Origin: Gammaproteobacteria bacterium
GTDB lineage: Bacteria > Pseudomonadota > Gammaproteobacteria > CAJXQU01
Length of the DNA: 64,000 bases
Reading direction: 5' to 3'
NCBI GenBank assembly: GCA_965238175.1
Contig: CBDEGZ010000003.1
Coordinates: 448,001-512,000, forward strand
The notes beneath the pieces are model-generated. The model made no database searches, was not told where the DNA came from, and saw nothing but the letters and a program-made list of their open reading frames with translations. The translations under genes were made by a program, and so were the position numbers. This document shows, in pieces, positions 1-64,000 of the stretch (positions are counted from its first letter, which is position 1; each line of letters starts with the position of its first letter).

Positions 1-2
1 AG

Positions 3-185
3 GCACTCGAAAACACACGAGAGTTTTTAAATATTGCAGAACCTTGTCTAACAAGTAGTGAAACTTTTGATCTGGCGGCTGAAAACCTACGCTTAGCATT
101 ACATTCCTTAGGTGAAATTACCGGCGAATTTACTACCGAAGATTTACTCGGTGAAATTTTTTCAGGTTTTTGTATCGGAAAATAA
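3..185 (+). CDS. mnmE: tRNA modification GTPase MnmE, C-terminal fragment (5' end outside window)
   Basis: Manual translation: ...[36 protein letters not shown], the conserved MnmE C-terminus. Confidence 0.95.
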
Positions 186-192
186 ATTGAAA

Positions 193-618
193 ATGGATCA
201 GAAAAACTGTACTTTTTTACGCAGAATGGGCGCGATATTTTACGACAGCCTGTTACTATTTTCTGTTCTTTTATTTGCAACGATACCAGCTTTGGTTATA
301 AGCAGTGGTGAAGCAATTGACTCGCAAAATATTTATTTCCAGATTTACTTAATTTTCGTCGCAGCACTCTATTTTATCCTGCCATGGAAAATTCGTGGGC
401 AAACGCTCGGTATGCAAAGCTGGAAAATAAAACTGGTTTCAGACAATGGTGATCGAATAAATTATCAACAAGCGATTAAACGGATCTTGTTTTCATGTTT
501 GTCCTGGGCTCCGGCAGGACTGGGTTTTATCTGGAGTATTTTTGATCAAGAAAACCTTGCCTGGAATGATCGATTATCGAAAACAAAATTGATTCATATT
601 CTTGAAAAAAATAATTGA
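193..618 (+). CDS. RDD family membrane protein
   Basis: RRMGAIFYD, GQTLGMQSWKIKLV and WNDRLSKT motifs; ATG at 193 preferred because the 112 start overlaps mnmE. Confidence 0.88.
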   Translation: MDQKNCTFLRRMGAIFYDSLLLFSVLLFATIPALVISSGEAIDSQNIYFQIYLIFVAALYFILPWKIRGQTLGMQSWKIKLVSDNGDRINYQQAIKRILFSCLSWAPAGLGFIWSIFDQENLAWNDRLSKTKLIHILEKNN

Positions 619-706
619 TTTTAAGCTCCAGGCGGTTTCCAGTCAGGTCGAGTATTTGCGAAAACAGCAGATCACAATACTGACTGTATAATACTTTTAG
701 TTGTTG

Positions 707-1318
707 TCATAACATTCCTTCTTTGATTATAAACTCAACAATATCCTGTAATCCTTGACCTGCTTTTAGGTTAGTAAAAACATACGGCTTATCAACACGC
801 ATTCGCTGTGTATCACTATCCATCACATCAAGGGAGGCGCCAACATAAGGCGCAAGATCAATTTTATTGATGACTAATAGATCGGATCTCGTAATACCGG
901 GACCACCTTTTCTCGGTATCTTTTCGCCTTCAGCGACATCGATGACATAAATCGTAATATCGGCTAATTCTGGGCTGAAAGTGGCAGAAAGGTTATCGCC
1001 ACCACTTTCGATGAAGATGAGATCTAAATCAGTAAACTGATTACTTAAATCTTCAACAGCGGCTAAATTCATCGATGCATCTTCCCGGATCGCTGTATGA
1101 GGACAACCACCAGTTTCAACACCCACAATTCGATCTGCTGAAAGTGCTTCACTTTTTGTTAGGAATTGTGCATCTTCTTTGGTGTAAATATCATTAGTGA
1201 CGACGGCTAATTGATAATCATCGCGCATGGTTTTGCATAAAGCATCTAGCAAAGCAGTTTTTCCTGAGCCGACTGGACCGCCGACACCAATGCGTAAAGG
1301 GGCTTTTTGTGTATTCAT
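707..1318 (-). CDS. ureG: Urease accessory GTPase UreG
   Basis: [10 protein letters not shown]-loop, GGCPH, ESGGDNL, NKID. Confidence 0.98.
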
Positions 1319-1337
1319 AGTGTGCTCTCAAATTTTT

Positions 1338-2018
1338 TTATGATCTAAATAAACGTGTGTATTGTGTTTCATGTTTTGTGCTTGCATAGGCTAACGCGGG
1401 TGACGAGCTGCCGATATTTTCATCAGTTATTTTCAAACCTTGTTCGACCGCCGTGGCAAGTGGTTGAGCCAGATCACGTAAAATTCGCTGTCCGGCCATT
1501 TGGCCTAATGGAATTAGTTTTACCCCAGAAATCACAAGGTTTTCCAGCCAGGACCATGCAAATCCCTGTGCGCCAATTGATAAAGGAATTTGCCATCGAT
1601 TCAGGGCGACAGCAAAACCTGCTGTCTGGGATTTTGATAAAACGGGTTTCCATTCTAATTCCAGATCTATTTCTAGATCTTCTAATAATCGTACCATTGC
1701 TCTACCGCGATTTATTTCCTCAAGTCTAAGCTCACGGGTTTCCCGGTGAGCAAGTAAGATATCAACCCAATGTGTTAAATCGACAGCATCTGAATTACGG
1801 CTTGCCTGTGTCATTCTGACTAACACTGGGATTTCCAGATAATGAACATTCGTGCTAATCAAGTCTGCTAACCAATCCTGTAATTCAACTTCATTGCACA
1901 CCCACCCGCACTCAACTGCCCACTCCAAACCTTGAGAATAAGTAAACCCGCCAACGGGCAACGCGCTACTTGATAACTGCATCAAGTGAATAAGGCTGGT
2001 ATTTGAAATCGGGTTCAT
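1338..2018 (-). CDS. ureF: Urease accessory protein UreF
   Basis: LPVGGFTYSQGLE N-terminus and HETQYTRLFRS C-terminus; start at 2018 inferred. Confidence 0.95.
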   Translation of the reverse strand: MNPISNTSLIHLMQLSSSALPVGGFTYSQGLEWAVECGWVCNEVELQDWLADLISTNVHYLEIPVLVRMTQASRNSDAVDLTHWVDILLAHRETRELRLEEINRGRAMVRLLEDLEIDLELEWKPVLSKSQTAGFAVALNRWQIPLSIGAQGFAWSWLENLVISGVKLIPLGQMAGQRILRDLAQPLATAVEQGLKITDENIGSSSPALAYASTKHETQYTRLFRS

Positions 2019-2029
2019 ATAATTACAAA

Positions 2030-2212
2030 TTAAGATCGAACATAGATCCATCTAATCAGTACAATCAAAAAAGCTGCAAGAGCAACAGGCCAGACATGTT
2101 CAGGATTGGTAAAAACATGTCGTATATTTTCTAGTAAAGTTACACCATGTTGTTGGTGAGCATGTACTAATACTGGGAAGAAGCTGATAAGTACGAAAAG
2201 TATTTTATTCAT
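2030..2212 (-). CDS. Small His-containing membrane peptide resembling the HupE/UreJ N-terminus
   Basis: Signal peptide, then AHQQHG, HVFTNPEH and one TM helix; AAAGGA RBS; fills the ureE-ureF gap. Confidence 0.6.
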   Translation of the reverse strand: MNKILFVLISFFPVLVHAHQQHGVTLLENIRHVFTNPEHVWPVALAAFLIVLIRWIYVRS

Positions 2213-2230
2213 GAGTTTTCCTTTCATTAT

Positions 2231-2677
2231 TTAATGTTCATGGTGATGTGAACCACCAGTACGATAAGCACCAGCTTCGGGTTCGAACGGTGCTTGTACA
2301 ACAGTCACATCCAGACCCAATCCAGCTAACATCTGATCTAAAACATGATCATGTAGATATTGAATACTGTCGGGTTTAATTTGAAGTGCCACATGTCGAT
2401 TGCCTAAGTGATAGCAAGCTCTTGCTAACAACCAGGTATCTTTGCAATGCACGGACGATAATGTTTCCTCCGCAGCGACAACCTTAACGATAGTGCCCTC
2501 ATCACTTGTTAATAAATCACCATTTTGGAGTATTTGTCCTCGTTCTAAGTACAAACCAACTTCTCGTCCATCGTCTAATACAGCTCGCAAACGACACTTG
2601 ACCCTACTGGACAATGGCAATGTAAGCGTGGCGTGTTCTTTGGTTTTTTCAGTGAGTTTTTGGATTAAATTAATCAT
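2231..2677 (-). CDS. ureE: Urease accessory nickel chaperone UreE
   Basis: YHLGNRH, DHVL, PFEPEAGAY and HHHEH tail; start placed just after the ureC stop. Confidence 0.96.
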   Translation of the reverse strand: MINLIQKLTEKTKEHATLTLPLSSRVKCRLRAVLDDGREVGLYLERGQILQNGDLLTSDEGTIVKVVAAEETLSSVHCKDTWLLARACYHLGNRHVALQIKPDSIQYLHDHVLDQMLAGLGLDVTVVQAPFEPEAGAYRTGGSHHHEH

Positions 2678-2678
2678 A

Positions 2679-4379
2679 TCAAAACAGGAAATAGCGTTGG
2701 GCAAGTGGTAATTCAGCTGCTGGCTCACAGGTTAATAATTCGCCATCTGCAAAGACCTGATATGTTTGAGAGTCAACTTCAATTTCAGGTTGGTAGTCAT
2801 TCAGTACCATATCGGTTTTGGTGATATTTCGACAATTTTTTACCACACCCACCATGCTCTTTAATCCAAGTTGTCCTGCGAGATCATCTTGTTGCGCCGC
2901 CTGTGAAACAAAGGTCATTTTTGTTGCATAGCGGGCGCCACCAAACGTTGCAAACATAGGCCGATAATGTACGGGTTGAGGTGTTGGAATAGAGGCATTT
3001 GGATCACCCATGGGTGCTGCGGCAATCATACCGCCCTTGATAATCAAATTTGGCTTTGTTGCAAAAAAGGCAGGATCCCATAACACAAGATCAGCCAACT
3101 TACCGACCTCAACGGATCCCACCTCATGAGATATGCCATGTGTTATTGCCGGATTTATAGTGTATTTAGCGATATAGCGTTTAGCTCTAAAATTATCAGC
3201 TTCGCGATCATTATCTAAAGCGCCGCGTTGCACTTTCATTTTATGGGCGGTTTGCCATGTTCGAGTGATCACTTCACCAACGCGGCCCATAGCTTGTGAG
3301 TCCGATGCAATCATCGAAAAGGCGCCTAAATCATGCAAAATATCCTCAGCAGCAATGGTTTCTCGTCGGATCCGAGACTCTGCAAACGCCACATCTTCAG
3401 CAATATTGGGATCAAGGTGATGGCAGACCATCAACATATCTAGATGTTCGTCAACGGTATTAATAGTGTAAGGCCTGGTTGGGTTAGTCGACGACGGTAA
3501 AACAAAAGGCTCACCACAGGCTTTGATAATATCGGGGGCGTGGCCGCCGCCAGCACCTTCGGTATGATAGGTGTGAATTGTTCTCCCTTTCATAGCTGCT
3601 AAAGTATGCTCAACAAAACCAGATTCGTTTAAGGTGTCAGTATGAATTGCGACTTGCACATCCATTTTGTCTGCCACAGATAAACAAGTATCGATCGATG
3701 CCGGCGTTGTGCCCCAATCTTCATGTAATTTCAGGCCGATGGCACCTGCACGCACCTGTTCTTCAAGTGGTGCCCGGTTGCTGGCATTACCTTTAGCCAG
3801 ATAACCAATATTGATCGGTAAATCTTCCGCCGCCTGTAGCATGCGATGCATATTCCAAATGCCTGGTGTACAAGTTGTGGCATTGGTGCCGGTTGCGGGT
3901 CCTGTGCCGCCGCCCAACATTGTTGTCACACCGGACATTAAAGCTTCTTCAATCTGTTGAGGACAAATAAAATGAATATGTGAATCGATTCCACCAGCCG
4001 TTAAAATCTGACCTTCGCCAGCAATAACTTCGGTTCCAGGTCCAACTAAGATAGTCACGCCCGGCTGGATATCAGGGTTGCCTGCCTTACCAATACCGAC
4101 AATACGACCATGCTTAATACCGATATCGGCTTTAATAATACCCCAGTGATCCAGTATCAATGCATTTGTGATAACGAGATCAACAACGTCAGCATCATTA
4201 CCTTGGCATTGTCCCATACCATCCCGAATTACTTTGCCGCCACCAAATTTGACTTCATCACCATAGACAGTGTGATCCTTTTCGATTTCTATCCAGAGCT
4301 CAGTATCACCCAAACGAACACGGTCACCGGTGGTTGGGCCATACATTTCCATATAGGCTTGTCTGTTAATGGCCGTCAT
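2679..4379 (-). CDS. ureC: Urease alpha subunit
   Basis: [32 protein letters not shown]. Confidence 0.99.
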
Positions 4380-4693
4380 GATTTATGCTCCAGGGCACCC
4401 ATAACTTCAGCGTTAAAACCATAAACATGACGTCTACCTACATAAGTGACCAATTCGACTTCACGTGTCTGGCCAGGTTCGAATCGTACCGCAGTACCTG
4501 CTGCTATATTCAGTCTGAAACCGTAAGCCTTTTTACGATCGAATATCAAAGCGGGATTGATTTCAAAAAAGTGATAATGAGAGCCAACTTGTATCGGCCG
4601 ATCACCTGTATTGGCGACATCAACACTGACCGTTTCTCGGCCTGTATTTAGTGTAATATCGCCTTCTGCAACAATGACTTCACCTGGAATCAT
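4376..4693 (-). CDS. ureB: Urease beta subunit
   Basis: MIPGE...[17 protein letters not shown]...GTAVRFEPG. Confidence 0.98.
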
Positions 4694-4716
4694 GAGTTAT
4701 TCTCCTGTGTTGAATT

Positions 4717-5019
4717 TCATACAATAGGGTCATGGACAGTGACCAGTTTGGTCCCATCTGGAAATGTGGCTTCAACTTGTACATCATGAATCATTTCGGC
4801 TACTCCAGGCATGACATCATCACGACCCAATAACGTACGGCCGTAATTCATTAGTTCTGCCACACTCATGCCATCACGCGCACCTTCTAAAATGGCTGCG
4901 CTGATATAAGCGATCGCTTCTGGATGATTGAGTTTTAAACCACGTGCTTTACGGCGTTCGGCCAATAGTCCAGCGGTAAATAACAATAGTTTGTCTTTTT
5001 CTCTTGGAGTTAAATTCAT
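4717..5019 (-). CDS. ureA: Urease gamma subunit
   Basis: [11 protein letters not shown]...[14 protein letters not shown]. Confidence 0.99.
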
Positions 5020-5034
5020 TGTAATAATCCTGAT

Positions 5035-5877
5035 TTAAGTAGCCCATATTCGTGGAGGACAAGCTGTTTTTTTCAAAATAGCGGGTCTTAATACTGACCA
5101 TATCGAAGTAAATAACTTGCGACATTCAGCCGTTGAATGACCCAGGTATCTGATCAATAAACAATCTTCTAGCATTGTTGCAGCAACAAGAGGTGAATGA
5201 TTGTCTGGTAAAGTGTCACGAACAGCGTCTAATAGCTGTTCATCTGTTGGACAGGCAATAAGGTTTGCCATAACAGGGTTACCGCGTAAGCCAGCTGGAG
5301 CAGCTAATCTGTCTGCCATGATCTGTATGCATTCCATCACTACAGGCCGACCCTCTTTGTACAAAGAAAAATCCAAATCTAAGCGACCGGATGAAAAGTG
5401 TTCTTGATTAGTCGGTAAACCAAGGCAATGTGTTTCCCAGCCTAAAAAATGAGTATTTGCGGCTAAATCTATCCGTGTATGCATCTGTACTTGTGCGCCC
5501 GGGAAATAGATGTTTTCTTGTGGCAACCATTCCAGAATTCCGAGTTCATCGACATGCAAATTTTGTTGTTGATGAGCAGTGTCACCTTGGCTACGATAAA
5601 ACTTCGTTGCTCCAGGGGTGGTTAATAATGTGTGAGCTTGTTTTTGAACATCAGCATTAATTGTTAGAGTATCTCCGCCGACAACCCCACCGGGGGGATG
5701 AAGCAGGTACAAATGACAGACGTCACCTTCTGGATAAAAAGCACGTTGAACACTCAATGGCCCACGTTGTTGACGCTGTGACAACACTGTTTTTTGATCC
5801 CGACGACAAAACTGTAAATCGAGCTGCGCTTGCCAACCTGTCGATTCTGCGATGTCGGTGTCCATGACTTGCTTCAT
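5035..5877 (-). CDS. ureD: Urease accessory protein UreD
   Basis: LLHPPGGVVGGD, TTPGATKFYRS, PPRIWAT. Confidence 0.97.
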   Translation of the reverse strand: MKQVMDTDIAESTGWQAQLDLQFCRRDQKTVLSQRQQRGPLSVQRAFYPEGDVCHLYLLHPPGGVVGGDTLTINADVQKQAHTLLTTPGATKFYRSQGDTAHQQQNLHVDELGILEWLPQENIYFPGAQVQMHTRIDLAANTHFLGWETHCLGLPTNQEHFSSGRLDLDFSLYKEGRPVVMECIQIMADRLAAPAGLRGNPVMANLIACPTDEQLLDAVRDTLPDNHSPLVAATMLEDCLLIRYLGHSTAECRKLFTSIWSVLRPAILKKTACPPRIWAT

Positions 5878-6569
5878 ACAGTTAGATATTCCTTAACAAG
5901 ATCGTCATTGAGATCAGCGATATTACCGCTTGCTACCGCTCTACCACGCTCCATAATCACAAAGTGATCAGCGACTTTTCTGGTGATCGGTAATTTTTGT
6001 TCAACCAATAAAACAGTTAAACCTATTTCTTTATTGAGGCGATTAATAATGTCTCCAATTTCTTGTACGATATTGGGTTGGATCCCTTCCGTTGGTTCAT
6101 CCAGAATCAACATTTTTGGATCGAGTACCAAGGCACGTCCAATTGCTAATTGCTGTTGTTGTCCACCAGAAAGATCACCACCGCGGCGGCCTAACATTTC
6201 CTTTAAAACTGGAAACATTTCGTAGATAAAATCAGGAATCGTTCGACTTTTATCTCTGCGAGCTGACAAGCCGATTTTGAGGTTTTCTTCTACCGTTAAC
6301 AAAGGGAATATTTGTCGCCCTTGTGGTACATAACCTATGCCTAGTCCAGCTCGTTGTTCGGCAGAAAAGGTGGTTAAATCGTGATTTTCAAAGATCATGC
6401 TGCCAGATTGAATAGGTAAGACACCCATCACACTTTGTACTAATGTTGTTTTACCAACACCATTTCGACCCATAATACAGGTACATTTTCCTTTAGCGAT
6501 ATCGAGTTCCAAATCCCATAAAGTATGGCTTTCACCATAAAACTGATTGAGTTTTTTGATTTTTAACAC
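5874..6569 (-). CDS. urtE: Urea ABC transporter ATP-binding subunit UrtE
   Basis: GRNGVGKTT, LSGGQQQQLAIGRAL, LDEPTEGIQP. Confidence 0.95.
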   Translation of the reverse strand: MLKIKKLNQFYGESHTLWDLELDIAKGKCTCIMGRNGVGKTTLVQSVMGVLPIQSGSMIFENHDLTTFSAEQRAGLGIGYVPQGRQIFPLLTVEENLKIGLSARRDKSRTIPDFIYEMFPVLKEMLGRRGGDLSGGQQQQLAIGRALVLDPKMLILDEPTEGIQPNIVQEIGDIINRLNKEIGLTVLLVEQKLPITRKVADHFVIMERGRAVASGNIADLNDDLVKEYLTV

Positions 6570-6571
6570 TT

Positions 6572-7402
6572 TTAACTCCCTAGATATACTTCAATAACGC
6601 GAGGATCATTTTGCACCTCATCCATACTGCCTTCAGCCAATACGGAGCCCTGGTGCAATACCGTCACTGTTTTAGCAATAGAACGGACAAAATCCATATC
6701 ATGCTCAACCACCACAACTGAATGCTCACCTGCTAATGAAGTTAATAATTCACCAGTCTTATCCATTTCCTGGTGTGTCATACCCGCAACAGGCTCATCA
6801 ACCAATAATAGCCGTGGTCGTTGCATCAGCAACATGCCGATTTCCAGCCATTGCTTTTGACCATGAGACAGTACGCCTGCACGTTGCATAGCATGTTCTT
6901 GTAGGCCAATTTTGACTAAAACAAGGTCGATATCATCACGTTGTTCACCTGTTAATCGTGCAAATAAGGTTGTCCAAACACCTTTATTGCCGTGCATTGC
7001 TAATGCTAAATTTTCAAACACGGTATGATTTTCAAACACGGTCGGTTTTTGAAATTTACGTCCGATACCTGCGTTAGCAATGTCCGGTTCGCTCATATTC
7101 AATAAATTCATCGTCTGACCGAAATAAACCGTACCAGTGTCAGGCCGTGTTTTGCCGGTAATAATATCCATCATTGTCGTTTTACCTGCACCATTAGGGC
7201 CGATAATGCAGCGCAACTCACCATCATTGATATAAAGGTTAAGGTCGTTTATGGCTTTAAAACCATCGAAGCTTACGGACACGTCTTCCATATAGAGGAT
7301 GATGTTTTTCTTAACATCAAGGTTGGGGTTGATTTCGGGCATCAAAAAATCAAAGACTTGATCGCGACGCATCAATTTTCGAACATCTTCTAAAGCACTC
7401 AT
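6572..7402 (-). CDS. urtD: Urea ABC transporter ATP-binding subunit UrtD
   Basis: GPNGAGKTT, IGRKFQKPTVF, LSHGQKQWLEIGM. Confidence 0.95.
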   Translation of the reverse strand: MSALEDVRKLMRRDQVFDFLMPEINPNLDVKKNIILYMEDVSVSFDGFKAINDLNLYINDGELRCIIGPNGAGKTTMMDIITGKTRPDTGTVYFGQTMNLLNMSEPDIANAGIGRKFQKPTVFENHTVFENLALAMHGNKGVWTTLFARLTGEQRDDIDLVLVKIGLQEHAMQRAGVLSHGQKQWLEIGMLLMQRPRLLLVDEPVAGMTHQEMDKTGELLTSLAGEHSVVVVEHDMDFVRSIAKTVTVLHQGSVLAEGSMDEVQNDPRVIEVYLGS

Positions 7403-8487
7403 GCGTGCGCCTCCTTATGGCGATTGAATAAACCGGCCACGCCACGAGGTAAATACATAGTGGCGAAGATAAATAAGCCTCCTAAAGCATAGAGCCAAAC
7501 TTCCGGTAGTGCTCCTGTAAAGTAGGTCTTAGATAAGTTCACTAAAATAGCGCCAACAACGGCACCATAGAGTGTAGAACGACCACCAATGGCAACCCAG
7601 ATAACAACCTCTATTGAAAATAAGGGTGAAAATTCACCAGGATTAATAATCGCCACTTGAGAGACATATAATGCACCGGCGATACCCGCTAAAATTGCCG
7701 AAAACGTGAAGATCCATAACTTTACGTTTTCAACGCGGTAGCCAAGAAAACGTAATCTATCTTCGCTATCTCTGACAGCAATGGCGACACGCCCTAATTT
7801 AGATTGCACGATAGCGCGACAGGCGATATAGCCACCTGCAAGTGCGATGGCAGAAGCGAGGAATAAACTAATTCGGGTGGTATCACTTTGTAATGAAAAC
7901 CCAAGAATATCTTTAAAGTCGGTTAGGCCGTTATTACCACCAAACCCCATTTCGTTACGGAAAAAGGCCAGCATTAATGCGTAGGTCAATGCCTGTGTGA
8001 TAATCGATAAATATACACCCGTGACGCGAGAACGAAAGGTCAGCCAACCAAATAAAAAGGCCATCACACCGGGTACAAAAATAATCATTAAGGCAGCAAA
8101 CCAGAAATGATCAAACCCGAGCCAGAACCACGGCAATTCTTTCCAATCAAGAAAGACCATAAAGTCCGGTAAAATTGGATCACCATAGACACCTCGATCA
8201 CCAATTTGACGCATCAAATACATGCCCATGGCGTAACCACCCAAGGCAAAAAAAGCACCATGGCCCAAGGTTAAAATACCCAAAATGCCCCAGACTAAAT
8301 CGACGGCTATCGCTAATAAGGCATAGGTTAAATATTTACCGAGCAAGGTGACCGTGTAAGTGCTTATATGAAACACATTGCCTTCAGGTACAAACAAGTT
8401 AAGTAGTGGCACAATCATGCTAACTGTCAACAGCACTATTAAGAAAATTTGACCACCACGATCATTTTTTAGAATATTCATCAACAT
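7399..8487 (-). CDS. urtC: Urea ABC transporter permease UrtC
   Basis: LPDFMVFLDWKELPWFW, GFGGNNGLTDF. Confidence 0.95.
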   Translation of the reverse strand: MLMNILKNDRGGQIFLIVLLTVSMIVPLLNLFVPEGNVFHISTYTVTLLGKYLTYALLAIAVDLVWGILGILTLGHGAFFALGGYAMGMYLMRQIGDRGVYGDPILPDFMVFLDWKELPWFWLGFDHFWFAALMIIFVPGVMAFLFGWLTFRSRVTGVYLSIITQALTYALMLAFFRNEMGFGGNNGLTDFKDILGFSLQSDTTRISLFLASAIALAGGYIACRAIVQSKLGRVAIAVRDSEDRLRFLGYRVENVKLWIFTFSAILAGIAGALYVSQVAIINPGEFSPLFSIEVVIWVAIGGRSTLYGAVVGAILVNLSKTYFTGALPEVWLYALGGLFIFATMYLPRGVAGLFNRHKEAHA

Positions 8488-8534
8488 AATCTCTCTCCAT
8501 CACACTTATATTTATTCACAGGTTTAATCTTGTT

Positions 8535-10142
8535 TTAAGCCGAACGGCCCTTTTGTGGAAACAGCCCTTTCGGTCGTTTCTGAATAAATAAAATAATGAA
8601 TATTAAAACCAATATTTTTGCTAATACGGCACCAGACCAAGGTTCTAGTAATTTATTGGTGACGCCTAAACCTAAGCCCGCGATTAAAGTGCCCCACAAA
8701 TTACCGACTCCCCCAAACACCACGACCATGAAGGAATCGATGATATAAGCTTGGCCCAGATTAGGGCCAACATTGGTGAGTTGGCTTAATGCGACGCCCG
8801 CGACACCGGCTATCCCTGAACCCAAGCCAAAAGTTATTGCATCAACCCAATTTGCTTTAACACCCATCGACCGCGCCATAGATCGGTTTTGTGATACTGC
8901 GCGAACCTGTAAACCCAGGCGGGTTTTGTTGAGAATGGCAAATAAAGCAGCAAACACGATCAGGCTGAAGATGATGATATAAAGTCGGTTCCATGTCAGT
9001 GCTAATACGTCATTGATCTGCCAGACACCACTCATCCATGACGGTGCTTCGACGGCCATATTGAGGGGGCCAAATAGTGATCGAACAAGTTGCTGAAGAA
9101 CTAAGCTAACCCCAAAAGTGGCCAATAATGTTTCTAGTGGCCGGCCATATAAAAAGCGAATAATGCCGCGTTCAATTAGAATTCCGACAATACCTGAAAC
9201 AATAAATGCTAATGGGATAGCAATAAGAACAGAATATTCGATCAGATTAGGTAACCAGGCTTGCACGAGATAAGTGGTATAAGCACCTAGCATAATAAGT
9301 TCGCCGTGAGCCATATTAATAACGCCCATAACGCCGAAAGTGATTGCGAGTCCTATCGCGGCTAATACCAAAACCGAGCCAAGGCTTAAGCCAAAGAACA
9401 GCGTCTCTATTTTGTTGTAACGTTGCACTCTGATATCGATTTTTTTTAATACGTTTCGAGCGGCTCTTTTGATTTTGGGATCAACATCACTGGAGATAAG
9501 ATCAGCTAGTACCTGTTGAACACTGGGGTGGACACTGTCTTTAAGTTGTGAAATTAGTGCTAATGTGTCGCCCTGGCCGGATTTAAGTTTCAATGTGGCA
9601 ATGGCAACGTTAAGTAATGTTTTAACGTCGTCATTTTGCTCGATCGCGAGGCGGGTTTCTAAAGCGGTTATTTGTTCAATATCAATTTGGCTTAATGCTT
9701 GTTGTATAGCATGAATGCGGATATTTGCAGCGTCATCATTAAGCTCGATCATCGCCAGGGTATCACGCAATTTTGTCCGAATTTTGTTATTGATAATAAT
9801 TTTTTTCCATGCTTTACCCGGTTCACCGGCTATGGTTTCGCCAGTCAACACATTTGTTATTTTTGCAGCTCCTTTCTTCTTGATAATCGCCACAACTTTA
9901 TCTGACTTTCTGTAGTACAACTCACTACTCAAGAGTGCGTTGATGACACCCGGTAGCCGATCATCGCCTGTTGTTGTAATGGTATTGATCGCCTGAGTAC
10001 GTACTTTTATTTTGGAAGCAGTGAGCTTATTTAAAGCAGATGAGAAATTGGACGGTATTGATTCAACAGTCGCGGATAGGGCTGAAATAATTGGTAAGAT
10101 TGTAAAAATCAGAACCAATAAAAATTTAGTTATGTGCGTCAT
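8535..10142 (-). CDS. urtB: Urea ABC transporter permease UrtB with N-terminal periplasmic domain
   Basis: GLAITFGVMGVINMAHGE, GRPLETLLATFG, RPKGLFPQKGR. Confidence 0.95.
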   Translation of the reverse strand: MTHITKFLLVLIFTILPIISALSATVESIPSNFSSALNKLTASKIKVRTQAINTITTTGDDRLPGVINALLSSELYYRKSDKVVAIIKKKGAAKITNVLTGETIAGEPGKAWKKIIINNKIRTKLRDTLAMIELNDDAANIRIHAIQQALSQIDIEQITALETRLAIEQNDDVKTLLNVAIATLKLKSGQGDTLALISQLKDSVHPSVQQVLADLISSDVDPKIKRAARNVLKKIDIRVQRYNKIETLFFGLSLGSVLVLAAIGLAITFGVMGVINMAHGELIMLGAYTTYLVQAWLPNLIEYSVLIAIPLAFIVSGIVGILIERGIIRFLYGRPLETLLATFGVSLVLQQLVRSLFGPLNMAVEAPSWMSGVWQINDVLALTWNRLYIIIFSLIVFAALFAILNKTRLGLQVRAVSQNRSMARSMGVKANWVDAITFGLGSGIAGVAGVALSQLTNVGPNLGQAYIIDSFMVVVFGGVGNLWGTLIAGLGLGVTNKLLEPWSGAVLAKILVLIFIILFIQKRPKGLFPQKGRSA

Positions 10143-10220
10143 TGCATTAACTCTTTAAATTGAAATCGATGTATTCAAAAATAGATCAATAGGAAATTTG
10201 TTTATAATTTGGGATTTAAT

Positions 10221-10258
10221 AAGAAAAGTGCGTAACCAGAGGTTACGCACTTTTCTCT
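10221..10258 (-). terminator. Intercistronic hairpin after urtA (partial terminator or mRNA stabiliser)
   Basis: GAAAAGTGCGTAACC-aga-GGTTACGCACTTTTC perfect inverted repeat. Confidence 0.7.
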
Positions 10259-10271
10259 TTAACAGATTTAC

Positions 10272-11579
10272 TTAAAAATTTTGACCAGAACATTTAAATG
10301 TTTTGACGTTGTAGTTACCGCAAGCAAGCGGTGCACGCCAATCTGAAATAATGTCTTTAGATCCTTCTAAGTAGTCGGACCAGGCATCGCCGACAACTAA
10401 ACCAGATGTTTCCCATACCGTACCAAACTGGCCATCATCTTGAATCTCACCAATAAGCACCGGTTTTGTTATATGATGGTTTGGCATCATCGCTGAGTAA
10501 CCACCTGTCAGGTTAGGTACAGAAACACCAATAATCGCCTCCTGCACGGCAGTGGGATCTGTTGTGCCTGCTTTTTCGACTGCTTTAACCCACATATTGA
10601 AACCTATGTAATGGGCTTCCATCGGGTCATTGGTGACACGATTTTCATCTTTAGTGTAATTATGCCAGGCAGAAATAAATTCAGAATTACTGTCCGCTTC
10701 TACACTCATAAAATAGTTCCAGGCAGCAAGGTGACCGACCAGAGGTTTGGTATCCATGCCTGACAACTCTTCCTCACCAACCGAGAAAGCAACAACAGGA
10801 ATGTCTTCAGCAGAAATACCTTGATTCGCTAATTCTTTATAGAAAGGAACGTTAGCATCACCATTGATGGTTGAAATGACCGCTGTTTTTTTGCCTGCAG
10901 AACCAAACTTTTTAACATCCGACACAATGGACTGCCAATCAGAATGACCAAACGGTGTGTAATTGATCATAATATCTTCAGCTGCGATGCCTTTTGATTT
11001 CAAATAAGCTTCAAGAATTTTATTGGTTGTGCGAGGGTATACATAGTCTGTCCCTGCCAACACCCAGCGTTCCACCTCAAGGTCATCCATCAAATAATCA
11101 ACAGCTGGTATCGCTTGTTGATTTGGTGCAGCACCCGTGTAGAAGACATTTTTAGAGGATTCTTCACCTTCATATTGCACAGGGTAAAATAGGAGACTGT
11201 TAGCTTCTTCAAAGACAGGCAATACTGATTTACGTGATACCGATGTCCAGCAACCAAAGACCGCTGACACCTTCTTTTTATCGACTAACTCTTTCGCCTT
11301 TTCAGCAAATAATGGCCAGTTTGAAGCCGGATCAACGACAACCGCCTCAAGTTGTTGACCCAACACGCCGCCTTTTTTATTTTGCTCTTCGATCAGCATC
11401 AACATTGTATCTTTTAATGTTGTCTCACTGATCGCCATCGTGCCTGATAACGAATGTAATACACCGACTTTTATTGTGTCATCAGCGGCATAGAGTGAGC
11501 CAGACATAGTGCTTATTAGTAGACTGCCTGATACGAGTGACGTGACTAAACTACGTTTAAAATTTTGTTTATTACTCAT
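10272..11579 (-). CDS. urtA: Urea ABC transporter substrate-binding protein UrtA
   Basis: IKVGVLHSLSGTMAISE, FGCWTSVSRK, YPVQYEG, GAAPNQQ. Confidence 0.96.
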   Translation of the reverse strand: MSNKQNFKRSLVTSLVSGSLLISTMSGSLYAADDTIKVGVLHSLSGTMAISETTLKDTMLMLIEEQNKKGGVLGQQLEAVVVDPASNWPLFAEKAKELVDKKKVSAVFGCWTSVSRKSVLPVFEEANSLLFYPVQYEGEESSKNVFYTGAAPNQQAIPAVDYLMDDLEVERWVLAGTDYVYPRTTNKILEAYLKSKGIAAEDIMINYTPFGHSDWQSIVSDVKKFGSAGKKTAVISTINGDANVPFYKELANQGISAEDIPVVAFSVGEEELSGMDTKPLVGHLAAWNYFMSVEADSNSEFISAWHNYTKDENRVTNDPMEAHYIGFNMWVKAVEKAGTTDPTAVQEAIIGVSVPNLTGGYSAMMPNHHITKPVLIGEIQDDGQFGTVWETSGLVVGDAWSDYLEGSKDIISDWRAPLACGNYNVKTFKCSGQNF

Positions 11580-11615
11580 GGTTCATTTCTCCAGAATGTT
11601 TAAAGGTTGGGGATA

Positions 11616-12764
11616 TTAGTATTGGTACTGAAGCCCGACTTTGAAGGTATCAAGGTCTTTACCACCGCTTGATGCTATGTCACCAGTTTGGTACATGACG
11701 GAGATCCGTGCGTTGTGGCCGTCGATGATGTAGTTAAAGCCAATATCGAGCTCATCACTGTCTGCCCCCGCATCTGGGCTTATATCAGTAAAGCGAACAT
11801 AAGGCTGAAATTTACCGATACCGACTTCAATTGGGATTAAGTAGAGTGCCGTAGCTGTCCAGGCATCGCCTTCAAACAGACCAATTCCGCCGGCCTTGCT
11901 ATCAGTATCAAAATTTTTATATTCCGCTTCGACTGTTACAACACCCTCATTTTCAAGTACGGTTTCGTACAAAGCATCAATGCTATAACCTTTAAAATCA
12001 CCCGGATCCACAGCTGTGCCGGTACCATCTTCTTGATATTGCATTGCTAAACCGACAGTAAAAATGTCGCTTTCATTACCGTAATAAGTACTACTGGTGT
12101 AATACCCTGGGTTCTTTTCAACGTTTAAGAAGTTGTAACTTAAACGAGCACCATATAAAAAGTTGTCATCTTCATTCGATATACCTTCCAAACCTTCGAA
12201 AACGCCTAGCGCGTAAGTGAATTTGCCCTTGCTTCCCAAAGCACCCCAGACGGTGATGCCATCATCACGACCATATACACCCGCACCACCATCATTGTGG
12301 GTTACACTTTGATCTGACGGGTAAAAGGGTGTTTTATTGAAGTCGTAAGTATTCGCGAAAAACGGACCACTCATTTCAGCGCGATCTGATGGTACTAACA
12401 TTCGCCCGGCCCAGACATTGAACGTTGGGCCAAATTCAAATTTGGCTATTGCATCTAGTACATCATAATCTTCTAAATCACTATTACCGCAAAATACACA
12501 TTCGGTGTTTAGTTCGAACTTAATGTTTTTGTGAATTTGGCCATTGAGATAAATACGCGCGCTATCCAAGTTGAAGTCTTTTGATCGACTGTCGCCACTA
12601 GGTGCTGCATCTTCAATGCTGGAGTAACTAGCCCTGACACCAACACCGATGCTCAACCATTTTGTTTCGTCGAATTCTATTTTTGCACCTGCTAGGGCAG
12701 AATTCGCTACTAACTGTGCGACGATCAACCCTGTCATACGCGCCCCCATTCCTAGATGTTTCAT
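11616..12764 (-). CDS. Outer-membrane porin, probable urea/short-chain amide porin (FmdC-like)
   Basis: Signal peptide, amphipathic beta strands, C-terminal GLQYQY; first gene of the urt operon; GAGGAG RBS before ATG 12764. Confidence 0.8.
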   Translation of the reverse strand: MKHLGMGARMTGLIVAQLVANSALAGAKIEFDETKWLSIGVGVRASYSSIEDAAPSGDSRSKDFNLDSARIYLNGQIHKNIKFELNTECVFCGNSDLEDYDVLDAIAKFEFGPTFNVWAGRMLVPSDRAEMSGPFFANTYDFNKTPFYPSDQSVTHNDGGAGVYGRDDGITVWGALGSKGKFTYALGVFEGLEGISNEDDNFLYGARLSYNFLNVEKNPGYYTSSTYYGNESDIFTVGLAMQYQEDGTGTAVDPGDFKGYSIDALYETVLENEGVVTVEAEYKNFDTDSKAGGIGLFEGDAWTATALYLIPIEVGIGKFQPYVRFTDISPDAGADSDELDIGFNYIIDGHNARISVMYQTGDIASSGGKDLDTFKVGLQYQY

Positions 12765-12817
12765 AATGTGCTCCTCATTATTTATAAGCAGTTCATAAGT
12801 GAACTTGAACCACATAG

Positions 12818-12833
12818 AGCAACAGCCGTGCCA
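12818..12833 (-). promoter_or_regulatory. Sigma54 -24/-12 promoter of the urea operon
   Basis: Minus strand TGGCACGGCTGTTGCT matches TGGCAC-N5-TTGC. Confidence 0.88.
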
Positions 12834-12883
12834 CTTTGTAAGCAATTGATATATAAATAAATATGTATATTTGATTTTTTAAA

Positions 12884-12932
12884 TGCACGTTTGTAGTGCG
12901 TGGCATGGGGTTTTTTGCACCTGAAAAGAGCA
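12884..12932. promoter_or_regulatory. Two NtrC-type enhancer sites
   Basis: TGCAC-N7-GTGCG (12884) and TGCAC-N7-GAGCA (12916), 32 bp apart, separated from the promoter by an AT-rich tract. Confidence 0.75.
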
Positions 12933-13164
12933 ACAATAAACCTGCAAAAGTTAAGTTAAATGTTATAAAAAAGTATCAAAACCCTGTAAATCTAGTTTGC
13001 TGAAGAAAATGAATTTTGGTTTGTTAACTGAGTGGTTGCATAAAGGCTAGTTGCGAAAAGAGAGGGAGCGATCCATGCTTGGATAATGTACGTCTATGCC
13101 TAAGAGCCGTTGTCTCGCTATCAGATTAACTGAAGTCAAAAAGGGATATGTAGAGGTTAAACGG

Positions 13165-14235
13165 TTAGCTTCTGATCAACCGTCTCATTAGAAAAAAACC
13201 AATAAACAAGGTAATAAAAGCCGGTGTTGCAACAGCCAACAGCGGTGGGAGTTTATAGACAATTCCAACGTTGCCCATGCCTTGATTGATGATATGAAAA
13301 ACCAGGCCAATCACAACACCAATAAAAATGCGTTGTCCGATATTTTGACTTTGTGAAGCGCCGAGTACGATAGGTATAGCGAGAAAGATCATCACACCTG
13401 TTGATAGCGGATAAATGATTTTGCTCCAGAAGGCTTGTCGATAGGTTTGTGAGTTACGGTTATTTTCTTTTAAGTAACTCGTATAATTAATCAGATCAAA
13501 CACCGATAAATTTTCTGGTTTAATTGAAACTAGGCTGATCAATTCTGGTCGTAAAAGTGAATTCCAGTTTGCATCCACTTCTGTATCTCGAGTGACTAGA
13601 CTTTCAGAAATATGAGTTTGGGTAACATTTTTTAGCTGCCACTTGTCGTTTTGATAGACGGCAGTTTCAGCATGACTGCTTGTGATTAGGCGATTATCCT
13701 CATCAAAATTATAAATATAAATATCTTTGATGATATTGCCGGATAGGATCGTTCTTACATTAAGGTAGCTTTTTCCTTCTCGTATCCAAAGACCGTTGCG
13801 TGTTTTTAAACTGATCTGATCATTGATGGCGACGGAACGAATGTAATTTGCGTATTGCTCAGTCACCGGTACGATAAATTCGCCGAGGATCATCGCGATG
13901 ATGATAATTACGGCACCGGCTTTCATAACCGACAAAACAATACGTTGAAATGAAATACCTGCATTTCGCATTATCACGATTTCATTTTGCGACATTAATG
14001 TGCCGAGGCCGACCAGACTACCAATCAAACCAGCGAGTGGAAATAAGGTATACGTCAGTGACGGAATTTTTAATAAGACAAATTTTATCGCATCGAATAA
14101 GCGATAACTGCCCTGACCTAATTCACTTAGTTCGTCTACGAATTCAAAAAAGGCGAACAAGCCAATTAACACGACTAACACGATAAAGATGCTACCCAGC
14201 AAGGTTTGTCTAATATGTCTATCCAGAATTTTCAT
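13165..14235 (-). CDS. lptG: LPS export permease LptG
   Basis: MKILDRHI start, NEIVIMRNAGIS, GLWIREG; paired with lptF. Confidence 0.93.
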   Translation of the reverse strand: MKILDRHIRQTLLGSIFIVLVVLIGLFAFFEFVDELSELGQGSYRLFDAIKFVLLKIPSLTYTLFPLAGLIGSLVGLGTLMSQNEIVIMRNAGISFQRIVLSVMKAGAVIIIIAMILGEFIVPVTEQYANYIRSVAINDQISLKTRNGLWIREGKSYLNVRTILSGNIIKDIYIYNFDEDNRLITSSHAETAVYQNDKWQLKNVTQTHISESLVTRDTEVDANWNSLLRPELISLVSIKPENLSVFDLINYTSYLKENNRNSQTYRQAFWSKIIYPLSTGVMIFLAIPIVLGASQSQNIGQRIFIGVVIGLVFHIINQGMGNVGIVYKLPPLLAVATPAFITLFIGFFLMRRLIRS

Positions 14236-15344
14236 TCAGAATTAACCGGCAAATTTTTGATCTTGCGGCGACGGGAATAATTGGGAAAATAGACAATTAA
14301 AAAAATGCAGATCAGCATTAAAAAATGTGGCCACCATAAACCCGGAAACGCTGGGAACAAGTCGCGTTTAACCATGTCGTGAGAAATATTAAGAAGATTG
14401 TTGTAAATAAAAAAGATCAAAATAGCGAAAAAGAATAGAAAAGAGTTTTTGATATCTTTTGAAGAACGGACTGCGATAACTGCAAAAGCAGATAAAAGCA
14501 TTAAGAAAATAGGTGTTGCAAGACGCCATTGTAATTCGTTTTGTGGCATTTTATTTTCTGGGGAGCTGCGCATAATCTGTAAAAGTTCTTTACTTGAAAA
14601 ACGCGATGCAGGTCTTGCTGTGGTGTTGTAACCAGACTGTTCCATTTTTACAGAATATCGTTGGAATTTAGTAATTGAATAATCCAGCTGATCAGGTGTT
14701 CCGATATAGCGCTTACCATCATGAAAAATTACAGAACGCTCACCATTTTTTTCGTTGGTATGAATACTTGCAGAGTCAGAAGTCAGGACGCCGGTTTTAC
14801 CCCTTTCTTTTACCTGTAGAAATACGTTTGCCATATCACTCGTTTTTTCATCAAAACCTTCTGCGTATAAAACGCGATCACCACTGCTGAACTCCTTAAA
14901 ACTACCAGCCGTAATCCCAGTGATATCTGATTCGCGATTGGCTTTTTGTTTGAGCACATCAATATTTTGCTCTGCCCAGGGCATTACTAGTAAGGTCAGC
15001 AAAAGTAACAACAAAGAAAACACAGCAGATAGTTTTAAAATAGTGGAAAAATAAAATCGATTGCCAAGGCCGGTTGAGGCGATTGATGTCAACTCGTTAT
15101 CTCGTTGAAAACGACCTAGCGCCATAAATAAGGAAAGATAAAGACAAAGAGGAATTATTAATGTCATGGATGTGATCAATTTCAAAACCAATATCTGATA
15201 AATTATCTCTGCTGTCATTTTTCCTGCGGCAACATCGCCGAGATAACGTACAAAACGAAGGCTGAATACGATCAAAACTAGCACCAGAAAAATCGCGAAA
15301 AAATTCTGTAAGATTTCTTTATGAAGGTAACGTTTTAAAATCAA
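14232..15344 (-). CDS. lptF: LPS export permease LptF
   Basis: ILKRYL, ELQWRLATP; divergent from pepA as is typical. Confidence 0.92.
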   Translation of the reverse strand: MILKRYLHKEILQNFFAIFLVLVLIVFSLRFVRYLGDVAAGKMTAEIIYQILVLKLITSMTLIIPLCLYLSLFMALGRFQRDNELTSIASTGLGNRFYFSTILKLSAVFSLLLLLLTLLVMPWAEQNIDVLKQKANRESDITGITAGSFKEFSSGDRVLYAEGFDEKTSDMANVFLQVKERGKTGVLTSDSASIHTNEKNGERSVIFHDGKRYIGTPDQLDYSITKFQRYSVKMEQSGYNTTARPASRFSSKELLQIMRSSPENKMPQNELQWRLATPIFLMLLSAFAVIAVRSSKDIKNSFLFFFAILIFFIYNNLLNISHDMVKRDLFPAFPGLWWPHFLMLICIFLIVYFPNYSRRRKIKNLPVNSE

Positions 15345-15505
15345 AATAAATTATTTGCCGCATTCTGCACAAAAACAGATCAAAACCGACGATAAAGATT
15401 AGCAAGACCGCTGGTCAGTCCATCGTTAAACTAATAAAATCACCGCAGTAACTAATCATAACTACCATGACAATCGTGCTAGTGTAAACGAACTGGGGAA
15501 CACAT

Positions 15506-16999
15506 ATGAAATTTGACGTAAAAAGACTCAATCCAAAAACATTTAGCACAGCATGTATTATCGCAGGGGTGCATACCGATGGCCATTTATCATCCACTGC
15601 AAAACTTATTGATCAAGTAAGTGGTGGTGCAATTTCTGAGATACTCAAATCGGGTGATCTTACTGGTAAGATAGGACAAATCCTGATTCAGCATAAAATT
15701 ACAGGTCTCAAGGCAGAGCGCGTTTTATTGGTTGGTTGTGGTGAACAAGGCAAATTAGACACTGCCGGATTTTTTAAAGTTCTTAATGGTGCATACGCAG
15801 CACTGAAAAAAACCAAATCAAAATCAGTTGCTTGCTGCTTATCTGAGGTTTCAGTAGAAGATCGTGATTATGCATGGCGAGTACGTCAATCTGTCAGGCT
15901 GATTGGAGAACAATTTTATAAATGTGATCAGCTCAAAAGTGGTAAAAAAACAAAACCATTGCTAACAAGTATAACCATTGCTGCTGGCATTCGATCAGAA
16001 GTGACGGCAGGTACGCAAGCCGCCAAACAAGGTAAAGCAATTATAAACGGCATGCAGATCAGTCGTGATCTAGCTAACCTGCCGGGTAATTACTGCACAC
16101 CGACTTATATTGCAGAACAAGGTAAGGCCTTGTCGAAAAAGCATAAATCTATCAAAGCGACGGTTCTTACCGAGAAGCAGATGGAAAAACTCGGTATGGG
16201 TTCATTATTGTCGGTTTCACACGGCAGTGCGGAGCCGGCTAAATTGTTGGTGTTGAAATACGAAGGTTTAGCAAAATCGGTAAAAAATCAAAAACCGTAC
16301 GTATTGGTTGGAAAAGGTGTCACCTTTGATACCGGTGGTATTTCGCTCAAACCGGGTGGCGGCATGGATGAAATGAAGTATGACATGTGTGGCGCTGCGA
16401 GTGTGATCGGGACGATTGCTGCGGTTGCTGAAATGCAATTACCCATTAACCTGAATGTGATTGTGCCGACAGTCGAAAATATGCCAGGCAGTAAAGCGAC
16501 AAAACCGGGCGATATTGTCACTAGTATGTCTGGTCAGACCATTGAAGTACTTAATACGGATGCTGAGGGAAGACTAATTTTGTGTGATGCACTAACCTAC
16601 GCAGAACGATTTAAACCTGCAGCGGTTATTGATGTTGCCACTTTAACCGGTGCTTGTCTTGTTGCACTTGGAAAAGTGCCTGCCGGGTTGATGAGTAATA
16701 ATGATGGGTTGGCCAATGATATAATAGAAGCTGGGAAAACCAGTTATGATCGTGCTTGGAGAATGCCGCTTTGGGATGATTACCAATCTTTATTGGACAG
16801 TAACTTTGCCGACATCGCAAATATCGGTGGACGGGATGGCGGCATGATAACTGCCGGTTGCTTCCTTTCACGATTTACAAAAAAGTATGCTTGGGCACAT
16901 CTTGATATTGCCGGGGTCGCCTGGCATTCAGGAAAAAACAAGGGCGCGACTGGCCGACCAGTCTCACTACTTGTGCAGTATTTAATGGACAAGTGCTAG
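15506..16999 (+). CDS. pepA: Leucyl aminopeptidase (M17)
   Basis: VGKGVTFDTGG, MKYDMCGAA, NTDAEGRL. Confidence 0.98.
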   Translation: MKFDVKRLNPKTFSTACIIAGVHTDGHLSSTAKLIDQVSGGAISEILKSGDLTGKIGQILIQHKITGLKAERVLLVGCGEQGKLDTAGFFKVLNGAYAALKKTKSKSVACCLSEVSVEDRDYAWRVRQSVRLIGEQFYKCDQLKSGKKTKPLLTSITIAAGIRSEVTAGTQAAKQGKAIINGMQISRDLANLPGNYCTPTYIAEQGKALSKKHKSIKATVLTEKQMEKLGMGSLLSVSHGSAEPAKLLVLKYEGLAKSVKNQKPYVLVGKGVTFDTGGISLKPGGGMDEMKYDMCGAASVIGTIAAVAEMQLPINLNVIVPTVENMPGSKATKPGDIVTSMSGQTIEVLNTDAEGRLILCDALTYAERFKPAAVIDVATLTGACLVALGKVPAGLMSNNDGLANDIIEAGKTSYDRAWRMPLWDDYQSLLDSNFADIANIGGRDGGMITAGCFLSRFTKKYAWAHLDIAGVAWHSGKNKGATGRPVSLLVQYLMDKC

Positions 17000-17161
17000 G
17001 AGATCTCTGATGTATTATGAACGGTCTTGTGAGTCTAAAATATATAATTTCAGTGTTACGAAATTGAACAATAGAGCCACTATTGTTTGCGTTTCGTGCC
17101 TTGATATTGAATATTTTGAATCCCAACTCACCTCGTCCAAAATTAATCAGGGGTTCCCTAG

Positions 17162-17593
17162 GTGACGCGGGTTGATTTTTATATTCTATCCGAGCAAGCG
17201 AATAGAACAGCTGATCAAATTTTGTGTTCTATAGCAGGTAAAGCCTGGAAGCAAGGTAGCGGTGTTTATATTCATACGGATTCTGCTGATCATTCGAGCC
17301 GGATAGATAATTTTTTGTGGACGTTCAAAGATACGAGTTTTTTACCACATGGGTTAATTGATCAAACCAATAGTGAAAAAACACCGATTTTGATCGGTCA
17401 TCAGGATCCACCAAAAGATCTGCATGATGTTATTATTAATGTGACGCAGGATGTTCCTCTATTTTTTGGCCGGTTTGATCGTTTGATTGAAATTGTTGAT
17501 CAGAATTCAGAAGGCCGTAATCAAGCAAGAGAAAGATACCGATTTTATCAGGAACGTGGTTATACACTAAACACCCATAACTTGGACTCATAG
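17162..17593 (+). CDS. holC: DNA polymerase III chi subunit
   Basis: [27 protein letters not shown]; pepA-holC-valS synteny. Confidence 0.95.
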
Positions 17594-17594
17594 C

Positions 17595-20500
17595 GTGGCT
17601 GGAGACAATAACAATAATAATAATGCTTCTTTGGGAAATGCGATTAAAACGCTAGAGGATCTGCTCGGCAAAAACCGGGAATTGCTCGACCGAATTGAGA
17701 CCGGAAAAAGTAATGATCCATCACTCAATGACGAGCGAACACCAGAAGAGGTTTTACGTGATCTTCCAACGCTTATCGATGTTGTTGAACCAAAACCATC
17801 AGATGTACTGTCAGATACTCAGCCTTCGATTTTGCACTTAGATGAAAAGTTATCGCAAGGTATAGATGATATTCTTTCACCAAACTTGGAAGATTTGATC
17901 TATACCGAGATCCATAAGGCAACAAGCAATGTTCAAAATGCCATTCTTAAAGAAGTTAACACCCAGCTTGAATTAACCCTGCAAACTTTGAATCAAGTAC
18001 AGGGTTTGAAACCTAGGGATAATGAAGACAAACAAGAGCAGGAACAAGCTCTGGATGCAACAGAAGAGAAAACACAAGAAGAAATAACAGAACCTCTAGT
18101 GGATTTAATGGCAGAAACTTTACCAGAAGAGATGCCAGAACAAGACTTTTCTGAAGAGTCACATCATGAATCAAAAGTACAATCACCACTTGATCCCGAA
18201 CCACAAGATGAAATACAACCAGAACAAATAGAAGAAAACGGGGATCAATCTAAGCTTGATCAAGATCTGCTTCCAGAAGAAAACCAGAAAAAATTTATTT
18301 ATACAGAAAGAAAAGAAGCCGTTGCTGCGATGCTCAGTGCAATGTCGACCAGCTCATCAGTTAATGAAAACATCAATCAGGCCCAACAGGAACAACAACA
18401 AGAAATGTCGCTTACAGAACCAAAAAACGATCCAGAAATGAAAAGCCCAGAATCGACAGAACCAGAAAGCGGAATGGAAAAAACCTACGATCCACATGCG
18501 ATTGAACAACGGTGGTACAACCAATGGGAAGAAAAAGACTACTTTAAACCGACAGGTGAAGGTGAGCCCTACTCCATCATGCTGCCACCGCCAAATGTGA
18601 CGGGCAGTTTGCATATGGGGCATGCGTTTCAAGATACCTTGATGGATATTTTGATCCGCTATCATCGGATGAAGGGTGATAATACCTTGTGGCAATGCGG
18701 AACCGATCACGCAGGTATTGCGACACAAATGGTAGTTGAAAGACAGTTGGCCGAAAAAGATCAGAGTCGTCACGATTTAGGCCGAGACACCTTTGTCGAT
18801 AAAATTTGGGATTGGAAAAAAGAATCCGGTGGTAATATTACTCGTCAATTACGACGCATGGGTACTTCCATGGATTGGAGTCGTGAACGTTTTACGATGG
18901 ATGAAGGATTATCCAAAGCGGTCGGTGAAGTTTTTATTAGTCTCTATGAAGAAGGGTTGATCTATCGAGGTAAAAGATTAGTCAATTGGGATCCAGTTTT
19001 ACATACGGCAATTTCTGATCTAGAAGTTGTTTCCGAAGAGGAAAATGGTCATCTCTGGCATATCAAATATCCATTGGTGCAAAAGATTGGTGAGGATGCT
19101 GAACAAGAGTTTATGGTTGTCGCCACCACCCGTCCGGAAACCATGTTGGGCGATGCAGCGGTAGCGGTTAATCCTGAAGATGAGCGATACAAACATTTGG
19201 TTGGCTCACGGATCAAATTGCCACTCACTAATAGAACCATCCCGGTGATTGCTGATGATTATGTCGATCCAGAATTTGGTTCTGGTTGCGTCAAGATCAC
19301 TCCAGCACATGATTTCAATGATTACGAAGTGGGTAAACGCCACGATCTTCCTGAGATGAATGTCTTTACCGATGATGCGGCCTTAAATGACGAATGCCCA
19401 ATGGCATATCAGGGAATGGATCGCTATGAAGCGCGTAAAAAAATCGTTGAAGATTTAAAAGCACAAGGCCTGATCGAAAAGATAGAAGATCATAAACATA
19501 TGGTTCCACGAGGCGATCGATCTCAGGCGGTAGTTGAGCCTTATCTGACCGATCAGTGGTATGTCAAAGTTGAACCTCTGGCTAAACCTGCCATCGAAGC
19601 GGTCGAAAATGGCGATATCAATTTTGTTCCAGAAAACTGGTCAAAGACCTATTTTGAATGGATGCGCAATATTGAAGATTGGTGTATTTCGCGACAATTA
19701 TGGTGGGGTCACCGGATCCCTGCCTGGCATGATCAAAACACCGGTGATATTTATGTTGGTATTACGGAAGAAGAAGTACGCGAAAAACATAATCTCGGCA
19801 TCGATGTTATTTTGAGACAAGATCCCGACGTATTAGATACCTGGTTTTCGTCCGCATTGTGGCCCTTTTCAACCTTAGGCTGGCCGGAACAAACTGAAGA
19901 GCTAAAAACATTTTATCCAACCAGTGTTTTAGTGACGGGTTTCGATATTATCTTTTTCTGGGTCGCCAGAATGATCATGATGGGTTTGAAATTTACCGGA
20001 GAAGTGCCGTTTAAAGAAATTTATATTCATGGTTTGGTGCGTGACTCTGATGGTCAGAAAATGTCCAAGTCAAAAGGCAATGTCTTAGATCCGATCGATT
20101 TGATCGATGGAATTGATCTGGAATCGCTTGTGGCCAAACGAACTACCGGCTTGATGAAACCGCAAGATGCGCCAAAGATCGAAAAATCGACTCGAAAACA
20201 TTTTCCTGATGGCATATCGAGTTATGGAACAGATGCACTGAGATTCACTTTTGCATCACAAGCAACTCTCGGACGTGATATTCGTTTCGATCTTGGCCGC
20301 ATAGATGGGTATCGAAATTTCTGCAATAAAATTTGGAATGCCACTCGGTATGTGATGATGACCCTTGAAGATCATAAAATTGATCAGACAGCTAAGACCG
20401 AATTTGGTGTTGCAGAACGCTGGATCAATTCTCGTTTTCAGCAAACGATAGATGAAGTCAGCCAATATGTAGAAGTTTATCGTTTTGATCTGGCGGCAAA

Positions 20501-21257
20501 AGCGGTTTATGAATTTACCTGGGATGAATACTGTGACTGGTATTTAGAGCTGTCAAAAGCAACCTTAAATTCTCCACGCGCCAGGGAAGAAGCAAAAAAT
20601 GGAACTCGCCAGACATTAATAGGTATTCTTGAACAGTTATTGCGTTTAGCGCATCCATTTATGCCTTTCATAACCGAAGAATTATGGCAGCGCGTTTCTG
20701 GAAAAGAAGGTGATGAAGCTTCAATAATGACGCAGTCTTATCCGAAATTTGATCAAGAATTGATCGATGAAGATGTCCTAAAAGAAGTTAGCTGGTTAAA
20801 AGAGTTTGTATTGGGTGTGCGTCGAGTTCGTGCAGAAATGGATATTTCACCCGGCAAAAAACTACGTGTGGTTGTTGATGGCGGTGACGAAAACGAGCAA
20901 GAGTGGCTCCGTCAAAATGTGCGTTACCTGGTTGCCATGGCAAAGCTCGAATCTGTTGGCGTTTTGCGTAGTGGAGTTGCACCGGAGTCGGCGACGGCGT
21001 TGGCTGGCAACATGACGATGTTGATTCCTTTGGAAGATATTATTGATCCGGTGGCTGAACAAGAACGACTAACAAAGGAACTGGATAAACTCGATAAAGA
21101 AAGTGAGATTGCTGCTAAAAAATTGGATAATCCTCAGTTCGTTGAGCGCGCGCCAGCTGAAGTGGTTCAAAAGGCTCAAGAACGCCTGGATGAAATACAG
21201 GCAGCTAGAGTCAAACTAGGTGAGCAATTAGCACGAATTGAAGGAATGAGTAGATAA
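17595..21257 (+). CDS. valS: Valine--tRNA ligase with 293-aa acidic N-terminal extension (canonical start MEKTYDP at 18474)
   Basis: [31 protein letters not shown]-terminal coiled coil; frame open from 17595. Confidence 0.95.
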
Positions 21258-21997
21258 TGTTTGACCATTTTCGAGAAGATATTGCCTGTGTTTTCGATCG
21301 AGATCCGGCAGCAAAGAGTACTTTTGAGGTGATCACAACCTATCCGGGTTTGCATGCCGTAATGGTGCATCGGTTAAGCCATAAGTTGTGGCAAAAAAAA
21401 CTTTACTGGTTAGCTCGAATGGTGTCACATATTGCTCGTTGGCTTACCGGAATTGAAATTCATCCGGGAGCGATTATTGGCCGACGATTTTTTATTGATC
21501 ACGGCATGGGTGTCGTGATCGGCGAAACCGCAGATATTGGTGATGATTGCACCCTTTACCACGGAGTGACCTTAGGTGGTACAACCTGGAATAAAGGTAA
21601 GCGACATCCAACGTTAAAAAATGGTGTTGTTATTGGTGCTGGTGCAAAAGTGTTAGGGCCAATCACCTTACATGAAGATTCTAGAATTGGTTCAAACTCA
21701 GTTGTCGTAAGGGATGTGCCAGAAGGTGCCACGGTCGTTGGAGTTCCGGGGCAACTGGTGGTGCCGAAAGAACAACAAGAACAACGTGAAGAATTGGCCG
21801 AAAAAATTGGTTTTGATGCTTATGGCTCCCCTCAAGATATGCCGGATCCCGTTGCAAATGCATTAGGAGGTATGTTGGATCATATTCAAAACCTGGAAAA
21901 AGAAATCAAAGACATGCGTGATAATCTCCATAATGAAGGAAGTGCAGATGCCTGGCAGGTGGGGAAATCGCGCGATCAAAAAAGGAACCAGTCATAA
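21257..21997 (+). CDS. cysE: Serine O-acetyltransferase
   Basis: [34 protein letters not shown]. Confidence 0.96.
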
Positions 21998-22003
21998 GCG
22001 TAT

Positions 22004-22060
22004 ATACTTGAGTATTTTACTCGGGTATGAGATAGTTACTTGACTATTTTACTGGGTTAA
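22004..22060. promoter_or_regulatory. Two IscR type-1 operator sites
   Basis: ATACTTGAGTATTTTACTCGGGTAT (22004-22028) and TTACTTGACTATTTTACTGGGTTAA (22036-22060) directly upstream of iscR. Confidence 0.8.
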
Positions 22061-22064
22061 CTGC

Positions 22065-22538
22065 GTGAAACTGACAACCAAAGGCCGATATGCCGTAACG
22101 GCGATGCTCGATCTTGCTATCCATGACAGCAAAGGTCCAGTCTCATTAGCTGAAATTTCATTACGGCAAGGAATATCCCTCTCCTATCTTGAACAGTTAT
22201 TCTCTCGGTTACGAAAGCAAGAGCTTGTGATTAGTTCAAGGGGTCCAGGTGGTGGTTATCAGTTAGGTTCGGCGGCTTATGATATTTCAGTAGCTGCAGT
22301 GATTGCTGCAGTTAATGAAAGTGTTGATGCAACAAAGTGTGGTGGTGAGAAAAATTGTCAGGGCGAAGAGCGTTGTTTAACGCATGAATTATGGGATGAC
22401 CTTAGCGATCATATTTATGTTTTCTTAAATGAAATTTCGCTAGGAGATCTCGTGAAAAAGAAAAATGTAAGGGAAGTTTCAAATAGACAAGATGGCTGTG
22501 TGATAGACACAGAATTACTCGGAAGAGAGGCGGGCTAA
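22065..22538 (+). CDS. iscR: Fe-S cluster regulator IscR (Rrf2 family)
   Basis: [36 protein letters not shown]5-C-X5-CLTH ligands. Confidence 0.95.
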
Positions 22539-22856
22539 ATGACATTAACCGACAGAGCAGCAGAACATGTTAAAAAATTTCTGCAAGCACAAAGTGCGGA
22601 AGGATTACGTGTTAGCGTTAAGCCAACGGGTTGTTCAGGTTATTCCTATGTTGTTGATACAGCAGATAAGATTACTGGGAGTGATCAAATCTTTGAGTCT
22701 AGAGGGATCAAGATTGTTGTTGGAGAAACCAGCATCGATTATCTAAAAGGAACGGAGTTAGATTATGTCCGTGAAGGGTTGAATGAAGGTTTTAAATTCA
22801 ATAATCCCAATGTTGCGGAAACTTGTGGCTGTGGTGAAAGCTTCACGATTGACTAA
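22539..22856 (+). CDS. sufA: A-type Fe-S carrier (SufA/IscA)
   Basis: TGCSGYSY and CGCGESF. Confidence 0.9.
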   Translation: MTLTDRAAEHVKKFLQAQSAEGLRVSVKPTGCSGYSYVVDTADKITGSDQIFESRGIKIVVGETSIDYLKGTELDYVREGLNEGFKFNNPNVAETCGCGESFTID

Positions 22857-22871
22857 CAGGACAGTAATTAA

Positions 22872-24320
22872 ATGAGCACAAAACCACAAGAAGTTGAGTC
22901 CTTCGTTGGTAAAGAATATGAAGCAGGCTTTGTTACCGACGTTGAAACAGATACGGTTCCGCCTGGATTGAACGAAGATGTTATCCGACTAATTTCTGCT
23001 AAAAAAGAAGAGCCTGAATGGTTGCTACAATGGAGATTGAAAGCCTATCGTCACTGGCTAACGATGACCGAGCCTAATTGGCAAAATGTTCATTACCCAC
23101 CGATCGATTATCAAGCGAGTTCTTATTACTCAGCGCCCAAATCTAAAGATGACGCTCCGAAGAGTTTAGACGAAGTTGATCCTGAATTACTGGAAACTTA
23201 CGAAAAATTAGGTATTCCCTTGCGCGAACAAGAAATGCTCGCGGGTGTTGCCGTTGATGCTGTTTTTGACAGCGTCTCTGTTGCCACCACATTTAAAGCA
23301 AAGTTAGCAGAAGCCGGTGTCATTTTTGGATCTTTTTCTGAAGCGGTAAAAGAACATCCTGAACTGGTTAAACAATATTTAGGAACGGTTGTTCCAACAT
23401 CAGACAATTTTTATGCGGCTTTAAATTCAGCGGTTTTTACTGATGGGTCATTTTGTTACATCCCGAAAGGTGTGCGTTGCCCGATGGAACTATCTACCTA
23501 CTTTCGCATTAATGCATCAAATACCGGTCAGTTTGAACGAACCTTGATCATTGCCGATGAAGGCAGTCATGTGAGTTACCTGGAAGGTTGTACTGCACCG
23601 ATGCGTGATGAAAATCAACTGCATGCAGCAGTTGTAGAATTGGTTGTTTTGGATGATGCTGAGATCAAATATTCAACAGTACAAAATTGGTATCCAGGCG
23701 ACGAAAATGGTGTTGGTGGAATTTATAATTTTGTTACCAAACGCGCAGATTGCCGAGGCAAGAACTCAAAGGTTTCATGGACGCAAGTTGAAACGGGATC
23801 AGCCATTACCTGGAAATATCCTAGCTGTATTTTACAAGGTGAAAATTCCGTCGGTGAGTTTTATTCAGTCGCACTGACCAATAATATGCAACAAGCAGAC
23901 ACCGGAACAAAAATGATCCATATGGGTAAAAATACACGTAGCACGATCATCTCCAAAGGTATTTCTGCTGGACGTGCTCAAAATGCTTATCGAGGACTGG
24001 TTAAAATAACCAAAGGAGCCGAAGATGCACGTAATTTTACTCAGTGTGATTCATTATTGATTGGTGATCGTTGTGGCGCGCATACCTTCCCCTATATCGA
24101 AGTTAAAAACCAAACAGCCCAGGTTGAGCACGAAGCCTCGACATCTAAAATTGACGAAGATCAACTTTTCTATTGTATGCAGCGCGGTATTTCAGAAGAA
24201 GATGCCGTCAATATGATCGTTAATGGATTTTGTAAAGAAGTCTTTAAAGAATTACCGATGGAATTTGCTGTCGAAGCGCAAAAACTTTTAGCCGTCAGCC
24301 TTGAAGGCGCAGTCGGTTAA
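22872..24320 (+). CDS. sufB: Fe-S assembly protein SufB
   Basis: [36 protein letters not shown]. Confidence 0.98.
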
Positions 24321-25094
24321 TTGGAGAATAATCAGGAAAAACGAATGCTAAATATTTCAGATCTACATGTCAATGTTGAAAGTAAAGAAATCCTCAAAGG
24401 CTTGAATTTGGAAGTCAAAGCGGGAGAAGTCCACGCGATTATGGGTCCAAACGGATCGGGTAAAAGCACCCTCGCCCACGTTTTGAGTGGACGCGATGGT
24501 TATCAGGTCACCAAAGGATCTGTCGAATTTGATGGGAAAGATTTACTCGAATTATCTCCTGAAGAACGTGCGCGTGAAGGTGTTTTTCTTGCGTTTCAAT
24601 ATCCAGTAGAAATCCCTGGCGTCAATAATGCCTATATGCTTAAAGCTGCTCTAAATGCAATTCGTACACACCGCGGCGAGAATGAATTGGATGCCATGGA
24701 CTTTATGGCATTTGTGAAAGACAAAGTAAAGTTAGTGCAATTGAAAGAAGACTTGTTACAAAGATCAGTGAATGAAGGTTTTTCTGGTGGTGAAAAGAAA
24801 CGTAATGAAATCTTCCAAATGGCGGTGCTGGAACCTAAGCTCGCTATTTTAGATGAAACAGATTCAGGTCTTGATATCGACGCACTGAAAATTGTTGCCG
24901 AAGGTGTAAATGCATTACGTACACCTGATCGAAGTATGATTATGATCACACATTACCAACGTTTGCTGAATTATATTGAGCCTGATTTCGTGCATGTTTT
25001 GGCCGATGGCCAGATCATAAAATCAGGTGGTAAAGAACTCGCACTAGAACTTGAAAAACGCGGTTACGACTGGGTACGTGAAGAGGCTGCGTAA
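24321..25094 (+). CDS. sufC: Fe-S assembly ATPase SufC
   Basis: GPNGSGKST, FSGGEKKRNE, LDETDSGLDIDAL; start may be the internal ATG at 24345. Confidence 0.97.
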   Translation: MENNQEKRMLNISDLHVNVESKEILKGLNLEVKAGEVHAIMGPNGSGKSTLAHVLSGRDGYQVTKGSVEFDGKDLLELSPEERAREGVFLAFQYPVEIPGVNNAYMLKAALNAIRTHRGENELDAMDFMAFVKDKVKLVQLKEDLLQRSVNEGFSGGEKKRNEIFQMAVLEPKLAILDETDSGLDIDALKIVAEGVNALRTPDRSMIMITHYQRLLNYIEPDFVHVLADGQIIKSGGKELALELEKRGYDWVREEAA

Positions 25095-26413
25095 TGGGAA
25101 CCCGGTTATCACAACAATTTACTGAGCGTAAAGATTCTTTTGTGGGCGCTTCCGTTCCATGGTTAAACGCTGCACGTGAACAAGGAATTGATCATTTCTC
25201 TGAAGTTGGCTTCCCTACCGTACGAGATGAGGCGTGGAAATATACCAATATTTCCCCGATCGAAAAACATGATTTTCAATTGACGGATAATGAAGATATA
25301 TTTCTTGTAAAAGAAGATATTAATGAATTTCGTTTTAATCAACTAAACACCAACGAACTCGTTTTTGTTAATGGAAAATTCGCATCTCACTTAAGCCAAT
25401 TTGATCAAAACGATGGCGCTGTTTTAGAAAACATGTCGGATTGGTTGGTTAATAAAGCCGATCAAGATTTAAGTATTAAAACCAATGATAATGTTTTTGC
25501 TTCGCTAAACAATGCCTTCATGACCGATGGTGCCGTACTGCACATCGAAAAAAATATCTCCTTAGAAAAACCAATTCATTTAATCTTCATTTCTACGCAA
25601 ACAGATGAAAAGATAATGTCTTATCCAAGAATTGATATTCGTCTCGACGCAAATGCCGAAGCGACGGTAATCGAAAGTTATGTTTGCTTAACAGATGAAG
25701 ATACTTCTGTAAAAAATTTAACAAATACATTAACAAATATTGTTGCTGGGCCAAATAGCCAGTTAGAACATTATCGAATTCAACAAGAAAGTCTTGCTGC
25801 CTATCATATTGGAAATATTCTTATTGATCAGCAAAAAGACAGTCGCGTAACATCACATTCGATTTCATTAGGTGCTTCTATTGCACGTGTTGATATTAAA
25901 GTAAAACTTTCCGAAGCTGGATCAGAAAATATTTTAAACGGTTTGTTTATGGGCAAGGGTCGTCAGCATACGGATCATCATATCCTCGTTGATCATCTTA
26001 ATCCGCACACACGAAGTGAAGAATATTTCAAAGGCATTATGGATGATGGTAGCCGTGGTGTTTTTAATGGCAAAGTTATTGTCCATAAAGATGCACAGAA
26101 AATTGAAGCGATCCAGTCGAATAAAAATTTATTGCTTTCGCCAAGTGCCGAAGTTGATACAAAACCCGAATTAGAAATTTATGCAGATGATGTGAAATGT
26201 GCGCATGGTGCAACTATTGGTCGGCTTAATGATGCAGAGTTATTTTATCTACAATCCCGTGGTATTAGTGCAGAAAAAGCAACCGCGTTACTGACTTATG
26301 CGTTTGCAGATGATGTTATCAGTCGAATGAATATTGCGCCCGTACGAGAATATCTGGAACAGAAAATAGTCGGGCAACTTTCATCACTTGAGAATCTTAA
26401 GGATCTAGTGTGA
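25094..26413 (+). CDS. sufD: Fe-S assembly protein SufD
   Basis: FPTVRDEAWKYT, KPELEIYADDVKCAHGAT. Confidence 0.96.
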   Translation: MGTRLSQQFTERKDSFVGASVPWLNAAREQGIDHFSEVGFPTVRDEAWKYTNISPIEKHDFQLTDNEDIFLVKEDINEFRFNQLNTNELVFVNGKFASHLSQFDQNDGAVLENMSDWLVNKADQDLSIKTNDNVFASLNNAFMTDGAVLHIEKNISLEKPIHLIFISTQTDEKIMSYPRIDIRLDANAEATVIESYVCLTDEDTSVKNLTNTLTNIVAGPNSQLEHYRIQQESLAAYHIGNILIDQQKDSRVTSHSISLGASIARVDIKVKLSEAGSENILNGLFMGKGRQHTDHHILVDHLNPHTRSEEYFKGIMDDGSRGVFNGKVIVHKDAQKIEAIQSNKNLLLSPSAEVDTKPELEIYADDVKCAHGATIGRLNDAELFYLQSRGISAEKATALLTYAFADDVISRMNIAPVREYLEQKIVGQLSSLENLKDLV

Positions 26414-27669
26414 ACGTGGTTAGCAAGAATATTAAAAGCGAGATCGAAAACGAGATCGTCGAAAACTGGCGCAAAGATTTTCCTATTCTTGATCAAAAAG
26501 TAAGCGGAAAAAATCTTGTTTATTTAGACAACGCAGCAACTACGCAAAAACCGAACTCTGTCATCGAAATAATCAACCGTTACTATTCTAAAATCAATTC
26601 CAATATACATCGCGGTGTTCATACGCTCAGTCAATTAGCCACAGATGAATATGAAGACACGCGTGAAAAAGTTCGGCAGTTTTTAAATGCGAAAAGTCTA
26701 GCGGAAATTATTTTTACGCGGGGTACGACAGAAGCGATCAACTTGATTGCAGAATCGTGGGGTGGATCAGAACTACAAACTGGGGATGAAGTGATCATTT
26801 CTGCTATGGAACATCATGCGAACATTGTTCCTTGGCAAATTATTTGTGAAAAAACCAGTGCGAAATTAAACGTCATTCCAATGAATGATAATGGCGAATT
26901 ATTGATCGATGAGTATAAAAAATTGATCAATGAAAAAACTAAAATTGTTGCCCTTGTCCATATCTCCAATGCGTTAGGAACAATTAATCCAGTAAAAGAA
27001 ATAATTGATATTGCGCGTGCGCATGATGCACTTGTTTTACTTGATGGTGCACAAGCTGTTGCTCATATGGGAATAGATGTACAGGCATTGGATTGTGATT
27101 TTTATGTTTTTTCAGGACATAAACTTTATGGGCCAACGGGTATTGGCGTTCTCTACGGTAAAGAAAAACTGTTAGAAAAAATGCCGCCCTACCAAAGTGG
27201 TGGCGACATGATCCGCACGGTTACCTTCGAAAAAACTGAGTACAACGATCTACCGTATAAATTTGAAGCAGGAACACCGAATATTGCAGGTACTATCGGA
27301 CTTGGCTCAGCAATAGACTATGTTTTAGAAATTGGTTTTGATGCGATTGCTACTCATGAAAATGCGCTGCTCGAATATGCCACTGAAGAATTACAATCAC
27401 TTCCTGGTTTTCGAGCAATTGGAACGGCAAAACAAAAAGCCAGCGTACTTTCGTTTGTTATTAAAGGCGTACATCCACATGACTTAGGTACGATTCTAGA
27501 TACAGAAGGGATCGCGACTCGAACCGGACATCACTGTGCAATGCCAGTGATGACATACTTTGGAGTGCCGGCAACTGCGAGAGCGTCATTTGCGTTATAC
27601 AACACAAAATCCGAAGTTGATGTATTGAAAAATGGATTGATCAAAACAATGGAGATAATGGGTGTTTGA
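26410..27669 (+). CDS. sufS: Cysteine desulfurase SufS
   Basis: YLDNAATTQKP, SGHKLYGPTG, RTGHHCA. Confidence 0.97.
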   Translation: MNVVSKNIKSEIENEIVENWRKDFPILDQKVSGKNLVYLDNAATTQKPNSVIEIINRYYSKINSNIHRGVHTLSQLATDEYEDTREKVRQFLNAKSLAEIIFTRGTTEAINLIAESWGGSELQTGDEVIISAMEHHANIVPWQIICEKTSAKLNVIPMNDNGELLIDEYKKLINEKTKIVALVHISNALGTINPVKEIIDIARAHDALVLLDGAQAVAHMGIDVQALDCDFYVFSGHKLYGPTGIGVLYGKEKLLEKMPPYQSGGDMIRTVTFEKTEYNDLPYKFEAGTPNIAGTIGLGSAIDYVLEIGFDAIATHENALLEYATEELQSLPGFRAIGTAKQKASVLSFVIKGVHPHDLGTILDTEGIATRTGHHCAMPVMTYFGVPATARASFALYNTKSEVDVLKNGLIKTMEIMGV

Positions 27670-28123
27670 TCTAAAAGATTTATATCAGGAAATAATTGTT
27701 GATCATAATCGGTCACCACGGAATTATCGTGAGATCGAAAATCCTGATCTGACCGCTGTTGGCCACAATCCACTTTGTGGAGATAAACTGGTTGTTTATG
27801 TGAAACTTGAAGCAAATGTGATCAGTGATGTTAGTTTTCAAGGAGAAGGTTGTGCAATCTCGGTTGCCTCTGCTTCATTAATGACAGATCAACTTATCGG
27901 AAAAACTGAACAAGAAGCTGAAAAAATATTTACTACATTTCATCAGTTAGTGACCGATAGAGATTCAGAAATTGATCTGGAAAAAGTTGGTAAACTTGGC
28001 GCACTTGCAGGTGTAAGAGAATTTCCTGCTCGTGTAAAATGTGCCACCTTATGTTGGCATACGCTCAACACTGCGCTAGAAGATAAAGATAACAAAGACA
28101 ATGAGACCATATCTACAGAATAG
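27662..28123 (+). CDS. sufU: SufU sulfur-transfer/scaffold protein
   Basis: NPLCGD, GCAIS, PARVKCATL. Confidence 0.93.
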   Translation: MFDLKDLYQEIIVDHNRSPRNYREIENPDLTAVGHNPLCGDKLVVYVKLEANVISDVSFQGEGCAISVASASLMTDQLIGKTEQEAEKIFTTFHQLVTDRDSEIDLEKVGKLGALAGVREFPARVKCATLCWHTLNTALEDKDNKDNETISTE

Positions 28124-28133
28124 TGACATCAAC

Positions 28134-28688
28134 ATGGATGAGGCGATCACCATAGAGCGTGATTGCGAAGCGATTTTGATCCCGCAAGGAACGCCGATCA
28201 GTTTATATGCCGGTTCGATTGTTTTTATCACGCAAGCACTAGGCACTAGCTGCACGGTTAACATTAACGGTAATCTTGCGAGAGTAGAAGGAAAAGATCT
28301 GGACGCGCTTGGGTTTGAACCTTTCGAAACAAAAAAAGAAACAGAAATTGTCGGTGATGGTCGTGTTGAAGAAGGACTACTTTGGGAGCAAATGAATTCT
28401 TGTTACGATCCGGAAATTCCCGTTAGTATCGTTGAACTTGGTTTGATTTACGACTGCAAAGTTGCACCTGTCGAAGTCGATGGCAAACAAACTGGCAATA
28501 AAGTTAATGTCACCATGACGTTGACAGCCGCGGGTTGCGGCATGGGCGATATCCTCGTCCAAGATGTGAAAACAAAATTAGAAACTGTTCCAAATGTTAC
28601 CGAAGTTCATGTAGAAATGGTTTTTGATCCGCCGTGGAATCAAACCATGATGACTGAAGCAGCCAGGTTACAAATGGGATTATTCTAG
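28134..28688 (+). CDS. sufT: Fe-S assembly protein SufT (DUF59)
   Basis: YDPEIPVSIVELGL, MTLTAAGCGMG, VFDPPW; start at 28134 inferred. Confidence 0.9.
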   Translation: MDEAITIERDCEAILIPQGTPISLYAGSIVFITQALGTSCTVNINGNLARVEGKDLDALGFEPFETKKETEIVGDGRVEEGLLWEQMNSCYDPEIPVSIVELGLIYDCKVAPVEVDGKQTGNKVNVTMTLTAAGCGMGDILVQDVKTKLETVPNVTEVHVEMVFDPPWNQTMMTEAARLQMGLF

Positions 28689-28744
28689 ATGTATTTTAGG
28701 GATCGTTTTAAAATTGTTTAAAAGTATTCTAAGGGTTAGAAAAA

Positions 28745-29068
28745 ATGACAGATTGGGTAGATGTTGCTGCGGAAAATTCATTCGTTCAAGGTGAGAAAGT
28801 AAAAATTGATCTTGATGATGTAACACAAGTGGTCGTCGTAAAATTAGGCGACGGTTTTTATGCAATAGAAAATATGTGTTCACATGACCAACTACCATTA
28901 GGAGAAGGTGACATTGAAGGTGATGAAATCATCTGCCCTTTTCATAATGCCCGTTTCTGTCTAAAAACGGGTGAATTGAGAGCACCTCCTGCTTACGAAA
29001 ACATAGCGAGTTTTCCGACTCGTGTTGAAAATGGTCAAGTCCAAGTTCGTGATGATCGTTGGGATTGA
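28745..29068 (+). CDS. Rieske-type [2Fe-2S] ferredoxin
   Basis: CSH...CPFH Rieske ligands. Confidence 0.92.
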   Translation: MTDWVDVAAENSFVQGEKVKIDLDDVTQVVVVKLGDGFYAIENMCSHDQLPLGEGDIEGDEIICPFHNARFCLKTGELRAPPAYENIASFPTRVENGQVQVRDDRWD

Positions 29069-29109
29069 GACTATAAACGGATAGATTGTTGGTACATTTA
29101 GTTTTTCTA

Positions 29110-29318
29110 AAGAGTAAGTTTGGATTCAACTGATCGTTTTAAATTTCATCTATTGTGTAAGGATGTACCCCCCTTGAATTCGGATGAGACTAAAAATACT
29201 TCTAGGTTTCGAGTCTAGTCTCTGTGTAATATCACTATATCCATAACCCTGTCGCCAGAGTGACACAACAGTGTTGTTGTTCATTTTTTGTAGGCTTTCT
29301 TCTCTTTCTTTTTGTCAT
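29110..29318 (-). pseudogene. IS30-family transposase N-terminal remnant
   Basis: MTKRKRRK, frameshift, then LWRQGYGYSDITQRLDSKPRSIFSLIRIQGG resembling the IS30 N-terminal HTH; stops follow. Confidence 0.65.
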
Positions 29319-29338
29319 AACACACCCCATTAATCCGT

Positions 29339-29560
29339 GATGTTGGGTATTTAAAACATTTTCGGGCCCATTATGGTAACAATGAGTTTCAAGAGATAGG
29401 CAATGTCATAGCAGTGGAACCGAATCCTTTTGGAGCTATACGAAACGTCGCTAAGCAAATTCAATGGCATTAAGATGAATTTTGAGTTGCATCTAAAGGA
29501 ATCTGAATGGCGATGAAAACGGGAACTAGATGAATTGGCCAGAGAGCTTGGGAAGTTACT
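29339..29560 (+). pseudogene. IS1595-family transposase C-terminal remnant
   Basis: DVGYLKHFRAHYGNNEF / ESFWSYTKRR / SKFNGIKMNFELHLKESEWR* across two frameshifts. Confidence 0.75.
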
Positions 29561-29582
29561 CAATAATACTAATAACTTTAGT

Positions 29583-30808
29583 TGTAGAAGTTTAGACCCA
29601 ATCTGACACATCACTAAATCAAGCGGAGCGTAGCGACGCTTGATTTAGTGAGAGTTACCCGCTTTGATGTAACTGCAACGTAAACATCAAAACACAAAGA
29701 GGTAACTCTCATGATTCATACTAATGACAAAGTTATAAAACATAAAGTTGGTCTACTCAATCTCGCTGAAGAACTCGGCAATGTCTCAAAAGCCTGCAAG
29801 ATGATGGGTTTGTCCAGAGATACATTTTATCGCTACAAAGAAGCGGCTGATGAAGGCGGTGTAGAAGCCTTGTTTGATCGTAATCGGCGTACCCCAAATC
29901 TTAAAAACAGAATCGACCCGGCTATTGAAACCGTTGTGCTCGAGTATGCACTGGAAGAGCCCGCACATGGTCAAACGCGCACCAGTAACGAGCTGCGCAA
30001 ACGGGGAACATTTGTCTCACCCAGTGGCGTTCGTTGTATCTGGCTTCGTCATGGTCTTGCTTGCTTTAAAGATCGCCTGAAGGCATTGTCTGATAAGGTA
30101 GCTGGTGAAGGCTTGATCCTCACTGAGTCTCAAGTCGCGGCGATGGAACGCAAGAAAGACGACGATGAGGCTTGTGGCGAGATAGAGACGGCACACCCTG
30201 GTTATCTTGGCTCGCAAGATACTTACTATGTCGGTACTTTCAAAGGCATTGGTCGGGTTTATCAACAAACGTTTGTTGATACTTACAGCAAGGTCGCTCA
30301 CGCGAAACTGTACCCGACTAAAACACCGATTACGGCAGCTGACATGCTCAATGACCGCGTCCTCCCATTCTACGAAGAACAACGTTTGCCTATGTTGCGC
30401 ATTTTGACAGATAGAGGGACGGAGTATTGTGGGCGAGCTGACCAGCATGATTATCAGCTTTATATGGCGTTGAACAATATCGAACACACCAAAACCAAGG
30501 TCAAATCACCTCAGACGAATGGTATTTGTGAGCGATTCCATAAGACGATCCTCAATGAGTTTTATCAAGTCGCTTTGCGTAAGAAAATTTACCAATCGAT
30601 TGATGAACTGCAACTCGACCTTGACGAATGGTTGCTCAAATACAATACTCAACGAACTCACCAAGGCAAAATGTGCTGCGGGAGGACGCCGATGGAAACA
30701 CTCATCGACGGACAAGCTATCTGGAAGGAAAAGTTTGTGAACTAAACTTAACCTGACAGTCAGTTACAGAAAAAGGGGTAACTGTCAGATCAAGTCTGAA
30801 TTTCTACA
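29583..30808 (+). mobile_element. Complete IS481-family insertion sequence
   Basis: IRL TGTAGAAGTTTAGACCCAATCTGACA; IRR (reverse complement) TGTAGAAATTCAGACTTGATCTGACA; direct repeat CTTTAGT at 29576-29582 and 30809-30815. Confidence 0.93.
29711..30745 (+). CDS. IS481-family DDE transposase
   Basis: KVGLLNLAEELGNVSKAC, SQDT, LTDRGTEY, PQTNGICERF. Confidence 0.95.
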   Translation: MIHTNDKVIKHKVGLLNLAEELGNVSKACKMMGLSRDTFYRYKEAADEGGVEALFDRNRRTPNLKNRIDPAIETVVLEYALEEPAHGQTRTSNELRKRGTFVSPSGVRCIWLRHGLACFKDRLKALSDKVAGEGLILTESQVAAMERKKDDDEACGEIETAHPGYLGSQDTYYVGTFKGIGRVYQQTFVDTYSKVAHAKLYPTKTPITAADMLNDRVLPFYEEQRLPMLRILTDRGTEYCGRADQHDYQLYMALNNIEHTKTKVKSPQTNGICERFHKTILNEFYQVALRKKIYQSIDELQLDLDEWLLKYNTQRTHQGKMCCGRTPMETLIDGQAIWKEKFVN

Positions 30809-30810
30809 CT

Positions 30811-31719
30811 TTAGTCTAGAGCCTGACCAATTGTCATGAGCTTTTTTTGTTCATTTTTTATTACTTGAGTAAAAAAATCAGATACAGCTTTAACACGAGC
30901 CAATGGCCTCAGATCTTCATGAACGACCATCCAGTATTCACGAACAGCGAATATTTCGTGGGGTAAAATAGCTTTCATATGTTGATTTTCTGCGACGAGA
31001 AAGCAATGTAATAATGCCAGGCCAACATTATCAACCACGGCTTGATATTGGGCTTGTAAACTACTACTTCGAAATACGACATTCGCTCCGCTGAGCAGAT
31101 CTTGTAGGTATTTTAGTTGCGGAAATTCGATTTGATCATTTATATAGCTGATAAAATTGTGCCGATTTAGATCCTCGACAGATTTAATTTTGCCATGAGT
31201 TTGTAGATAATCATGATTAGCATAAAGTGCGAGCTTATATTCGCCCAGTTTCCAGGCGACTAATCTACCTGTCGTTGGTCGAGCCAGTGTTATCGCAATA
31301 TCGGCCTCTCGCTGTGACAGGCTTCGTGCTCTTGTATCAGCCAATAATTCCAATTTAATTCCCGGATGTAGTTTACGAAATTTACCAATATGTTTCGAAA
31401 TTATTCCGACGCCTAGTCCTTCGGGTACTGCCATTCTTACCGTACCGGTTAATTCAGTATTTTTTCCAGAAATTGATTGCTGAATTGAATTAACAGTTGT
31501 TTCTATCAGCTCTGCATCAGTCAGTAATTTGTGACCTGCTTGATTAAGTGAATAACCCTTTGGTGAGCGATCAAATAAATGAACTTCAAGATCATGTTCT
31601 AGCCGTGTTATTCGCCTGCCGACTGTCGTTGGTTCCACATTCAATTTTTTTGCAGCTTGTGTCAGTTTTCCACTACGGGCTAACTCTAGAAAAAAGTGAA
31701 GATCATTCCAATCGAACAT
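30811..31719 (-). CDS. LysR family regulator, divergent from mmsA
   Basis: MFDWNDLHFFLELARSG HTH, LFDRSPKGY; start at 31719 inferred. Confidence 0.93.
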   Translation of the reverse strand: MFDWNDLHFFLELARSGKLTQAAKKLNVEPTTVGRRITRLEHDLEVHLFDRSPKGYSLNQAGHKLLTDAELIETTVNSIQQSISGKNTELTGTVRMAVPEGLGVGIISKHIGKFRKLHPGIKLELLADTRARSLSQREADIAITLARPTTGRLVAWKLGEYKLALYANHDYLQTHGKIKSVEDLNRHNFISYINDQIEFPQLKYLQDLLSGANVVFRSSSLQAQYQAVVDNVGLALLHCFLVAENQHMKAILPHEIFAVREYWMVVHEDLRPLARVKAVSDFFTQVIKNEQKKLMTIGQALD

Positions 31720-31879
31720 AACGCAGCGCCCTAAGTTCATTAATCAAGTTAAAATGCATAAATGCATTATGAATGTTAATTATTCAGTATTGTACTGCAA
31801 ATATAACAGCTATATTCTCTTGTTCAAGAGTTAAGAATCATATTTTCAAAATCAATAGATCATTTAAGAGAAGTTTAAT

Positions 31880-33412
31880 ATGTCAACTACACAGCAGAAA
31901 AAAACAGGTACAACCATGAAAAAGATCGGACATTTCATTAATGGCGAAATCCATTATGGTACTGGTTCAACTCAGGCGGTATACAACCCAGCAACGGGTG
32001 AAGTAAGTAAACACTTACAGGTTGCAGATAAACAAACCGTAGAAGCAGCAGTAGCAGCCGCAGAAGCAGCATTTCCTGAATGGCGAAATACACCTGCGAT
32101 CAAGCGTGCACGAATTATGTTTCGCTTCAAAGAATTACTTGAAAAGAATGCTGAAAATATCTGCCAGCTTATTGGAGAAGAGCATGGAAAAATTTCTCAT
32201 GATGCTATGGGCGAATTACAAAGAGGTATCGAGAATGTTGAATATGCGTGTTCGGCACCTGAGTTATTAAAAGGTGAACATAGTAAAAATGTTGGGCCAC
32301 AAATAGATTGTTGGAATGAGTTTCAACCACTAGGAATTGTCGCTGGGATTACACCATTTAATTTTCCTGCAATGGTACCAATGTGGATGTTTCCATTAGC
32401 GATCGTCTGCGGTAATTGTTTTGTGTTGAAACCCTCAGAACGAGATCCAAGTTCTACCTTATACATAGTCCAATTACTTCATGAAGCGGGTTTGCCTAAG
32501 GGCGTTATAAATGTTGTTAATGGCAATAAAGAGTCCGTGGATATTTTGTTGCAAGATGAACGGGTACAAGCGATCAGTTTTGTCGGGTCAACGCCGATTG
32601 CGCAATATATTTACAGTACGGCAACCGCAAATGGTAAACGTTGCCAAGCATTGGGAGGCGCTAAAAATCACGCTATTGTTATGCCGGATGCGGATATCGA
32701 TAATGCGGTTAATCAACTTGTTGGAGCAGCTTTTGGTTCCTGCGGAGAACGGTGCATGGCACTTTCTGTTGCCGTTGTTGTTGGCGATGATGTAGGTGAT
32801 GCATTAGTTTCAAAAATGCAAGAAGCAATGAAATCATTGAAAGTTGGTGTTTACAGTGAAAGTAGTAATGATTTTGGTCCGCTGATCACTAAAGAGCATC
32901 GTGATAAAGTCGCATCTTATATAGACAGTGCAGAACAACAAGGTGCATCAATTGTTGTTGATGGTCGTGATATGACTGTCACTGGATTTGAAGATGGTTT
33001 TTTCCTTGGTGGAACCCTGATCGATAATATAACGCCGGACATGGTTTCTTATAAAGAAGAAATTTTTGGTCCTGTTTTACAGATCGTCCGAGTTAAGACC
33101 ATGCAAGAAGCGATGGATCTGATCGACAACCACGAATATGGAAATGGCACTTGTATCTTCACGCGCGATGGTGAGGCTGCACGCTATTTTTCTGATCATA
33201 TTAAGGTTGGAATGGTGGGTATCAACATTCCCCTGCCCGTACCGGTTGCGTACCATAGTTTCGGTGGTTGGAAGAATTCTTTATTTGGAGACCTGTTTGC
33301 CTATGGTCCCGATGGTGTGCGTTTTTATACCCGAAGAAAAACCATTACCCAAAGATGGCCTTCAGCCGAAATACGCGAAGGTGCGCAATTCTCTATGCCA
33401 ACAATGAAGTAA
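31880..33412 (+). CDS. mmsA: CoA-acylating (methyl)malonate-semialdehyde dehydrogenase
   Basis: ITPFNFP, LKPSERDP, GAKNH, GERCMA, EEIFGPV; start may be 31916. Confidence 0.93.
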   Translation: MSTTQQKKTGTTMKKIGHFINGEIHYGTGSTQAVYNPATGEVSKHLQVADKQTVEAAVAAAEAAFPEWRNTPAIKRARIMFRFKELLEKNAENICQLIGEEHGKISHDAMGELQRGIENVEYACSAPELLKGEHSKNVGPQIDCWNEFQPLGIVAGITPFNFPAMVPMWMFPLAIVCGNCFVLKPSERDPSSTLYIVQLLHEAGLPKGVINVVNGNKESVDILLQDERVQAISFVGSTPIAQYIYSTATANGKRCQALGGAKNHAIVMPDADIDNAVNQLVGAAFGSCGERCMALSVAVVVGDDVGDALVSKMQEAMKSLKVGVYSESSNDFGPLITKEHRDKVASYIDSAEQQGASIVVDGRDMTVTGFEDGFFLGGTLIDNITPDMVSYKEEIFGPVLQIVRVKTMQEAMDLIDNHEYGNGTCIFTRDGEAARYFSDHIKVGMVGINIPLPVPVAYHSFGGWKNSLFGDLFAYGPDGVRFYTRRKTITQRWPSAEIREGAQFSMPTMK

Positions 33413-33444
33413 TTACCATTAAATAAGTCCGGGTAAAAACACGC

Positions 33445-33635
33445 ATGAGTATCTTCCAACTTTAGCTCGTCCATTTATGAGATTTATGGAACGCTATTAC
33501 CCAGGTTCATTTATATTCGTTATCAGCCTTTCAGTAATTGTTGCCAGTTTATGTTCGTGGTCATTTAATAATAGGTGCTATTGCCGCGCGCAGTGTCGAA
33601 TCGAGTGTGTTGAAAAGCTTGGAGTATAAGACGAG
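33445..33635 (+). pseudogene. Remnant of an AtoE-like short-chain fatty acid transporter
   Basis: LARPFMRFMERYYPGSFIFVI joined to ASLCSWS..IGAIAARSV with frameshifts and apparent internal deletion. Confidence 0.5.
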
Positions 33636-33732
33636 TAGTTCCTTTGTTACAAATCTCTATCACCCTTTCCATTATGAAAACCAAAATGTTGATGCTACAC
33701 AAAAGAAAATGTAATTTTCATCTATAGAACTT

Positions 33733-34455
33733 TCACTTTTTCGACCACATCCAGATACCTGTAGCCGCAAGGATCAAAAATAAAATAGCGGCAGCATCAA
33801 ATATAAAAACACCAATATTTCCGAAAATACGACCGCTGTGCAAATCTAACAATAAACGTTCAATAGCCAGACCTTTTCCTCGATAGGCTTTTAATAATGC
33901 GCTCTTTAAAGGCTCGTTGATATCGAAGGGTTTAGACCAGTTTATCTTTTGATCAGTATTTTTTTGCCAGGTCAGGGAGTTAATTTCAACTTGGTAGTTA
34001 CCGTGTGTGCCCTGTACTATTAATTGAGCATCGGTAGATTGTCCGATCTGTTGTATACCAGTAGGAACACCTTCAGCACTCGCTAGAATCTCCAACAATT
34101 GACCCTGTTGATCTAATATCTGTATTTCTTCTGATGTAGCAACAATTACCAAACCTTCAATTTCCAATGCTCCAAGCAATTTTCCAGTGCTATCTTCGAG
34201 CTCTTGTTGATCAAAATAAAGTCTGTCACCGAGTGATGAAATATGGTGGTTTTTAGTAACGAAATTGAAAGGAGCCTCTGGCGGGGCAATGTTGTACCAG
34301 TTAAGGACAGCGGAACTGCTGATAAATTTTTGATCGAGTTGTAAACGTTCAGTGTGATTCAGCGCCAAACCTGTAATTGCGAGAATAACCACAAAAATCG
34401 CAGATAGAACGCCAATTCTGCGATGCCAACGCAGCAGTTTTGGATAGTGTTTCAT
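33733..34455 (-). CDS. PepSY-associated TM helix domain protein
   Basis: RWHRRIG...ITGLALNH and LLDLHSGRIFG conserved His motifs. Confidence 0.88.
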   Translation of the reverse strand: MKHYPKLLRWHRRIGVLSAIFVVILAITGLALNHTERLQLDQKFISSSAVLNWYNIAPPEAPFNFVTKNHHISSLGDRLYFDQQELEDSTGKLLGALEIEGLVIVATSEEIQILDQQGQLLEILASAEGVPTGIQQIGQSTDAQLIVQGTHGNYQVEINSLTWQKNTDQKINWSKPFDINEPLKSALLKAYRGKGLAIERLLLDLHSGRIFGNIGVFIFDAAAILFLILAATGIWMWSKK

Positions 34456-34467
34456 TATGTAACCAAA

Positions 34468-35013
34468 TCATTTTAAGTCGTTTTCAACTACGTGATTATG
34501 AAGAACAATTGCGACTCTTGCGAGTTTTTTCATGGCGCGAACAGAAAGAGTAGCTCCGGAAATCCCATCAATAGACTTATTCAGGCCATAATCTTCATCA
34601 ATTCCAGCACCTTTAAATTGATCAGTGAAAAATGGATACTTCACTTCACTGCCACGACTTTCTCGATATTTTAAGACTTTTACCCGTTCAATTTTTCCGG
34701 CATTGACCACTAAACCGGTTGTGATCAGTTTTACTTTTCCAACTTCTTCAAGGATCCAAACTGTCCGATCATTTTCCTTCCAATAACTTAATCGACTACG
34801 TCGCATTTTATGGCCAAGAATATTTTTGATCTGTTTTTTTAGAACTTCATTCAGCCTTAAACGATGCAAGTCTGGAATACTGGAACTGAAGTTACTATTC
34901 ACAAAATCTTCAGGTTTTTGATAAACTTCTAATGCGAAAGTGGCAGGTGCAGCGATGCTGAAACCAATTAGCCATGCCGCAATAAAATTAAAATTTATTT
35001 TCATTTTAGTCAT
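34468..35013 (-). CDS. Exported FMN-binding domain protein
   Basis: Signal peptide, YRESRGSEV, flavinylation motif IDGISGATLS; start 35013 or 35004. Confidence 0.88.
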   Translation of the reverse strand: MTKMKINFNFIAAWLIGFSIAAPATFALEVYQKPEDFVNSNFSSSIPDLHRLRLNEVLKKQIKNILGHKMRRSRLSYWKENDRTVWILEEVGKVKLITTGLVVNAGKIERVKVLKYRESRGSEVKYPFFTDQFKGAGIDEDYGLNKSIDGISGATLSVRAMKKLARVAIVLHNHVVENDLK

Positions 35014-35019
35014 ATATGC

Positions 35020-35043
35020 AAAGGGGTGACGTAAAGCCACCCC
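35020..35043 (-). terminator. Intercistronic hairpin after the porin gene
   Basis: Minus strand GGGGTGGC-tttac-GTCACCCC followed by TTT. Confidence 0.55.
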
Positions 35044-35103
35044 GATTCTAGCTCAGGAGTTCCAGACAATAAGAATTCCATTGTTTTATTCATACTCATA
35101 AGT

Positions 35104-36348
35104 TTAAAACTGATAACCTATACCAAGGTTAAATCCATCATTGTCTCCAGCAGTATCATTCTCAAACTGGTAGTCAAACTTCAGTACTACATCCGCACTC
35201 GGCCAATAATTTAAACCTATATCAACCTGTTCATTATCATCGCCGCCGTTACCACCGGCCTTGTTGTTCCACTCTTGATATCGAACGAAGACACCAACCT
35301 CACCACGAGGTACCGCAAATTTATAAGACGGTTCGACATAGAAACCATCTTGTCGATCTGCACCAATCGCTTTAGGGCCTGTTAGCGTAGGGCCATCATC
35401 TAACCACCAACTTGCATAAAGTGCTCTTAGACCAAACCCGTTATGTTCATAATCAACATGTGCTTCAAGTAGGTTAGCGTCAATATCTTCATTGCCTTGC
35501 GTTATATCTAGCTGGTGTTGTGCTGTTACACCAATTTCCAGCCCTGGCATTCCTGTATATCGAATGCGCCCTGTCCATGCGCCATCTTCAGCTGGTGCTT
35601 CTGCAACTTTTCCACGCCCACTTCGAATACTGTATGAACTGGTTGGCGAGTCCAAACCGGAACTAAACATCACATCATATTTCCAACCTGGCGCTATATC
35701 ACCATTGAACCCGACACCCGCTTCCCACCAGGTGGAAGGAATAATATTTCTCTCTACATTATTTCTTTCTACACCATAAAAAGTGGGTGGTTCATGCGTT
35801 TCGTTTATTATCCCAACGGGTACTAGATAGAGACCGGCAAGTGCGTGATGATTTTCATTGATATCGTATTCTATAAAGGCCTGTTCAAGCTCTACTTCAC
35901 CTGGCTCACCATCTCCACTAAGCGCATGTTCAACTTCTAACTCTGAGAAGAACCTTAAATCATCAGCAAATTCATAGCCGAAGAACAACACAAAACGGTG
36001 GAAATCGACCTCCGCTTCCTCATCGTCAAGATTATTGTAATGGAGCTCACCATAACCACCGATGCTCACATTATCTGCAATTGAAGAACTACCTTCTTCA
36101 ACCGCTACGGCGACTTCTTCTTCGACTGTTTCTACCGCTTTTGTATTAGCGACAACCTTCTCTTCTGTTGCTTGTACTTTCTGTTCTGTATTTTCTAGCT
36201 GATTCTTAAGTGCGTTAATCATCTCTTGTTGTTGTTGGATAATCTTCCACATTTCTTCAGCCGTTGGCGGTTTTTCAGCTAAAGATGTTTGTGAAATCCC
36301 CAGCCCTAGTATTAGTAAGATGCTGGCAAGTTGTTGCCTTGTTTTCAT
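35104..36348 (-). CDS. Outer-membrane porin with N-terminal coiled coil
   Basis: Signal peptide, Q/E/K coiled coil, GGYGELHYN, DFHRFVLF, ELEVEH, C-terminal GIGYQF. Confidence 0.82.
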   Translation of the reverse strand: MKTRQQLASILLILGLGISQTSLAEKPPTAEEMWKIIQQQQEMINALKNQLENTEQKVQATEEKVVANTKAVETVEEEVAVAVEEGSSSIADNVSIGGYGELHYNNLDDEEAEVDFHRFVLFFGYEFADDLRFFSELEVEHALSGDGEPGEVELEQAFIEYDINENHHALAGLYLVPVGIINETHEPPTFYGVERNNVERNIIPSTWWEAGVGFNGDIAPGWKYDVMFSSGLDSPTSSYSIRSGRGKVAEAPAEDGAWTGRIRYTGMPGLEIGVTAQHQLDITQGNEDIDANLLEAHVDYEHNGFGLRALYASWWLDDGPTLTGPKAIGADRQDGFYVEPSYKFAVPRGEVGVFVRYQEWNNKAGGNGGDDNEQVDIGLNYWPSADVVLKFDYQFENDTAGDNDGFNLGIGYQF

Positions 36349-36438
36349 AATGATCTCTCGATGTAAGGATTAAATTTGATAAGTGGAAACCACAAAATGC
36401 TGATCCACTACTTACTTTTCTGTTATGCGAACTATACA

Positions 36439-36509
36439 GCTAATGAGAATCATTATCAACAGCATTGACGTTTTAGTTGTTTTGAGCTTAAATGATAATA
36501 ATTCTCATT
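36439..36509. promoter_or_regulatory. Two Fur boxes in a divergent promoter region
   Basis: GCTAATGAGAATCATTATC (36439-36457; 17/19 to GATAATGATAATCATTATC) and AATGATAATAATTCTCATT (36491-36509). Confidence 0.88.
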
Positions 36510-36522
36510 TAAGGAGGTGGTT

Positions 36523-36861
36523 ATGAAATATGTTGTTGATGCACGATTGGAAAAAGGCCAACCACGATTACGCGTGCTTGATGCGGATACTGGTGTTGTC
36601 CATATGGAGTGGTCTCTAACAAGAGTAAGTCAAATGTTGGATGAAGGCGAAATAGATCCTAATGATTTTCTTCATCCGGAACGCTATGGGATGAGATTAC
36701 TACTAAAAAACTTGTTTCTACTCTCTTGTATAGAGAGTATGGCAAATAATGAAAACCGGGAAAAAGTGAGTAGATCTGATCAGGATTCAGAGAGGTGCTT
36801 ATTGACAGCTAGATCTAAAGATTCAGATTGGTATTTTTCTATTAACGTCAAACCGATTTAA
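36523..36861 (+). CDS. Hypothetical protein, PA4570-like (iron-starvation associated)
   Basis: MKYVVDARLEKGQPRLRVLDADTG...LLKNLFLLSC recalls PA4570-family proteins (from memory); AAGGAGG RBS; adjacent Fur box. Confidence 0.65.
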   Translation: MKYVVDARLEKGQPRLRVLDADTGVVHMEWSLTRVSQMLDEGEIDPNDFLHPERYGMRLLLKNLFLLSCIESMANNENREKVSRSDQDSERCLLTARSKDSDWYFSINVKPI

Positions 36862-36975
36862 ACATCCGAATTATCAGTTTATAAATAAGCTTGGTAAAAG
36901 CTCAGTTTGATCTATATGTAACTAACGGTATCATGCCGAGAAGAGTCACAAAATACAGACATCTCAGGAGATACT

Positions 36976-37503
36976 ATGCTCAGTAAGAACCTCACCGATT
37001 TATTGAATAAACAAATTAACCTGGAATTTTATTCTTCAAACCTATATTTACAAATGAGATCCTGGTGCGATGCAAACAGCCTGGATGGTTGTGCGCGTTT
37101 TTTACAACAGCATGCGGATGAAGAAATGCAGCATATGCGTCGCTTATTTAATTATGTAAATGAGACCGGCTCAATGGCATTAATTGGTTCTATTGATGCA
37201 CCTAAATCTGACTTTACTGATATCAAAGACATTTTTCAAGCCACTTATGAACACGAATGTTTGATTACAAAAGAGATCAATTCTTTAGTAAAAACAGCCT
37301 ACGATAGTAGCGATTTTTCAACATTCAATTTCCTACAGTGGTATGCAGCAGAACAGCACGAGGAAGAACATTTATTCAGCACCATTCTCGATAAAATCAA
37401 AATGATCGGAATAGAAGGGAAAGGTCTTTATTTTATCGATCAGGAAATTGGTGGAATTGCTGCTGAACGTATAAAAAATCCATCAGATACGCCTCCTGAA
37501 TAA
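36976..37503 (+). CDS. ftnA: Non-heme ferritin
   Basis: QINLEFYSSNLYLQM, EEMQHM, FLQWYAAEQHEEE. Confidence 0.95.
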   Translation: MLSKNLTDLLNKQINLEFYSSNLYLQMRSWCDANSLDGCARFLQQHADEEMQHMRRLFNYVNETGSMALIGSIDAPKSDFTDIKDIFQATYEHECLITKEINSLVKTAYDSSDFSTFNFLQWYAAEQHEEEHLFSTILDKIKMIGIEGKGLYFIDQEIGGIAAERIKNPSDTPPE

Positions 37504-37930
37504 AATATTCCTACCGATCTACTATAGATTTTCGCAAAATCTTCTTTTCTCAGACTGCAACAAGTTGTCGCTTCACAATTACTCTTGACCACCTCTGAGC
37601 AATATCAAAGGTTTTGAAGACACCCTACGTACACACCGTATGGATCTTATACCAAAGAGGTGTATTTTTGAGCGGTACAATCACCATGATCCGGCGAGAC
37701 CTCCGGAGACTTTTACACTATTTTCTAAAGGTAATACGGGTAGAATTTTTTAACTTCTAAAATTAATTTGATTTGAATCTGGCTGCCTCATAACCACAAT
37801 TGTCAGTAATATCTGTAAAGGATTCGTTACAAGTTTTTTGATCGTGCTGCTAAACACTATCATATCCCACTGTTATACTTGTACAGTTTAGTAAACGATA
37901 ATCAGTTGATTGATCAATATCTTATAAGCA

Positions 37931-39295
37931 ATGCTACATAACGAAGAACAGCGCACACATGAAATTCTAAAACTGCTTCAGGAGACGATGAACTCCGAGC
38001 AGGTGGACGATATTGCCTGGTTAAAAGAGGGTATTAAAGAGCTTCATCCTTCGGAAATTGCTGATCTGCTCGAAAGTTTACCTTCTAAAGATCGTGAACA
38101 CTTATGGGAACTGATCGGATCAGATCTGGAAGGTGAAGTCCTTTCGCATGCTCAGGATGGTGTTCGTTCTGGGCTACTCGAACAAATGCAACCGCATGAA
38201 GTTGCAGCAGCGACGGAAAATCTGGAAACCGATGATGCGACTGATATCATCCAGGATCTTGCCGAAGATGTTGTAGATGAAGTGCTTAGTTCGATGGATG
38301 AGCATAATCGTGCTCGTCTTGAAAAAGCGCTTTCTTATCCTGAGGACACGGCAGGTGGTTTGATGAATACACTGATGTTGTCAGTGTATGACAACGTCGA
38401 TTTAGGTGTCGTTATCCGCTACTTACGCATGAAAGGCGAAGTACCAGAAAAGTCTGATAGCTTGATTGTGGTTGATCGTAATAATCATTATCAGGGAATG
38501 CTACCTCTGGTAAAAATCCTTACCAGCAGGCCAGAAGAACAAGTTGCGGATGTGATGAATACTGATATCGAGGCCGTTTCTACCGATATGTCTGCTAATG
38601 AAATAGCGAAACTGTTCGAACAACGCGATCTTTATTCCGTTGCTGTGGTTGATGAAGAAAAGGTGCCGTTAGGACGTATTACTATTGACGACGTTGTCGA
38701 TGTTATTCGTGATCAAGGCGATCACTCCCTGATGAGTATGGCTGGATTGGACGAAGACGATGATATGTTTGCACCGATTTTCGTCAGTGCTCACCGTCGT
38801 GCTTTATGGCTGGGGATCAATCTAACCACAGCATTTCTTGCAGCCTGGGTGATCGGCCGATTCGCTGATACAATTGAACAACTTGTTGCACTTGCGGTGT
38901 TGATGCCGATCGTTGCTAGTATGGGAGGAATCGCGGGCAGTCAAACATTGACAATTGTGATCCGTGGTCTTGCAATGGGGCATCTTGGCCCAGCAAACTC
39001 ACGCGCACTTTTATTGAAAGAAATTGCTGTGGGTTTTCTCAATGGTATTTTATGGGCGACTGTTGTCGGGCTGATTTCAGCATTTTGGTTTAACAACCAA
39101 CAGTTAGGTATGGTGATCGCGGTAGCGATGGTGGTTAATTTATTTGTCGCAGCCTTTTTCGGCGCGGTTATTCCTCTTTGGTTGAAGAAAAGAGAAATTG
39201 ATCCTGCGCTTGCTGGAGGTGTTATGCTCACTACCGTAACCGATGTGATCGGGTTTCTAGTCTTTCTTGGGCTCGCCAGTGTCTTTCTTATGTAA
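37931..39295 (+). CDS. mgtE: Magnesium transporter MgtE
   Basis: YPEDTAGGLM, CBS pair, MGGIAGSQT, DPALAGG, TTVTDVIG. Confidence 0.96.
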   Translation: MLHNEEQRTHEILKLLQETMNSEQVDDIAWLKEGIKELHPSEIADLLESLPSKDREHLWELIGSDLEGEVLSHAQDGVRSGLLEQMQPHEVAAATENLETDDATDIIQDLAEDVVDEVLSSMDEHNRARLEKALSYPEDTAGGLMNTLMLSVYDNVDLGVVIRYLRMKGEVPEKSDSLIVVDRNNHYQGMLPLVKILTSRPEEQVADVMNTDIEAVSTDMSANEIAKLFEQRDLYSVAVVDEEKVPLGRITIDDVVDVIRDQGDHSLMSMAGLDEDDDMFAPIFVSAHRRALWLGINLTTAFLAAWVIGRFADTIEQLVALAVLMPIVASMGGIAGSQTLTIVIRGLAMGHLGPANSRALLLKEIAVGFLNGILWATVVGLISAFWFNNQQLGMVIAVAMVVNLFVAAFFGAVIPLWLKKREIDPALAGGVMLTTVTDVIGFLVFLGLASVFLM

Positions 39296-39319
39296 TCTAT
39301 TCGTAGTAAATTCTGCATT

Positions 39320-40705
39320 ATGACAAAGAAACTTTTTATCAAAACATTTGGCTGTCAGATGAATGAGTATGATTCATCTCAAATGGCCAACGTGCTTGGC
39401 GAGTCGCATGAGTTCGAAGTGACGGATAATCCTGCGGATGCGGATGTTCTGCTCGTCAACACCTGTTCGATCCGTGAAAGAGCGGAGGAAAAGTTATTTC
39501 ATCAGCTAGGTCGTTGGAACAAACTCAAAAAAAATAATCCAGATTTGCTGATCGGTGTTGGCGGTTGTGTCGCAAGTCAGGAAGGTGAAGCGATTTGGAA
39601 ACGGGCGCCATACGTCGATATGATTTTTGGGCCACAAACCATGCATCGACTGCCGAAAATGCTTGATGACGTAAAAGCGAAAAAGATATCCTTGGAACCA
39701 GCGGACAAGAAAAAAATGTCCAAGAGTCGGGTTATCGACATTAGCTTTCCCGAGATCGAAAAATTCGACAATCTGCCTGAAGCACGTGCCGAAGGGCCAA
39801 CAGCATTTGTTTCGATTATGGAAGGTTGTTCAAAATACTGTACTTATTGTGTTGTGCCTTACACGCGTGGTGAAGAATTTAGCCGACCATTCGATGATGT
39901 GATCACCGAAGTCGCAGATTTGGCTAGCCAAGGCGTGCGAGAAGTGAATCTATTGGGTCAAAATGTGAATGCTTATCGTGGTAATATGCACGATGGAAAT
40001 ATTGCAGATCTGGCCTTATTAATTCGCTATGTCGCAGCAATCGAGGGTATCGAACGGATCCGATTTACCACATCCCATCCAGTAGAATTTTCGGACAGTT
40101 TGATCGAAGTCTATGCCGATATACCTGAGCTGGTGAGTTTTTTACATCTACCAGTACAACATGGATCAGATCGAATTCTTGCCGCAATGAAACGTGGGCA
40201 TACGGCTTTGGAATATAAATCAAAAATCAGAAAACTACGCAAAGTACGACCTAACATTACAATTTCTTCTGATTTTATCGTTGGATTTCCAGGAGAAACC
40301 GATCAAGATTTTGCCCAGCTCATGGATTTGATCGCTGATATTGGTTTTGATCAATCTTATAGTTTTATTTACAGCAAACGACCGGGAACGCCGGCTTCAA
40401 ATCTTGCTGACGATACGCCTGAAGAGGTAAAAAAACAGCGTTTACAGATTTTACAAACGCGTATTCAACAACAAGCAAATGAGATCAGTCACAGTATGGT
40501 TGGTAATGTTGAAAAGGTACTGGTAGAAGGTAGTGCGAAGAAAGATCCCGCTCAAATTATGGGGCGGACAGAAAACAATCGAATTGTGAACTTCACAGGT
40601 GACCAAAGTTTGATCGGTCAATTGGTCGATGTTCGAATTACCGAAGCCTTACCAAATTCATTACGTGCAGAACTTGTTTCTGACGATCAAAAGTTGTCTG
40701 CTTAA
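39320..40705 (+). CDS. miaB: tRNA methylthiotransferase MiaB
   Basis: [19 protein letters not shown] radical SAM motif, TRAM domain. Confidence 0.98.
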
Positions 40706-41701
40706 TTGGCTACTAACCTTAACAGCCCTCAATCTTCCGTTATTGATATTGTTCTAGAGCCAGAGGATAATGAACGGTTGTCGAATCTTTGCGGACAGTT
40801 TGATGATCATCTTCGTCAGTTGGAACGTAGATTGGCCATTGAAATTAATCATCGTGGAAACAAATTTCATGTGGCAGGAGATTCTGATCCTGCCTCTGTA
40901 GCGGCTAAAATTATCCAGGATCTTTACGAAATATCAGAAGATACAGTGATTACCCCGGAAGTTATTCATCTTAACCTGCAAGAATCCGGCGTTAAAGAAT
41001 TGATCGAGGAGACTATTCCTGAACATGTAGCGATTAGAACTAAACGGATTTTGATCAAGCCGCGTGGTAAAAACCAACGCAGCTACGTGAGTAGCATCCA
41101 GCGTAATGATATCAACTTTGGAATTGGTCCGGCCGGTACAGGAAAAACTTATTTAGCGGTTGCCTGTGCTGTTGAGGCATTGGAGCGCGATCAAGCACGC
41201 AGAGTTATTTTGGTTCGTCCAGCAGTAGAGGCGGGTGAAAACTTGGGCTTTTTGCCCGGAGATCTGACACAAAAAGTTGATCCCTATTTACGTCCGCTTT
41301 ATGACGCGCTATATGAAATGTTGGGTTTTGAAAAAGTCGCAAAATTGATCGAGCGCAATGTTATTGAAGTTGCACCGCTCGCGTTTATGCGCGGGAGGAC
41401 ACTCAATGATGCCTTTATCATTCTTGATGAGGCACAAAACACGACGATTGAACAAATGAAAATGTTCCTGACTCGTACAGGTTATGGGGCAACGGCCGTT
41501 ATAACCGGTGACGTAACGCAAGTCGATTTACCGCGTGGTAAAAAATCTGGATTAAAACATGTTATTGATGTGTTGAAGGATGAGAAAGATATCAGTTTCA
41601 CTTTCTTCAATTCCAGCGATGTTGTTCGTCATCCACTGGTAAGCAGGATTCTTGATGCTTATGAAGCCTATGAACAAAAAGATAAAGACAATGATTCTTG
41701 A
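40706..41701 (+). CDS. phoH: PhoH-like ATPase (YbeZ)
   Basis: GPAGTGKTYLA, RPAVEAGE, LDEAQN. Confidence 0.95.
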   Translation: MATNLNSPQSSVIDIVLEPEDNERLSNLCGQFDDHLRQLERRLAIEINHRGNKFHVAGDSDPASVAAKIIQDLYEISEDTVITPEVIHLNLQESGVKELIEETIPEHVAIRTKRILIKPRGKNQRSYVSSIQRNDINFGIGPAGTGKTYLAVACAVEALERDQARRVILVRPAVEAGENLGFLPGDLTQKVDPYLRPLYDALYEMLGFEKVAKLIERNVIEVAPLAFMRGRTLNDAFIILDEAQNTTIEQMKMFLTRTGYGATAVITGDVTQVDLPRGKKSGLKHVIDVLKDEKDISFTFFNSSDVVRHPLVSRILDAYEAYEQKDKDNDS

Positions 41702-42176
41702 GTTAGATGTACAACGGGTGATGAATGTTCAGGATATTCCCCAAGATATTCCTGAGAATGATCAATTCGAGTCTTGGACTAAAATAGCTTTAATAGCAGG
41801 TGGCCGAGATGTTGATTCACAACTCGCTATTCGGATTGTCGATGAAGAAGAAGGCCAAAAATTAAATGAACAATGGCGGCATAAACAAGGCCCAACGAAT
41901 GTATTATCATTTTCGATGTCGGGTTTGGATTTGATCGCGCCAGAATTGTTAGGTGACATTGTGATCTGCGCACCTATCATTAAAAAGGAAGCTCAAGAGC
42001 AATCAAAATCACTACAAAGTCATTGGGCACATATGGTTATACATGGCGTTTTGCATCTTTTAGGCTATGATCATACTATTGATTCCGAAGCGGAAAAAAT
42101 GGAAATGCTGGAAATGAAAATAATGGCTCAACTTGGTTATTCTGATCCATACCAACCTGCTGTTAAAACAACATGA
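41691..42176 (+). CDS. ybeY: rRNA maturation RNase YbeY
   Basis: PTNVLSF, HMVIHGVLHLLGYDH; start at 41691 inferred. Confidence 0.96.
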   Translation: MILELDVQRVMNVQDIPQDIPENDQFESWTKIALIAGGRDVDSQLAIRIVDEEEGQKLNEQWRHKQGPTNVLSFSMSGLDLIAPELLGDIVICAPIIKKEAQEQSKSLQSHWAHMVIHGVLHLLGYDHTIDSEAEKMEMLEMKIMAQLGYSDPYQPAVKTT

Positions 42177-43048
42177 ACAACGAATCAAAACCTCCCTCGA
42201 GTATGTTAAAACAGTTTCTGAGACGTCTTTTTAAGCGTCTTCAGAAAGAACCAGATAATAAACAACAGCTCACCGAAATTTTGCGTGATGCGGAAAAACA
42301 CAATCTAATTAAACCGGATGCTTTAACAATGATGGAAGGCGCATTACTTGTTTCCGAGCTTCAGGTACGTGACATTATGGTGCCGCGATCACAAATGGTC
42401 GTTGTGCTGGAAGATATGGAATTCGAGGAGTATTTACCAGTTATTGTAGAATCTGGCCACTCACGCTTTCCGATGATGGATGAAAAACATGAGCATGTGA
42501 CGGGTATTTTGTTAGCCAAAGATATGCTTACCTGTGTTGCCGAAGGTGGCGTTGAAGATTTCAGTGTTCGTGATGTATTGCGACAACCTATCTTTGTTCC
42601 TGAAAGTAAACGGCTAAATATTTTGTTAGCCGAGTTTCGTCGTAGTCGCAATCATATGGCGATTGTCATTGATGAATATGGTGCGGTTGATGGCCTGGTC
42701 ACAATAGAAGATGTAATTGAACAAATTGTTGGTGAGATTGATGATGAGCACGATTTAGAAGATGAAGAATTTGTGCGTAAACATGATGAAGATTTATTTA
42801 CACTTAAAGCGCAAATGCCATTGGATGAATTTAATGAATATTTCTCTACAGAATTTGTAGATGATGAGAACGAAACTATCGGTGGTGTTATCGTTGATGC
42901 TTTTGGATACCTTCCCAAGCGTGGTGAAGTTCTTGAATATGGTGGTTTTAAGTTTGAAGTAATGCGAGCTGATCGTCGCCGAATTTTGATCATGAAAATA
43001 GAGCCCGTCGTTCAAAATATTGAGCCTACTGAAATATCGAATGCTTAA
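42173..43048 (+). CDS. corC: CorC/YbeX CBS-domain protein
   Basis: VRDIMVPR, SGHSRFP, VTIEDVIEQIVGEIDDE. Confidence 0.94.
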   Translation: MNNESKPPSSMLKQFLRRLFKRLQKEPDNKQQLTEILRDAEKHNLIKPDALTMMEGALLVSELQVRDIMVPRSQMVVVLEDMEFEEYLPVIVESGHSRFPMMDEKHEHVTGILLAKDMLTCVAEGGVEDFSVRDVLRQPIFVPESKRLNILLAEFRRSRNHMAIVIDEYGAVDGLVTIEDVIEQIVGEIDDEHDLEDEEFVRKHDEDLFTLKAQMPLDEFNEYFSTEFVDDENETIGGVIVDAFGYLPKRGEVLEYGGFKFEVMRADRRRILIMKIEPVVQNIEPTEISNA

Positions 43049-44516
43049 CTATTTGATCGCGATAATTGCTGGCGCTCTGATGCCGCTAGCTTTTGCTCCT
43101 TTTGGTTTTTTTCCTGTCGCCATCTTCTCTTTAGCCGTTTTGTTTTACCTTTGTTTGGAATTATCACCCAATAAGGCCTTTAGAATTGGCTTATTATACG
43201 GTTTGGGATATTTCGCGGTTGGAGTTTCTTGGTTACAGATCAGTATTCACCAATTTGGATTACCGGTGCTGGCTTTCTCTATTTCCATGACGATCCTTTT
43301 TATTCTTTTGATCGCGCTTTTTCCTGCGCTTACAACCTATTGCACCTCGCGATTCTTTCGACAAAGTCATACGCAAAAATTATTAATTAGTTACCCAGCA
43401 TTTTGGGTAATTTTTGAGTGGATCCGTAGTTGGATATTTACAGGATTTCCGTGGTTAACGGTAGGATATAGTCAGATAGATAGTCCATTACTTGGTATTG
43501 GATCAGTGACAGGAATTTATGGGATTAGTTTCTTCGTAGCAATTACTGCCGGTGCGTTAACATTGTTAGTAACAGAGCGAAAATCTGTTTTGATTCTATT
43601 CTTTGCCATAGTTATTCCTATGTGGACAGGATCTTATTTACTAAAAAATATTGAATGGACAAAAACGAAAGGTGAAGAAATAAAGGTTGCACTTATTCAA
43701 GGGAATATAGCCCAAGAAATAAAATGGTTACCCAAACAAAAACAGATTACATTGGACTTATACAGCAAACTTTCTGAATCCTATTGGGATAAATCTGATT
43801 TGATCATCTGGCCAGAAACGGCACTTCCTGCATTTATGCATGACATTCCTGAATTTATGAATGACCTCAGTGAGAGAGCAAAAAATAGTTCGACAGATAT
43901 TATGCTCGGTATGCCTACACTAGATCCTGAAACAGGGAAATATTACAACAGCATGGTGAGTTTGGGTAAGGACACTCATATATATCATAAGCAACATTTA
44001 GTTCCTTTTGGAGAATATCTACCGCTTAAAAAGTGGATCGATCCGATTCTGAAATTTCTACAAATTCCAATGTCAGATTTTAGTAAAGGTGAAGCTAAAA
44101 AGAATTTGATCAAAACCTCAAAATATTCGATTGGTATTTCCGTTTGTTATGAAGATGTCTTCGGAGAAGAAGTGATCACCGGATTGCCGGAAGCGGATTT
44201 TTTGATCAATGTGAGTAATGACGCTTGGTTTGGTGATTCTCTAGCGCCACACCAACATTTAGAAATGGCGAGGATGCGAGCATTTGAGACCGGTCGTTAT
44301 TTGGTCCGCTCAACGAATACAGGTATCAGTGCGATAATTAATCAAAAAGGACAGGTGGCTAAACTTGCACCTCAGTTTGAAAAAGTGACTTTATCTGCAG
44401 ATATTCGTGCTTTTGAGGGACGTACGCCTTACGCTAAATTTGGAAATTCACCAATAATAATTTTCTGTTTTATCTTGTTAGGTTTTAGTGCTATTCGCGA
44501 ACGCGATAAAATTTAG
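43041..44516 (+). CDS. lnt: Apolipoprotein N-acyltransferase
   Basis: GFPWL, IWPE, KQHLVPFGEY, VCYED, SNDAWFG; start at 43041 inferred. Confidence 0.96.
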   Translation: MLNYLIAIIAGALMPLAFAPFGFFPVAIFSLAVLFYLCLELSPNKAFRIGLLYGLGYFAVGVSWLQISIHQFGLPVLAFSISMTILFILLIALFPALTTYCTSRFFRQSHTQKLLISYPAFWVIFEWIRSWIFTGFPWLTVGYSQIDSPLLGIGSVTGIYGISFFVAITAGALTLLVTERKSVLILFFAIVIPMWTGSYLLKNIEWTKTKGEEIKVALIQGNIAQEIKWLPKQKQITLDLYSKLSESYWDKSDLIIWPETALPAFMHDIPEFMNDLSERAKNSSTDIMLGMPTLDPETGKYYNSMVSLGKDTHIYHKQHLVPFGEYLPLKKWIDPILKFLQIPMSDFSKGEAKKNLIKTSKYSIGISVCYEDVFGEEVITGLPEADFLINVSNDAWFGDSLAPHQHLEMARMRAFETGRYLVRSTNTGISAIINQKGQVAKLAPQFEKVTLSADIRAFEGRTPYAKFGNSPIIIFCFILLGFSAIRERDKI

Positions 44517-44884
44517 TTGTGTAACAATTCGCGCAAAGTGGAATATGGTCGACACTTATGGAAGTGTAGATCATGCCCACATTCGTTATAGCTTAATGTG
44601 CCAGGCCTAGTAATTTCACCTGTATGTCATCAGCAACTTTTGCATTCTGAGCTAAGTCATCAAGCGTGATTCTGATATGTTGGAGAACCAATTTTTTTGT
44701 CGTGCCTATATATTCAGAAGCATTATCTATATCTATATCTTGGCGTAGATTAAGTTTCGATTTTTTTGAGCTTCTTCTTTGGTGATTTCACCAAGTTCGA
44801 TCATGCAGCTCAACTGCATGCTCAACTAAATTATTTAGTTGAGGTTTTGTCTAGCATTTTTTGTGAATTTTCTTGAAAGAAATA

Positions 44885-47032
44885 TCAGTTTCTAGGCATA
44901 GGCAGGCTGATTAAAAAATTTGTTCCTTTATCAGGCTGAGATTTCACAGTCAAAGTTCCACCATGGGCCTTTATTAAATTGTAACTAACAGCTAACCCCA
45001 ATCCTGTACCACCATCATCCAATTTTGTCGTAAAGAATGGATCAAAAATGAAAGGCAAATCTTTATTTTGGATCCCGCATCCTTGATCTGATATATGAAA
45101 TTCAACGTGGTTTGTGACCTTGTTATGATTTGTTTTTATTACTACATTTTGGTTTGTCGATGAGAGTGAATCCAATGCATTAATAACAAGGTTTATAATG
45201 ACTTGTTCCAATTGTTGGCTATTACCATTGATGGGCGGTATGTTTTCAGTAAGTTTTAGATCCAATAAAGTAGTTTTTTTATTTATTTGAGGTCGAATTA
45301 AGTCACACGCTGAGTTAACGATTTTATTAAGATCGACCTTTATAAATTCTTGTTTGTCACCACGTCGTGAGAAGCTCTTTAAATTTTCGACGATGGACTG
45401 AATACGTTTACTACCACTGTGAATTGAGCCGATTAACTCTGGTACCGTTTCACGCATCTCCTCATAGGGTAATCCTGCAAGGCTGATTTCGGATTGATCG
45501 GATATATTTGTATACTCATCCAAAATTTTGCGCATATCCAACCACATTTCACCCAATAGAGTTGAATTTATCTGGATTAAATTATTCGGGTTATTTACTT
45601 CGTGAGCCATGCCTGAAACCATTAATCCAAGTGAAGACATTTTATCGGCCTGCAGTAATTGTAATTCTTGATCGCGAGTTATTTTTTCCAATTGTTTTTG
45701 TTTACTAATATCTCTTGCAATGAACATCATGCATTTTTCAGCCTGGATTTCGATCAAAACACATGAGATAGAAAAGGTTAATACAGTTCCATCCTTAATA
45801 CGTAAATCAGAAATATGATTTGTTACTTTTCCTTCTTTTTGGGTTTTTTCAAAAAGTTGAGCACGAGCCTCAGTGTCTACCCATATATCCAGGTTCAACA
45901 TATTGCGGCCAATGAGATCTTGCGCAGCATAACCTAAAATTTGGTCTGCACCATTGTTTATTGCAATAATACATTCTTGATTATCAAGTGAAGTGATTGC
46001 GATAATATCAGGGCTTGCGTGGAACGCTTTATAGAATTTTTCTTCAGATTTAATGAATGCATATTCGGTTTTTTTCTTATCGATGGCATTGACAAACATT
46101 TCACCAATAATTTTTAGCAAGGCTATATTGTCATCATCCCAGATTTTTTCTTTGGTTAGCGAATCAAACCCAAGTGTACCGACAAATTTTCCTCTCAATG
46201 TCAGTGGCACATAAATGGTTGATTTGAATTCAAGTGACTGATATAGCCTTTTAACCAAAGCTGCTTCTGGAGGTAATTCATCCAGGCTTTGTAACTGAAT
46301 TACATTAAGCTGTACAAATTGCCCAATCAGCCATGGATAGTTTTCTTTTGAAATATTTTCTAAAATTGAATTTCGAGGTTCTACTTTATCAGCACACCAC
46401 TCATAGACCTTTTCCACATGATTTTGATCTTCTGAAAAGATTAGAATATTACTATGTTCATCTCCAACAAATTCCGTGATTTTTTTTAGTGAGTCTACGA
46501 TGGCACCATCAATCTCATATCCTTGTAAATTGATAAAACGTGTAGACAGCTTTGTAATTAATGCGCTGAGTTGTTCTTTATGTTGAAGCGTTTCTTTAGT
46601 TTTTGTCTGTAAGGTAATATCTGACTCGGTACCCCATATTCTGATCAGGTGACCATCTTCCACTGTCCCGACCATGCTGGTCGATAGAATTAGATCTTTA
46701 TTATTAGAATCAATGCAATAGGCAATATCATTATTAATTTGATATCCAGATTTAATAAATCTATCAAGCAACAGCCGATTTTTTTTATTGCTTTCAGGAA
46801 AGATTGATTCGAAGTTGAAATCTTTTAAATTTCTCGTTTTATTGAGACAAAAAATATTTTCCAAGGCATAATTTACCTCTTCAAAATTACCTTTCTCTTT
46901 AATCAGTTCCAGTTGTTTCTCCAAAGGTAAATTAATATTGATTCCGGGACTAAATTCTATTCTCCAAATACCCTCAGTGCTATTGCGAATAAAAGATCTA
47001 TAATGCTCTTCAGAATTGATTAAACGTTCCAT
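44885..47032 (-). CDS. PAS/GAF sensor histidine kinase (NtrB-like core)
   Basis: H-box AHEVNNP, LEQVIINLVINA, DQGCGI, FDPFFTTK, GTGLGL. Confidence 0.9.
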   Translation of the reverse strand: MERLINSEEHYRSFIRNSTEGIWRIEFSPGININLPLEKQLELIKEKGNFEEVNYALENIFCLNKTRNLKDFNFESIFPESNKKNRLLLDRFIKSGYQINNDIAYCIDSNNKDLILSTSMVGTVEDGHLIRIWGTESDITLQTKTKETLQHKEQLSALITKLSTRFINLQGYEIDGAIVDSLKKITEFVGDEHSNILIFSEDQNHVEKVYEWCADKVEPRNSILENISKENYPWLIGQFVQLNVIQLQSLDELPPEAALVKRLYQSLEFKSTIYVPLTLRGKFVGTLGFDSLTKEKIWDDDNIALLKIIGEMFVNAIDKKKTEYAFIKSEEKFYKAFHASPDIIAITSLDNQECIIAINNGADQILGYAAQDLIGRNMLNLDIWVDTEARAQLFEKTQKEGKVTNHISDLRIKDGTVLTFSISCVLIEIQAEKCMMFIARDISKQKQLEKITRDQELQLLQADKMSSLGLMVSGMAHEVNNPNNLIQINSTLLGEMWLDMRKILDEYTNISDQSEISLAGLPYEEMRETVPELIGSIHSGSKRIQSIVENLKSFSRRGDKQEFIKVDLNKIVNSACDLIRPQINKKTTLLDLKLTENIPPINGNSQQLEQVIINLVINALDSLSSTNQNVVIKTNHNKVTNHVEFHISDQGCGIQNKDLPFIFDPFFTTKLDDGGTGLGLAVSYNLIKAHGGTLTVKSQPDKGTNFLISLPMPRN

Positions 47033-47886
47033 AAGAATTTTTTTTCGCTGACAATAGTGGAGAGAATTAAGGTTAAGAAAGCTAAAATAGAAATAACGAT
47101 TTGTAGTGAACTAATGTGCTTGTACGTGAGAACACCACTAAACCTCAGTATTGCCCATGGAAGCAGCGGATATAATATATAAGGAAAGGTAATCGACAAA
47201 TTGGGATTATCTACTTGATTATTAAAAACAAAATTTGATAGTAAAAAGGTAAAGGATAATAAAATTACTAACTCCACGAGTTTAGGCAAACTAATTTTTG
47301 CAAAGGCCTGTGCGTAATGGTTAAAAAAGACAATTGCAGGCGTGACAGTTAGCATCCCTAAAACATCAGTCAATGACCAAATTTGCCAGTTTGACCAATA
47401 ATTTGTTTCTGGGTTGGTATTGATTATAAAGTAGGCGCCGATTAAGCCACTGACTGTGGCTACGATTAAGATAACAACTACAAATTTTAAAACATGTTGT
47501 AGTTTAGAAAAGTTTAGAGTATCTCCGGTAAGCTGTCGAATTAACCAAGCACCAAGAATTACTTCAACAATCTTGGTTAAATGAAAGCCTGTAGCAATGC
47601 CTAGTCCCTTATCGATATCATCTATTTCAAACAGAAGCTTGATCGCGATTGAAGTGAATATGAAATAGATCCACTTTTTATAAGGTGACAGAATAAGTGC
47701 GGCAAGGTGCAGACCCGCTGCGACGGAAATAAGGTAAGAGTCTCCGTGAAGAACACGTAGGTTGAGTCCGAGTTTGCAGGTGAAATAATAAGCAGATCCA
47801 AAGATTACAAGGTTCATCCAGAAAGGGATCATGTTATCTATTCGCGAGATCATGGTGTCGGTGTCAATGTCTTTCAAGTGTTCCAT
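47020..47886 (-). CDS. MASE1-domain membrane sensor, probably the split N-terminal part of the kinase
   Basis: Multiple TM helices, WQIWSLTDVLGMLTVTP, PLLPWAILRF; ends at an A8 run overlapping the kinase start. Confidence 0.75.
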   Translation of the reverse strand: MEHLKDIDTDTMISRIDNMIPFWMNLVIFGSAYYFTCKLGLNLRVLHGDSYLISVAAGLHLAALILSPYKKWIYFIFTSIAIKLLFEIDDIDKGLGIATGFHLTKIVEVILGAWLIRQLTGDTLNFSKLQHVLKFVVVILIVATVSGLIGAYFIINTNPETNYWSNWQIWSLTDVLGMLTVTPAIVFFNHYAQAFAKISLPKLVELVILLSFTFLLSNFVFNNQVDNPNLSITFPYILYPLLPWAILRFSGVLTYKHISSLQIVISILAFLTLILSTIVSEKKFLWNV

Positions 47887-48299
47887 TGATTATATACCTG
47901 TGCCATCTGGAAATGCAGATTTCAGCGAGTCCAAGCATCTACACAGGAAGGCAGTGTACGCCGAGAACGGCCTAGTGTGTAATTTGGCCATTTCCAGGTG
48001 GCACGGGTATAGATAGATTGGAATTTGCATTTCATAGTATAACGACTAATCGCATTAAATTCTTTTTAAGCGGCTTTACAATATAAACACATGAGCAGAG
48101 AATCCACGACTATGAATTTCAATTCTTTATGACAAACCGACAAGAACCGTTTGCATAAGCTTATTAGGTGGCGTGGTCGTATGTGTCCTGGAGAAAATTT
48201 ATAACCTGAGTAACAAATAAATTTCAAAAGGCTGCGATTGTTAAAAATCGCGGCTTTGTTTGCATTTTTAAGATGAACTACAGCAAATCATTATAAAAT

Positions 48300-48730
48300 A
48301 TAAGCTACCAATAGCATTTTTTATTGTTATATGGATCACAACACCTTTAGCCAACAAATGGAGTGGCGATGGTGTGGGTTTTACACTTGTTATAATGAGT
48401 CAAATGATTATTGGGGTTATCGCTTATGTTTTATGCTGCTCCTGCATATATTCTAAAGTTAGTTGATTTTTGATGGCGTTATACTTGAAAGTATTTCTAT
48501 AAGAGTCGTGTTCTCGATCGTTTATTTAGGAATAATTGGTTCTGTCATTAGGTTTTGCCTTGTACTATTTTATCTTAAAGCAGATCGAAGTAAGTCGAGT
48601 TGCATTGATCACCTTAATAACGCCAGTAATAGCATTACTACTTGGGAATTGGCTAAGTGGTAAACTTTTAACTTTACAAATATGGCTAGACCCCATTCTT
48701 ATTTACTAGGTTTATATTGCTATGAACCAC
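48300..48730 (+). pseudogene. EamA/DMT family transporter remnant
   Basis: IWITTPLANKWSGDGVGF followed closely by SIVYLGIIGSV and SRVALITLITPVIALLLG, with frameshifts and stops. Confidence 0.75.
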
Positions 48731-48793
48731 GGGCGCAAACAATCTAATGTATAACGCTCTCAGAATACAAACATTCAAGTTAAGGTTGCACTA

Positions 48794-50551
48794 ATGGACA
48801 TTATATTTAGAGAATATTGCTCTGTTATCTGGCAGAAAAAATGGGCCTTTTCACTATGCCTTATTGCCTTGGCCACGGCGACATTTTTTGATTACTATGC
48901 CCCCATTTTTTACAAAAATATTGCAAATGGTTTTGCACAGCCTTTTTCTGATAATACTTTGCAAATATTGTATGAAAACTTGTCGATGGTCGCACTTTTT
49001 TATGCAGGTATTTGGGTGTCTTTTCGCTTGCTTGAGGTCGGTATTATTCCAGTTGATGGCGGTGGAGTAAATTTACTGGAGAAACGGTGTTTTGAGGTTT
49101 TACAAAAACAAAAATACGAGTTTTTTGAAAATAGTTTTTCCGGCAGTTTGATTAAACAAGCTAATCGTTTTTCACGATCATTTGAAACGATAATGGATTG
49201 GTTTCTATTCCAATTTTTCCAGAGCATTATCGCGATCATCATTTCTTTTGTGATTTTTTATCAGCAACAAAAAGAGTTTGCGATCTACTTTTTAATCTGG
49301 GTAATTATGTTCATCACCTGGAATGTTGGCTATTCCATATGGAAACTGCGCTTTGATAAGGCGGTGGCCAAAGCAGACTCTGTTGTTGGTGCAAAATATT
49401 CGGATGCAATTAGTAATATTTTCATTGTTAAAAGTTTTGCCCGCGAAGCATCTGAGCAGCTAGGAGTAGATCTAGCTGCCGATGAGGTACTCAGAAAAAA
49501 AACCATCGCCTGGATTTTGATGTTTATTTCTTATGCAGTTCAGGGACTGATGACCTTTACCATAGAGCTATTGTTGGTTTATTTGATGATCAAAAAATGG
49601 GAAATGGGTAATTTTGAGGTGGGAGAGTTTGTTTTATTTCAAGCAATCTTATTATTGTTAATTCACCGGCTTTGGGATTTTGGACGCAATTTCAGGAATT
49701 TTTTCACGGCACTTGCTGATGCCGCAGAAATGGCAGAAGTATTCCGTCGCGATGATACTGAAAAAGACACTATTGGTGCTCAGGAAATCGAGATCAAAAA
49801 AGGGGAAATTAATTTTGAATCTCTGTCTTTCAACTACAATAAAAAAGATCAAAAAATTTCAGGATTGTTTGAAAATTTTTCACTCAATATTAAGACAGGA
49901 GAGAAAGTTGCCTTAGTTGGACATTCAGGATCAGGCAAAACCTCGTTAACGAAATTACTATTCCGTTTTTTTGACCCTCAGTCAGGGCGGATCTGCTTTG
50001 ATGGCATAGATGCAAAAAATTATACACTGGCCTCTTTACGAAAACAGATATCGTTGGTTCCACAACAACCGGAATTATTTCATCGCACCATTAAAGAAAA
50101 TATTAGTCTAGGTAAAGATATTTCAGAACAGCAGTTGATTAATGTTGCTCGCAAATCACATAGCATGGAATTTATCGAAAAGCTTCCTGATCAATTTGAG
50201 ACTTTAGTTGGTGAGCGTGGTGTAAAACTGTCAGGTGGTGAGAAACAACGCATAGCGATCGCAAGGGCCTTTCTGGAGGAAGCGCCGATTGTTGTTTTAG
50301 ATGAAGCTACCAGCGCGCTGGATTCTCTAACGGAGAAACAAATTCAGGTATCAATTTTTGATCTCATTGAGAATAAGACTGCTATCGTAATCGCGCATCG
50401 CTTATCGACGATTTTGAGAATGGATCGAATAGTAGTGTTAGAAGCGGGAAAAATTATTGAACAAGGAACGCATCAGCAATTGCTAGATCAGAAAGGCAAA
50501 TATTTCTCTATGTGGCAACACCAGAGTGGCGATTTTTTAGTTGAAGAATAG
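48794..50551 (+). CDS. ABC exporter, fused permease/ATPase half-transporter
   Basis: TM domain plus GHSGSGKT, LSGGEKQR, LDEATSALD, IAHRLST. Confidence 0.93.
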   Translation: MDIIFREYCSVIWQKKWAFSLCLIALATATFFDYYAPIFYKNIANGFAQPFSDNTLQILYENLSMVALFYAGIWVSFRLLEVGIIPVDGGGVNLLEKRCFEVLQKQKYEFFENSFSGSLIKQANRFSRSFETIMDWFLFQFFQSIIAIIISFVIFYQQQKEFAIYFLIWVIMFITWNVGYSIWKLRFDKAVAKADSVVGAKYSDAISNIFIVKSFAREASEQLGVDLAADEVLRKKTIAWILMFISYAVQGLMTFTIELLLVYLMIKKWEMGNFEVGEFVLFQAILLLLIHRLWDFGRNFRNFFTALADAAEMAEVFRRDDTEKDTIGAQEIEIKKGEINFESLSFNYNKKDQKISGLFENFSLNIKTGEKVALVGHSGSGKTSLTKLLFRFFDPQSGRICFDGIDAKNYTLASLRKQISLVPQQPELFHRTIKENISLGKDISEQQLINVARKSHSMEFIEKLPDQFETLVGERGVKLSGGEKQRIAIARAFLEEAPIVVLDEATSALDSLTEKQIQVSIFDLIENKTAIVIAHRLSTILRMDRIVVLEAGKIIEQGTHQQLLDQKGKYFSMWQHQSGDFLVEE

Positions 50552-50567
50552 GTTTTAGCAGAAAGAT

Positions 50568-51065
50568 TTATGAGTCTTCTGTACGGATATATCTCAACCA
50601 ACTTTTAATTTGTTGGTATTTAACTTCTCCGAGCACAGATTGATATTCATGTTTGCTGTTGTGAAAAAATGTATTGGGTAATTCACCTTGCCAGTTACGA
50701 TCAATGTAAGAAAACATTTGTTCCGAATCATCAGAAAAAACCCACAGTTTATCGGCTTTAATCCCGCTTTTATTTGAGAAATGCTTAACCATTTTCTCAT
50801 CAAGTCCAGCATCAGTTGAAACCAGAACGACATTAAGTTCTGGGTGTCTTGGCTGTAGTTTGCCGAGCATATTCATTTCTTTGAAACAATAGCCACAGTC
50901 TTTTGACCAAAATACGAGCAGAAAGGGTTGATCTTTGAGTTCAGCTTTAATTTCTTGTAATGAACCCCTTTTGAATTTTTGCACAATAACGTCTTCTGCG
51001 AGCACGCTTAATGGCAACATTACAACGGAGGATAGAAGTAAAAAATAGTTAATCAGGCTTCTCAT
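50568..51065 (-). CDS. Exported TlpA/thioredoxin-like protein
   Basis: Signal peptide, FWSKDCGYC, WQGELP. Confidence 0.8.
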   Translation of the reverse strand: MRSLINYFLLLSSVVMLPLSVLAEDVIVQKFKRGSLQEIKAELKDQPFLLVFWSKDCGYCFKEMNMLGKLQPRHPELNVVLVSTDAGLDEKMVKHFSNKSGIKADKLWVFSDDSEQMFSYIDRNWQGELPNTFFHNSKHEYQSVLGEVKYQQIKSWLRYIRTEDS

Positions 51066-51362
51066 TTTAGATCCAGTCTGTCTTTGAACTGGTTGAATTT
51101 TATATAAAACGGTAAGCTCATGCTAGTCTTAGATATAGTTTAAGGGTTCACAGCTGTGATTTAAACTGAGGATCGGGCAATTAATTGAGCCAATATTTTG
51201 GCTAATCTATCAATGGATTTACAAACAGGGAGTATTAGACGTTTTTTTGACACCTTGAACATCGACACAACAGTGGCAAGTTATATACCCGTGCTATTTG
51301 GAACGGAGGTTTAAATAACTCTATCGTTCTTGCTGGCAAGGCGTGTATGGGGTCAATTTGAT

Positions 51363-53123
51363 CTATGCAGATCCAAAGAGGGTCTCGGTTTTTCTAAATC
51401 GTTCGAGTGTGAACTCATCTCGACGTAAGCCATCTTCTATTTGTGAACCGGTGATAGGTTTGCTAAATAAGAATCCCTGCATTACATTGATGCCAAGCTG
51501 TTCCACACGTTCTAATTGTTCTATGGTTTCGATTCCTTCAGCAACAATGCGTAAGTTTTTTGCTCGAGAAAATTCAACATACCTTTTGACACGGTCTGCC
51601 GTAGCAGTAGTCTCCATCATGCCATTGATATCGGCTCGATCTATTTTCAGAGTGTTGATAGTGTTGGCTGGAAAGTACTGGAAATAGGACTCACTACTGT
51701 AGCCTGTACCGAAATCATCTAATGCTAATGTGATACCTCTATCAACAAGCGATTGTATGTTGTACTGAGTGATTGCATCATTTTTGTTGACAAGCTGTCT
51801 TTCGGTAATTTCTAGTTCGATTTGTTTTGGATCAATGTCATATTTTTCGAAGACTAAATTTACACGTTCCAGTAGGTAAGGATCCTGTAACTGGCGTGCT
51901 GACAAATTAATAGCCATTACTAATGATGTATATTTTGATTGCCACAATTTTATCTTTCGGCAGGCCTCGTCAAGTACCCATTCGCCAACCTCCAAGATCA
52001 TATCGGAGGATTCTAGTTCATCTATGAAAGCACCGGGTAACATAGGACCTTGTTCAGGGTGAAACCAGCGCAATAATGCTTCCATACCGATAATTCTTCC
52101 TTCTTTTACACCAAAAAGAGGTTGGTAGTGGAGTTCGAATTGCTGTTCCTGCAGAGCTTTTTTCAGATCACTTTCGAGATTGTATTTCCAGATAGCCTCG
52201 CCGGTTAAATTTTCTGTATACAGCTTGTATCGATTACCTCCAGCGTCAGCAGCACGTTTCATTGCGACAGTGGCGGATTTGATCGACTCATGATAACCAT
52301 TGCACTCAGGATAAGTTGCAATACCTACACTCGCGGTCATTTTAAAAGTATGCTCATCAATGATGAACCTGCGAGAAAAAGCGCGGACTATTCGTTCTGC
52401 AAGAAGTGCAACTTCACTGGTCTTCTCCAAGTTTTCAAGAATCACCATGAACTTGTCATCTTCAATATGGGCAATAGTGTCACCTTTGCGTAAACTTTGA
52501 TTAAAGAGTTTTGTGGCTTTGGTAAGAACGGCGTCACTTATTCTTGATCCAAGCTTATCTTTTACAGAATGGAAATCTTTAAGGTGTACCGAGAGTAGGC
52601 CAATAGAGGCTTGACTTCTGTCCGCTCGGTTTATAGCTTGTTCATACCTATCTTTGAAGAGGGTTGCGTTGGGCAATCCAGTTTTTGGTTCATACAGAAG
52701 CTCGGTAGCAGAAACTTCCATATTTCTGCTGCTTGTTGCTTCCATTCTCTTAATCGCGAAGAGTATTTTACTGACGATGTGGTTTGTATCAGTCTCAGAT
52801 TTTATAATTTGATCTTGTAATCCAAATTCGATCGCTTCATTAGCCTTATTTTGGTCCTCTAGATCCGTCAGGCCAATAACGGGAATACCTAGATCATCAA
52901 TTTCTAATTCTAAAATTCTATCAATGCTATCCAGTTGTTTTAAGCCAAAATTTAACAGGACGGCATCATATCTATTTTCTCTGAGGCACTTACTCGCTTT
53001 GGTAAACATAGAAACCCGCTCATATTTAAAAGTATGAGTAGGATGTTTATCCATTAACGCACGAAAATAATCTGCAAAATCGAGATCATCATCGACTAAT
53101 AAAATTTGATATTCCTTTTTCAC
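51363..53123 (-). CDS. REC-GGDEF(degenerate)-EAL protein, probable c-di-GMP phosphodiesterase
   Basis: ILLVDDD receiver; EDDKF at the GGDEF position; EALLRW, ELEITE, DDFGTGYSS, AEGIE. Confidence 0.9.
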   Translation of the reverse strand: MKKEYQILLVDDDLDFADYFRALMDKHPTHTFKYERVSMFTKASKCLRENRYDAVLLNFGLKQLDSIDRILELEIDDLGIPVIGLTDLEDQNKANEAIEFGLQDQIIKSETDTNHIVSKILFAIKRMEATSSRNMEVSATELLYEPKTGLPNATLFKDRYEQAINRADRSQASIGLLSVHLKDFHSVKDKLGSRISDAVLTKATKLFNQSLRKGDTIAHIEDDKFMVILENLEKTSEVALLAERIVRAFSRRFIIDEHTFKMTASVGIATYPECNGYHESIKSATVAMKRAADAGGNRYKLYTENLTGEAIWKYNLESDLKKALQEQQFELHYQPLFGVKEGRIIGMEALLRWFHPEQGPMLPGAFIDELESSDMILEVGEWVLDEACRKIKLWQSKYTSLVMAINLSARQLQDPYLLERVNLVFEKYDIDPKQIELEITERQLVNKNDAITQYNIQSLVDRGITLALDDFGTGYSSESYFQYFPANTINTLKIDRADINGMMETTATADRVKRYVEFSRAKNLRIVAEGIETIEQLERVEQLGINVMQGFLFSKPITGSQIEDGLRRDEFTLERFRKTETLFGSA

Positions 53124-53268
53124 CGAGTACCTGCATCACTATTTTGATCAGGTACAATAAATGCGTTTACCTGACCGGTTATACAGGTCTATGTCGGTCT
53201 GTGGTGGAGAAACTTTAGGAACTACAAGGACTCTCCCTGTGGATCTGAAAGCGTTTTAGGTCGACGTA

Positions 53269-56160
53269 TTACAAAGTTACAATTTCAAGATCCAATTTTT
53301 CGAGATCAGATCGGCTAGTTGGATTACTGACAACAGCAATATTTTCATTTTGTGGTTGTAAATAAACTTCCGCAACACGCTTTAAATCACCTATAGAAAC
53401 ATCAAGAACAGCTTTTCGGTTTTCTTGTCTGAATTCTGGATGACGTCCATGTAACTTGAGTAAATGTGTCTGGATAGCCTCGCCAGCAGGAGAGTTTGGC
53501 CGATCAATTGCACTGATCACCCCAAGAATAGCTTCTTCGAGTTGACGATATTCGTGCTTATTGTCTAACAACCATGTTATTGATTGATCAAAGTCATCTA
53601 ATGTTTCAGCTATACGTGGATCACGATAAGAAAAAAAGCGAAATGTTCCCGTGCCACTATCATAAGATGCACCAGAACCATAAGCACCACCTTTTTCACG
53701 GATAGCAGTGTGTAAATAACCATTGTGCAGAAATCGACTTAATACTGTTAGAGCTACGGCATCAGGATGACTACTTGGAACTGTTGTGTAGGCTTTAGCG
53801 CAGAAATTAACTTGTGTACTAGTAAGCCATCCTTGCTTAGTCGTTTCAGTAGAGAAATGCGGATCAAAACTATCGATTATATTGGTCGTTGATCCTGCCC
53901 AAATCGTTTTTAGATCAGTCTGGATCTGCTTATGATCTTTTTGTTCAGCCACAATTAAAAATTCATTCGCAGTCGCTAGAATTTTTTGATGTATGGAGAT
54001 TAAAACTTCTGTAAATTGATCAATACCTTGATCAGCTGAAAATGCTTCATCAAGCTCAATTAGGTTTTTGATCCCGCGTAGTCCTGTCCATTGGTGTCCA
54101 AGTTTTGCTGATGGACTCAATCCCGAAGCCGCTGCTGACATTGCAAATGATTGTCCGCTGTTAGTTATTGATGCCTCACGGCTGGCTCTGTACTGGGCAA
54201 TAATTTCTTTTAATCGCTCAGCTTCATCAAAACGTGGTTTGGTAAAATGATCGTGTATTACACTGGCAAAATCGTGATGCTTTCGGTTTAAACCGGAGAC
54301 GCTCATTCTGAAAAATGAGTTAATCGTTTGAGCATCTTCGATACTGCCACGGATACTTAATGAAGCATGCACGCCACTACTCACTGAGGACTGTCTAGCT
54401 TGCATCTGCAAATAATCCTGATCACCCGCACCTAACTCAGTTATACAATCCGAATAAAGACTGAGAGCTACAATCTCGGTCTCCGTCATTGCAGGCAATG
54501 GCAAAATAACGCTTTCATAAACTAAGCCATTGGTCGGCTCGTCATAGCAACTGGTTTTGTAGTTTGAAATTTTAAGTGTCTTGTCTACTGGCAGTGGATA
54601 ATCGGTAGGTACATCTTCCAAACCAACCTTAGGCAGAACTTCAGGGTTATCTTCAGCATTTTGCCGCGCTTCAAGCTGCTCGGCTAATTTGATAATTTGC
54701 TGTTTTTCTGACTCGGATAATTTTGATTTCTGATCAATCAGACGTTGTTTTTCTTCCGCTTCTTTTTTTGCAGAAAGACCCGTATCCGGCACCATCATCA
54801 TACGAATACGGTGTGGATTATCCAACAAAGCCTCTTTAATCAATGTTTTAATAAAGTCAGGATCTTTTATTTTTTTCCGTAATTGATTAAGTAATGGATC
54901 AAGATCTAGCGCCGCAATTGGATCACCTTTATGTAAAGCAATCGGTAAGATGTTTCCGGCAAGTCGTAAACCATAACCTGATGGAATTTCACGTTGATCA
55001 AGCTCAAATTGATGCAATACAGATTCAACCATTTCTTGCGATACACCATTGCTAGCAACATCTTCGAAAACGCCTAAAATTAGTTTTTCAATTTCATCAG
55101 CTTTTTCTGGATCGGTACCTTCAACACCACAAATGAAAGCTGCCTCGTGAGATGAATTATCAAGGCCACATAAATCGGAAGGTGCATTTGCCAGATCGGT
55201 TTTTTCTAAAGCTAGGCGTAGTGGAGACGCGCTATTATCCAGTAACACACCACTAAGCAATTGCATATTCATCATTGCTTCCAGATCAATGATCGGACCG
55301 AGTAACCAATGCATCACTAGATGTGTTTTATGTGATGTGTCTTTCTCATCGGTATCGAACGCATAAGGAATAGTAACTCGTTGAGGTTCGGTAAACCGTT
55401 GTTCATTAGGAACCGAAAAATCTAATTCTTTACGATCAAACTTGCTCAAAGCCCAATCGTGAATATTCCGTTGGTGCTCTTCGACCGGAAAATTGCCATA
55501 GGTAATGATCACCGCATTTGATGGGTGATAATGTTCGGCATGAAATTCTTTTAATTGATCGTAGGTAAGATCAGGAATATTGGCTGGCTCGCCACCACTA
55601 TTGTGGTGATAGGTTGTTGTTGGAAATAACGCACTGTTAGATGCTTGCCACAGTTGTGAGACGGGTGAACTCATGGCACCTTTCATTTCGTTAAAAACAA
55701 CACCTTTGAAGACTAAATCAGATTCTGGATCATTAGCTGCTTCGAATTCAACGCGATGCCCTTCCTGGGCAAAATCAAGTGGGTCAAGGCGTGGGAAAAA
55801 TACCGCATCCAGATACACTTCCAACAGGTTATCAAAATCTTTTCGCGATTGGGAAGAGAATGGATAAGCTGTCCAGTCACTACTGGTCATGGCGTTCATA
55901 AACGTATTTAGGGAACGCCGGATCATCATAAAAAATGGATCACGAACCGGAAATTTTTTACTTCCACAAAGTGAGGTATGTTCAAGTATGTGGGCAACCC
56001 CAGTTGAGTCTTGTGGTACGGTCGCAAAACCAATCGAAAAACTATTATTATTGTCGTCGGCATCGACATGGAAATGCCGTGTACCAGTCTTCTTGTGCAC
56101 ATATTCCTGCACTTCAATTTTCAGTGAATCGATTTTTTGTTTTCGGATTAGTTCGAACAT
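53269..56160 (-). CDS. M16C (presequence protease-like) zinc metallopeptidase
   Basis: HILEH (HxxEH), RSLNTFMNA, IREKGGAYG, SYRDP. Confidence 0.93.
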   Translation of the reverse strand: MFELIRKQKIDSLKIEVQEYVHKKTGTRHFHVDADDNNNSFSIGFATVPQDSTGVAHILEHTSLCGSKKFPVRDPFFMMIRRSLNTFMNAMTSSDWTAYPFSSQSRKDFDNLLEVYLDAVFFPRLDPLDFAQEGHRVEFEAANDPESDLVFKGVVFNEMKGAMSSPVSQLWQASNSALFPTTTYHHNSGGEPANIPDLTYDQLKEFHAEHYHPSNAVIITYGNFPVEEHQRNIHDWALSKFDRKELDFSVPNEQRFTEPQRVTIPYAFDTDEKDTSHKTHLVMHWLLGPIIDLEAMMNMQLLSGVLLDNSASPLRLALEKTDLANAPSDLCGLDNSSHEAAFICGVEGTDPEKADEIEKLILGVFEDVASNGVSQEMVESVLHQFELDQREIPSGYGLRLAGNILPIALHKGDPIAALDLDPLLNQLRKKIKDPDFIKTLIKEALLDNPHRIRMMMVPDTGLSAKKEAEEKQRLIDQKSKLSESEKQQIIKLAEQLEARQNAEDNPEVLPKVGLEDVPTDYPLPVDKTLKISNYKTSCYDEPTNGLVYESVILPLPAMTETEIVALSLYSDCITELGAGDQDYLQMQARQSSVSSGVHASLSIRGSIEDAQTINSFFRMSVSGLNRKHHDFASVIHDHFTKPRFDEAERLKEIIAQYRASREASITNSGQSFAMSAAASGLSPSAKLGHQWTGLRGIKNLIELDEAFSADQGIDQFTEVLISIHQKILATANEFLIVAEQKDHKQIQTDLKTIWAGSTTNIIDSFDPHFSTETTKQGWLTSTQVNFCAKAYTTVPSSHPDAVALTVLSRFLHNGYLHTAIREKGGAYGSGASYDSGTGTFRFFSYRDPRIAETLDDFDQSITWLLDNKHEYRQLEEAILGVISAIDRPNSPAGEAIQTHLLKLHGRHPEFRQENRKAVLDVSIGDLKRVAEVYLQPQNENIAVVSNPTSRSDLEKLDLEIVTL

Positions 56161-56187
56161 AAGTAGTGTAAAAACCTTTATATAAAA

Positions 56188-57156
<969 letters not shown>

Positions 57157-57168
57157 CTATATGTTGAT

Positions 57169-57456
57169 CTATTTATGTGCGATTGGTTTGTCCGTAAAGA
57201 GATAATCTTTGAGTTCTTTATCCATAGTTGGATCTTGTCTTCTGATCCATTCCAGAACCATTGCTGCGTGTTCTTTTTCTTCATCACGATTGTGTGCGAG
57301 GATCGCTTTTAGCTCTTCGTCTTTACAGGCATCTACTCGCTGGTTATACCAATCCACCGCTTCTAACTCTTCCATCAGTGACGTAATTGCGCGATGCATA
57401 TCCCGCGTTTTATCAGATAGCTCTGAAATAGGTTCGTGATAGCCTTCATTTGACAT
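57169..57456 (-). CDS. Encapsulin-associated ferritin-like protein (EncFtn/Flp), no targeting tail
   Basis: HRAITSLMEELEAVDWYNQR...ILAHNRDEEKEHAAM ferroxidase motifs. Confidence 0.92.
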   Translation of the reverse strand: MSNEGYHEPISELSDKTRDMHRAITSLMEELEAVDWYNQRVDACKDEELKAILAHNRDEEKEHAAMVLEWIRRQDPTMDKELKDYLFTDKPIAHK

Positions 57457-57511
57457 AGAAACCTCCGGATTGTTAGCAGGAATTTATTTAACAAGGGTCA
57501 ATTCCTGAGAT

Positions 57512-57538
57512 AAAAAGGGGCGGTGTAAGACCGCCCCT
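57512..57538 (-). terminator. Intrinsic terminator after the peroxiredoxin gene
   Basis: Minus strand GGGGCGGT-cttac-ACCGCCCC-TTTTT. Confidence 0.75.
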
Positions 57539-57591
57539 GCGTTTGTTTTAGTAGTAAAAAATATTTACTAATACTGATTACAGATCCTGGT

Positions 57592-58191
57592 TTACAAATT
57601 ATCCGCATTATCAGAAAGATAGTTTGCAACGCCGTCAGCGTCAGGAACCATGCCTTTGTCGCCTTTATTCCAACCTGCTGGACAAACTTCACCATGTTCT
57701 TCAGTGAATTGCAGTGCTTCAACAAGTCGGATCATTTCATCAACATTTCGACCAAGTGGAAGGTTATTGACACTTTGTGATTGAATGATACCTTCTTTAT
57801 CGATCAAAAATGATCCACGCAGAGCTACGCCAGCAGGATGTCGCACATCATATTTTTTCATGATTTTTTGTTTTGTATCAGCAACCAAAGGATATGAAAC
57901 CTGGCCAATACCACCTTTGTTGACGGGTGTTTCACGCCATGCGTGATGAGTGAATTGCGAGTCAATTGATACGCCAATAACTTGAGTGTTTAGCGCTTCG
58001 AACTGTTTTACACGGTGATCATGTGCAATCAATTCTGATGGACATACGAAAGTAAAGTCGAGAGGATAAAAGAATAACACTACATATTGACCACGATAAT
58101 CAGACAGGCTGAAATCCTCTTTTATAGAGCCATCAGGCATGACGGCAGCGGCTGTGAAATTTGGTGCTTTTTTAGTGACGAGTACGCTCAT
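57592..58191 (-). CDS. ahpC: 2-Cys peroxiredoxin (AhpC/TsaA)
   Basis: FYPLDFTFVCP and GEVCPAGW. Confidence 0.93.
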   Translation of the reverse strand: MSVLVTKKAPNFTAAAVMPDGSIKEDFSLSDYRGQYVVLFFYPLDFTFVCPSELIAHDHRVKQFEALNTQVIGVSIDSQFTHHAWRETPVNKGGIGQVSYPLVADTKQKIMKKYDVRHPAGVALRGSFLIDKEGIIQSQSVNNLPLGRNVDEMIRLVEALQFTEEHGEVCPAGWNKGDKGMVPDADGVANYLSDNADNL

Positions 58192-58282
58192 TAGTTTTTC
58201 CTATATCTGTATTATTTTAAAAAAAGGTTATTAACTTTATCTTGGGGTTAATTAAAGTAACCACCATTAGATTTTTTGTAAA

Positions 58283-58319
58283 ATTAATTGTATCTATAGT
58301 TACGATAGAAAATTACTAT
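58283..58319. promoter_or_regulatory. OxyR-type binding site upstream of the peroxiredoxin
   Basis: ATTA-N7-CTAT-N7-ATAG-N7-CTAT against consensus ATAG-N7-CTAT-N7-ATAG-N7-CTAT. Confidence 0.75.
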
Positions 58320-58529
58320 ACAGTTCAACCCTATGTGTGAACATCAGTAGTTTAACTGATCCAGAGTAGGTTTTTGAGAACTATATTGAGTATTTTGAAG
58401 AGATCAGTTTTTTGATTATCTATTTAGTCCAATAAATGCTACATGTCGATATGTATTCTAAAAAATCTTTCTACCAGAATAAACAACGCATCTCTATACT
58501 AGGAAGAGTGTATATTAGATAATTCACGC

Positions 58530-59243
58530 ATGACTCTGGCTCTGAAATTCGACGAAGTAAAAAAATCTTATGGTAAGCAAAAAGTGCTAGATGCTATCTC
58601 GCTCGATATTGGCAAGGGAAGTATCGTCGGCCTTATTGGTGAAAATGGTGCTGGTAAAACGACTTTGATCAAATGTATGTTGGATTTTTGTGAACTCCAA
58701 TCAGGTAGCATAGAAATATTTGGAATTGATCATCGAATAACCGGATCCCGTTCACGATTAGCTTTTTTACCAGAGAGATTTACGCCACCTTATTTTGTTA
58801 CCGGTACGGATTTTCTAAAACACATGTCTAGAATGAATCAGATAAAAGTTGATTCAAATGTCTTGGAGAAAACGATGCTTGCATTAGATCTTGATCCGAC
58901 AGCACTTAATAAACTGGTTCATGCATTTTCTAAAGGTATGGCGCAAAAATTGGGTTTGGCCGCAGTTCTTATGAGTGAAAAAGAGTTATTGGTGATGGAT
59001 GAGCCAATGAGCGGGCTTGATCCTAAGGCCCGCATTTTACTAAAACGCCGTTTAGTCGCACTCAAAGAAGAAGATAAAAGTCTGTTCTTCAGTACCCATT
59101 TGCTTGCAGATGTTGAAGAGCTTTGTGATCAGGTCGTCATTCTCCATAAAGGTAAACTGAAATTTGTTGGTAGTTCGCAGGAATGCTGTGAACATTACGA
59201 TGCATCGACATTAGAAGAAGCTTATATTTCCTCGATCTCATAA
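58530..59243 (+). CDS. ABC transporter ATP-binding protein (no adjacent permease)
   Basis: GENGAGKTT, FSKGMAQK, MDEPMSGLDP. Confidence 0.9.
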   Translation: MTLALKFDEVKKSYGKQKVLDAISLDIGKGSIVGLIGENGAGKTTLIKCMLDFCELQSGSIEIFGIDHRITGSRSRLAFLPERFTPPYFVTGTDFLKHMSRMNQIKVDSNVLEKTMLALDLDPTALNKLVHAFSKGMAQKLGLAAVLMSEKELLVMDEPMSGLDPKARILLKRRLVALKEEDKSLFFSTHLLADVEELCDQVVILHKGKLKFVGSSQECCEHYDASTLEEAYISSIS

Positions 59244-59638
59244 TCGTGAGTAATCTCTGCAGTTTTACCGAGCATCAAAGATGCTGAGCAATACTTTTCC
59301 GCAGAAAGTGAAACTGCTCGTTTGACTTGTGATTCTTTAATGTTACGACCACGGACAATGAAGTGTGCATGAATTTTAGTAAACACCTTCGGTATTTCTT
59401 CAGATCGCTCAGAACTTAGCTCAACCTCCACACTAAAGATATCCTGTCGTGCTTTTTTTAGCATAGAAACGATATCAAATTGAGCACAACCACCCATCCC
59501 TAGCAATAACATCTCCATTGGACGTGCGCCCAGGTCACGGCCACCGAATTCTGGCGCCCCATCCATCACAACAGAATGACCGCTCCCAGACTCACCGATA
59601 AATGTCATGTGCTCGACCCATTTAACCCGTGCTTGCAT
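59222..59638 (-). CDS. OsmC family protein (YhfA-like)
   Basis: RPMEMLLLGMGGC, SAEKYCSAS; divergent from crp. Confidence 0.92.
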   Translation of the reverse strand: MQARVKWVEHMTFIGESGSGHSVVMDGAPEFGGRDLGARPMEMLLLGMGGCAQFDIVSMLKKARQDIFSVEVELSSERSEEIPKVFTKIHAHFIVRGRNIKESQVKRAVSLSAEKYCSASLMLGKTAEITHDYEIEEI

Positions 59639-59805
59639 TAATTTACTCCTTTTACTACCGTTTTGTTGAGGCCAAGCGTATCATATATTGTCTTATTAGA
59701 AACTGCTTAGAAGGGTATATTTCTTCTTATATAGATATGCTTCTTAACTCTTTTTGGGTTTAGGATGTTAGTCTGAATTGGAACTGTAATTATGGAGGAG
59801 GTAAC

Positions 59806-60447
59806 GTGGTTATCCCTGTTTTCAAAGCACCAGAAACACCTGAATATATCGAGAAACTTCTGGAGCAGTCTCATCGAAAAACGTTTCCTGCGAAAAATAC
59901 GATCTTGCGTCAGGGTGATCCTGCCACTGAATTACTTTATGTTGTTGAGGGATCGGTTTCGGTATTACTGGAAGATGAGAAAGGTCGTGAGATCGTCCTT
60001 GCCTATTTGAATGAAGGCGAGTTTTTTGGTGAACTTGGACTTTTTGAAGACGATATCAAGCGAGTTGCATTTGTTCGAGGGCGTACACCCTGCGAAATAG
60101 CATATATTGCGTATGACAAGGTTAGAGTACTAGCGGAACAGTACCCAGCTCTTCTATTCCGTATCTCCAAACAGTTGTCGACACGTTTGCAAAAAACAAA
60201 TCGAAAAGTCGGCGATCTGGCATTCATGGATGTTTCTGGTCGTGTTGCCCGAACGTTACTCGAACTTTGTAAAGAACCAGATGCAATGACCCACCCGGAT
60301 GGAATGCAGATCCGTATTACTCGTCAGGAACTTGGGCGAATTGTTGGTTGCTCAAGAGAAATGGTCGGTCGTGTATTAAAAGGACTTGAAGAACAAATGC
60401 TCATTACCGTTTCAGGTAAAACGATTGTTGTACTTGGTGTTCGATGA
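59806..60447 (+). CDS. crp: CRP/Vfr-family cyclic nucleotide-binding regulator
   Basis: GELGLF, AMTHPDGMQIRITRQELGRIVGCSREMVGR. Confidence 0.93.
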   Translation: MVIPVFKAPETPEYIEKLLEQSHRKTFPAKNTILRQGDPATELLYVVEGSVSVLLEDEKGREIVLAYLNEGEFFGELGLFEDDIKRVAFVRGRTPCEIAYIAYDKVRVLAEQYPALLFRISKQLSTRLQKTNRKVGDLAFMDVSGRVARTLLELCKEPDAMTHPDGMQIRITRQELGRIVGCSREMVGRVLKGLEEQMLITVSGKTIVVLGVR

Positions 60448-60484
60448 ATAAGAAGGTGTGATCAAAAAAGATTCTCTTTCAAAC

Positions 60485-60520
60485 TTGACAATTTTCCTCG
60501 TGAGCAGCAAGATCGCGCGT
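60485..60520 (+). promoter_or_regulatory. Sigma70 promoter of tRNA-Met with GC-rich discriminator
   Basis: TTGACA-17 bp-CAAGAT-CGCGCG. Confidence 0.65.
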
Positions 60521-60537
60521 CCTGAACGAAATACAAA

Positions 60538-60614
60538 GGCTATGTAGCTCAGCTGGTTAGAGCACATCACTCATAATGATGGGGTCCCTAGTTCGAATCT
60601 AGGCATAGCCACCA
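60538..60614 (+). tRNA. tRNA-Met (CAT), elongator type
   Basis: GGCTATG...CATAGCC acceptor stem, CTCATAA anticodon loop, GTTCGAATC T-loop, encoded CCA; 77 nt. Confidence 0.96.
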
Positions 60615-60726
60615 TATAAATCAATCACTTAGTTACGTTCCTATTTTGACTTGATCCCTAGAGGCTACATTCCTAGTAGCTCATATAAAACTCTTAGTGC
60701 CACTGATAATAATCTAAATCTCAACA

Positions 60727-60924
60727 ATACGAGAGACTTATGTCAATAGTGTGTTTGAATATACCAAGAACGATGGCTCCTTACGAGAGATTGATATGTC
60801 GAACTTTGTCTTTGATGCGTTAAAAGATCAATACAAAATGACAGGTGAACAACAATATGTTTTCTATACACAATGTGGCAAACCTTTTCTTTGCTATGTA
60901 GAGTTACCTTATCGTAGAGGGTAG
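60727..60924 (+). pseudogene. Tyrosine integrase internal fragment
   Basis: IRETYVNSVFEYTKNDGSLREIDMSNFVFDALKDQYKMTGEQQYVF resembles the TK..S.R.I catalytic-domain segment of phage integrases; sits just 3' of a tRNA. Confidence 0.65.
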
Positions 60925-61095
60925 ACAACTGTTACTCGAGATTTACAAAAACTGCTCAAACTAAAGAGTGTTTTCTAGAAAAGGTGAGTGGCGTTACACT
61001 CGTTACTATCTTCATATTACCCTTAACTATGTTTAAAGTTTGTTCTAATTCCTAAAAGTTTATAGCGATCTTAAGTTGTTAGGAGTTAGGGTGCT

Positions 61096-61194
61096 TATCC
61101 CTTAGAGAGTATATATTGAAAATATACCTTAGAGAGTATATATTGAAAATATACCTTAGAGAGTATATATTGAAAATATACCTTTAAGAGGATA
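61096..61194. repeat. 27-bp tandem repeat forming four HipB-type operators
   Basis: CCTTAGAGAGTATATATTGAAAATATA x3; TAT(C/A)C-N8-G(T/G)ATA sites at 61096, 61123, 61150 and 61177. Confidence 0.88.
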
Positions 61195-61200
61195 TTAATT

Positions 61201-61446
61201 GTGAAAGTTACGACAACAAAAGCACTAGGAATTATGTTGCGGGATCAACGTAAGCACAAATCTATTACTCAGTCAGTATTATCTAAACGCGCTGGGGGAC
61301 TGAAACAATCTACAGTCTCAAATTTTGAAAACAATCCCAGCTCATCAAGAGTGGACACTCTTTTCAAGTTAGTTAACGCACTAGGGCTTGAAATACAAAT
61401 TGTTGAGAAGCAGGTACCCACCAGACTAGAAGGTGATGAATGGTGA
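61201..61446 (+). CDS. hipB: HipB-like HTH antitoxin
   Basis: Xre HTH (LKQSTVSNFENNP, TLFKLVNALGLE), C-terminal Trp, overlaps hipA start. Confidence 0.9.
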   Translation: MKVTTTKALGIMLRDQRKHKSITQSVLSKRAGGLKQSTVSNFENNPSSSRVDTLFKLVNALGLEIQIVEKQVPTRLEGDEW

Positions 61447-62756
61447 AAAAACTGAATGCGCTGATGAATGGTATTCAGATAGGGATACTTGAAAAAACAC
61501 GTGGTGGCGGAATGACTTTCAGTTACAACAAGGAGTGGTTAGAGAGCCCTGAAAGACGATCAATTTCATTATCAATGCCATTATCTTCTTCTGCATATAG
61601 TGGCAACGAAGTATATAATTACTTTGATAACCTATTACCAGATAATCCTGCGGTACGTGATCGGGTCATGACCAAGTTTTCAGTACCTGCTGATCACCCA
61701 TTCGATATTTTGGCGGCTATTGGCCATGACTGCGTTGGAGCTTTGCAATTAGTTTCAGATGAAGTTCAATATAGATCTAAAATAGAGGCAAAGACCCTAA
61801 CAGAAGCAGATGTCGCCAACCAATTGCGGCGTTATAGAGAAAACCCGATGGGTATGGATGAAGAGTATGATTTCCGAATCTCTCTCGCAGGTGTCCAAGA
61901 AAAAACAGCATTACTTTTACAAGATGGTGTCTGGAAAAAGCCCCTCGGTGCTACGCCAACGACGCACATACTTAAGCTTCCCGTCGGCGTAATACAAAAT
62001 GCAGCAGGCAATATTGATCTGAGTTCAAGTTGTGATAACGAGTGGACATGTCTGGAGCTTATTAGAAATATTGGTATACCTACTGCGTCGGCATGGGTAG
62101 AAAACTTTGAAGATCAACGAGTATTAGTCGTTAAGCGTTTTGACAGACGATGGACTCAAAAAAGAGACTGGTTGTTACGCTTACCTCAAGAAGATATTTG
62201 CCAAGCGATGAATTTGCCATCAAGTAAAAAGTATCAAACTAATAGTGGCCCAGGGATCAGAGAATGTCTGGATCTACTTCAAAATAGTAGTAATAGTTAC
62301 GAGGATAAAGTTAACTTTATCAAGCTGCAGATACTTTTTTTACTTTTATCAGCACCAGATGGACATGCAAAGAATTTCAGCCTTTCTTTACATAGAGGGG
62401 ATAACTTTTCCATGACACCTGTCTATGATGTGCTATCAATATATCCAATTGATAATAAACAGTTAGAGCACAGAGCTAAATTAGCAATGGGATGGATGGG
62501 AACGACAAAAGGTTATCGGTATAAAATTCAAGAAATTCAATTGCGACATATTTTATTTACAGCAAAAAAGTTAGGCTTACTTGATGAGGTAGAAGCGTTC
62601 ATTTCCAATATAGATTCATCAATGGAAACTGTATTGAAACAAACTCAGGATCAAGCTAAAAAGAAAAATATTGATCATAGTGTATCAAACCCAATTCTTG
62701 AGAAGACACATGAGAAAGTATCCTGGTTGCAGCGATCATATGATTCTTTACAGTGA
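61440..62756 (+). CDS. hipA: HipA family kinase toxin
   Basis: YFDNLLPD, RISLAGVQEK, THILKLP, DGHAKNFS, PVYDVLS. Confidence 0.95.
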   Translation: MVKKLNALMNGIQIGILEKTRGGGMTFSYNKEWLESPERRSISLSMPLSSSAYSGNEVYNYFDNLLPDNPAVRDRVMTKFSVPADHPFDILAAIGHDCVGALQLVSDEVQYRSKIEAKTLTEADVANQLRRYRENPMGMDEEYDFRISLAGVQEKTALLLQDGVWKKPLGATPTTHILKLPVGVIQNAAGNIDLSSSCDNEWTCLELIRNIGIPTASAWVENFEDQRVLVVKRFDRRWTQKRDWLLRLPQEDICQAMNLPSSKKYQTNSGPGIRECLDLLQNSSNSYEDKVNFIKLQILFLLLSAPDGHAKNFSLSLHRGDNFSMTPVYDVLSIYPIDNKQLEHRAKLAMGWMGTTKGYRYKIQEIQLRHILFTAKKLGLLDEVEAFISNIDSSMETVLKQTQDQAKKKNIDHSVSNPILEKTHEKVSWLQRSYDSLQ

Positions 62757-63124
62757 TTTATGTAGAAATAAATAGGTTAACCGTTGTTGAATTTGAGCTG
62801 GTGCTCGAGCATCTTCATACTTGCATATGAACTTTTACAGGAATGGTTTTATGTTGCTGAACAACACGTTTTAGAAGTGACTTTTTAGAGAGTGATCTTA
62901 TATTAGTCCTAAAGTGTCACAAGTGGACTCAATTGTGAGGGTGGTATTGGATCCGCGATGATAGTGACTGCGACTTTCGGTTTGATTGCAGTTTGTATGT
63001 ATTGAAACGATTGTCGAGCTAAACGCCGTGTTAGTTGTTGATCGATCATTAGGCTGAAACTAAGATTGTTGTGATCTGTCGTATTTACGTGGCTACAAAA
63101 TTCAAACAAGGCTAAAATCAATTC

Positions 63125-63760
63125 ATGTCGATCCGTAGAGAAAGAGAAACTGAACAGGCTTTTACAAACTGGCAAAGGGAGTTGCTCTTAGCCTGTCAAA
63201 GTTGGCAGCAATCTGGAATTGATCGCCGTGAATTTCTAAAACGAGCATCAGCGGCATTCACATTGGTGGCGTTTATTCCCACCCGGCTTAAAGCAAATCA
63301 AACAAAATCAGAAACAATAACCACTGAGTGGCGAGAAGATCCATGGTGGACATTGTTTGAACTACAAGAACATCTATTTCCACATACCGATGATGCGCCG
63401 GGCGCCAAAGATATTCATGCAACACTTTATTTAAAAAAAGAGTTGGTCAGTCCATTTACCCCGAAAAAAGAAGCGGATTTTATCATCAAGGGTGTCGAGT
63501 GGTTAAACGGTATGGCGGTGAGAACGCAAAAGGAACGATTTGTAAATCTAGATGATCAAAAACGTGAAGCTGTTTTACGCCAGATAGAAAAGAGTCAAGA
63601 AGGACAACGTTGGCTTTCGTTAGTGATTTATTATGTTCTCGAAGCATTGTTAACTGATCCGATCTACGGAGGTAACCCCGATGGTTCTGGTTGGAAATGG
63701 TTATCACATCATGTTGGTTACCCTCGGCCAACCAAAGATAAAACCTATTTGAAACTATGA
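63125..63760 (+). CDS. Gluconate 2-dehydrogenase subunit 3 family protein (Tat-like motif)
   Basis: DRREFLK, APGA, DPIYGGNPDGSGWKWL. Confidence 0.85.
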   Translation: MSIRRERETEQAFTNWQRELLLACQSWQQSGIDRREFLKRASAAFTLVAFIPTRLKANQTKSETITTEWREDPWWTLFELQEHLFPHTDDAPGAKDIHATLYLKKELVSPFTPKKEADFIIKGVEWLNGMAVRTQKERFVNLDDQKREAVLRQIEKSQEGQRWLSLVIYYVLEALLTDPIYGGNPDGSGWKWLSHHVGYPRPTKDKTYLKL

Positions 63761-64000
63761 AAGATTATGACGTTTGTATCATCGGATCAGGGGCCGGCGG
63801 CGGTCCAGTCGCGTTAACCCTGGCAGAGGCTGGCTATTCAGTTTTAGTTCTGGAAAAAGGGCCGTGGTTTACCGAGCAAGATTTCTTCAAAGATGAACTA
63901 GCTTGTTGTCTGCGACAATCATACACGCCTGATTTGAAAGACGAACAACACGTAATCGAAGAACGAAACGATGATGGCGTTTGGGAAGGCGAGCCGACAT
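63757..64000 (+). CDS. GMC family oxidoreductase, N-terminal fragment (runs off window)
   Basis: MKDYDVCIIGSGAGGGPVALTLAEAGYSVLVLEKG FAD-binding motif; ATGA overlap with upstream gene. Confidence 0.88.
   Translation, partial: MKDYDVCIIGSGAGGGPVALTLAEAGYSVLVLEKGPWFTEQDFFKDELACCLRQSYTPDLKDEQHVIEERNDDGVWEGEPT

Follow-up and report, generated by a model that had tools for sequence, protein, structure and literature searches.

Valyl-tRNA synthetase (ValRS) in bacteria is as a rule a plain, monomeric enzyme of housekeeping metabolism, and unfused ValRS proteins in the sampled class were ~920 to 960 aa in length. A superficial search of the literature found no case of a bacterial ValRS with an N-terminal extension. 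A described system at the position in question is PopZ, which in A. tumefaciens and C. crescentus is encoded immediately upstream of valS (PMC5686542). Its layout consists of a first helix (H1), an acidic, Pro-rich intrinsically disordered region, and a helical oligomerization domain (PMC12999525). The statement in an earlier note on this DNA that popZ adjoins valS in many alphaproteobacteria agreed both with PMC5686542 and with the sampled genomes, in which valS was directly downstream in 25 of 30 loci matched by the PopZ model DUF2497. When 710 open reading frames (ORFs) were searched with a PopZ HMM, 12 matches at E < 1 were obtained, and all 12 were ORFs directly upstream of valS. In a third bacterial class, valS likewise came directly after 8 of 10 PopZ-like genes. 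No enzyme is known to carry a fused PopZ, and the PopZ loci matched here showed no fused frame.

The locus examined here lies in a window of 64,000 nucleotides (the whole stretch of DNA that was analyzed) from a gammaproteobacterial genome. It contains one 1220-aa ORF at 17595 to 21257 (+), made up of a 293-aa acidic extension and a complete ValRS, so the frame is open, as the earlier note had proposed, from a GTG after the holC stop to the MEKTYDP start of ValRS. A search of the whole genome found a single valS, the fused one. The features of the locus are as follows:

17162..17593, + strand: holC (DNA polymerase III chi), matched by Pfam PF04364 in 17162-17590 (E 3.3e-42)
17595..21257, + strand: whole fused ORF, 1220 aa, from the ORF list and Pfam, in frame in 7/7 genus genomes
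17595..17597, + strand: GTG start codon, in a position suited to translational coupling with holC
17616..17702, + strand: amphipathic helix H1, residues 8-36 (AlphaFold2 block pLDDT 85-93; invariant columns)
17763..17792, + strand: motif of the [LIF]PxLxDxV type, residues 57-66, invariant in 7/7 genus genomes
17838..18005, + strand: helical block H2, residues 82-93 and 98-137 (AlphaFold2 pLDDT 91-94 over 101-130)
18015..18473, + strand: acidic low-complexity linker, residues 141-293 (pLDDT mostly <50)
18276..18389, + strand: weakly predicted helix just before ValRS, residues 228-265 (block pLDDT 61-70)
18474..18476, + strand: ancestral ValRS ATG, now internal, a possible second initiation site
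18474..21257, + strand: canonical ValRS core, 927 aa (PF00133, PF13603, PF08264, PF10458)

The holC stop codon (TAG, 17591-17593) and the GTG at 17595 are separated by 1 base, and the GTG was 1 to 3 nt past the holC stop in all seven genus genomes. Residues M1 and A2 of the extension were invariant columns in the seven-genome alignment, and database relatives of the fused protein began at the same point, some of them with ATG. H1 followed the conserved pattern L..AI..LE.LL..N.ELL, and 24 invariant columns were found in H2 between residues 93 and 133. AlphaFold2, run with the seven-sequence alignment, predicted helices at residues 8-36 and 98-137 (block pLDDT 85-94), with residues 140-226 disordered; the model of the extension consisted of isolated helices with no compact fold (pTM 0.21). 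E, Q, P, and D accounted for 73 of the 153 linker residues (141-293), with 43 D+E versus 11 K+R, and the whole extension contained 68 D+E versus 23 K+R, with a pI of 4.1. The weakly predicted helix at residues 228-265 carried a semiconserved TEK..AVSAI..A stretch (alignment A1, columns 259-280). The amphipathic helix, motif, helical block, and E/Q/P/D-rich linker named in the earlier note were thus all recovered by AlphaFold2, alignment, and composition. Tandem repeats in the extension were limited to short, low-scoring arrays, and Rfam gave 0 matches over 15000-22000.

Pfam domains of ValRS covered residues 307-1215 of the ORF, all above cut-off (PF00133, E 3.8e-154; PF13603; PF08264, E 8.8e-42; PF10458, E 2.7e-16), and no Pfam domain was found in residues 1-293. 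The core contained the catalytic, editing, and anticodon-binding domains of a class I valyl-tRNA synthetase and a C-terminal coiled-coil, tRNA-binding arm. Its first 300 residues were 70-77% identical to unfused ValRS of other bacterial families.

The assembly is of the metagenome type (3 contigs) and the relatives of the genome are MAGs, which would leave room for an artefact of assembly or annotation in which a lost stop or a frameshift joined two separate genes. Against such an artefact, the same in-frame junction was present in 7/7 independently assembled genomes of the genus, with linkers that differed in length among relatives through in-frame indels; the open frame was 1137-1271 aa long in six, and in the seventh the fused frame was cut by the end of the contig. 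The extension contained 0 stops in frame 0 in all seven genomes, compared with 4 to 29 stops in each of the other five frames, so its open frame exceeds chance. Thirteen further fused proteins (1102-1222 aa), each carrying the Pfam domains of ValRS, were found in a collection of 5.8 billion proteins. A separate assembly of run X1 (a Logan contig), which may be the source sample, showed 0 differences over 17100-18900. Relative to genome G002, dN/dS was 0.10 over the 138 codons of the module and 0.42 over the 150 codons of the linker, the latter indicating that the linker itself is under purifying selection. The artefact is effectively refuted by these observations, and the check proposed in the earlier note, for the same fusion in related genomes, came out in favor of a real junction, with no stop before 18474 in any of them. 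Judged from sequence, the extension is a fixed gene fusion and a genuine, conserved, probably translated N-terminal part of ValRS.

The same fusion was found in other bacterial families. In family f32, 11 of the 12 genomes carried the module, with open frames 1049 to 1133 aa long. In family f129, 7 of 26 genomes gave matches; the frame was 1043 to 1111 aa long in 6, and in 5 of these 6 fusions the canonical ValRS Met was replaced by Ile or Leu codons. Where this Met is replaced, ValRS can apparently be made only as the long protein. One more single genome (G099) was also fused. The fusion in L020, from family f129, was not detected by the family HMM and was accepted on the basis of an H1-like helix, a PPxLTExV motif, and conservation within the family. 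Long valS frames in five high-GC genomes (L014, L016, L017, L018, and L021) were rejected as chance open frames, since they showed no family features by eye; 0 of the 5 were matched by family HMMs.

The internal Met at 18474 was retained in 7/7 genus genomes and 13/13 database fusions, although the immediately preceding residues are variable, and it was also kept in 8/8 examined fusions of family f32. These observations favor two isoforms, in which a long form coupled to holC would be minor, specialized, or localized and a 927-aa ValRS initiated at ATG 18474 would carry out the bulk of aminoacylation. No SD-like 4-mer precedes this ATG. The earlier note rightly observed that a strong SD is absent, but this has no diagnostic value: among 55 unfused valS starts of the sampled class, 1 had an SD-like 4-mer and 54 had none, so its absence does not argue against a start at 18474. 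Since the Met is conserved and unfused valS genes also lack the 4-mer, the short form may be the main enzyme and the long form a minor product. When an ORF is actively translated, an ATG inside it usually serves poorly for initiation. The promoter scan predicted no + strand site within 17595-18473, and predicted sites in the region were fewer than in shuffles. The replacement of the Met in family f129 argues that a fused-only ValRS is viable and that the position tolerates hydrophobic residues, and in the fused genus the Met may merely not have drifted yet. Two isoforms are regarded as a serious possibility, though less likely than not.

The statement in the earlier note that a separate small gene often lies between holC and valS in gammaproteobacteria was confirmed: at 32 of the 72 loci sampled, a family HMM matched the ORF that immediately precedes valS (23 of the matches were training rows, and 9 were not). 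Of 25 stand-alone ORFs extracted, 18 started ≤10 nt from the holC stop, and 9 of those 18 overlapped it. These proteins are 88-308 aa long, end with their own stop codon, and carry a [LIF]PxLxDxV motif, whose P and L hardly varied among 23 stand-alone relatives. After the motif comes a long amphipathic helix, and an N-terminal helix (L..A[LI]..L..LL) may precede it. A 170-aa protein of Thiohalophilus thiocyanatoxydans (P0006), annotated as "hypothetical protein," is an example; wherever members of the family are named, they bear this annotation, and they are covered by neither Pfam nor NCBIfam models.

The extension occupies the same slot, directly after holC and before the ValRS core on the same strand, and has the same order of elements (H1, [LIF]PxLxDxV, acidic spacer, and long helix H2). 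Its H1 aligned with that of the stand-alone family, in which only 8 of 23 aligned proteins have H1. The main difference is that the stop codon is gone, with no stop before the ValRS core in 7/7 genomes, and a 150-residue acidic linker leads into ValRS instead. Profile-profile comparison by hhalign of the extension (A2) with the stand-alone family gave 94.4% (A4; E 8.6e-8, 124 columns spanning H1, motif, and H2) and 91.3% (A3; E 9.4e-7), in line with the homology to holC-valS intergenic proteins that the earlier note had put forward for checking. By these comparisons, the first 140 residues (H1, motif, and H2) are homologous to an uncharacterized family of stand-alone holC-valS small proteins. 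No Pfam or NCBIfam model matched the module, and a PDB sequence search with A3 and A1 returned nothing below E 0.2. When 1.84 billion representatives were searched with profile A2, the search recovered only 2 proteins, both of them fragments from the same lineage, so that beyond the genus the relationship rests on profile-profile comparison and gene position. Neighbors in the ESM Atlas were exclusively "hypothetical protein" clusters, one of which contained DUF2486 in 13% of its members and is treated as a lead only.

DUF2486 (PF10667), itself an uncharacterized family, was considered as the family of the extension and rejected, as it exceeded the cut-off in 0 of 151 class genomes; it did so in 1 of 301 phylum genomes. 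No match to the extension was found even at E 10, and its model of 260 positions is far longer than the module. The N-terminal part of DUF2486 gave subthreshold matches in 3 of 25 stand-alone proteins (E 0.0025-0.078; 13-17.9 bits, cut-off 22). In G225, the gene of the one full member found overlaps the last part of holC, and its product begins with an IPTLTDV motif and continues with a Pro/acidic spacer and C-terminal helices; at this one locus, no valS was present within 1.4 kb downstream. The position directly after holC and the IPTLTDV-type motif are shared with the extension. DUF2486 is a probable relative of the holC-valS small proteins, and a superficial search of the literature returned nothing relevant on it.

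Taken together, the locus is probably best explained as a fixed fusion of neighboring genes that yields a holC-coupled, 1220-aa ValRS with a helical interaction or scaffold module. Many Gammaproteobacteria have a small acidic gene between holC and valS. In the fused genus, this gene has lost its stop and is joined to the N terminus of ValRS through an acidic, disordered linker of ~150 residues. Translation of the long form would start at GTG 17595, coupled to holC termination one base upstream, and its product would be a 1220-aa ValRS bearing the module.

The proximity to holC could also be read as pointing to a different partner. Starts at ≤10 nt from the holC stop in 18 of 25 stand-alone genes, overlapping in half of those, and at 1 to 3 nt past it in 7/7 fused genes form a layout typical of fixed-ratio subunits, the Burkholderiales-type DUF2486 relative directly follows holC with no valS in the next 1.4 kb, and no Pfam match to HolD (psi) over cut-off was found in the genome, an absence that is usual outside enterobacteria. 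On this view, the module would act with chi (HolC) or with the replisome/SSB, and it would have become fused to valS by a neutral read-through accident, tolerated because the linker is disordered. A neutral accident does not predict what was found, namely, a fusion that is fixed in three families and subject to purifying selection. Moreover, holC was present in 0 of 30 PopZ loci and 0 of 10 PopZ-like loci, which counts against a chi partner only on the condition that those genes share ancestry with the gammaproteobacterial family. A chi or replisome partner with an accidental fusion is considered improbable.

For the fixed fusion with an interaction module, the function of the module is inferred from fusion, synteny, and architecture only. 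Because the same neighbor is fused to ValRS in at least 3 families, the small protein would by Rosetta-stone logic normally act together with ValRS, and its capture in these families serves as a pointer to the function of a widespread, uncharacterized small-protein family. The helices may form a protein-protein interaction or scaffolding module, and the flexible acidic leash may tether ValRS to the partner of the module or to other copies of the module. Such a tethered assembly could be PopZ-like, since the family occupies the popZ slot and has a comparable layout of helix, acidic disorder, and helix.

Resemblance to PopZ, which the earlier note had proposed for the module, was borne out with respect to gene context, along with a comparable architecture, and was not borne out as membership in the PopZ family. 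In both systems, the gene adjoins valS on its upstream side, and in the fused gene the module is joined to valS. Their layouts are comparable: a short amphipathic helix at the N terminus, then acidic disorder, then helical structure toward the C terminus (PMC12999525 for PopZ; the predicted model for the extension). The consensus of PopZ H1 was EPSMEEILASIRRII (alignment A5), and the N-terminal amphipathic helix of the extension was confidently predicted. DUF2497 (PF10691) was found neither in the full protein (E 1) nor in the extension (E 10) nor in the genome (E 1), while the Caulobacter control was over cut-off, and it did not match the stand-alone holC-valS family either. Direct comparison of PopZ (A5) with the extension (A2) by hhalign gave 0.6%, and all comparisons of PopZ with the extension or its family were <1%. 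On these two results, membership of the extension in PopZ/DUF2497 is not supported. The systems also differ in that PopZ has helices H2-H3-H4 and the extension one long helix, the [LIF]PxLxDxV motif is a feature of the extension and not a described feature of PopZ, and the main acidic linker of the extension follows the helical module and joins ValRS, whereas that of PopZ lies between H1 and the oligomerization domain.

The PopZ-like proteins of the third class were related to PopZ through both their C terminus (97.8%) and H1 (72.5%). Their H1 and C-terminal helix gave weak matches to the gammaproteobacterial family (29.5% and 27.6%; E 5.7e-4 and 6.5e-4), and matches to the fused lineage were lower still (H1, 0.3%; profile A7 versus A2, 0.7%). 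Prediction of a complex of three module copies (A2) gave a score of 0.02; from a run without controls and on a scale calibrated with two copies, this score weighs neither for nor against self-assembly. The likeness of the extension to PopZ is thus partly supported, by valS context and comparable architecture, with weak links through the third class. A joint reading would make the gammaproteobacterial holC-valS proteins, DUF2486 included, orthologues of PopZ and ValRS a client or building block of a PopZ-type scaffold or condensate; the ancient linkage of popZ and valS would stem from physical association of the two proteins, at least 3 lineages would have made this association permanent by gene fusion, and the 1220-aa protein would be self-localizing. 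This reading is rather unlikely on present evidence. Should the link to PopZ be true, PopZ-type organizers would occur outside the Alphaproteobacteria as well, and a polar or condensate scaffold would have a translation enzyme bound to it; should it be false, the locus is still a clean case of a bacterial synthetase gaining a domain by neighbor fusion. In addition, the fusion offers a testable reason for the synteny of popZ and valS, which has been noted but not explained.

The consequence for the fused genus is that a single-copy, essential synthetase permanently bears a helical module, putatively for interaction, on a long leash that is acidic and disordered. Parallels are found among eukaryotic enzymes: in metazoans, ValRS has an N-terminal extension to which elongation factor 1 binds, and the yeast gene VAS1 contains two in-frame starts. 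The fused bacterial protein resembles eukaryotic aminoacyl-tRNA synthetases in having an N-terminal, noncatalytic, presumably partner-binding extension and, possibly, two isoforms from in-frame starts. The eukaryotic domains are unrelated to the module, and the part appended to ValRS in the fused genus is a captured neighboring bacterial gene.

Within the window, holC is followed by a single open reading frame (ORF) that runs through a complete ValRS.

Features at the fused valS locus in the window
15506-16999, + strand: pepA
17162-17590, + strand: HolC domain (Pfam)
17591-17593, + strand: holC stop codon TAG (sequence); a single base separates it from the GTG at 17595
17595-21257, + strand: single ORF of 1220 aa (ORF listing)
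18276-18389, + strand: semi-conserved TEK..AVSAI..A helix, residues 228-265, present in 6/7 genomes of the genus (alignment)
18474, + strand: ancestral ValRS start (MEKTYDP), in frame with the GTG at 17595
Residues 307-1215, + strand: complete set of ValRS domains (Pfam)
21257-21997, + strand: next ORF, 246 aa, overlapping the valS stop codon by its final base

Residues 1 to 293 (the extension) matched no family in Pfam or NCBIfam. The extension contains 68 D+E versus 23 K+R residues (pI 4.1), and AlphaFold2, run with a 7-row alignment, confidently predicted helices at residues 8 to 36 and 98 to 137, disorder at residues 140 to 226, and a weak helix at residues 228 to 265. Compared with the ORF listing, AlphaFold2, and composition, the earlier note's description (open frame, helices, motif, and acidic linker) was accurate in every detail. 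A whole-genome search found valS in single copy, with weaker matches corresponding to IleRS- and LeuRS-sized frames. With this one-base overlap between valS and the 246-aa ORF, pepA, holC, fused valS, and the 246-aa gene form one tight same-strand block; by reading of its translation, this ORF looks like a hexapeptide-repeat serine acetyltransferase.

When the extension was used to query the genome of the window together with 40 relatives (41 in all), 7 were matched, all members of the genus; the 34 from other families gave no match. The open frame spanned 1137 to 1271 aa in six of the seven, and the seventh lay on a 1594-nt contig. All seven extracted junctions had a GTG 1 to 3 nt past the holC stop and a stop-free run into ValRS; the start of the fused frame is placed for coupling to holC. 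The 46 invariant columns of the seven-genome alignment all fell inside residues 1 to 133, beyond which linker length varied through in-frame indels (whole extension, about 200 to 308 aa). Frame 0 contained no stops over the extension in 7/7 genomes, and each other frame (n = 5) contained 4 to 29. Against the closest relative, the module (the first ~140 residues, comprising H1, the motif, and H2) had a dN/dS of 0.10 and the linker one of 0.42. A protein collection search returned 13 more fused proteins of 1102 to 1222 aa, all with ValRS domains, and an assembly built separately from run X1, which may be the source sample, was identical over 17100 to 18900. The fusion, which the earlier note had proposed checking in related genomes, is kept in them with no stop ahead of ValRS, and an assembly artifact was excluded by the seven in-frame genomes, the dN/dS values, the database fusions, and the separate assembly. 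The locus is one frame, conserved and under selection, in which a complete ValRS is joined to a helical module via a disordered acidic linker.

HMMER found no relatives outside the lineage (the 2 matches in 1.84 billion representatives were both fragments of the same fusion), and gene context was therefore examined. In a class sample of 151 genomes (one per family plus the genus), valS was matched in 143, with frames mostly of about 920 to 960 aa. Regions upstream of valS were fetched for 74 genomes, chosen first for frame length and for the quality of the ValRS match and then in list order; two genomes flagged as unpublished were excluded from the 74, and no claim is built on them. The valS landmark was present in 72/74 loci; 54 of these 72 had a co-oriented holC upstream, and in 32 of the 54 the holC-valS gap was at least 300 nt. 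The gap ORFs sometimes had an N-terminal helix (L..AL.S[IL]..LL) and always an [LIF]PxLxDxV motif, followed by an acidic or proline-rich spacer and a long amphipathic helix. Twenty-five were extracted; 18 began no more than 10 nt from the holC stop, 9 of them overlapping it. An HMM trained on 23 of the 25 matched an ORF upstream of valS in 32/72 loci (9 of the 32 outside the training rows), in agreement with the separate small hypothetical gene that the earlier note places between holC and valS. Profile-profile comparison of this small family with the window's lineage gave 91.3% (E 9.4e-7), and the eight members with H1 gave 94.4% (E 8.6e-8), the 124 aligned columns running across H1, the motif, and H2. 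These comparisons identify the extension as a full-length small-family member minus its stop.

No Pfam or NCBIfam model matched the small family over the cutoff, and its source entries were either without a name or "hypothetical protein" (28 matches). The nearest Pfam neighbor was DUF2486, with subthreshold matches in 3/25 members; the only true DUF2486 gene in 301 phylum genomes lay directly after holC and opened with IPTLTDV. Two loci (L027, oriented 2225-2710, and L044, oriented 683-1279) carried an extra ORF of ~160 to 200 aa between the small-family gene and valS, with a hydrophobic N terminus and a conserved ...HMPAVRH... stretch. The TEK..AVSAI..A helix adjoining ValRS had no counterpart in the stand-alone small family; it may be a docking element gained after fusion.

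Family features were in frame with ValRS in three more class-sample genomes (G037, G099, and G134), G134 being counted by its features, not by the HMM. The module occurred in open frames of 1049 to 1133 aa in 11/12 genomes (3 genera) of f32, the family of G037; 7/26 genomes matched in f129, the family of G134, 6 of them in frames of 1043 to 1111 aa. At one f129 locus (L141, G464:C3), the module occupied a 178-aa frame and was followed by a separate valS with the Met retained (MEKTYDP), which reflects either the ancestral arrangement before fusion or a later split. The ancestral Met was retained in 7/7 genus genomes, 13/13 database fusions, and 8/8 f32 fusions and was replaced by an Ile or Leu codon in 5/6 f129 fusions. 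The long protein thus appears to be the sole route to ValRS in those f129 genomes, which argues that the fused enzyme is functional in vivo. Fusion of this kind has thus become fixed outside the genus as well, and some of these genes no longer have the old start codon.

The missing Shine-Dalgarno sequence at 18474 was seen as described but is not diagnostic: an SD-like 4-mer (AGGA, GGAG, or GAGG) at -18 to -4 was found at only 1/55 unfused valS starts (loci L016 to L091, Gammaproteobacteria), and because the other 54 lack one, its absence is uninformative. In the sampled class, valS translation seems as a rule to proceed without a canonical Shine-Dalgarno sequence, and a second, short ValRS isoform may also be made from the conserved Met.

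Repeated fusion suggests a joint function for the small protein and ValRS, with the predicted helices potentially serving as an interaction or assembly module and the linker as a flexible tether. Since the fused or small gene is also strongly coupled to holC, chi (HolC) stays an alternative partner of the module.

The earlier note had called the extension PopZ-like (polar organizing protein Z; Pfam DUF2497) and had correctly stated the adjacency of popZ and valS. Among the 30 best DUF2497 loci from a sample of 301 phylum genomes, 25 were followed immediately by a co-oriented valS, and the same gene order is described for A. tumefaciens and C. crescentus (PMC5686542). PopZ is described as having an H1 that binds clients, an acidic proline-rich IDR of 78 aa, and a helical oligomerization domain (PMC12999525). 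DUF2497 had no match in the extension, the small family, or the rest of the genome (the Caulobacter control passed), and a 22-row PopZ alignment scored <1% in hhalign with either the small family or the window's lineage. The PopZ HMM, run over 710 same-strand ORFs from the 72 loci, gave 12 matches at E < 1, all 12 being the ORF upstream of valS (best E, 0.0074; shared acidic composition may contribute).

In another class of the same phylum (the third class), weak DUF2497 matches were ORFs directly upstream of valS in 8/10 loci. The three complete ones, giant PopZ-like proteins of 751 to 965 aa encoded directly upstream of valS (L126:3463-6357, L127:3390-5642, and L128:3270-5954; strand -), combined a PopZ-type H1 and a PopZ-type C-terminal helix with a basic N-terminal tail, a DVLDLTGMEIDFPTP-type motif, and acidic repeats over hundreds of residues. 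Small ORFs of 115 and 124 aa (L124:2574-2918, +; L125, oriented 3029-3400, -) contained the PopZ-type C-terminal helix (...LP.....L[VI].EEI.R[IL]R...) twice in tandem; valS was not found inside the fetched stretch at either locus.

On profile comparison, the third-class C terminus is clearly that of PopZ (97.8%, E 1.1e-12), and its H1 is probably PopZ H1 (72.5%). The third-class H1 and C-terminal region matched those of the small family weakly (29.5%, E 5.7e-4, and 27.6%, E 6.5e-4, respectively), and neither profile matched the window's lineage. The third class forms a partial bridge between PopZ and the small family. Homology of the small family as a whole to PopZ is plausible, with the chances about evenly balanced; the likeness drawn in the earlier note does not extend to the DUF2497 domain but holds in position and plan.
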